This document shows, piece by piece, positions 1 through 24,000 of a DNA stretch of 24,000 nucleotides. This DNA is from Desulfofundulus kuznetsovii DSM 6115 (GTDB lineage: Bacteria > Bacillota > Desulfotomaculia > Desulfotomaculales > Desulfovirgulaceae): the NCBI RefSeq assembly GCF_000214705.1, contig NC_015573.1:1798911-1822910 (forward strand). The letters run 5' to 3'. The notes beneath the pieces are model-generated. The model searched no databases, had not been told where the DNA came from, and was given only the letters and a program-made list of their open reading frames with translations. The translations under genes were made by a program, and so were the position numbers. How positions within the stretch are numbered: the first letter of the stretch is position 1; each line of letters begins with the position of its first letter.

Positions 1-565
1 TATCTCTCGCCCTTGCTTCCAAACCGGGCAGTACCGTGGAAGCGATAAACTCTTCATCCTCCTCCTCGTATACCCCGGTGCGCTGCCAGTCTTTTTCGCC
101 GGGAACAAAGACTTCCACCAGCCGCTCCTGCGGGTCTACAAGCCAGAATTCCCGCACCCCGCTCTTGAAATACTGCCGGCTTTTCCTGCCCCGGTCCCGC
201 CGGATGGTGCCCGGGGAAAGAACTTCCACCACCAGGTCCGGAGCGCCGTTGATCCGTGTTTCTTCTATAATACCCAGCCGCTCCTTGCTGATAAAAATTA
301 TATCAGGCTGGAAAGTGTTCTTTTTTACCGGTTCGTCCAAGACCACATCCAGGGGAGCAAAAAAAACTTGCCCGGAGCCGGTTCTCTGGGCATATTGATC
401 AATTATCTTAAAAAGCCTGCCCACCAAAAGCTGATGTCGTGTGCCCGGCGACGGCGTCAAGACCAGTTCCCCCTCGATCAGTTCATAACGGTTGCCATCG
501 TCTATCTTCAAATAGTCGTCGTAAGTATAGAACTTTTTGACTTCTTCAGCGGGCTGAGTTACCAC
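1..565 (-). CDS. Uma2-family (DUF820, PD-(D/E)XK-like) endonuclease, copy A; 3' end runs off the window start
   Basis: Missing from the ORF track because no stop codon lies inside the window. My minus-strand translation from GTG 565 (RBS AAAGGGGGA just upstream) gives 188 uninterrupted codons: VVTQPAEEVKKFYTYDDYLKIDDGNRYELIEGELVLTPSPGTRHQ...FQPDIIFISKERL...GAPDLVVEVLSPG...EFWLVDP. It is collinear with ORF 2117..2785. Confidence 0.8.
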   Translation of the reverse strand, partial: MVTQPAEEVKKFYTYDDYLKIDDGNRYELIEGELVLTPSPGTRHQLLVGRLFKIIDQYAQRTGSGQVFFAPLDVVLDEPVKKNTFQPDIIFISKERLGIIEETRINGAPDLVVEVLSPGTIRRDRGRKSRQYFKSGVREFWLVDPQERLVEVFVPGEKDWQRTGVYEEEDEEFIASTVLPGLEARARD

Positions 566-621
566 GGGCTATCCCCCTTTCATCGCAACGCTGCCCCGAC
601 AGACATCACTCCTGATACACA

Positions 622-834
622 AAGTTTACAACATCCAGCCTGGTCGTGCAAGACGACGCAAGGCGAACGGCGCAGGACGTTATGTCCGGAAGGTCCTTCC
701 AAAACCACGTCGGCGGGGGCAAACAAAACCTTTCCGTCAATGCTTTTGCCGGAGTATGCTTTAGTCCTGCCGCTCATCTTTTTCCAGTGTATCTTATGCC
801 GGGAGCAGCGCAATAAACCTGGCCAGGCCCAGTA
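622..834. repeat. Segmental duplication, copy A (paralogous to 2833..3039)
   Basis: By-eye alignment runs from AAGTTTACAACA... through GGAAGGTCC, CGGGGGCAAA and TTAGTCCTGCCGCTCATCTT to GCCGGGAGCAGCGCAATAAACCTGGCCAGGC(C/T)CAGTA. Similarity stops abruptly after CAGTA (834 / 3039). Confidence 0.8.
761..834 (-). pseudogene. 3'-terminal remnant of a channel-like membrane protein gene (paralog of 2966..3637)
   Basis: The minus strand reads ..LLGLARFIALLPA*, versus ..LLSLARFIALLPAPGTMDKDERQD* in the intact gene. Only about 25 codons are left and there is no upstream coding continuation. Confidence 0.7.
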
Positions 835-895
835 AAAGTGCCTGGCACCAGACATAACCGGGCTATTATGCTTTTCGTGTTTTTGGAAAGGTCTG

Positions 896-925
896 TTGTC
901 AAAACCTGGTGATAGGGGGTATAAT
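896..925 (+). promoter_or_regulatory. Putative sigma-70-type promoter for the MNT/HepT pair
   Basis: TTGTCA (896-901), an 18-nt spacer, then TATAAT (920-925), about 40 nt upstream of ATG 967. Confidence 0.45.
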
Positions 926-966
926 TTAAGCATCGTGAATATCCCGGTTACAAGGGACGTGGGACG

Positions 967-1377
967 ATGAACAATTACCGGAAATACCTGCAGGGCCACC
1001 TGAAAGAAGTGGCCCGGGAAGAAAAAGAACTGGAGCAAAAAGCAGGCTTGGCCCGGGAAAAGGCCGGGGAAATAGCCCGGCAGCTTGCCCGCCGGTTCGG
1101 CGTGACAAAGGTCTGCCTTTTCGGGTCCCTGGCCGCGGGTGATTTTGATCAGTTTTCGGACATAGATCTGGCCGTGGCCGGACTCCCGGAAAAGGAATAC
1201 CTGAAGGCCTACGGGCTGGCGGAAGAGATGGCCCGCCCCTTTGCGGTGGATCTGGTGCTCCTGGAAAATGCCGTGGAAACATTAAAGGAACGGGTGCAAA
1301 AAGAAGGGATTGTCTTATATGACCGCCAGGGAGAGGAAAATAGCCCGCTTAAAACGCCTGATATCGGAAATAAATGA
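967..1377 (+). CDS. mntA: Nucleotidyltransferase (MNT/MntA-type antitoxin of HEPN-MNT type VII TA systems)
   Basis: Carries the pol-beta-fold NTase signature GSLAAGDF(x5)SDIDLAV. It is small (136 aa) and sits directly upstream of, and overlapping, a HEPN-motif gene. Confidence 0.8.
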   Translation: MNNYRKYLQGHLKEVAREEKELEQKAGLAREKAGEIARQLARRFGVTKVCLFGSLAAGDFDQFSDIDLAVAGLPEKEYLKAYGLAEEMARPFAVDLVLLENAVETLKERVQKEGIVLYDRQGEENSPLKTPDIGNK

Positions 1378-1843
1378 AGACTTGAGGGCAATTGATCAGA
1401 TTGCCGGTAAAGCCCGGGCTTTATTAGAGGAAGTGAATGCCAGAACCGGTCCCGTGCCCGACCGAGATCTGATGGCCATGGCAGCCTATTTGCATCATTT
1501 TTACACGGGTGTGGAATCAATGTTCGAACGCATTTCGCGCCAGATCGACGGCGGGCCGGTTAAGGCCGGAGACTGGCACCGGGAACTTTTAAGAAGCATG
1601 GCCGTAGAACTGGAAGGACTGCGGCCCGGGGTCATATCCCGAGAATTAATGGAAGAGCTGGATGAATACCGCCGCTTCCGCCACCTTTTCCGCCATGCCT
1701 ATGCCGGTGAGCTGCGCTGGATGAAAATGTGCCACCTGGCGGAAAATATGGGCGATATCCTAGGTCTTTTAAAGGGCAAAATGGACCAGTTCAAGACATT
1801 TGTTACGGGTGTGATCGAAGAACTGGAAAAGAACATTGAATAA
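1319..1843 (+). CDS. hepT: HepT-like HEPN ribonuclease toxin
   Basis: Rx4HxY HEPN motif in EYRRFRHLFRHAY, paired with the NTase gene. The track starts at TTG 1310. I prefer ATG 1319, preceded by GAAGGGA, though the start remains uncertain. Confidence 0.7.
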   Translation: MTARERKIARLKRLISEINEDLRAIDQIAGKARALLEEVNARTGPVPDRDLMAMAAYLHHFYTGVESMFERISRQIDGGPVKAGDWHRELLRSMAVELEGLRPGVISRELMEELDEYRRFRHLFRHAYAGELRWMKMCHLAENMGDILGLLKGKMDQFKTFVTGVIEELEKNIE

Positions 1844-2116
1844 TCGCAGTTTTACCAGTGGGCCTGTTTTTTACAAAAAGCATTGGTGAATGGGTGATTA
1901 TACGCATGGGCGTCTACCTGGGATTGGACATTTTGCCGTGGGAGATCAAATAATCAATGCCTTTCCCCTACCCGTCCTGCGCCTTGGCTACGAAGAAAAG
2001 TTTGGTTATCGCCGGCTTCTGCTCAATCTTCCTTCCAATAAGGTCAGATGGCTAAAAAGGTGAATCCGTTATCATTAATATTAGCCCCGGAAGAGCAGGA
2101 GCCGTTATTTACAAGC

Positions 2117-2785
2117 TCAGATCACTCCCATCTCGCGCAGTGCCTCCACCCCGGCCGGGGGCGGGTCCTGCCAGAGCCAGGCCGTTTTCAGCCGGAGGCC
2201 GGGGATAACTTCGGAATGGTAGACTCCTCCGGCACCGGCGGTGTGCAGCCGGTAGCGCTCCTCTTCCCCCAGGCGGTAAAATTCCGCCTGCTGCCGGTCG
2301 GGATCGATCAGCCAGTACTCCTTAACTCCCGCCGCTTCGTACTCCACGTATTTCTCGCCACGGTCCCGGGCGAAACTTTCCGGGGAGGTGATCTCCACCA
2401 CCAGGTCCGGAGCGCCGTCGAAATAAGTGGGCTTCAACCGGTGCAACCGCTCCCTGCTGATAAACACGATGTCCGGCTCGCGCCCCCGTTCTTGTGGTGC
2501 AGGCAGCTTGATGGTAAAAGGCGCCGGAATTACTTCGCCCAACTGCCGCATGAGAACGAAGTTTCCCAGCAAATCTCCCAGGAACCTGGCAATTTGCTGG
2601 TGCTTCACCCCCGCCGGGGTAAGGACCACCACCTCCCCGTCCACCCACTCCGCCCAGGTATCCTCGTCTCCCCACGCCAGGAACTCTTCGAAGGTCATGC
2701 GGCCCGGCGTCTTTTCGGATTCCCGGTCAACCGCATAAGCTGCGCTGGTCTCCCGCACCGCTTCTTTTCCGGCCTGAATGCTCAT
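2117..2785 (-). CDS. Uma2-family (DUF820) endonuclease, copy B
   Basis: 222-aa ORF with Uma2-type motifs: EWVDGEVVVLTPAG..H, EPDIVFISRERL, GAPDLVVEITSPES, EYWLIDP. It shares a 24-nt identical block (2395-2418 = 226-249) with copy A across the APDLVVE motif. Confidence 0.85.
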   Translation of the reverse strand: MSIQAGKEAVRETSAAYAVDRESEKTPGRMTFEEFLAWGDEDTWAEWVDGEVVVLTPAGVKHQQIARFLGDLLGNFVLMRQLGEVIPAPFTIKLPAPQERGREPDIVFISRERLHRLKPTYFDGAPDLVVEITSPESFARDRGEKYVEYEAAGVKEYWLIDPDRQQAEFYRLGEEERYRLHTAGAGGVYHSEVIPGLRLKTAWLWQDPPPAGVEALREMGVI

Positions 2786-2832
2786 GTACTCACCTCCCGA
2801 CCGGCAGGACTAATGAAATACATCGATATACT

Positions 2833-3039
2833 AAGTTTACAACAACCCAACCGGCCGGGCAAGGTGACCCAAGGTGAAACGGGGCAGGATGTTCACCCGG
2901 AAGGTCCATCCACGTCAACGGGGGCAAATTAAATCTTCCCGGCTATGCTTTGCCGGCGTATGTTTTTAGTCCTGCCGCTCATCTTTATCCATCGTACCGG
3001 GTGCCGGGAGCAGCGCAATAAACCTGGCCAGGCTCAGTA
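2833..3039. repeat. Segmental duplication, copy B (paralogous to 622..834)
   Basis: See copy A. This copy covers the Uma2-B upstream region plus the true 3' end of gene 2966..3637. Confidence 0.8.
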
Positions 3040-3637
3040 GCGTCATAAACAGCCCGGTTATCGACTGCGCCCACAAAACATACAGACCGATTATTGTCTG
3101 GGCTTTTATGCCGGGAGAACCGAAATTGGTCATGACCACAAAACTGGAGTAAATTATCTCAACCAATGACCCATTCATATTTTCAAATCTAAATTCACCC
3201 GCCAGGACAAGGTAAGCAGCCGCGAACCAGAATATTATTTCAAAATAATTATGCAAAAGCAGCAGAACGGTCCGGCGGTAGCTTCGCACGGAATAGTCCC
3301 TGCTCCGGGCCCTGGCCCTGTGCTCATCAAATAAAAGGACGTTTACCTGGTAGACGGTAATTTCAAAGATCCTCAGGAAGGCATAGACCAGAATAAAATA
3401 ACGCAGGGGGTTAAAATCTATATACCTGATCAATACTACGGCTAAAAAAGATGCGATTAAGTGACCCAACACCCACGCGTCTACAAATATATAACGTTTC
3501 TGGTTACAGAGCCGGTTACGGAATAAATAGCTGATCAATTGGAACAAAGATATCCATTTCAAAACAGCGAAAATCCCGGCCCAGAAGTCTACTATAAACG
3601 TTCGTTCCTCAAGTGTTCGTTCATCCCGGCTGTCCAT
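2966..3637 (-). CDS. Integral membrane protein with a degenerate K+-channel-like pore region
   Basis: About five hydrophobic helices. Between the last two lies SLVEIIYSSFVVMTNFGSPGIKAQ, which resembles a pore helix plus filter (canonical ..TxTTVGYGD) but has TNFGSPG instead. AT-richer than the flanks and 24 nt downstream of gene 3662..4594. Confidence 0.6.
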   Translation of the reverse strand: MDSRDERTLEERTFIVDFWAGIFAVLKWISLFQLISYLFRNRLCNQKRYIFVDAWVLGHLIASFLAVVLIRYIDFNPLRYFILVYAFLRIFEITVYQVNVLLFDEHRARARSRDYSVRSYRRTVLLLLHNYFEIIFWFAAAYLVLAGEFRFENMNGSLVEIIYSSFVVMTNFGSPGIKAQTIIGLYVLWAQSITGLFMTLLSLARFIALLPAPGTMDKDERQD

Positions 3638-3661
3638 TATTCACCGTTCCAGATTATGGAA

Positions 3662-4594
3662 CTATAACCTCTCTTTCAGCGCTATAATAACCAGTTCCGA
3701 ACGTTCAAAGCCGGTAGCCAAGGACAGCAGATCCAGCCTTCCCTTTACATCCGGCCGAAATCGCGGCGTCAACAGATATGTACCCTTTGGGGTTCTTTCG
3801 TGTTTTAACAGCCAGCGGTAGCGTCTGGCGGCATCACACACGTTTTCCACCCACTGTTTGTCCATCCATTCGCTCAGCAAATTATTCAACAAACTGGAAT
3901 AACCCTCTCCCCGAAGTCGATCATACAGGTCATAGGGCAGATAAATGGATGTCCGGCAGGTTCCCCGGTGAATTCCGGCAAGTTCCTGCCACTGAATTGC
4001 CCATTGCCTCCATTGTTCAGCCATACTTTTCCTGAACATGCTGGTGTGCATCAGCGGTTCAACCAGTGCCTGAAATTTCCGCACCTCAAGACGCGAAGAA
4101 ATGTCCAGTCTTCCCTGTCCATCGATGTTTGCAGAAATATTAAATTTACTTTGCAGCAGGAACCTGAGAAAAGACTTTTCCTCCAGAGTATAGGATTCCG
4201 TGGATAATATTACCCGGCGGCCGCCCTCTTTTAAGTTTCCGTCATCCTGAAACCAGATGGCAAGCCCATCCGCTTCTAAATTTTGGGCAACCCAATCCAT
4301 GGGGATTACTTTGCGCCCTTTATACCAGGTGGGGTACAATTTTTTCAGTAAAGGGGAAGTCCTGGACTGGCACAAAACCCTTACGTACTTCTTCTGCGTT
4401 CTGCGGTCAAAATTACTTCTAACCTGCATCCCGTTGGGGCCATAAGGCAGATAGTTTGCAAACAAATGAAAGCAATACTCGGCGTAGCTCTTATCTGCCA
4501 GCGCATGAATAAAACAAAACCGCGGGGCCCTGTGGGTCACGTTCATATACCCGTCGCCCAGCATTTTTCCGGCAAAGAGGGAAGCAAAAGCCAA
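3662..4594 (-). CDS. Free-standing double-motif LAGLIDADG homing-endonuclease-like protein with a C-terminal extension holding two RHH-like motifs
   Basis: Two LAGLIDADG-type motifs at the usual spacing: SLFAGKMLGDGYM and ADGLAIWFQDDGNL. The flanking pattern is also typical (YPTWYKGRKVIP, LSTESYTLEE, FNISANI). The C-terminal ~115 aa contain TSIYLPYDLYDRLRGEGYSSLLNNLLSEWM and LTPRFRPDVKGRLDLLSLATGFERSELVIIALKERL, both with a strand-helix-turn-helix RHH pattern. TTG start at 4594 with GGTGA 6 nt upstream. Confidence 0.7.
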   Translation of the reverse strand: MAFASLFAGKMLGDGYMNVTHRAPRFCFIHALADKSYAEYCFHLFANYLPYGPNGMQVRSNFDRRTQKKYVRVLCQSRTSPLLKKLYPTWYKGRKVIPMDWVAQNLEADGLAIWFQDDGNLKEGGRRVILSTESYTLEEKSFLRFLLQSKFNISANIDGQGRLDISSRLEVRKFQALVEPLMHTSMFRKSMAEQWRQWAIQWQELAGIHRGTCRTSIYLPYDLYDRLRGEGYSSLLNNLLSEWMDKQWVENVCDAARRYRWLLKHERTPKGTYLLTPRFRPDVKGRLDLLSLATGFERSELVIIALKERL

Positions 4595-4667
4595 GGAAGT
4601 TCACCACTTTTTAAGAAAAATCATCTTTCATGCCTGGCATAAAAATGGATCTCTGGTGATAATTTTT

Positions 4668-4696
4668 TTGATTTCTTTGGCCTCCTAATTTACATT
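4668..4696 (+). promoter_or_regulatory. Putative sigma-70 promoter of a candidate small RNA
   Basis: TTGATT (4668-4673), a 17-nt spacer, then TACATT (4691-4696), preceded by a T-rich tract. Confidence 0.35.
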
Positions 4697-4702
4697 CAGA
4701 AC

Positions 4703-4775
4703 CATCCCCAATGTGATTTAAATTGGGGGTGAAGTACCCCGCCAGAGAAAGCTGTCACCAGCTCCCTCTTTTTTT
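4703..4775 (+). ncRNA. Candidate ~70-nt small RNA: two hairpins, the second an intrinsic terminator
   Basis: Hairpin 1 is CCCCAAT-9 nt-ATTGGGG (4706-4728). Hairpin 2 is AGAGAAAGCTG-TCAC-CAGCTCCCTCT (4744-4769), followed by T6-7 (4769-4775). No plus-strand gene lies upstream that it could terminate. Confidence 0.3.
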
Positions 4776-4909
4776 CACATTATAACCCCGTGTGAAATGA
4801 TGCGCCTCAGTTTCCTGAGGAAAAGAACGGCAGGGCGGGGATTCTCAAAGTTAAGAGAATTGCCAAAAGCCATTTTGACATTGGCAATCACCCCCTTATC
4901 TGTTAAACT

Positions 4910-5110
4910 CAAATTAGATAGCAGGAAAGCTAGCCCAAGCTAGCCAAAAATATAGCCAAAGGTTTCCGGGAAAAGGATTTCACCTCCTGACAGTTCGACT
5001 GCTTACAAAAGAGCTACCTTTCCCGGATCAAATTTGCAGACTGCGGTTCATAGAAGGGTTGTGCTTCGAGCACCACGTTAGATAAGGCCCACTGCCAGTC
5101 TGCAGCCAAT
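4910..5110 (+). ncRNA. Candidate IS110 bridge RNA in the left-end non-coding region
   Basis: A 223-nt untranslated left end upstream of the recombinase. It has a 5' hairpin GCTAGC-CCAA-GCTAGC (4929-4944). Stem 4965-4976/5017-5027 encloses a ~40-nt loop. Stem 5035-5043/5096-5104 encloses an inner hairpin GTGCT-TCG-AGCAC with two internal loops. Confidence 0.4.
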
Positions 5111-5132
5111 CTCTATACCGGAGGTTCTCGAC

Positions 5133-6341
5133 ATGTACTTCGTAGGGATTGACTGGTCTGACCTGCATCATGACGTAGCTGTGCTTGATGAAAAAGGTCA
5201 CGAGCTAAAATATTTCACCATCCCTCACAACAGAAAAGGCATGGAGTTATTAAAGGAAAGGCTCTTGAGCATCGATCCCGAACCGGAAAACTTCGCCTGC
5301 CTGCTCGAAACCAAAAACGGTCTTCTGGTGCAGTTTCTGCTGGAAGCCGGCTTTCCGGTTTACCCGCTCAACCCGAAGATTGTGGATTACCGGCGAAAGC
5401 CCTCCGGGGCAAAGAGCGACCCCATCGATGCCCGGCTGCTGGCCAACATCGGCCGTTCCGACCTGGCGCAGTTGAAGAGGCTTAAGCCAGATGCGGAACT
5501 GATCGCGGAACTAAAGATGCTCACCCGGGACCAGGACAGCCTGATCCAGGAATCCACCCGGCTGACCAATAAGCTCATAGCTTGCCTGAAGGAGTATTAC
5601 CCGGTAGCCCTGGAATTCTTCTCGAAGCCAACCCTGCCGGTAGCCCTGGAATTTTTCAAGCTTTACCCCACCCCGGATCTGGTCAGGGAAGCTACCGTCC
5701 CGGAGATGGCCGCTTTTCTGAAAAAGCATAAACATCCCCGGCCCAACCAAACGGCCATCTCCATCTGGCAGAAGGTGCATGAGCCGCAGCTTCAGGCCAG
5801 CGCTCCCACCGTGCGGGCAAAAGGCCGCTTAATGCTCGCCCTGGTGAGACAGTTAGAGGTAGTACAGGAGCAAATCGCTGCTTACGACGAGGAGATCAAC
5901 CGCCTTTTTCAGCAGCACTCCGACAGCAGGATCTTCGCTAGCCTGCCAGGGGCGGCCGGGCGGCTTGCGCCAAGACTGCTGGCGGAGTGGGGGGACGACC
6001 GGGAACGTTACGAAAATGCGGCCGTGGTCCAGGCTTTAGCGGGTACCTCGCCGGTTCTCTTTCAAAGCGGCAAGTACCGCTTTGCCAGGCAGCGCAGATC
6101 CTGCGTAAAACCTTTCCGACGAGCTCTGCACCTGTTCGCCTTCCAGAGCATCAGGCAGGTTTCCTGGGCACGGGAATATTACGACACCAAGAGAAGCCAG
6201 GGCAAAACCCACCATGAGGCTTTGCGGGCATTGGCAAATATCTGGGTACGAATAATCTTTGCCATGTGGAAAAACCGTACTTGCTACGACGAAGCCACAT
6301 TTCTCGCAGCCCGTGCCAGGCATCTTAGTCGGGCAGCATGA
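5133..6341 (+). CDS. IS110-family DEDD transposase/recombinase
   Basis: N-terminal RuvC-like MYFVGIDWSDLHHDVAVLDEKG. The C-terminal Transposase_20-like region reads LASLPGAAGRLAPRLLAEWGDDRERY...LAGTSPVLFQSGK. RBS GGAGG lies upstream of ATG 5133. Confidence 0.9.
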   Translation: MYFVGIDWSDLHHDVAVLDEKGHELKYFTIPHNRKGMELLKERLLSIDPEPENFACLLETKNGLLVQFLLEAGFPVYPLNPKIVDYRRKPSGAKSDPIDARLLANIGRSDLAQLKRLKPDAELIAELKMLTRDQDSLIQESTRLTNKLIACLKEYYPVALEFFSKPTLPVALEFFKLYPTPDLVREATVPEMAAFLKKHKHPRPNQTAISIWQKVHEPQLQASAPTVRAKGRLMLALVRQLEVVQEQIAAYDEEINRLFQQHSDSRIFASLPGAAGRLAPRLLAEWGDDRERYENAAVVQALAGTSPVLFQSGKYRFARQRRSCVKPFRRALHLFAFQSIRQVSWAREYYDTKRSQGKTHHEALRALANIWVRIIFAMWKNRTCYDEATFLAARARHLSRAA

Positions 6342-6376
6342 TGTTAAATATTCGGTTTTCAATGTTCTTTAGCCGC

Positions 6377-6438
6377 CGGCGAGGGCTGGATTTTAATCTG
6401 GCCCTCGCCGGGCGGAGCGGGCGAAGCCCGTCCTTTTT
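6377..6438 (+). terminator. Tandem hairpins / intrinsic terminator after the IS110 transposase gene
   Basis: CGGCGAGGGC-14 nt-GCCCTCGCCG (6377-6410), then CGGGC-GAA-GCCCG (6418-6430), followed by TCCTTTTT. Confidence 0.55.
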
Positions 6439-6670
6439 AAAAACCGCGAACACTTGTACTACCTAAAATTTTTTGATAAACCTATTGACATAGAAGGTCT
6501 TTTATGCAAGTATTAAACTTATCTGCCGGTGCTGCCAATATTGGATCCTGCCGCCGGGCCTGCCTGGCGTGGGGGTTAACAAGTTAAGTGCCTGGCACTA
6601 GGTTCGACATTGCTTCCGGCTTACGCAAGCTCGGGTAGAATACCGAACTGGCCCTGTCACTGATTGGAAT

Positions 6671-7708
6671 TTAGATAGTGCGACTTTGACGAGGACCTGG
6701 TACCAATTTAAAATGCTTATGGGCAAGTGCTGCATAAGCGAGTGGCGACCGGTAAAGTTCTTGTTTATATCTGTAACCTTGAAACGCTCCGCTTACGGCC
6801 AAAATTAAAGACGAAGTCGCGTTGGTTACCAAACCAGTATAATTATCTAAAGAATTCATGGTAAAAAGTTCAGTTACTAAAGGTGTTATTGCGCAAATGC
6901 TACCCAACATAGTTTGCCAACGGTTTGCATTCATTTTTGAAATAAGTTCTTCAATTTCCTCTTTAAAATTTTGGCGTGCTAACTTAATTTTTTCCTGCCT
7001 TAAACTGTTATCTGCTATCGATGAAATATTTATAAATAACGATTCTAATCGTTGTCTAAATCTTCGTAATTCATCTCTATAACGCCCCTTGAATTCTGCA
7101 ATTTGATACGGGCTAACACTTGTAGATGGTGCAGGTAGAATGGATTCAACAAAATCAATAATAAAATTATTTTTGGCAATCATTCTGTTGAGGTTTTTTT
7201 TGTTAATCTTCATATGATGTATCTGAATATTCTTCAAATAATCGGTAACAGGTATAAAATTATGTTCAACCTGACCCAGTACAAACGCTAGGTAAGTCAT
7301 AAAATATATTGCAGTATTTTCTTCCACAAAATACCATGATGAGTTCTTTTGATAGGCGAGACCTCTTTCGCATAGTTCGCGGCCTATATCCGACAATTTT
7401 TCAATATGGATCTCAACATATCGGAATCGGAAATTGTTCCGAATGGAACGTACAATTGGAGTATTATCGAGAAATTCAAAAAAGGATTCACTAAACCTTG
7501 GAACATTTTGTATATATTCTTGTGGAAATATTTGTCTTACTAAACCCTCTTTTACAAGTTCCCTCATATATGGACCTAAAGCTTCAGGCTTATAGATAAA
7601 TTCAAAGGGAACAATGGAGGCCACTTCATCCCAGTAAAGGAGTACTTGTGTAAACCATCTTGTTTGTGGAACTTGTATAAAGGGAAAATAAAGGGCAATA
7701 TTATTCAT
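6671..7708 (-). CDS. Hypothetical protein, family not recognised; strongly AT-rich
   Basis: 345-aa uninterrupted ORF in the most AT-rich stretch of the window. N-terminus is MNNIALYFPFIQVPQTRWFTQVLLYWDEVASIVP. The middle is charged and coiled-coil-like. Two moderately hydrophobic C-terminal segments follow: MLGSICAITPLVTELF and GLVTNATSSLILAVSGAF. AAGGAG sits 13 nt upstream of the ATG. Confidence 0.6.
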   Translation of the reverse strand: MNNIALYFPFIQVPQTRWFTQVLLYWDEVASIVPFEFIYKPEALGPYMRELVKEGLVRQIFPQEYIQNVPRFSESFFEFLDNTPIVRSIRNNFRFRYVEIHIEKLSDIGRELCERGLAYQKNSSWYFVEENTAIYFMTYLAFVLGQVEHNFIPVTDYLKNIQIHHMKINKKNLNRMIAKNNFIIDFVESILPAPSTSVSPYQIAEFKGRYRDELRRFRQRLESLFINISSIADNSLRQEKIKLARQNFKEEIEELISKMNANRWQTMLGSICAITPLVTELFTMNSLDNYTGLVTNATSSLILAVSGAFQGYRYKQELYRSPLAYAALAHKHFKLVPGPRQSRTI

Positions 7709-7742
7709 TTAACACATATCACTCCTTATGAAAAATAATCGA

Positions 7743-9627
<1,885 letters not shown>

Positions 9628-9633
9628 GCACAA

Positions 9634-9660
9634 GGAAGCCAGCCTTTGGGGCTGGCTTCC
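9634..9660 (-). terminator. Terminator hairpin of the flagellin remnant, and attachment motif of the group II intron
   Basis: Perfect 11-bp stem GGAAGCCAGCC/GGCTGGCTTCC with a 5-nt loop. On the minus strand it is followed by TTGTGC and then the intron 5' end. The presumed U-tract continues after the intron as TCGATTATTTTTC. Confidence 0.65.
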
Positions 9661-9673
9661 TGCAAATTTTCTT

Positions 9674-9722
9674 TTACCGCAAGAGCTGGAGGACTGCCTG
9701 ATGCATCTGGTTGGCCTGTGCT
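9674..9722 (-). pseudogene. Flagellin 3' remnant, exon 2 (..AQANQMHQAVLQLLR*)
   Basis: AGCACAGGCCAACCAG...CTCTTGCGGTAA aligns with the fliC end AGCCCAGGCCAACCAG...TTGCTGCGGTAA. Confidence 0.8.
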
Positions 9723-10072
9723 CTGTCGGCCCGCCGCCTTTCGGCGGCGCCTAGACTATATCTTCATCCCACCTATTCCGGCGGGAGTCGGGCGCTTCGG
9801 GCGCCTCCATGCACCCTACGGGCTTCATCACCATACCTTGCGGCTGCAGGTGGTATGCCCTAGTCGTTGAACCTTCCCCAGCCTTTCGGTACAGGGGCTC
9901 GGCTGCTGGTTGCCCAATCCTTCCGGTTTTTTAACCGCTCACGCCTGCCGTTTCCGGCTACGTTGTCGGACGGAAGGCTCTAAGGGGTTCCCAGCAATTC
10001 ACCCGGTGATCCTCCCGGAAATTGCCCTCCGGAACGCCTGTGGTTCCGACGCTTCACTTTGCCAGAACTTCA
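9723..10072 (-). ncRNA. Group I self-splicing intron, ORF-less (350 nt)
   Basis: Core elements on the minus strand: P AAUUGCUGGGAA (9988-9999), Q AACCAGCAGCC (9901-9911), R GGUUCAACGACUAGGGC (9857-9873), S GAUGAAGAUAUAGUCUAGG (9750-9768). Pairings are P4 UGCUGG/CCAGCA and P7 GACUA/UAGUC. A terminal hairpin CGCCGCC-GAAA-GGCGGCG lies at 9732-9749. The upstream exon ends in U and the intron ends in G. Excision restores the flagellin reading frame. Confidence 0.8.
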
Positions 10073-10119
10073 AGCATGGCGGTTGCCGCCTGCTGCAGGA
10101 TGCTCATCTTGGTGAACTC
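10073..10119 (-). pseudogene. Flagellin 3' remnant, exon 1 (EFTKMSILQQAATAM-L)
   Basis: GAGTTCACCAAGATGAGCATCCTGCAGCAGGCGGCAACCGCCATGCT aligns with fliC CAGTTCGCCAAGATGAACATCCTCCAACAGGCCGCCACCGCCATGCT. There is no flagellin homology further upstream and no start codon. Confidence 0.8.
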
Positions 10120-10318
10120 TTCCAATACTTCCAACTCTTTAAGAGTCGGCCTAACCAAAACAAATGTTGTATTATGACATTTACTGCATGATGGAACAGT
10201 CTCACCTTTAACACAGATGATTTCATTATCCGTATTTGATGCACCTATAAATTCCAGATTGCGGTACTATACTACCAGTGGTTACAGTCAACTTTTATCC
10301 TCCCACTCAAAACCTTGT

Positions 10319-10368
10319 AAAATTTTTTAAAGAGGTAAACCGGAAGATAGATAAACTCCCGGTTTACC
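10319..10368 (-). terminator. Intrinsic terminator of fliC
   Basis: Perfect 10-bp stem GGTAAACCGG/CCGGTTTACC with a 15-nt loop. On the minus strand it is followed by TCTTTAAAAAATTTT, 20 nt after the fliC stop. Confidence 0.6.
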
Positions 10369-10388
10369 TAGACCATCGTGGATAGTTA

Positions 10389-11645
10389 TTACCGCAGCAA
10401 TTGCAGCACCATCTGAGGCTGCTGGTTGGCCTGGGCTAGCATGGCGGTGGCGGCCTGTTGGAGGATGTTCATCTTGGCGAACTGCATCATCTCCTTGGCC
10501 ATGTCAATGTCGCGGATACGGGACTCGGCAGCAGTCAGGTTTTCAGAAGAGGTGCCGAGGTTGTTAATAGTGTGTTCTAGCCGGTTTTGATAAGCGCCAA
10601 GCTTTGAACGTTCAGCAGAGACTTTTTCTATAGCATTGTTAATTGTGGTTACAGCAGAGTTAGCCGCCTGTTTGCTAGAGATATCTATTCCCCTTACTGT
10701 CACTTCAGTTCCGTCAGTTATTGCGGCACTGAAAGTAATTAATGTGTTGCCAGCATAATCTTTAAATGTTATCGCATCAGTTGACACTGCAATTACCTCA
10801 CCGTTGCTATCCAACAACGCCTTTTGGGAACCGTCGTACTTATAAACCCCAGCTTGCAGTCCACTGTTAGCTACCTGTCCTGTAGCAGTAGCCGTGCCGC
10901 TGCTAATTGTAACGGTACCACTTTTAACAGCTTCTGTGAATGTTAGGGTATCGTCACCGCTTTTCGCTGCCCATGATTTGCCATTTGTGCTCTCGGCTAC
11001 TGCTTGTCCGTTCGCGTTGATGAGCTCATATTTGCCAGTCTGGTCATTTAGCTGGACAGTATACGTACCGTCAGCAATATCTACTACCGTGTTGCCGCCA
11101 TCTGTCACACTGGCAGTTACCTCAATTGTTGCATCTCCAACAACTCCAAGCGCATATGCGCGCATATCGTTGATGCCCACTGTCAGATTCTGCTTTTCAT
11201 TAGCCCCAATATGAAATACGCCTTTAAAAGTGCCGTTGAGCAGTTTTTGAGTGTTGAACTCGGTAGTATTTCCGATTCTTGAAAGCTCCTGAGAGAGCTG
11301 ATCTACTTCCTTTTGCAGCTCTTCACGGTCGACTGCAGTATTAGTGTCATTGGCAGATTGAACAGCCAGCTCACGCATGCGTTGAAGGATGCTATGGGTT
11401 TCGTTCAAAGCACCTTCTGCCGTTTGAATCAGCGAGATAGCATCCTGCGCATTCTTGGAAGCCATCTCTAGTCCACGAATCTGTGCCCGCATTTTTTCGC
11501 TGATGGCCAGGCCTGCGGCGTCGTCCCCGGCGCGCACGATGCGCAAGCCCGAAGAGAGTTTCTCCAGCGACTTGTTGGCCAGGACATTGTTAGTCGAAAG
11601 CTGGCGATATGTGTTCAGCGCCGCGATGTTGTGGTTGATGATCAT
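10389..11645 (-). CDS. fliC: Flagellin
   Basis: Conserved N-terminus MIINHNIAALNTYRQLSTNN..LSSGLRI..AGDDAAGLAISEKMR, conserved C-terminus ..RIRDIDMAKEMMQFAKMNILQQAATAMLAQANQQPQMVLQLLR, and a variable T/S/G-rich centre. Confidence 0.97.
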   Translation of the reverse strand: MIINHNIAALNTYRQLSTNNVLANKSLEKLSSGLRIVRAGDDAAGLAISEKMRAQIRGLEMASKNAQDAISLIQTAEGALNETHSILQRMRELAVQSANDTNTAVDREELQKEVDQLSQELSRIGNTTEFNTQKLLNGTFKGVFHIGANEKQNLTVGINDMRAYALGVVGDATIEVTASVTDGGNTVVDIADGTYTVQLNDQTGKYELINANGQAVAESTNGKSWAAKSGDDTLTFTEAVKSGTVTISSGTATATGQVANSGLQAGVYKYDGSQKALLDSNGEVIAVSTDAITFKDYAGNTLITFSAAITDGTEVTVRGIDISSKQAANSAVTTINNAIEKVSAERSKLGAYQNRLEHTINNLGTSSENLTAAESRIRDIDMAKEMMQFAKMNILQQAATAMLAQANQQPQMVLQLLR

Positions 11646-11695
11646 CCTTTCCCATTCCTCCCTGAATTTTTTACTCGCCGCCTTCCCTGGCGGCG
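11646..11695 (-). promoter_or_regulatory. fliC leader with candidate CsrA-binding GGA sites
   Basis: Hairpin CGCCGCC-AGGGAA-GGCGGCG (11676-11695) presents GGA in its loop. The SD region CAGGGAGGAAUGGGAAAGGAUG carries several more GGA motifs next to the ATG. csrA and fliW are encoded 2.5 kb away. Confidence 0.5.
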
Positions 11696-11751
11696 GTTTT
11701 TTGAAGGCGCCGGTACCGTCGGCCGCCCGGTACCGGTTCCTTCTAGTTACT

Positions 11752-11780
11752 TAATTCGGAAGGAATTTGAGAAGGTTTAG
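11752..11780 (-). promoter_or_regulatory. Putative sigma-D (sigma-28) promoter of fliC
   Basis: The minus strand reads CTAAA-N15-TCCGAATT, versus the consensus TAAA-N15-GCCGATAA. It lies about 100 nt upstream of the ATG. Confidence 0.5.
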
Positions 11781-11975
11781 GGGGGAAGAAGGCACTTTTT
11801 AACGGACCGCCCCGCCGGGCGGGGGTAAGAAAGCGGCCTGACCTCCCTTTTAAGCCACTCCCGGCTGCCAATTATAACCCCCTGGCGGCCGTTTCCACGG
11901 AAAATGGACGTGCGGGCTGGCCATTAAATGTTCCCTGATAAGTCAATATTAGTATCCACCAGCACTTTAGCGCTC

Positions 11976-12200
11976 GTGAACCTCCCCCGGGACAAGCCCG
12001 GGGGCTTCGTTCCGGAGGTTTCTCATGTCATCGGAATGCTGCCTGCTAAAGCGCAGGTCTTACGCTTTCCTCGTGAGCTACATGGTCGCGTCACCACAAC
12101 CAGGCCCGGTCCATAGGCGTCTACTACTCATCGTAGATACGTCAGGCCGCTCTTTTCGGCGCCAATACCTGCGGCCGCAGGTATTCCACTTTCCCGGGCA
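11976..12200 (-). ncRNA. Candidate omega (reRNA) scaffold of TnpB, from the 3' end of tnpB to the right end
   Basis: Established TnpB biology places the guide-RNA scaffold across the tnpB 3' end and RE. Here the RE ends ..CCCCCGGGCUUGUCCCGGGGGAGGUUCAC, with the flank GAGCGCUAAAGUGCUGG as the prospective guide. The 5' limit is not determinable by eye. Confidence 0.45.
11984..12004 (-). repeat. IS605-type right-end subterminal hairpin
   Basis: CCCCCGGG-ACAAG-CCCGGGGG (plus-strand reading). It has the same loop and core as the LE hairpin. Confidence 0.7.
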
Positions 12201-13392
12201 GCTTGCGGCCCCTGGTGAAACTCCCGTACAGAGCTTTGTCAAGGATGCCGCTGGCTCCCAGCACGTCCCGGTGAATCCCGGTAAACCCGCAGGAAGCATT
12301 GCCGCACCGGTATACGCGCCCGGTCTGTCTGGTGTACTCCCCGCATACCGGGCAGGTGCCGGAGGTGCCACGCTCATCCACCGGAATCAGCTCTATGCCG
12401 TGACGACTGAGCTTGTATGCCAGCAAACCGCGCAGCTTGCCGAAGGCCCACTGGCTCATGCGCTGGTTGTGGTGTCTGCCGCAGTCCCTTTCGCGCACAC
12501 CTTCCGGGTTGCCGATGTAAGCCGTTTTAACGCTCCTTCCCAGGCACCAGCGGACGGCGTTGGCGGATACGGCGTGCAGGATATGTTCTATCCGCCGCTC
12601 GATCCAGTTGAGGAAACGGTACTTTTTAGCCAGGAGTTTCCTGCGCTTCCTGGAACCTTCCTTCGTTTTGGAAATGGCCCGTTGCAACTGCCGCAGCACC
12701 TTGTTTCTCAAGCGGTTGAGCGACCGGAGTAGCCTGCCGCTGATCACTAAAGCACCATCGCCGTCGGTGATGGTCAGGGCATGCACTTCGCCCGGGTCGA
12801 TGGCCGCACAAACGTTGCCCTGAACTTTTAACAGGGCCGGTTTCTCCACCGTTACGTGCAGCCAGTATTGATTACGGTGCCAGACCAGTTGCGCCTGCAG
12901 GATTGTGGCGTTGGTAAGCCCTTTCGGGAGCTTTACCATCAGCGGTTCTCTGCCCCAACCGTTGGAAAGTTTCAATATACGCCCTTTATGGGTAATGGCG
13001 GCTTTTTCCCAGGTAACAGTGAAAAACCTTTTCCGGCGGTAAGGGTACTTCCATTCAGTGTGACCCTGCAGGTGCAGTTCCCTGGTGCGCTCGCAGCACT
13101 CGAAGTAGGTTTCCACCACGGCCTGCACCGATTGGGAGTGAAGGCCGTATTTGCCTTTGAGCAGCGCTTTAATTGCACCTTCGCTCAGCCAGTAACCATA
13201 CCTGCCGTATATGGTGCGGTGGATGTTGCAGGCGGCGTTCCAGACTTTGGCCGCTTCCATTTGCAGGTTGCGGGCTAAAAGAGTTTGCTCCGGGTTAAGG
13301 TGCAGGGGAAACTTTTCCACCAGGACGTCTACGGCTTGCTCCAGGGAATGAGCTTTCGGTTCCTTGACCGCCTTGTTTTTGCACCGGCTCAC
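12142..13392 (-). CDS. tnpB: TnpB (IS605 OrfB-type RNA-guided nuclease)
   Basis: 416 aa. RuvC-I is AAIDPGEVH. The Zn finger is CPVCGEYTRQTGRVYRCGNASCG. RuvC-III is GIHRDVLGASGI. GTG start with a strong RBS GGAAGGAGGTGA 6 nt upstream. Confidence 0.9.
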   Translation of the reverse strand: MSRCKNKAVKEPKAHSLEQAVDVLVEKFPLHLNPEQTLLARNLQMEAAKVWNAACNIHRTIYGRYGYWLSEGAIKALLKGKYGLHSQSVQAVVETYFECCERTRELHLQGHTEWKYPYRRKRFFTVTWEKAAITHKGRILKLSNGWGREPLMVKLPKGLTNATILQAQLVWHRNQYWLHVTVEKPALLKVQGNVCAAIDPGEVHALTITDGDGALVISGRLLRSLNRLRNKVLRQLQRAISKTKEGSRKRRKLLAKKYRFLNWIERRIEHILHAVSANAVRWCLGRSVKTAYIGNPEGVRERDCGRHHNQRMSQWAFGKLRGLLAYKLSRHGIELIPVDERGTSGTCPVCGEYTRQTGRVYRCGNASCGFTGIHRDVLGASGILDKALYGSFTRGRKLPGKVEYLRPQVLAPKRAA

Positions 13393-13694
13393 CCGGTTTC
13401 ACCTCCTTCCGGAATGTTTTTTGAGCTTCGATGTATTTGCGGATAGTTTCGGCGCTTACATTACCGGCCGTACTAATGTAGCAGCCTCTACTCCACATGC
13501 CGCTGCCCCAGAAGTATTTTTTCTTAAGGCCTTTCCATCTGGATGAGTGTGTATCCGTAAGTGTTGCAGATTTCTTGAATTGTCAGTTTTACGGTGTCTT
13601 CCACCCTGCCGGTAATTACCTTATGCCGGTATTTTGGGCAAAACACGATATGGTAATTGATGTTATAGACGCAGTGGTTCATTTTTCCATTCAT
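13295..13694 (-). pseudogene. tnpA: IS200-type Y1 transposase tnpA with an internal deletion and frameshift
   Basis: The N-terminal piece is MNGKMNHCVYNINYHIVFCPKYRHKVITGRVEDTVKLTIQEICNTYGYTLIQME, then a stop (13524). The C-terminal piece, in another frame, is KKYFWGSGMWSRGCYISTAGNVSAETIRKYIEAQ. The HUH (..DHVHLL..) segment between them is absent. Confidence 0.8.
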
Positions 13695-13700
13695 AGCATG

Positions 13701-13729
13701 ATTATAGCACCAGAACAGGTGTTTGTGAA
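13701..13729 (-). promoter_or_regulatory. Putative promoter in the IS left end
   Basis: The minus strand reads TTCACA-17 nt-TATAAT, immediately upstream of the tnpA remnant. Confidence 0.45.
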
Positions 13730-13766
13730 TACATTTGTCGCCCTGACGGGCGACGCCCCGCTCGAT

Positions 13767-13785
13767 CCACGGGACAAGCCCGTGG
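13767..13785 (-). repeat. IS605-type left-end subterminal hairpin
   Basis: CCACGGG-ACAAG-CCCGTGG. A second hairpin GTCGCCC-GTCA-GGGCGAC lies just inside the element. Confidence 0.7.
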
Positions 13786-13805
13786 GTTTTCAGGGGCGGA
13801 TTTCT

Positions 13806-14048
13806 ATAAAGTTCCTCCCGCCGCCACCGCCGCCCCTGATCCTGTTTGCTGCCCGGCCTGAACCGGCTGAAAATAAATTGTTTTTCCCGCTCCCAGGCAG
13901 CGGGATTTTTAGGCATGGCCATTCCAGCAGATAGTTGCGCCTCAATGGCGCGCCTGATCAATTCCGCTTCCGTTACACCCAGTTCCCCGGCCTTTTTTTT
14001 AAGCAGGGCATTCTGATGGGCTTCAATATACACTTGCTTACGAATCAA
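13806..14048 (-). pseudogene. RHH (CopG-like) protein gene, copy 2, interrupted two codons before its stop by the IS605 element
   Basis: MIRKQVYIEAHQNALLKKKAGELGVTEAELIRRAIEAQL...WRREELY is about 70% identical to ORF 15087..15335. The last codons and stop (GAGCGCTAA) now lie at 11967-11975. The 174-aa track ORF 13524..14048 is a read-through chimera into the IS. Confidence 0.75.
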
Positions 14049-14156
14049 GTTAACTACCCCCAGAACTTTTTATACAAAGACTTTGCCTGCTCCGGCTATA
14101 ATATGGTACCGGTCTTCCGGCTCATAATAAATAAGCCGCCGGTTGTGTAGCAGGCG

Positions 14157-14405
14157 CTACTTGCGGGTGGCTTTTTCGTTTTTGTTTTCGACCTGCGCTC
14201 TCAGCCTTGCCGCCAGCTCCCTTGTAACCAGGGCGGTGCGGTTTTCCTCCTGCACGTCCCTGTAGATTTCTTCCCGGAAGACGGCCACCTCCGGCGGCGC
14301 CTCGATGCCCAGGCGCACGAAGTCGCCGGTGACCTCCACCACCACGACACGGATGTCCCGGCCGATGACCAGGGACTGGCCTTTTTTCCTGGTGAGTACC
14401 AGCAT
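14157..14405 (-). CDS. csrA: Carbon storage regulator CsrA (flagellin translation repressor)
   Basis: MLVLTRKKGQSLVIGRDIRVVVVEVTGDFVRLGIEAPPEVAVFREEIY. Canonical CsrA fold sequence, directly downstream of fliW. Confidence 0.95.
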   Translation of the reverse strand: MLVLTRKKGQSLVIGRDIRVVVVEVTGDFVRLGIEAPPEVAVFREEIYRDVQEENRTALVTRELAARLRAQVENKNEKATRK

Positions 14406-15038
14406 TTATTTCCCCTCCCCGGCGGGTTCCGCCCCTTCGCCCGTCCCGGCATCGCCCGGTGGGGATTCGGGCCCGGTTCCGGAGAGGTGCCGGGACGGGG
14501 AATCCTTCTGGGGCCGGGGGCGGTTGGGGGAGGCTGGCCGGGGCTGGGAACGGGAACTGGCCGGCGGGCAGGGTTCGCCGGCCGGCCTGGTTCCGGACCC
14601 GGCCGGTTCCCGGTTTTCCGGACGGGGCCCGCTCAGCGGTTGCCTGATGGAGTAGCGCTCGTCCACCAGCACCACCTGGCGGGCCGTACCGGTGGCCGCG
14701 TTCACCACCACCGGGGCCAGGAGGTTGACGGTGGCGCGGGCCAGGCCGCGGCTGGCGTTGACGATGCAGAAGACGGCCGCCTCTTCCGGGGCCTTTATAC
14801 CCAGGGCCCGGGCATCCTCCTCGGGCAGGTCGAACTCGTAGTTGGGGAAAAAGGCGAAAGGGTTCACCAGGATGAAGCCGATGTTTTCGTCCTGCAGGGA
14901 CTGCAAAAAGAAAAAGGGCGATTCTTCCGCCACGGCCACCAGTTCGAACTCGGTCAATTCCGCGGGCAGGCCCGGCAGCCCGGCAGGAAAGGTGATGGTT
15001 TTGCCTTTTTCAGACGACAACGTAATTCCTCCATTCAT
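14406..15038 (-). CDS. fliW: Flagellar assembly factor FliW with a ~70-aa Pro-rich C-terminal extension
   Basis: The FliW core spans about aa 1-140 (ITFPAGLPGLP..FFFLQS..FILVNPFAFFPNYEFDL..NLLAPVVVN...RQVVL). It is followed by low-complexity SGPRPENREPAGSGTRPAGEPCPPASSRSQPRPASPNRPRPQK... reaching the csrA start. Confidence 0.9.
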   Translation of the reverse strand: MNGGITLSSEKGKTITFPAGLPGLPAELTEFELVAVAEESPFFFLQSLQDENIGFILVNPFAFFPNYEFDLPEEDARALGIKAPEEAAVFCIVNASRGLARATVNLLAPVVVNAATGTARQVVLVDERYSIRQPLSGPRPENREPAGSGTRPAGEPCPPASSRSQPRPASPNRPRPQKDSPSRHLSGTGPESPPGDAGTGEGAEPAGEGK

Positions 15039-15086
15039 ACAACAACCTGCCTGTACGGCAGTTGTTAAGTCAACTCAACCGGCAAT

Positions 15087-15335
15087 TTAACGCTCATATA
15101 ACTCCTCCCGCCGCCACTGCCGGCCCCTTTCCTGGTCTCCTTTTTTTACCCGGCTCAAAATGAACTGTTTTTCCCGTTCCCAGGCTGAGATGTCCCTTGG
15201 GATTGAGGGTCCGGCGGCAAGGTGCGCTTCGATAGTGCGCCGGATTAATTCCGCTTCAGTTACGCCTGGTTCGCCGGCCCTTTTTTTCAGCAGGGCATCG
15301 TGGTGGGGCTTGATATATACCTGCTTCCGGATCAA
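15087..15335 (-). CDS. RHH (CopG-like) DNA-binding protein, copy 1 (intact)
   Basis: (L)IRKQVYIKPHHDALLKKRAGEPGVTEAELIRRTIEAHL has a strand-helix-helix pattern. I prefer TTG 15335 (GAGGTG 7 nt upstream) over the track start 15350. Confidence 0.65.
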   Translation of the reverse strand: MIRKQVYIKPHHDALLKKRAGEPGVTEAELIRRTIEAHLAAGPSIPRDISAWEREKQFILSRVKKGDQERGRQWRREELYER

Positions 15336-15449
15336 CTCGAAACACCTCAAAAAAACTTATTAATACACCATTAATACATTACTCTGAAAAGATCAAGACT
15401 TTTCGGAGCCGAAATTTTATTTTGGAAGCCAGCAGCGTCTCAAGTCTTA

Positions 15450-15476
15450 TCAAGTTTTCGCCCCGGGTTCCGATAC
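15450..15476 (+). promoter_or_regulatory. Putative sigma-D promoter of fliD-fliS
   Basis: TCAA-N15-TCCGATAC, versus the consensus TAAA-N15-GCCGATAA. It lies 40 nt upstream of the fliD start. Confidence 0.45.
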
Positions 15477-15515
15477 TTTTATAGTAGTAGAAACTTACGT
15501 TAGAAGGTGATCGGG

Positions 15516-17087
15516 ATGACTTCCATCCTACCCGCCACTTCCAGCCTGCGCATCGGCGGGCTGGCTTCGGGCATAGACACCGATTCCATTATCAAGGAAC
15601 TGATGAAGGCACAGAGGATACCCCTGGACCGGCTGAATCAGAACAAGCAGGTACTCCTCTGGCAGCAGGAGGACTACCGGGCCATCTACGACAGCCTGCG
15701 CGCCTTCCGGGACAGGGTTTTCAACATGAAGCTGCAGGCCACATACCTGGCGAAGAAGGCTTCTTCGTCCAACGAGGCCGCTGTAACCGCCACGGCTAAC
15801 CCTACCGCCACGCCCGGGACGTATACTGTAACGGTAAATAAGCTGGCCACAGGGGTGTCCAAGGTAAGCCAGATAGAGTTGAATGACGAAACCAAGGACG
15901 GGACCATCCTAACCCTGAAGGATCAGTTTAGTCTGACGACGGATACTATCTCTTTTACCCTCAAAGGTAGCAAAGGGGAAAAGGACTTCTTTTTTGACAC
16001 CACCAAGGACACCATTTATGACGTTGTCAAGAAGATCAACGACGCCAACCTGGGGATAACCGCCTCCTACGACTCCAACTTGAACCGCTTTATTCTTGCC
16101 ACCACCTCTACGGGCAAGGATGCGATAGTAAACGTGACTAAAGACGATAACCATTTTCTTTCAGATGCCTCCGATTACGGTACGGGCACTCCCAGCAATA
16201 CCCTAAAGTTGAAGCTGGTTACAGGGACGGAGGTAACCGGCCAGGACGCTGAGTTCAACCTCAGTATCGGCGATGCCAACGTGAACTCCTATACGAGCTC
16301 TACCAACACCGTTACGGTGGCCGGCATCACGCTCAACTTAAAGCAGGCCGACCCTAACAACCCTGTCACCATCACCGTCTCCAACGACACCGACGCCGTG
16401 TTCAACGCCATCAAGGATTTCGTTTCCGCCTATAACGAAATCATAGACAAGATCAACGGCAAGCTCACGGAGCCACGCTACCGGGACTACCTGCCGCTCA
16501 CCGACGAGCAGCGGGAACAGCTTTCCGATGAGCAGGAAAAGAAGTGGGAGGAGAAGGCCAGGAGCGGCCTCCTGCGCGGCGACAGCCTCCTGGAGAGTGT
16601 GGTTTCCAGGATGCGCGCTACAATGTCCGCTATTGTGCCGGGGCTGGCTGCCGGGTACGACACGCTGGCCGATGTTGGAATCACCACCCTTTCCTACGAG
16701 GAAAGGGGGAAGCTCTACATTGACGAAGCCAAGCTGAAAGGCGCCCTGCAGAAAGACCCGGACGGGGTGATGAATTTATTTACAAAGAGTGCGGAGAACT
16801 ATGCGGAAAAGGGCATCGCCATGCGGCTTTACGACGACGTGAACAGCGCCATGGCCCTCATTTCCGCCCGGGCCGGCACCAGCAGTTCCTACAGCACCGC
16901 GGACAACAGCGCCATCGGCAGGCAGATAGCCGCCATGAACGAACGCATCAGCACCATGGAAGAGCGCCTGCGGCAGCTGGAGGACCGCTACTGGCGGCAG
17001 TTCACCGCCATGGAGCAGGCCATTCAGCAGATGAACGCCCAGAGTGCCTGGCTGGCCATGCAACTGGGCATGGGCCAGGGCCGTTAA
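15516..17087 (+). CDS. fliD: Flagellar filament cap protein FliD (HAP2)
   Basis: N-terminus has GGLASGIDTDSIIKELMKAQRIPLD. C-terminus has RYWRQFTAMEQAIQQMNAQSAWL. ATG 15516 is preceded by GAAGGTGA (the track starts at GTG 15507). Confidence 0.93.
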   Translation: MTSILPATSSLRIGGLASGIDTDSIIKELMKAQRIPLDRLNQNKQVLLWQQEDYRAIYDSLRAFRDRVFNMKLQATYLAKKASSSNEAAVTATANPTATPGTYTVTVNKLATGVSKVSQIELNDETKDGTILTLKDQFSLTTDTISFTLKGSKGEKDFFFDTTKDTIYDVVKKINDANLGITASYDSNLNRFILATTSTGKDAIVNVTKDDNHFLSDASDYGTGTPSNTLKLKLVTGTEVTGQDAEFNLSIGDANVNSYTSSTNTVTVAGITLNLKQADPNNPVTITVSNDTDAVFNAIKDFVSAYNEIIDKINGKLTEPRYRDYLPLTDEQREQLSDEQEKKWEEKARSGLLRGDSLLESVVSRMRATMSAIVPGLAAGYDTLADVGITTLSYEERGKLYIDEAKLKGALQKDPDGVMNLFTKSAENYAEKGIAMRLYDDVNSAMALISARAGTSSSYSTADNSAIGRQIAAMNERISTMEERLRQLEDRYWRQFTAMEQAIQQMNAQSAWLAMQLGMGQGR

Positions 17088-17108
17088 GGGCCGTTTCCCG
17101 CAGGGAAT

Positions 17109-17166
17109 AAGTATTCAGTCAAACCGTGAGGACAATGCCGCATCCAACCGGGTTCGCTGAATACTT
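17109..17166 (+). repeat. Intergenic hairpin element, copy 1 (after fliD)
   Basis: 10-bp stem AAGTATTCAG/CTGAATACTT around a 38-nt interior. It shares TTCAGTNAAACCG....CTGAATAYTTAC with copy 2. Confidence 0.5.
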
Positions 17167-17324
17167 ACGCCGGGAAAGCCGGGAAAATGATAAAAACGCA
17201 CCGCGAATATCGCCGGCAAAGGGTTTCCCGGTGCCGGCCAGCAGGTGAAAAACAGCGGCGCGAAAGCAGAAAACGGTTGAAAAGCGGCAAGAAGAAACGC
17301 GTATCCAAGGGGTGAGTTTTAAAA

Positions 17325-17717
17325 ATGCAGGCGGCTTCAAACCCCTACCAGCAATACCTCCAAAACGCCGTGCTCACCGCCGACCCGGGGCGGCTGACGC
17401 TCATGCTTTACACCGGGGCGGTCAGATTCATCCGCCAGGCCAGTGACTGCCTGGCCGCCCGGGACATCCCCGGCGCGCACCGGGCATGCCTGCGCGCCCA
17501 GGACATCATCGTGTACCTCCTGGAAACCGTCAACCGGGAGATGGAAGTCGGTAAAAACCTTTCCGCCCTCTACGATTACATGTACCGGCGCCTGGTGGAG
17601 GCAAACGTGAAAAAGGACGCAGCCGTCCTGGACGAAGTGGCCGGGCTGCTGGAAGAACTGGCCGATACCTGGGAACAGGCCCTCAAACTGAAAGGGCAAC
17701 AGGTGGCGGGAGGTTGA
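17325..17717 (+). CDS. fliS: Flagellin-specific export chaperone FliS
   Basis: NPYQQYLQNAVLTADPGRLTLMLYTGAVRFI..A..II.YL...L.....G..L..LY.YM. Typical FliS sequence and the typical position after fliD. Confidence 0.93.
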   Translation: MQAASNPYQQYLQNAVLTADPGRLTLMLYTGAVRFIRQASDCLAARDIPGAHRACLRAQDIIVYLLETVNREMEVGKNLSALYDYMYRRLVEANVKKDAAVLDEVAGLLEELADTWEQALKLKGQQVAGG

Positions 17718-17742
17718 TTGTGTATAAACCCCTGAGTGTAAT

Positions 17743-17790
17743 TGTTCAGTAAAACCGCTACCACCGGCACCATAGTGGGGTCACTGAATA
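17743..17790 (+). repeat. Intergenic hairpin element, copy 2 (after fliS)
   Basis: Stem TTGTTCAGT/ACTGAATA around a ~32-nt interior. See copy 1. Confidence 0.5.
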
Positions 17791-17874
17791 TTTACCAGTT
17801 ATCCCCAGTCTTGAGAGTTTAGTTCGAAAGCAAGTGACTTGAGCCAGGTGGAAGTCCAAAGGGATGATTCCACA

Positions 17875-18279
17875 ATGCCCCCACAAAATCAAGACGAAAA
17901 AAAACTCAGGCTCCTGCAGGAAATGCGCGGTGAAATGCTGGCCTTAAGGGCCGTGCTCGAGCGCCTGTGCGCGCTCCAGGATGAACCGTCGGCTGAGGAA
18001 TCACTGGGTGCTGTTTCCCGGCACCTTGCCGCCATTGAAGAGATAAGAGCAGGGATTGATGAGCTGGACGGGGCGGGGGGGCCCGGCGCGGGCGGGCCGG
18101 AAATCTCCGCCCTCCTCCTTCAGATCGATGAGATCCACCGGCAGAACCTCCGGCTGGCCGCAAAGGTGCGGGAGCGCCTGACCGGAGCGTTGATGGACCT
18201 CCGCAGGGCCGGGCAGGCCAGGGCTTACATGAAGAAAAACGGCGCCGCCGGAGGTTATTTTGTAGACCGGCGGGGGTAA
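17875..18279 (+). CDS. Hypothetical helical protein in the fliT position of the fliD-fliS operon
   Basis: Its position after fliS and its predicted all-helical, charged sequence (LRLLQEMRGEMLALRAVLERL..) fit a FliT-like chaperone, but no diagnostic motif was recognised. The start is either ATG 17875 or TTG 17839 (track). Confidence 0.5.
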   Translation: MPPQNQDEKKLRLLQEMRGEMLALRAVLERLCALQDEPSAEESLGAVSRHLAAIEEIRAGIDELDGAGGPGAGGPEISALLLQIDEIHRQNLRLAAKVRERLTGALMDLRRAGQARAYMKKNGAAGGYFVDRRG

Positions 18280-18295
18280 AAAAGGAAAAAAGGGT

Positions 18296-18514
18296 GTGAT
18301 ATACCAAAAAGTCGTGGGGCGCTTTTACGCCCGTTTGGAGAGGCTTCTGTCCGGCACACCTTGCGAGCCGTTTGTCGCGCCTACCGACGTCGTACTTTCG
18401 GAATACGATGTGGTTCAGCCCGACGTGTTTGTGGTATGTGACCAGGGCATCGAAGTTCCCCTCCGGGAAATATTTCAGGCAACGAAGCCTATGGAAAAAA
18501 AAGATAATGAGTGA
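18296..18514 (+). pseudogene. Uma2-family endonuclease fragment (internal deletion)
   Basis: CEPFVAPTDVVLSEYDVVQPDVFVVCDQ is an Uma2 N-half motif. It is fused directly to GIEVPLREIFQ (Uma2 C-terminal motif). The PD..E.K core is missing and only 72 codons remain. Confidence 0.65.
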
Positions 18515-18518
18515 TTTT

Positions 18519-18881
18519 TTAAAGGTACCGGTCCAGGAGCAGGCCGATGGTTTTATGCGGTTCCCGCGCCGCCTCCAGCACGACATGGCCGGGAACTTCC
18601 CCTTTTACCGCCCCTGTACCCTTTTCGGCCACTTCCACCCGGAGGTTTTCCCCGTCTTCCCGCACCAGAAACTCCAGGGGCTGGTTGTAGGCCTCTGCCG
18701 CCTGGTTCAGCCGGCCCACTGCGGCCACCAGTTCCTCCCGGCTGAAGCCCCCTTCTTCCGGTGGAGGCGCACCCTGGGGAAAGACATCCTCCCGCTTTAC
18801 CGCCGCCGGAGGCTCAATCCGCCGCAGCGGCGCCACCTCTTGAGACGCCAGAGACTGCAATCCACCCGCTCCTACTTTCAT
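18519..18881 (-). CDS. flaG: FlaG family flagellar protein
   Basis: LVAAVGRLNQAAEAYNQPLEFLVREDGENLRVEVAEKGTGAVKGEVPGHVVLE matches the FlaG pattern (LN....N..L.F.v.e......V.v.d..tGEvir.iP). Strong RBS GGAAGGGAGGG. Confidence 0.8.
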   Translation of the reverse strand: MKVGAGGLQSLASQEVAPLRRIEPPAAVKREDVFPQGAPPPEEGGFSREELVAAVGRLNQAAEAYNQPLEFLVREDGENLRVEVAEKGTGAVKGEVPGHVVLEAAREPHKTIGLLLDRYL

Positions 18882-18979
18882 AATCAGCCCTCCCTTCCCA
18901 GTATTTGGATTATCCTAGTTATTACTACTTTCCAGCTACCCTGTTTGGGCTCCCGCCATCCCCTATTATATTTCACTGC

Positions 18980-20350
18980 CTACACCAGCCTGGCGATCTC
19001 CCCCGCCACTTCCCCCAGGGGGACGACTTTCAGTGCCGCTCCCAGGTCGATGGCCGCTTTGGGCATGCCGAAGACCACACACGTGGATTCGTCCTGGGCG
19101 ATGGTGGGGCCGCCTTTTTCCCTGATGGCGGCCATGCCCCTGGCGCCGTCCCGGCCCATGCCCGTGAGGAGGACCCCCATGACCCGTGCCCCGAAGATTT
19201 CCGCCGCCGAGAGCATCACCCCGTCCACCGAAGGGCGGAACCCCCCGGGAGGCACGGGCCCGCTGCCGGCGTTCAGGTGAACGGTGACATGACCGGGCCG
19301 CCCGCGAAAGGTGAGGTCGAAACCGGCCGGGGCCACCAGCACCCGGCCCGGGACGACGGGATCGCCTTCTTCTGCGTGTTTTACCGGCAGGCGGCTGCGG
19401 CGGTTCAGGTGTTCGGCCAGGGGGCCGGAAAAGCCCACCGGCAGGTGCTGCACCAGCACCACGGCGGCGGGAAAATCTTCCGGCAGGGCGGGAATAATCA
19501 CCTGCAGCGCGGCCGGGCCGCCGGTGGAGGAGCCTATTACGACCAGGTCGATACGAGGGGAGCGTTTTGGTACCACCACCAGCCGGGGCACAGTGCCGCC
19601 GGCCGTGGTGTCCCGGTCCGCTTTCGCCCTGCCGGCGTCAGCGGCCCTGCCGGCCGTACCGGCGGGAGCCCCGGTCGGTGAACGGCCTGCGGGGTGCAAG
19701 GAAAGCATTCCATCCCTGGCGGGCGGCATGCTGGAGGGTGTACCGGCATGCTGTTCCGGAACGGAGCCTATGTCTGCCGGTATAACCGGGGGCACCTCTT
19801 TCCTGCCGGAGACGCCGGCCGGTTTGCCCGGCGGGCCGGGAGGCGTCCGGGCATCCCCCGGCCTTTTTCCCCGGGGTGGCGGCAGTGAAGGCCCGGCTTT
19901 TCCGGCGGGAAACGGGTGAAATGCCATGCCCACCCCGGGGCGTACCAGCTTGCTTGCGGCCACTGTGGCGGCGGCGCGCAGTTTTTCCACCAGCTCGTCG
20001 ACCATGGCGTCCAGCCGCCCCGGGCCGGAGGGTTTGGCTACAAAATCCACCGCTCCCAGAGACAGGGCCCGCATGGTGGCCCGGGCGCCGGCGGTGGTGT
20101 GGGAGCTGAGCATGACCACCGGGACGGGGCATTCCTTCATCACCCTTCGCAGTACCCCCAGGCCGTCCAGTACCGGCATTTCCAGGTCCAGGGAGACCAC
20201 GTCGGGTTTCAGGGCGCAGATCTTGGCCACCGCCTCTTTACCGTCCGCCGCGGTGTCAATTACATTATACCCCCGGCTTTCCAGCAGGCGGGTGATTAAA
20301 CGGCGCATCAAGGCCGAGTCGTCCACTACCAGCACGCGAATCGCCGCCAC
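18980..20350 (-). CDS. cheB: Chemotaxis response regulator protein-glutamate methylesterase CheB with an unusually long linker
   Basis: Receiver domain: IRVLVVDDSALMRR..DLEMPVLDG. Methylesterase domain: VVIGSSTGGPAAL..VQH..D..F..RPSVD..GMGRDGA. I prefer GTG 20350 (AAAGGGG 9 nt upstream) over the track's TTG 20374. Confidence 0.92.
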   Translation of the reverse strand: MAAIRVLVVDDSALMRRLITRLLESRGYNVIDTAADGKEAVAKICALKPDVVSLDLEMPVLDGLGVLRRVMKECPVPVVMLSSHTTAGARATMRALSLGAVDFVAKPSGPGRLDAMVDELVEKLRAAATVAASKLVRPGVGMAFHPFPAGKAGPSLPPPRGKRPGDARTPPGPPGKPAGVSGRKEVPPVIPADIGSVPEQHAGTPSSMPPARDGMLSLHPAGRSPTGAPAGTAGRAADAGRAKADRDTTAGGTVPRLVVVPKRSPRIDLVVIGSSTGGPAALQVIIPALPEDFPAAVVLVQHLPVGFSGPLAEHLNRRSRLPVKHAEEGDPVVPGRVLVAPAGFDLTFRGRPGHVTVHLNAGSGPVPPGGFRPSVDGVMLSAAEIFGARVMGVLLTGMGRDGARGMAAIREKGGPTIAQDESTCVVFGMPKAAIDLGAALKVVPLGEVAGEIARLV

Positions 20351-20394
20351 CTCAGAAAACCCCTTTTCAGTCAATTAATGGTTATAAAATAATT

Positions 20395-22551
20395 CTACCC
20401 CGCCCTGCTCACCTCATAGATAATTTCTTCCACACCGGCGTCCTTGACAATACCCCGGGCGTCCACAATCAGGGCCACTTTGCCGTCCCCCAGGATGGTG
20501 GCTCCCGAAAGACCGGGTACCTGTCCCAGGTAACCGCCCAGGGATTTGATCACAATTTCCTGCTCGCCGATGAGCCGGTCCACCACCACGCCAACCTTTT
20601 TATCCCCGGAGCCCAGGATAACCACCGAAAGCTTGCCTTCCTCCTTGCTTTTCTCCTGGAAGAGGTGGGCCAGGCGTACCAGGGGCAGCACCTGGCCGCG
20701 CACCACAATGACTTCGGCGTGGCGCACCCGCCGGATTTCCCCGGGTTTCAGCGTCAGGGTTTCCAGCACATTGGTTAACGGGAAGGCGTAAACGTGATCC
20801 CCCAGGGTCACCATCAGCGCCCGGATGATGGCCAGGGTCAGGGGCAGCTTGATGGTGAAGGTGGTGCCTCTGCCGGGGGCGGTGGTAAATTCCACCGAGC
20901 CGTTTATCTGCTCGATCTGGTTGCGCACGATATCCATGCCCACTCCCCGGCCGGAGACGTCGCTTACGGTGCCGGCGGTGGAAAAACCGGGGGTAAAGAT
21001 GAGGTCCAGGATTTCCCGGTCGCTGGCCCGGGCGGCCTGTTCCGGGGTCATCAATCCCTTCTCTATTGCCTTCTGCCGGATTTTGTCCGGGTCCATTCCC
21101 CTGCCGTCGTCGGACAAAGTAATCACGATGTGGCTCTCCACATAAGCCGCCTTCAAAAGCAGCCGGCCGGTGCGGGGTTTGCCCAAGCGCACCCTTTCTT
21201 CAGGGGGTTCAATACCGTGGTCCACGGCGTTGCGTAAAAGGTGGATCAGGGGGTCACCGATGACTTCGATTACGTTGCGGTCCAGTTCCGTTTCCCGGCC
21301 CTCGATGATAAAGTCAATTTCCTTGCCCATTTTATGGGCCAGGTCGCGCACCATACGGGGCAGGCGGTTGAACACGTGGGCCACGGGCAACATGCGCGCC
21401 TTCATGATTTCTTCCTGCAGGTCGTTGGTCACCTGTCCCAGGTGGTTGGAAATTTCCACTATGTTTTCCACCAGATCGTCGGAACCGTATCGGCTTTCGA
21501 AGACTTCCACGAAACGGTCCAGGCGGGTGCGGTCGATAACCAGTTCCCCCACCAGGTTCATCAGGGTGTCCAGCTTTTGCACGTCCACCCGCACGGTTTT
21601 TATATTCTCTTTGCCCGGTGGCGCGGCATCCTTTTTAACCTGCTGCCTGGCGGCGGCATCCGGGGCGGGGGTTTGTTCCCACCCGCGCAGTTTAATCAGG
21701 CGTACCTCAACACTGCTCACTTCGGCAATGGAAAAAACCAGATCGTGCACCTCTCCGGCGTCTTCTTTGGTCAGCAGCACCACGGTGAACCCTTGCTCGT
21801 ATTTACCTTCCTGTAAATCCTCTGCCGGAGGGATGCTTTTGATAATTTCACCTGTTTGCTGCAGGGTTTCAAAGATTAAAAAGGCCCGCACACCTTTCAT
21901 CTGGCAGCCCTGGTCGATGCCGATGTCCACCTGGTAGGCCTGGAAGCCCCGTACTTCCGCTTCCCGCACCACCTCTTTCACCGCATCTTCCAGTTCCAGG
22001 ACGGTACGGTAGGGCTGGTATTCACCGGTAGAAACCGTAGCTGAGGCGCCCGGGAAAGCGGCAGTTGCGGCAACCTGGCCTGCCGGTGGCGGGGAAACCG
22101 GTTCTGTACCATACGCAAGATCCCCGGCAACCCCTCTGCTGTCTGCCGGTTCTGCCGCTTCACAAGTTTGCATGTACTGGCGCAGTTTCGCAATAATGCT
22201 TGAAATGTCTATATCCCCGGTCTTTCCGGTGATCTCGTCTTTCAAAAGTTTTAAGGTATCGAGGGCTTCAAAAAGGGTGTCCACGAGGCTTTCGGTAACG
22301 TCCATCTCTCCCCGCCGCAGGCGGTCGAAAAGGTTTTCAATTTCATGGGTCAAGGTGGACATCTTTTCATAGCCCATGACGGCCGAGGAGCCTTTAATGG
22401 TATGGGCGGCCCGGAAGATTTCCTGGATTACTTCGGGGCTGCCCCCGTTCCGTTCGAGCAGCAAAACGTTATCGTTGATTACCTGGAGTTTCTCCTCCAG
22501 CTCTTCCAGAAAGACGGCAATTTCCTCTTCGGTAAACATTCCAGCCACCAT
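20395..22551 (-). CDS. cheA: Chemotaxis histidine kinase CheA
   Basis: Hpt HTIKGSSAVMG, a dimerisation domain, HATPase boxes (HLLRNAVDHGIE, DDGRGMD, GRGVGMD) and a C-terminal CheW-like domain. The start may be ATG 22539 (MFTEEE). Confidence 0.96.
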   Translation of the reverse strand: MVAGMFTEEEIAVFLEELEEKLQVINDNVLLLERNGGSPEVIQEIFRAAHTIKGSSAVMGYEKMSTLTHEIENLFDRLRRGEMDVTESLVDTLFEALDTLKLLKDEITGKTGDIDISSIIAKLRQYMQTCEAAEPADSRGVAGDLAYGTEPVSPPPAGQVAATAAFPGASATVSTGEYQPYRTVLELEDAVKEVVREAEVRGFQAYQVDIGIDQGCQMKGVRAFLIFETLQQTGEIIKSIPPAEDLQEGKYEQGFTVVLLTKEDAGEVHDLVFSIAEVSSVEVRLIKLRGWEQTPAPDAAARQQVKKDAAPPGKENIKTVRVDVQKLDTLMNLVGELVIDRTRLDRFVEVFESRYGSDDLVENIVEISNHLGQVTNDLQEEIMKARMLPVAHVFNRLPRMVRDLAHKMGKEIDFIIEGRETELDRNVIEVIGDPLIHLLRNAVDHGIEPPEERVRLGKPRTGRLLLKAAYVESHIVITLSDDGRGMDPDKIRQKAIEKGLMTPEQAARASDREILDLIFTPGFSTAGTVSDVSGRGVGMDIVRNQIEQINGSVEFTTAPGRGTTFTIKLPLTLAIIRALMVTLGDHVYAFPLTNVLETLTLKPGEIRRVRHAEVIVVRGQVLPLVRLAHLFQEKSKEEGKLSVVILGSGDKKVGVVVDRLIGEQEIVIKSLGGYLGQVPGLSGATILGDGKVALIVDARGIVKDAGVEEIIYEVSRAG

Positions 22552-22584
22552 CCTTCGCTAACCTAACTTCAGGAACAGGAACAT

Positions 22585-23079
22585 CTATGAGGCAGAACGT
22601 TCTTCAACCTGCTGGGCAAGTTCCTGTAAAGCTTCCTTCTCCTCCCGGCGGAAAACCCGGGTGGCGTCCAGGAGAATAATCAGGCGCTCGTCAACCAGGG
22701 CAATGCCCTGCAAGTAGGCGGCGGAAACCCCCGCGACCATGGGCGGTGGGGGTTGGATGCTTTCCCGGGACAGGCGTAATACTTCCGAAACCCCGTCCAC
22801 CATCATCCCGGCGGTAGCCCCGCCTACCTCGACGATGATGATGCGTGTGTTTTCGGATATGCTGACAGGAGCCAGGCCCAGGCGGTGCGCCAGGTCGATT
22901 ACCGGAATTACCCGCCCCCGCAGGTTGATCACCCCTTCCACAAACGCCGGGGCACCGGGAATGGCCGTAATATCAGCAGCCCTGATAATTTCGAGCACGT
23001 GGCCTATGTCTATGCCGTAAGTTTGCTCCTTCAAGCGGAATACCACCAATTGCAACTCACCCTGCTGGTTTTTGCTCAT
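22585..23079 (-). CDS. cheW: Chemotaxis coupling protein CheW
   Basis: LQLVVFRLKEQTYGIDIGHVLEIIR...AFVEGVINLRGRVIPVIDL. I prefer ATG 23079 (AAAGGAGAGG upstream) over the track start 23115. Confidence 0.92.
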   Translation of the reverse strand: MSKNQQGELQLVVFRLKEQTYGIDIGHVLEIIRAADITAIPGAPAFVEGVINLRGRVIPVIDLAHRLGLAPVSISENTRIIIVEVGGATAGMMVDGVSEVLRLSRESIQPPPPMVAGVSAAYLQGIALVDERLIILLDATRVFRREEKEALQELAQQVEERSAS

Positions 23080-23165
23080 CCAAACCTCTCCTTTGATGGG
23101 GTATAAATAGATCAAAGGTGCCGGGTGCTGTTAATTACCGGCACCGGGACAAAAGATTACTAAAT

Positions 23166-23945
23166 TTACTCTTCATCAGACCTTTCCTCCTGTTCCTGCC
23201 TGGCTTCGGGCTTCAGGAAGGCGGTCAAACGTTCCCGGATAAGTATGGGGTTGTACCCGGCCTGCAGGGAGACGATACCCTCCAGCATCAACTGGCGCAG
23301 GAGCATTTCCTTTTTGCTCAGGTTTTGCAGCTTGGCCGCCAGGGGCAGCCAGAATACGTTGGCGCTGGCCACGCCGTACAGGGTGGCGATGAAAGCCATG
23401 GCAATAGCCGGCCCCAGGGTTTCCGGGGACTCGATGGAACTGAGGACGTGGACCAGGCCCATCACCGTTCCGATGATGCCCATGGTGGGGGCATAGCCAC
23501 CGGCCGCCTCGAAGATGCCCGCTCCCACACTGTGCCGCTCCTGGATGGCGTAAAGTTCGGCTTCCAGGATACTGCGCACCAGGTCCGGGTCGGTGCCGTC
23601 AACGACCAGCTGGATGCCCTTGCGCAGGAAGGCATCATCTATTTCATCCAGGCGGTTTTCCAGGTAGAGCAACCCCTCCCGCCGGGCTTCGTCGGCCAGG
23701 CTGACAATCAGCTCGATGGTTTCGGTGGGTTCGGGAATGGTGCGAAAAAGCCCTACCCGGAAGAGCCGGGGAACCTGTTTTAAGTCGTTTATGGTAAAAC
23801 TGAAGATGGTGGCGCCTATGGTACCTCCGAAAACGATCAACGCGGCCGTAGGCTGCAAAAGGGCGGTGGCATGCCCTCCCTCCAGTATAAAGCCGCCCAC
23901 TAAAGCCACTACCGCGATTACAAAACCAAATATGGCAAGATCCAT
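23166..23945 (-). CDS. motA: Flagellar stator protein MotA (MotA/TolQ/ExbB proton-channel family)
   Basis: 259 aa with four TM segments, a cytoplasmic loop, and the conserved C-terminal ..APTMGIIGTVMGLVHVL..ATLYGVASANVFWLPLAAKL. Confidence 0.9.
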   Translation of the reverse strand: MDLAIFGFVIAVVALVGGFILEGGHATALLQPTAALIVFGGTIGATIFSFTINDLKQVPRLFRVGLFRTIPEPTETIELIVSLADEARREGLLYLENRLDEIDDAFLRKGIQLVVDGTDPDLVRSILEAELYAIQERHSVGAGIFEAAGGYAPTMGIIGTVMGLVHVLSSIESPETLGPAIAMAFIATLYGVASANVFWLPLAAKLQNLSKKEMLLRQLMLEGIVSLQAGYNPILIRERLTAFLKPEARQEQEERSDEE

Positions 23946-24000
23946 CAGTCATCCCTTTCCCGCAATTTAGTCCAGGGTGGTCACCGGCAGGGACCCCGGC

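Follow-up and report, generated by a model that had tools for sequence, protein, structure and literature searches.

The locus

The window, that is the whole stretch of 24,000 nucleotides of Desulfofundulus kuznetsovii that was analysed, contains two minus-strand open reading frames, here named gene A and gene B, which are separated by 24 nt (Table 1). Both are present as the preliminary description of this DNA had it, and they are indeed richer in AT than their flanks: the GC content is 0.44–0.48 over positions 3001–5000, against 0.55–0.60 around. The TTG start codon of gene A is preceded by the Shine-Dalgarno sequence GGTGA. No terminator-like site is found on the minus strand between the two genes, and gene B is probably co-transcribed with gene A in the window.

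Table 1. Features of the window (a slash marks an intron insertion point)
Feature	Position	Strand	Evidence
Remnant of a diverged second copy of the gene B 3' end and downstream spacer (pseudogene)	614..834	-	repeats, tblastn, blastn
MNT/HepT toxin-antitoxin pair	MNT 967-1377, HepT 1310-1843	+	Pfam
Uma2	2117-2785	-	Pfam
Gene B, 223 aa, predicted membrane protein (multi-pass) whose pore domain resembles that of K channels	2966..3637	-	ORF, family profiles
Gene A, predicted free-standing I-SceI-like LAGLIDADG homing endonuclease with C-terminal tandem RHH, 310 aa, TTG start	3662..4594	-	ORF, Pfam
Gene A, C-terminal domain (aa 205-310, 106 aa), two predicted beta-alpha-alpha units	3665..3982	-	AF2
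Gene A, LAGLIDADG nuclease domain (about aa 1-195)	4010..4594	-	Pfam match, structural alignment
IS110-family transposase	5133..6341	+	Pfam: DEDD_Tnp_IS110 3e-40, Transposase_20 4e-15
AT-rich DUF6236 gene	6671..7708	-	Pfam PF19749, 5e-10
Group II intron with RT/maturase ORF (7808-9229)	7740..9631	-	Rfam RF02001 147 bits, RF01998 64 bits
Flagellin 3' exon remnant, (A)QANQMHQAVLQLLR and stop, then terminator-like hairpin	9674..9721	-	translation, sequence
Group I intron without ORF, in flagellin site 2 (AML A/QANQ)	9732..10043	-	Rfam RF00028, 65.7 bits, E=8e-15
3'-end remnant of a second flagellin (5' exon piece EEFTKMSILQQAATAML)	10073..10119	-	sequence, translation, blastn
Intact intron-less flagellin gene, 418 aa	10389..11645	-	Pfam: Flagellin_N 3e-47, Flagellin_C 1e-30

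Downstream of gene B, the toxin-antitoxin pair and Uma2 (967..2785) are bracketed by two copies of the 3' end of gene B. The duplication of this 3' end at 761..834, which had been noticed earlier, is real (760–834 and 2965–3039 are 89% identical) and is part of a larger diverged repeat, 171–834 versus 2340–3039, whose direct repeats D1, D3 and D4 are 76–89% identical. The second copy covers aa 188–223 of the gene B product, with 58% identity in tblastn, and its translation contains in-frame stops.

Gene A: a LAGLIDADG enzyme with an additional domain

The Pfam family LAGLIDADG_2 (PF03161) matches aa 7–163 of the gene A product with 84.9 bits, for a cut-off of 25 (E=8e-24), and PADLOC returns a match to HEase (1e-17), generic HEase models only. 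The first motif, LFAGKMLGDGY (aa 5–15), ends in GDG (D14) and the second, LAIWFQDDGN (aa 109–119), ends in DDG (D117/D118), about 104 aa further on. D117, D118 and G119 do not vary among 26 sequences of the family, and D14 is conserved in at least 90% of them. The AF2 model (pLDDT 95.5) has the pseudo-dimeric alpha-beta-beta-alpha-beta-beta-alpha fold, and Foldseek aligns it with I-SceI (1r7m) with E=6.5e-11, TM 0.73 and an rmsd of 2.6 Å over about 199 columns; WhiA and LAGLIDADG maturases are also among the structural matches. Judging from this model, gene A codes for a monomeric LAGLIDADG enzyme of the I-SceI type, whose active-site residues are intact. The monomeric fold, which had been proposed from the letters alone, is borne out, and so is the conservation of the catalytic acidic residues among homologues, which had been suggested as a check.

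As in I-SceI and I-WcaI, catalytic Asp residues are found in both LAGLIDADG motifs of the gene A product, and its domains are of similar size. I-SceI differs in that its gene lies within a group I intron of mitochondrial rRNA and in that it lacks a further DNA-binding domain, whereas gene A is free-standing and its product carries the 106-aa C-terminal tail; the identity between the two is only about 20%.

The C-terminal extension, first described as about 115 aa long with two ribbon-helix-helix-like (RHH) units, keeps these two units upon closer analysis. Its predicted topology is E-H-H twice, with strands at domain positions 13–15 and 69–71, each followed by two helices (AF2, pLDDT 93.4), and the best 11 matches in the PDB of a Foldseek search with the model are all TraY chains (probability 0.98, TM 0.55–0.57, E 0.07). 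The Pfam families RHH_5, RHH_3 and RHH_1 recur on both units, all below threshold (E 0.007–0.2), and phmmer finds no sequence similarity of the domain to solved structures, TraY included. We describe it as a predicted tandem ribbon-helix-helix within a single chain, with TraY as its nearest structural relative. When 1.84 billion representative proteins were searched with a profile, no such domain was found outside the A family: the search returned family members, fragments and spurious repeats in giant proteins. The idea that the domain is a widespread module fused to other nucleases was dropped, since only the A family was found.

Two known proteins offer a comparison. The best structural match, TraY, the relaxosome accessory protein of the F plasmid, likewise joins two RHH units in one polypeptide as a pseudo-dimer; it differs in being a stand-alone oriT binder that is not fused to a nuclease. 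In WhiA, as in the gene A product, a DNA-binding domain is appended to the C-terminus of a LAGLIDADG fold, but this domain is an HTH instead of an RHH and the catalytic residues of WhiA are lost, whereas gene A has kept them. To our knowledge WhiA is universal in Gram-positives, while gene A is sporadic. In gene A, the RHH domain would be a second DNA-binding module, which could provide either a longer recognition site or the autoregulation of the gene.

Regarding expression, a strict GAAC-N4-GTTC box lies 25–90 nt upstream of gene A in loci L004, L010, L011, L077 and L157, each of which contains a single such box, and near-matches occur in L003, L009, L012 and L074. The box is absent upstream of gene A in the window and in L007, the syntenic locus of a Desulfofundulus MAG. 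GAAC-N4-GTTC is the consensus of the LexA box in Firmicutes, and its position suggests that in several lineages gene A may have its own promoter under SOS control. Instead of a LexA box, the palindrome could be the operator of gene A's own RHH domain.

Gene A and the group I introns of flagellin

The A family is small (about 25 clusters) and has a patchy distribution in thermophilic or anaerobic Firmicutes. In 13 lineages, the flagellin gene next to gene A carries a group I intron (Rfam RF00028, 63–104 bits). These introns are ORF-less and lie in the most conserved C-terminal codons of flagellin, at one of two sites that are 66 nt apart, site 1 (RIRDVD/MAKEMM) and site 2 (AMLA/QANQ); the site-2 arrangement is found directly upstream of gene A in L011 and L013. 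The intron boundaries were mapped, and exon 2 of flagellin has 37 codons. The distance from the flagellin stop to the start of gene A is 117–160 nt in 6 of the 11 loci where it was measured, and 129 nt in L156. In all loci gene A lies past the flagellin stop, beyond the mapped 3' splice site, and is thus not encoded by the intron. The layout found in the 13 lineages, a group I intron that lacks an ORF, within a conserved host gene, and an adjacent free-standing homing endonuclease gene, is that of collaborative, or trans, homing.

The preliminary description had stated that gene A is not inside any intron or intein, which is literally correct, but it missed the group I intron 5 kb upstream and the link to flagellin introns across the family. 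It had taken the channel-like gene as the partner of gene A; the conserved partner is the intron-bearing 3' end of flagellin.

Decayed copies of gene A are found elsewhere in the family: a fragment in L013, a remnant of the C-terminal domain in L069 and frameshifted copies in L010 and L011. Such copies are expected from the life cycle of a homing endonuclease gene. We also compared the divergence of gene A with that of the introns. The Mantel rho is 0.67, but it is driven by one divergent pair, and without these two outliers it falls to 0.27 (p=0.06); co-divergence was therefore rejected as proof of co-mobility, and we count it as weak support.

In the window, the flagellin-intron module is decayed. 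The flagellin gene is intact and its C-terminus is uninterrupted, ending in QMVLQLLR. Next to it lie the remains of a second flagellin 3' end: an exon piece (10073..10119) that breaks off some 15 nt downstream of intron site 1 and that blastn aligns with flagellin 3' ends in L001, L007 and L013, followed by the site-2 intron and the last codons of the gene. The coordinates given for this intron in Table 1 are those of the Rfam match and its true extent is about 9722–10070; its core is 85% identical to the flagellin intron of Desulfurispora, and the exon junction was read from the sequence. This remnant is now 5 kb upstream of gene A, and the group II intron, the DUF6236 gene and the IS110 element lie in between. 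The group II intron, whose 5' end is GTGCG and whose 3' end is approximate (domain V, RF00029, matches weakly at 7683–7808), is inserted just past the flagellin terminator hairpin and parts the intron module from gene A. The DUF6236 gene lies between the group II intron and IS110, and the GC content drops to 0.33 at 7001–7500, within it; both this gene and the IS110 transposase are absent in L007. Probably the flagellin of the window was replaced by an intron-less allele, which left over the 3' remnant with its site-2 intron, and the group II intron, the DUF6236 gene and IS110 were inserted between this remnant and gene A.

Gene A itself is kept under purifying selection: the 31 substitutions that separate it from its counterpart in L007 give a dN/dS of 0.20. 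This selection acts, in both the window and L007, beside an intron-less flagellin, an observation that a host-beneficial role of gene A fits as well as a resistant target does.

Gene B: a predicted membrane protein with a channel-like pore

The C-terminal half of the gene B product is predicted to consist of a transmembrane helix, a pore helix, the sequence TNFGSP and another transmembrane helix, the transmembrane count being a by-eye reading of the sequence. Gene B itself has no Pfam match at E<=1, and we found 286 homologues. Ion_trans_2 (PF07885) is matched by 24 of 39 members of the family (best E-value 6e-7), and the family profile aligns with the pore domain of GsuK (E=0.003) and weakly with NaK and KirBac. 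The K+-selectivity signature T-V/I-G-Y/F-G (TVGYG) is missing: it is TNFGSP in gene B, and the consensus of the family is MTxFG. The gene B family is widespread and uncharacterised, with a predicted K-channel-like pore and a degenerate filter, in keeping with what had been read from the sequence at first. The resemblance to GsuK, NaK and KirBac, which are prokaryotic 2-TM K+ channel pores of the Ion_trans_2 type, concerns the succession of transmembrane helix, pore helix, filter and transmembrane helix; unlike them, the gene B product would bear additional transmembrane helices at its N-terminus, and it lacks a cytoplasmic gating domain.

Possible roles of gene A

We propose that gene A encodes a free-standing homing endonuclease that mobilises the 3' exon of flagellin and its intron(s) by collaborative, or trans, homing, that this module has decayed in the window, and that gene B is a passenger; we consider this proposal reasonably likely. 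The homing activity and the target site of gene A are inferred. The enzyme would cut flagellin alleles that have neither the endonuclease gene nor the intron, in or near the conserved C-terminal stretch; recombinational repair would then carry gene A over along with the neighbouring 3' exon and intron(s), and the donor allele would be protected by the intron or by linked synonymous changes. Against the proposal, introns at two sites that are 66 nt apart accompany gene A, and a single target of about 20 bp could not be interrupted by both.

Regarding the target, the synonymous sites of flagellin are near-invariant from codon -3 to codon +8 around site 1, and their conservation decays outward. 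The three intron-less flagellins that coexist with gene A all differ at -1 and +9. This gradient and these changes hint that the target may be the intron site itself; the conservation around site 1 could also stem from P1/P10 pairing alone. The intron-less site-1 junction of a related Firmicutes flagellin is GACGTTGAT/ATGGCCAAAGAAATGATGGAG (also given as GACGTTGAT/ATGGCCAAAGAAATGATGGAGTTCAC), the site-2 junction is GCCATGCTGGCC/CAGGCCAACCAG, and the resident Desulfofundulus flagellin has the sequence GACATTGACATGGCCAAGGAG.

A first alternative, which we regard as unlikely, is that gene A has been domesticated, either as a WhiA-like regulator that acts on the flagellin locus through its RHH domain or as a maturase that acts in trans on the flagellin intron at high temperature. 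RHH domains are typical of repressors, and the structural matches do include WhiA and LAGLIDADG maturases; the catalytic Asp motifs of the A family are nevertheless invariant or nearly so, contrary to those of WhiA. That gene A is under purifying selection in Desulfofundulus (dN/dS 0.20), where the flagellin beside it is intron-less, is consistent with domestication, while the very patchy distribution of the 25 clusters, the fragments and frameshifted copies, and the LexA-like box in several lineages all argue against it. Regarding the maturase, the splicing of a flagellin intron is reportedly temperature-dependent (PMC4853749) and a LAGLIDADG protein from Thermotoga is known to have maturase activity (PMC3984707). 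A maturase role alone is hard to reconcile with the genomes that have lost the intron but keep gene A.

It is quite improbable that gene A is an inert leftover from an earlier invasion, with no current activity, which has been kept by chance. The module of the window is broken by three insertions and the upstream regulatory region that bears the palindrome has been lost, as one would expect of a relic; on the contrary, the open reading frame is intact, the catalytic residues are kept, and the dN/dS value against L007 is that of a gene under selection.

The preliminary description had tentatively seen in the two genes a dedicated system, in which gene A would be the nuclease or DNA sensor and gene B a membrane channel acting as effector, in the manner of abortive infection. 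The common strand, the 24-nt gap with no terminator-like site and the AT-richness common to both genes speak for it, as do the toxin-antitoxin genes close by. The same order is found in Desulfurispora (L001/L002), where the gap is 34 nt and gene B is very divergent (37% identity to gene B of the window, for 64% in the case of gene A). In other genomes, homologues of gene B occur in variable regions near SMODS, HipA, NERD and HEPN/MNT genes. The tight spacing, 24–34 nt in two lineages, is not explained by pure chance.

The co-occurrence of the two genes tells against such a system. A tblastn search across 157 loci places gene B after gene A in the window and in Desulfurispora and in no other; gene B is missing in 12 other lineages of gene A and also in L007, the nearest relative, whose gene A is 96.5% identical to that of the window at the DNA level. 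Gene A and gene B were therefore rejected as a conserved pair. No LAGLIDADG gene was found near the four homologues of gene B that were checked in other genomes, and the genes upstream of these homologues are unrelated, mutually dissimilar and without PADLOC hits. One candidate, a 301-aa gene upstream of the closest outgroup gene B (L071), was considered as a hidden homologue of gene A and discarded, as there is no similarity. PADLOC returns no match for gene B, and with no conserved pair either, the two genes do not qualify as a known anti-phage defence system. In phage and plasmid collections neither gene is found at full length (distant LAGLIDADG domains only in the case of gene A, nothing in that of gene B).

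The nuclease-plus-channel defence idea is thus not supported, and a dedicated two-gene system is very unlikely: gene B is only an occasional neighbour, while the constant neighbour and partner of gene A is the flagellin intron. Gene B is probably a passenger in the recombination-prone region downstream of flagellin, and no dedicated partner of gene A. There is equally little chance that the genes form a functional pair restricted to the Desulfofundulus and Desulfurispora lineages, where two very divergent gene B alleles each lie 24–34 nt after gene A. If they did, gene B might have for instance a membrane effector or addiction function, its expression being tied to gene A, perhaps via the RHH domain, and the flagellin-linked homing module would double as the carrier of a nuclease-plus-channel cassette.

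Relation to known systems and significance

Hayakawa and Ishizuka reportedly described, in 2009 and 2012, group I (IA2) introns within flagellin genes from Geobacillus and thermophilic Bacillus. The introns that accompany gene A resemble these IA2 introns, which are ORF-less, self-splicing and located in the flagellin of thermophilic Firmicutes, and two Bacillus-type loci (L012 and L157) belong to the A-linked set.

Both the group I introns of flagellin and collaborative homing have been described before, and the two papers that deal with them neither mention an associated homing endonuclease nor name any mobility factor for the flagellin introns (PMC3984707, PMC4853749). De Maayer et al. 2016 described the LAGLIDADG genes edn1 and edn2 downstream of flagellin in the flaA2-flaG region of Geobacillus, solely as a possible cause of the loss of a glycosylation island; the word "intron" is absent from their paper (PMC5109656). 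By description and position, edn1 and edn2 resemble gene A, as LAGLIDADG genes located just past flagellin in thermophilic Firmicutes.

The closest parallels to the proposed mechanism come from phages: in cyanophage S-PM2, F-CphI is paired with the psbA group I intron, which is ORF-less, and in T-even phages mobE is paired with the nrdB intron. These are two cases of collaborative homing in which a free-standing endonuclease gene lies directly beside the host gene and the flanking exon is co-conserved. Gene A differs in that it is on a bacterial chromosome, with flagellin as host gene and two alternative intron sites. The phage enzymes are EndoVII- or HNH-like, whereas that of gene A is of the LAGLIDADG type with an RHH domain, and its cleavage at the intron insertion site is putative.

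If our proposal is correct, it would explain how ORF-less group I introns, known since 2009, have spread among the flagellins of thermophilic Firmicutes, and it would give a role to the LAGLIDADG genes downstream of the Geobacillus flagellin. Collaborative homing, hitherto seen in phages only, would have in this module its first counterpart on a bacterial chromosome. The combination of a LAGLIDADG nuclease with a single-chain tandem RHH would be a new meganuclease architecture, and such extra DNA-binding modules are of interest to those who engineer rare cutters. Last, flagellins are surface antigens and phage receptors, and a homing endonuclease at this locus, with a possible SOS link in several lineages, may help to drive the frequent replacement of flagellin alleles.

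The pairing of genes A and B

Gene calls confirm the ORFs of the nuclease gene A and of the channel-like gene B, and the domain-level observations that the preliminary description made on both were correct, but comparison does not support its reading of A and B as a dedicated pair. The neighbourhoods of A homologues were fetched from genomes and metagenomes, and every fetched locus was searched for B. B follows A in two places only, the window and Desulfurispora thermophila (L001/L002), the latter with a 34-nt gap. Between these two, A is 64% identical and B 37%; the Desulfurispora B, which has a changed pore motif, resembles the window B no more closely than it does members of the family from Gammaproteobacteria. 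In the closest relative, a Desulfofundulus MAG (L007) whose locus is syntenic with the window and whose A gene has 96.5% DNA identity to ours, the stop of A runs directly into sequence matching window 1610..1273, with no B, no Uma2 and no HepT 3' end. The closest outgroup homologue of B (65% identical, Syntrophomonadaceae MAG L071) is preceded by an unrelated 301-aa protein, and the genes before B in Tindallia, Marinobacter and a Bacillus-like contig are unrelated and also mutually dissimilar. Since B is absent after A elsewhere, including in L007, the pair fails the co-occurrence test that the preliminary description had set for itself, and gene order does not support a nuclease-plus-channel system; the juxtaposition in two lineages is a small unexplained residue.

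B has no matches of its own in Pfam, NCBIfam or PADLOC, and no terminator-like site was found on the minus strand of the A–B gap. Its homologues (286 at E ≤ 1e-3) occur in Firmicutes and Gammaproteobacteria. Ion_trans_2 is matched by 24 of 39 aligned family members (best E 6e-7); positions 99–200 of the family profile align to the pore domain of GsuK (E = 0.003), and the profile weakly matches NaK, KirBac and K2P channels. The filter is TNFGSP, not TVGYG (family consensus MTxFG), and on these matches a K-channel-like pore with a degenerate filter appears to be a fair description. B is probably a passenger gene, of an uncharacterised Ion_trans_2-like family, adjoining A.

The GC content is 0.44–0.48 over 3001–5000 versus 0.55–0.60 in the flanks. 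The duplication of the 3' end of B is real (760–834 versus 2965–3039, 89% match). It lies within a larger and older direct repeat (171–834 versus 2340–3039, 72–89% identical, about 2.2 kb spacing), which spans part of Uma2, a spacer and the 3' end of B, and whose copies bracket an MNT/HepT pair. The short B copy has in-frame stops, which makes it a remnant of another B allele; the repeat resembles the outcome of an allele replacement in which the former 3' end stayed in place, much as in the flagellin remnant upstream. Unrelated lineages repeatedly have an MNT/HEPN(HepT) toxin–antitoxin pair near A or B: besides the one in the window, a pair follows A in a Clostridiales MAG (L004), and another is convergent with B in L071.

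Gene A: nuclease and RHH domains

Residues 7–163 of A match Pfam LAGLIDADG_2 (E = 8e-24), and the generic homing-endonuclease model of PADLOC matches at 1e-17. Across 26 aligned family members, D117, D118 and G119 of motif 2 are invariant, and L12, G13, D14 and G15 of motif 1 reach 90% conservation or more. AlphaFold models the protein with high confidence (pLDDT 95.5, pTM 0.91), and over the first ~200 residues the model can be superposed on I-SceI (1r7m; E = 6.5e-11, TM 0.73, rmsd 2.6 Å) and on I-WcaI as well. The C-terminal 106 residues, modelled alone (pLDDT 93.4), form strand-helix-helix twice, and the top eleven PDB matches are F-plasmid relaxosome chains, all of them TraY (prob at most 0.98, TM 0.55–0.57), the classical single-chain tandem ribbon-helix-helix (RHH) protein. 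Pfam RHH models match both units repeatedly, below threshold. The two RHH-like units reported previously are thus backed by predicted structure and weakly by sequence, and this region looks like a tandem RHH. Its profile, run against 1.84 billion representative proteins, matches only A-family members or fragments, which indicates that the domain is specific to the A family.

The LAGLIDADG active site of A is intact, and a domain of DNA-binding type has been added to it; the gene is free-standing, and its product is a putative homing endonuclease of I-SceI type that carries a tandem RHH domain like that of TraY. The window and L007 copies differ by 18 synonymous and 13 non-synonymous changes (dN/dS 0.20), and A is still constrained in the window.

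Group I introns in the neighbouring flagellin

Wherever an A locus extends far enough upstream, A has as its neighbour a flagellin followed by a small "Flagellin_C" ORF. In 13 lineages (Desulfurispora, Moorella, a Clostridiales MAG, two Firmicutes MAGs, an "Atribacteria" bin, a Bacillus MAG, Fictibacillus and five metagenome contigs), a group I intron (Rfam RF00028, 63–104 bits) lies between these pieces. The junctions are clean: the 5' exon ends in AAESRIRDVD (GAT, so U at −1), the intron (347–435 nt, without ORF) has an in-frame TAA six codons in and ends in AACG, and exon 2 is the last 37 flagellin codons, from MAKEMM to LLR and the stop. A second insertion site (site 2, between AMLA and QANQ) lies 22 codons downstream of this one (site 1, between RIRDVD and MAKEMM). 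Both are occupied in L011 and in Fictibacillus, and in Desulfallas (L013) a degraded site-2 copy is directly upstream of an A fragment. A starts 117–160 nt past the flagellin stop in 6 of the 11 measured loci, and 129 nt past it in L156 as well; in the remaining loci there are extra insertions between the two (188-aa ORF, DUF8042, FliB), and in Fictibacillus A is convergent with flagellin. The link between A and ORF-less introns in the best-conserved flagellin codons is tight and recurrent.

Some loci are more complex. In Fictibacillus sp. Mic-4 (L157), a single flagellin gene has three group I introns within it or beside it: one at site 1, one at site 2 and one shortly before the called start. 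In the L011 bin, site 1 carries an intron and, right after the flagellin stop, there is a site-2 intron with a duplicated 14-codon exon. In L069, a 30-aa piece of the C-terminal domain of A (2615–2704, 67% identical) lies right after flagellin exon 2, and an intact A lies 3.3 kb beyond, past FliB-like and DUF8042 genes; the piece is a sign that an older A copy either took an insertion or was replaced.

A proposed homing model

A would cleave flagellin alleles that lack it, and repair would then copy A along with the adjacent exon and intron(s). This layout is the same as that of the collaborative, or trans, homing of phage psbA/F-CphI and nrdB/mobE, described so far in phages only (PMC3984707). 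All three intron-less flagellins found alongside A (window, L007, L013) read GAC, not GAT, at −1 and AAG, not AAA, at +9, as would be expected of resistant sites, and the A fragments and frameshifted copies among the loci lend indirect support, since they fit the usual cycle of invasion and decay. Third-codon positions are near-invariant from codon −3 to +8 around site 1 and fall to 0.4–0.6 further out (13 lineages); this too supports the model indirectly, but P1/P10 pairing alone could explain it. Two observations speak against the homing model: one 20-bp target cannot be interrupted by both intron sites, and the correlation of A–intron distances is weak once one divergent pair is removed.

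Geobacillus and thermophilic Bacillus are known to carry group I (IA2) introns in flagellin that splice in a temperature-dependent manner (Hayakawa & Ishizuka 2009, 2012, as cited in PMC3984707 and PMC4853749). In Geobacillus, the LAGLIDADG genes edn1 and edn2 are described downstream of flagellin with no mention of an intron (PMC5109656). Our search, which covered the Hayakawa work through these citations, found no prior description of the A–flagellin-intron link or of a LAGLIDADG–tandem-RHH fusion; an earlier mention is possible.

A palindrome upstream of gene A

Past the flagellin terminator, canonical loci have a −10-like TATAAT and next a GAAC-N4-GTTC palindrome, 25–90 nt before the start of A. 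The strict match occurs in five lineages, as the sole one in each 5–17 kb locus, with near-matches in four more. We take it to be the consensus of the Firmicutes LexA (Cheo) box, and it may be that A is SOS-induced; our literature search found no description of a LexA-controlled homing endonuclease. The palindrome could also be an operator for the RHH domain of A itself. The window and L007 both lack it upstream of A, where only 28 nt are shared. A strict match 90 nt upstream of the Tindallia B homologue (L153 4900–4911) is a single case and may be due to chance.

The decayed module of D. kuznetsovii

Features of the window (in minus-strand order from the Y1 fragment) and of other loci
Locus	Feature	Position	Strand	Remarks
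Window	Y1 transposase fragment	13524-14048	minus	
Window	TnpB/Cas12f-like	12142-13392	minus	
Window	Flagellin	11645..10389	minus	intact, intron-less
Window	Zinc-ribbon-like ORF	~10160-10300	minus	short, apparently frameshifted/degraded; …GIYRC…SCSKCHNTTFVLV…
Window	Flagellin 3' remnant	10119..10073	minus	begins ~15 nt after site 1
Window	Group I intron, site 2	10043..9732	minus	Rfam 65.7 bits
Window	15-codon exon remnant, terminator-like hairpin	after site-2 intron	minus	
Window	Group II intron	~7740-9631	minus	5' GTGCG at ~9631; RT ORF 9229..7808
Window	DUF6236 gene	7708..6671	minus	AT-rich, GC 0.33 at 7001-7500
Window	IS110 transposase	5133..6341	plus	followed by A and B
Window	Gene A	3662..4594	minus	310 aa; TTG start, GGTGA before it
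Window	Gene B	2966..3637	minus	223 aa; start 24 nt past A stop
Window	MNT/HEPN(HepT) pair	967-1843		
L004	MNT/HEPN(HepT) pair	7476-8359		
L071	MNT/HEPN(HepT) pair	1871-2653		
L157	Group I introns	5712-6046, 6150-6510, 7573-7823	minus	Fictibacillus
L011	Group I introns	132-488, 603-930		
L004	GAAC-N4-GTTC	5976-5987		strict
L010	GAAC-N4-GTTC	7966-7977		strict
L011	GAAC-N4-GTTC	1146-1157		strict
L077	GAAC-N4-GTTC	918-929		strict
L157	GAAC-N4-GTTC	3957-3968		strict

The window contains a decayed copy of the module made of intron, 3' exon and A. The core of its site-2 intron is 85% identical to the site-1 intron of Desulfurispora. L007 lacks the group II intron, DUF6236, IS110 and the IS200/IS605 tnpA/tnpB pair (window ~11925–13986), which indicates that in the window later insertions, together with a replacement of the flagellin allele, broke up the module.

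The zinc-ribbon-like ORF lies between the intact flagellin and the remnant, and runs straight into the EEFTK of the latter. The group II intron begins immediately past the terminator-like hairpin of the exon remnant, an insertion that fits the pattern of terminator-targeting bacterial group II introns; the DUF6236 gene is wedged between this intron and IS110. Relative to L007, the IS200/IS605-type insertion is upstream of flagellin.

Gene A belongs to a probable flagellin-intron mobility module, which is decayed in the genome of Desulfofundulus kuznetsovii.

Follow-up and report, generated by a model that had tools for sequence, protein, structure and literature searches.

The tail of a flagellin gene lies close behind the intact fliC of Desulfofundulus kuznetsovii DSM 6115 and is interrupted by 350 nt of DNA, which raises the question of what this interruption is, and how an element of its kind came to lie in the mere end of a gene. 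The window analysed here is the whole stretch of 24,000 nt around it (contig NC_015573.1, positions 1,798,911 to 1,822,910), and positions below count from its first letter. The initial annotation had read a group I intron on the minus strand from 10072 to 9723, and the covariance model search that it suggested bore this out. By the Rfam scan at the gathering threshold there were three matches in the whole window, and one of them was to RF00028 (Intron_gpI), at 10043..9732 (-), over the full model (1-253) and with 65.7 bits against a gathering cut-off of 50 (E 7.6e-15). Against the family HMM that was built from homologues the intron scored 251.9 bits (E 6e-77). With the covariation seen among these homologues, the segment 10072..9723 (-) is a genuine group I intron.

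The ends of the intron were set by exon logic, that is, by reading the minus strand and translating the joined exons. Exon 1 ends in ...GCCATGCT at 10073 with U at -1, the intron ends in ...CCGACAG with a terminal G, and exon 2 starts with AGCACAGGCC, the junction reading ...CCGACAG/AGCACAGG (here and below, a slash marks a splice site). The join is ...EFTKMSILQQAATAML/AQANQMHQAVLQLLR plus stop, which can also be written as ...QQAATAML followed by AQANQMHQAVLQLLR and stop, or as ...AATAMLAQANQ...LLR and stop; the host frame is restored, and the intact fliC ends for comparison in ...MNILQQAATAMLAQANQQPQMVLQLLR and stop. Both exons are flagellin C-terminus by translation and tblastn. The terminal bases, the restoration of the frame by an excision of 350 nt and the nature of the host, a second flagellin 3' remnant with a truncated exon 1, were thus as first proposed. 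An in-frame TGA stop is found in the P1 loop (10056..10054, (-)), five codons into the intron. No ORF of endonuclease size was found on the intron strand along its 350 nt, where the only reading is this 5-codon read-through, and no homing endonuclease ORF lies inside the intron. The absence of such an ORF, also noted at first, holds for the intron itself; a free-standing LAGLIDADG gene is nevertheless present 5 kb downstream on the same strand. The coordinates of all features are collected in Table 1.

Table 1: Features of the window, and the three insertion sites with their guide cores.
Feature	Position	Strand	Basis or remark
ORF-less group I intron, IA architecture	9723..10072	(-)	350 nt; RF00028, family HMM, exon logic
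Truncated 5' exon, last ~24 flagellin codons ...LEEFTKMSILQQAATAML	10073..10143	(-)	tblastn residues 377-403
3' exon, AQANQMHQAVLQLLR + TAA stop, 15 codons	9674..9722	(-)	exon join; L012 alignment
GC-rich hairpin after the remnant's stop	9634..9660	(-)	shared with L012; group II intron insertion site
Internal guide CAGGCGU, core AGGC	10034..10040	(-)	intron nt 33-39 (core nt 34-37); MFE fold and homologues
P1 extension, 8 bp	GUUCUGGC 10068..10061 with GUCGGAAC 10050..10043	(-)	MFE fold
P3	10006..10000 with 9794..9788	(-)	core 9754..10006; homologue-supported
P4	9996..9991 with 9909..9904	(-)	TGCTGG with CCAGCA
P6	9903..9871	(-)	catalytic core
P7	9865..9861 with 9758..9754	(-)	GACTA with TAGTC
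P7.1	9860..9820	(-)	between P7 and P3'
P7.2	9816..9799	(-)	between P7 and P3'
P8	9786..9767	(-)	catalytic core
Intact intron-less fliC, 418 aa	10389..11645	(-)	Pfam Flagellin_N 2.7e-47, Flagellin_C 1e-30
fliC hairpin terminator	10368..10334	(-)	sequence reading
fliC-remnant spacer	10145..10368	(-)	sequence reading; without homology to L012
Group II intron	7683..9631	(-)	RF02001 147 bits, RF01998 64 bits, weak RF00029
RT/maturase ORF in group II intron	9229..7808	(-)	RVT_1 and GIIM domains
LAGLIDADG_2 homing-endonuclease-type gene, 310 aa	3662..4594	(-)	Pfam 8.3e-24; both motifs present
Site A, RDVD/MAKEM			junction GAU/U; guide core AGUC
Site B, MLA/QANQ, Bacillaceae			junction GCU/C; guide core GGGC
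Window and L012 site			junction GCU/U; guide core AGGC

The RNA of the window intron folds better than 100 shuffles of it (z = -3.6). For the structure, 40 introns were aligned, and RNAalifold returned 77 pairs, 51 with compensatory changes; this model was edited by adding P7 as a pseudoknot and removing one spurious hairpin, which gave 78 pairs. Across the 40 introns 96.5% of the cells of the 78-pair model were paired, against 33-44% when the partners were slid by 1-3 columns. Compensatory (double) changes occurred in 51 of the 78 pairs, and none of 500 shuffles attained any of the observed measures. The covarying helices were P2, P3, P5 with its extensions, P6, P7.1, P7.2 and P8, while P4 and P7 were invariant. 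The P4 and P7 pairings named beforehand (UGCUGG/CCAGCA and GACUA/UAGUC) and the GAAA-capped helix, which is P9, were all located, and the proposed folding and subgroup check gave a P3-P8 core with a P3/P7 pseudoknot that covaries. The presence of P7.1 and P7.2 between P7 and P3' is the hallmark of subgroup IA. Since both helices are present in the window (9860..9799) and all covary, the intron is assigned on comparative grounds to subgroup IA. Its core (nt 66-214) is 72-75% identical to that of IA2-type introns of Firmicute phages (Bacillus SPO1-like, Staphylococcus, Alicyclobacillus), whose host genes differ and whose peripheral helices and P1 are unrelated. The Geobacillus flagellin intron has been classed as IA2, according to the account in PMC4853749.

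P1 had to be moved. The initial annotation had formed it from GGCA at intron nt 10-13 and UGCU of the exon, and this pairing was rejected, given that both the MFE fold and the comparison of homologues favour AGGC at nt 34-37. In the MFE fold AUGCU/UG pairs with CAGGCGU, with GCU/U:AGGC as its core and a U.G pair at the splice site, and GGCA at nt 10-13 falls within the P1 extension, on its 5' strand. The position of the guide is settled by the four bases immediately 5' of P2, which covary with the splice site across three insertion sites (Table 1).

Species-representative genomes were scanned with a pattern covering the S element together with the QAN(Q/H) codons, with at least 120 loci returned. 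By nhmmer there were, among the matches listed, at least 75 homologous introns in at least 55 loci or species-level genomes, and nearly all of the listed intron loci map by tblastn in or beside Bacillota flagellin genes. These results point to one family that is widespread in Bacillota, large and structurally well supported, and reaching well beyond a Geobacillus curiosity. The rarity that had been stated for protein-gene introns in bacteria does not extend to this flagellin family with its number of copies. What had been stated initially on flagellin introns in Geobacillus was correct: group I introns in flagellin genes of Geobacillus and thermophilic Bacillus were described by Hayakawa & Ishizuka (2009, 2012), whose work is cited in PMC3984707 and PMC4853749, and the window intron joins those already known cases as far as these citing papers portray them. 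By the same descriptions, the IA2 introns of Geobacillus stearothermophilus and thermophilic Bacillus share with ours the host gene, the ribozyme class, the IA-type architecture and a thermophilic Bacillota host; multi-intron flagellin genes, described there too, were also among our homologues, for example in Paranoxybacillus. Compared with those descriptions, the window differs in its host, of a Desulfovirgula/Desulfofundulus-like clostridial lineage, and in its gene, which is a truncated leftover. Its insertion point, ML/A (GCU/A), was seen in none of the Bacillaceae loci among the matches listed.

At the nucleotide level the window intron is 65% identical to the Bacillaceae introns at site A and 60.5% to those at site B, and by this comparison it is a third lineage beside them. 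After the copy in L012 (a Desulfovirgula relative, see below), the introns nearest to it occupy site A in Desulfurispora thermophila (L242) and Moorella thermoacetica (L244), where RF00028 scores 68.5 and 62.9 bits, respectively; over 210-230 nt of the core they are about 85% identical to the window copy. Like the window intron, both are ORF-less and have the same P1 design and a stop in the P1 region, and in both loci the flagellin is followed downstream by a LAGLIDADG gene that belongs to the clade of the window's one. Their host genes, apparently intact, are split at RDVD/MAKEM (GAU/) and their guide is AGUC or AGUU, whereas the window intron is placed 27 codons further 3', has the guide AGGC and sits in a remnant. 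The guide region at site A reads CACAGTCGTCC (AGTT in L242) against CACAGGCGTTCC in the window, and one guide base (U -> G; AGUC -> AGGC) parallels the exon change from GAU/ to GCU/. Retargeting to the GCU/ site by a single guide mutation would fit this difference, and it is suggested by it that the lineage moved 27 codons downstream in the same gene in this way. The change from AGUC to AGGC with a jump of site in one gene would be a clean natural example of retargeted P1 specificity. The 16-mer ATGCTTGAAGTTCTGG, too short a pattern for a metagenome scan, gave only chance matches among the matches listed, none of them with an intron, and the 93-aa ORF which replaces part of the intron in the relative L080 had no Pfam match.

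The host of the window intron, judged by its sequence, is a non-functional flagellin-gene leftover that consists of the end of exon 1, the intron, exon 2 and a terminal hairpin. Homology of exon 1 at the DNA level is clear for 10119..10073 only and flagellin similarity extends weakly to 10143 (tblastn residues 377-403, E 9e-4), so that about 47-70 nt of exon 1 (~16-24 codons) survive. The neighbouring fliC carries in ...CCGCCATGCT/AGCCCAGG an unoccupied copy of the intron site, 370 nt upstream of the occupied one. The spacer between fliC and the remnant holds a frameshifted small zinc-ribbon ORF (TTG at 10291; Pfam DUF1451, E 0.046, below the cut-off). A homology search of the window found no further flagellin fragments and no second intron. 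No sigma-70-like promoter was found by the promoter scan within 9500..11900, and the sigma-28-like TAAA-N15-CCGAAT is present only upstream of fliC. Any transcription of the remnant would have to come from read-through at the fliC terminator; we infer from the sequence that it is probably not expressed. If transcribed, the RNA should still fold and then splice by the standard two-step guanosine-initiated pathway, with P1 formed by the guide AGGC (nt 34-37) and GCU/U with its U.G pair, and G as the last intron base; the ligated product would have no start codon and no use.

The search of related genomes for the same codon led to a Desulfovirgula sp. MAG (L012, contig DYEX01000035.1), which has the same intron at the same position. 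There, exon 1 is contiguous flagellin for at least 89 codons upstream, reaching the edge of the retrieved locus. The window segment 9633..10119 (487 nt) is 94.7% identical to L012 and the intron itself 95%. The homology starts exactly at 10119, which leaves 47 nt up to the splice site, and stops just past the hairpin at 9634. Window positions 1-598 and 2065-2810 are also 92-95% identical to L012; in the alignment the homology does not resume downstream of the group II intron. This second intron is inserted 2 nt past the hairpin, at a site that is empty in L012, and parts the remnant from the downstream DNA. A protein search with the exon-1 tail of L012 returned generic short flagellin C-terminal pieces only, none ending in intron read-through.

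The comparison with L012 also allowed us to estimate the state of the ribozyme. The window copy forms 73 of the 78 model pairs and that of L012 forms 76, the family range being 70-78. Three pairs, in P3, P6b and P7.2, are broken only in the window copy and three more Watson-Crick pairs have become wobbles, while the roughly 100 columns that are invariant in the family are all intact. The ribozyme is probably still foldable, and splicing competence may be expected of it from the model. In exon 2 a Pro that is conserved in nearly all of the 120 flagellin tails compared has changed to His (CCC -> CAT relative to L012). The broken pairs, the wobbles and this replacement are suggestive of mild decay or relaxed constraint, and only suggestive because the number of broken pairs in the window lies within the family range (70-78 of 78).

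The remnant would be a recombination product, in which the DNA 5' of about 10119-10143 (fliC, its terminator and the zinc-ribbon fragment) is unrelated to it; the 5' part of an intron-bearing gene may have been replaced, a direction that we infer with caution. Taken together, an IA intron in a dead flagellin leftover that would have arisen by recombination, with a putatively retargeted guide and mobility presumably by a free-standing endonuclease, is very probably the explanation that best fits the locus. A competing account, which we hold to be unlikely although by no means far-fetched, is that a full gene never existed here and that a 3' piece made of the exon 1 end, the intron, exon 2 and the hairpin, to which the endonuclease gene may have belonged, was inserted behind the resident intron-less fliC by abortive or illegitimate homing or co-conversion. 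It draws on the mosaic nature of the locus, where fliC and the endonuclease gene are 81% and 96.5% identical, respectively, to those of L241, and for the remnant and other blocks the resemblance is to L012 (92-95%). L241 itself has fliC, terminator and endonuclease gene with no remnant, and endonuclease-driven repair would be expected to carry 3' exon DNA along. However, the remnant with its hairpin stands at the position of the 3' end of the intron-bearing gene of L012, there are more syntenic blocks beyond these two elements, and two relatives give no polarity.

The Bacillaceae introns raise another possibility for the remnant. Their 3'-terminal intron follows a complete flagellin ORF with its stop, and the last 14 codons occur once more, as a second copy, after the ribozyme. 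The first tail copy lies inside the intron, because P1 (GCU/C:GGGC) puts the 5' splice site at MLA/Q. In the Bacillaceae loci among the matches listed, the first tail copies were intact 15-codon ORFs in 39 of 39 cases, and the second copy was the more conserved (85.5% vs 70% nucleotide identity), with QANQQPQGVLQLLR in 26 of the 39. The segment from the stop to the guide is complementary to the QxNQ codons of the first copy and covaries with them; the cognate duplexes had a mean of -6.8 kcal/mol vs -4.7 for the non-cognate ones, and 0 of 10,000 permutations were as good. Judging from these reading frames, the Bacillaceae mRNAs would encode full-length flagellin whether spliced or not.

The window intron is without an internal tail copy. 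By analogy with the Bacillaceae introns and their in-frame tail copy, it could still be imagined that the remnant is functional, the ribozyme pairing after read-through with the identical CCGCCAUGCU site in the fliC mRNA, so that the last 15 fliC codons are swapped (QQPQMV -> QMHQAV) and an alternative flagellin tail results. The 10-nt context of the 5' splice site is indeed identical in fliC, and at least 39 Bacillaceae loci have a complete tail and stop in the P1 region with a covarying downstream extension of the guide. Nevertheless, this proposal is very improbable: the two sites are 370 nt apart (at most ~60 nt in Bacillaceae), the interval contains both a terminator hairpin and part of a foreign gene, the local exon-1 copy competes for the guide, the conserved Pro is gone from exon 2, and ribozyme pairs are broken. 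That there is no intron at all, and that GC-rich intergenic DNA resembles the group I consensus by chance, has nothing in its favour except the moderate Rfam score and is refuted by the E-value of the RF00028 match, by at least 75 homologues with massive covariation, by the exact restoration of the frame on excision and by the 95% identical copy within the flagellin gene of L012.

Returning to the intron in a dead gene end, a key aspect is how such ORF-less elements move. The LAGLIDADG gene of the window is intact, shares its strand with the flagellin genes and is now separated from the remnant, which lies 5 kb upstream of it, by the group II intron, an AT-rich DUF6236 gene and an IS110 transposase gene, the distance being due to these later insertions. 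Its protein has 25 homologues, the best of them 96% identical (an 'endonuclease' of Desulfofundulus sp.). In all six retrievable neighbourhoods of this clade (Desulfofundulus, Desulfurispora, Moorella, two metagenome contigs and Fictibacillus) the gene is found directly downstream of flagellin, behind the terminator. In five of the six the flagellin was called in two pieces, and the endonuclease gene lies within ~1.2 kb of the stop; the layout is an N+C ORF, a gap of ~350 nt and a Flagellin_C ORF of 37-44 aa (94 aa in L244). The other flanking genes vary, and the flagellin 3' end is the sole constant of the six neighbourhoods.

Of the 55 intron loci listed, 16 had an ORF matching the clade profile on the downstream side of the intron, or 15 of the 45 that have at least 1.2 kb of downstream sequence; this ORF is mostly convergent and within ~100 nt of the flagellin stop. 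It was found in 0 of 65 control loci with chance matches among the matches listed (Fisher 1e-6). Considering that these controls were non-flagellin loci, the test speaks for a linkage to flagellin loci and not to introns as such. L012 has its own LAGLIDADG-like ORF (3018..4427), similar to that of the window only at the family level. In both the window and L241 the endonuclease gene stands beside an intron-less fliC; for this reason its target would not be simply any intron-less flagellin gene, and the partnership between endonuclease and intron is put forward as a hypothesis.

On this hypothesis, the mobility of the family would most likely depend on the free-standing LAGLIDADG endonuclease just 3' of flagellin and would resemble collaborative homing, described in phages for ORF-less group I introns and free-standing endonucleases (PMC3984707). 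Shared with the phage systems are a conserved coding region interrupted by an ORF-less intron and a free-standing endonuclease gene by the host gene; the differences are the bacterial chromosomes, the LAGLIDADG type of the enzyme and the 5 kb between the parts in the window. LAGLIDADG genes are known in the flagellin-flaG interval of Geobacillus from a paper in which introns are not mentioned (PMC5109656). Our literature search for LAGLIDADG together with flagellin returned nothing linking the two.

Going one step further, the window may preserve a dismantled chromosomal selfish cassette, formed by ORF-less introns of flagellin 3' ends and the free-standing LAGLIDADG gene behind them, an idea that we offer tentatively and to which we give somewhat less than an even chance. 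Flagellin 3' ends without the cassette would be cleaved by the enzyme, and the intron, the 3' exon and the endonuclease gene would be copied together during repair. If true, flagellin gene ends would be exchanged horizontally throughout Bacillota in this way, and leftovers like that of the window would stay behind; such a chromosomal cassette was not found described in the literature searched. Considered by itself, the intron with its remnant is a fossil: the ribozyme is well preserved, and its value is modest because it is located in a dead gene end. The dedicated LAGLIDADG clade behind flagellin genes offers a testable mechanism for the spread of both ORF-less introns and flagellin 3' ends, one that would also bear on why flagellin loci gather gene fragments.

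The window also contains an IS605-type TnpB gene (13392..12142), on the far side of fliC. IStrons combine a group I intron with IS200/IS605 (PMC4227781) and share with the window a group I ribozyme in protein-coding DNA of Bacillota, besides the presence of such a TnpB gene. Assignment to this class was rejected: the TnpB gene is 2 kb away beyond fliC and unfused to the intron, and the intron of 350 nt is followed by exon 2 and ends 49 nt before the stop.

The LAGLIDADG_2 gene of the window is free-standing, and its homologues are found next to flagellin genes. In all six retrievable neighbourhoods among the loci collected around these homologues (L241-L247), the endonuclease gene follows immediately 3′ of a flagellin gene, and in five of the six this flagellin is split by an intron. 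In the window, the distance between the flagellin remnant and the LAGLIDADG_2 gene is 5 kb, with later insertions lying in between.

The predicted membrane protein encoded directly after the endonuclease gene had no Pfam match. The ORF in the equivalent position in Desulfurispora thermophila (L242, 8964..9638) shares 37% identity with it (E 1e-36), and the endonuclease and membrane-protein genes may travel as a pair. The nucleotidyltransferase/HepT-like pair is part of a segment (598..2065) that is an insertion relative to L012, the Desulfovirgula locus with the same flagellin intron. In L245 a similar pair comes after the endonuclease gene, a position occupied in L241 by DNA homologous to this insertion.

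The flagellin 3′ flank is an insertion hotspot. The group II intron is inserted 2 nt past the hairpin that closes the flagellin remnant, and the corresponding site is empty in L012. Class C group II introns insert downstream of terminator-like hairpins. In the RT/maturase ORF of the window's intron an endonuclease domain was not detected. Both the DUF6236 gene and the IS110-family transposase gene lie between this intron and the LAGLIDADG_2 gene.

Features of the window around the flagellin remnant and fliC
Feature	Position	Strand	Remarks
Nucleotidyltransferase/HepT-like pair	967..1843	+	
Predicted membrane protein	2966..3637	-	223 aa
LAGLIDADG_2 endonuclease gene	3662..4594	-	
IS110-family transposase gene	5133..6341	+	
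DUF6236 gene	6671..7708	-	AT-rich (32% GC)
Group II intron	7683..9631	-	RT/maturase ORF 9229..7808
Small zinc-ribbon ORF	10145..10291	-	SD GGGAGG, TTG start
IS200/IS605-type element	12142..14048	-	between fliW and fliC
FliW C-terminal extension	14406..14630	-	~75 residues

In Bacillaceae, the P1 region of the 3′-terminal flagellin introns holds the last 14 flagellin codons and the stop, intact and in frame (L048 7150..7720, L016, L021, L027, L032 and about 35 more, among the matches listed). Covariation was seen between the guide extension and this first tail copy; a second copy, located 3′ of the ribozyme, is more highly conserved than the first. Some Bacillaceae loci also carry decayed intron-bearing flagellin 3′ ends (L049, L055 and L056 2597..2292), with stop codons within exon 1 or the first tail copy; leftovers of the window's type therefore recur.

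The zinc-ribbon ORF that abuts the remnant is broken, a frameshift interrupting its reading after 21 codons, and its match to DUF1451 in Pfam is weak (E 0.046). Upstream of fliC, the IS200/IS605-type element encodes a TnpB of 416 aa with OrfB_IS605 and Cas12f1-like TNB domains, and the Y1 transposase match of its second ORF is confined to the last 47 residues. The FliW extension lies C-terminal to the Pfam FliW domain (residues 15-135); Pro, Ser, Arg and Gly are abundant in it, and its coding DNA has 73% GC.
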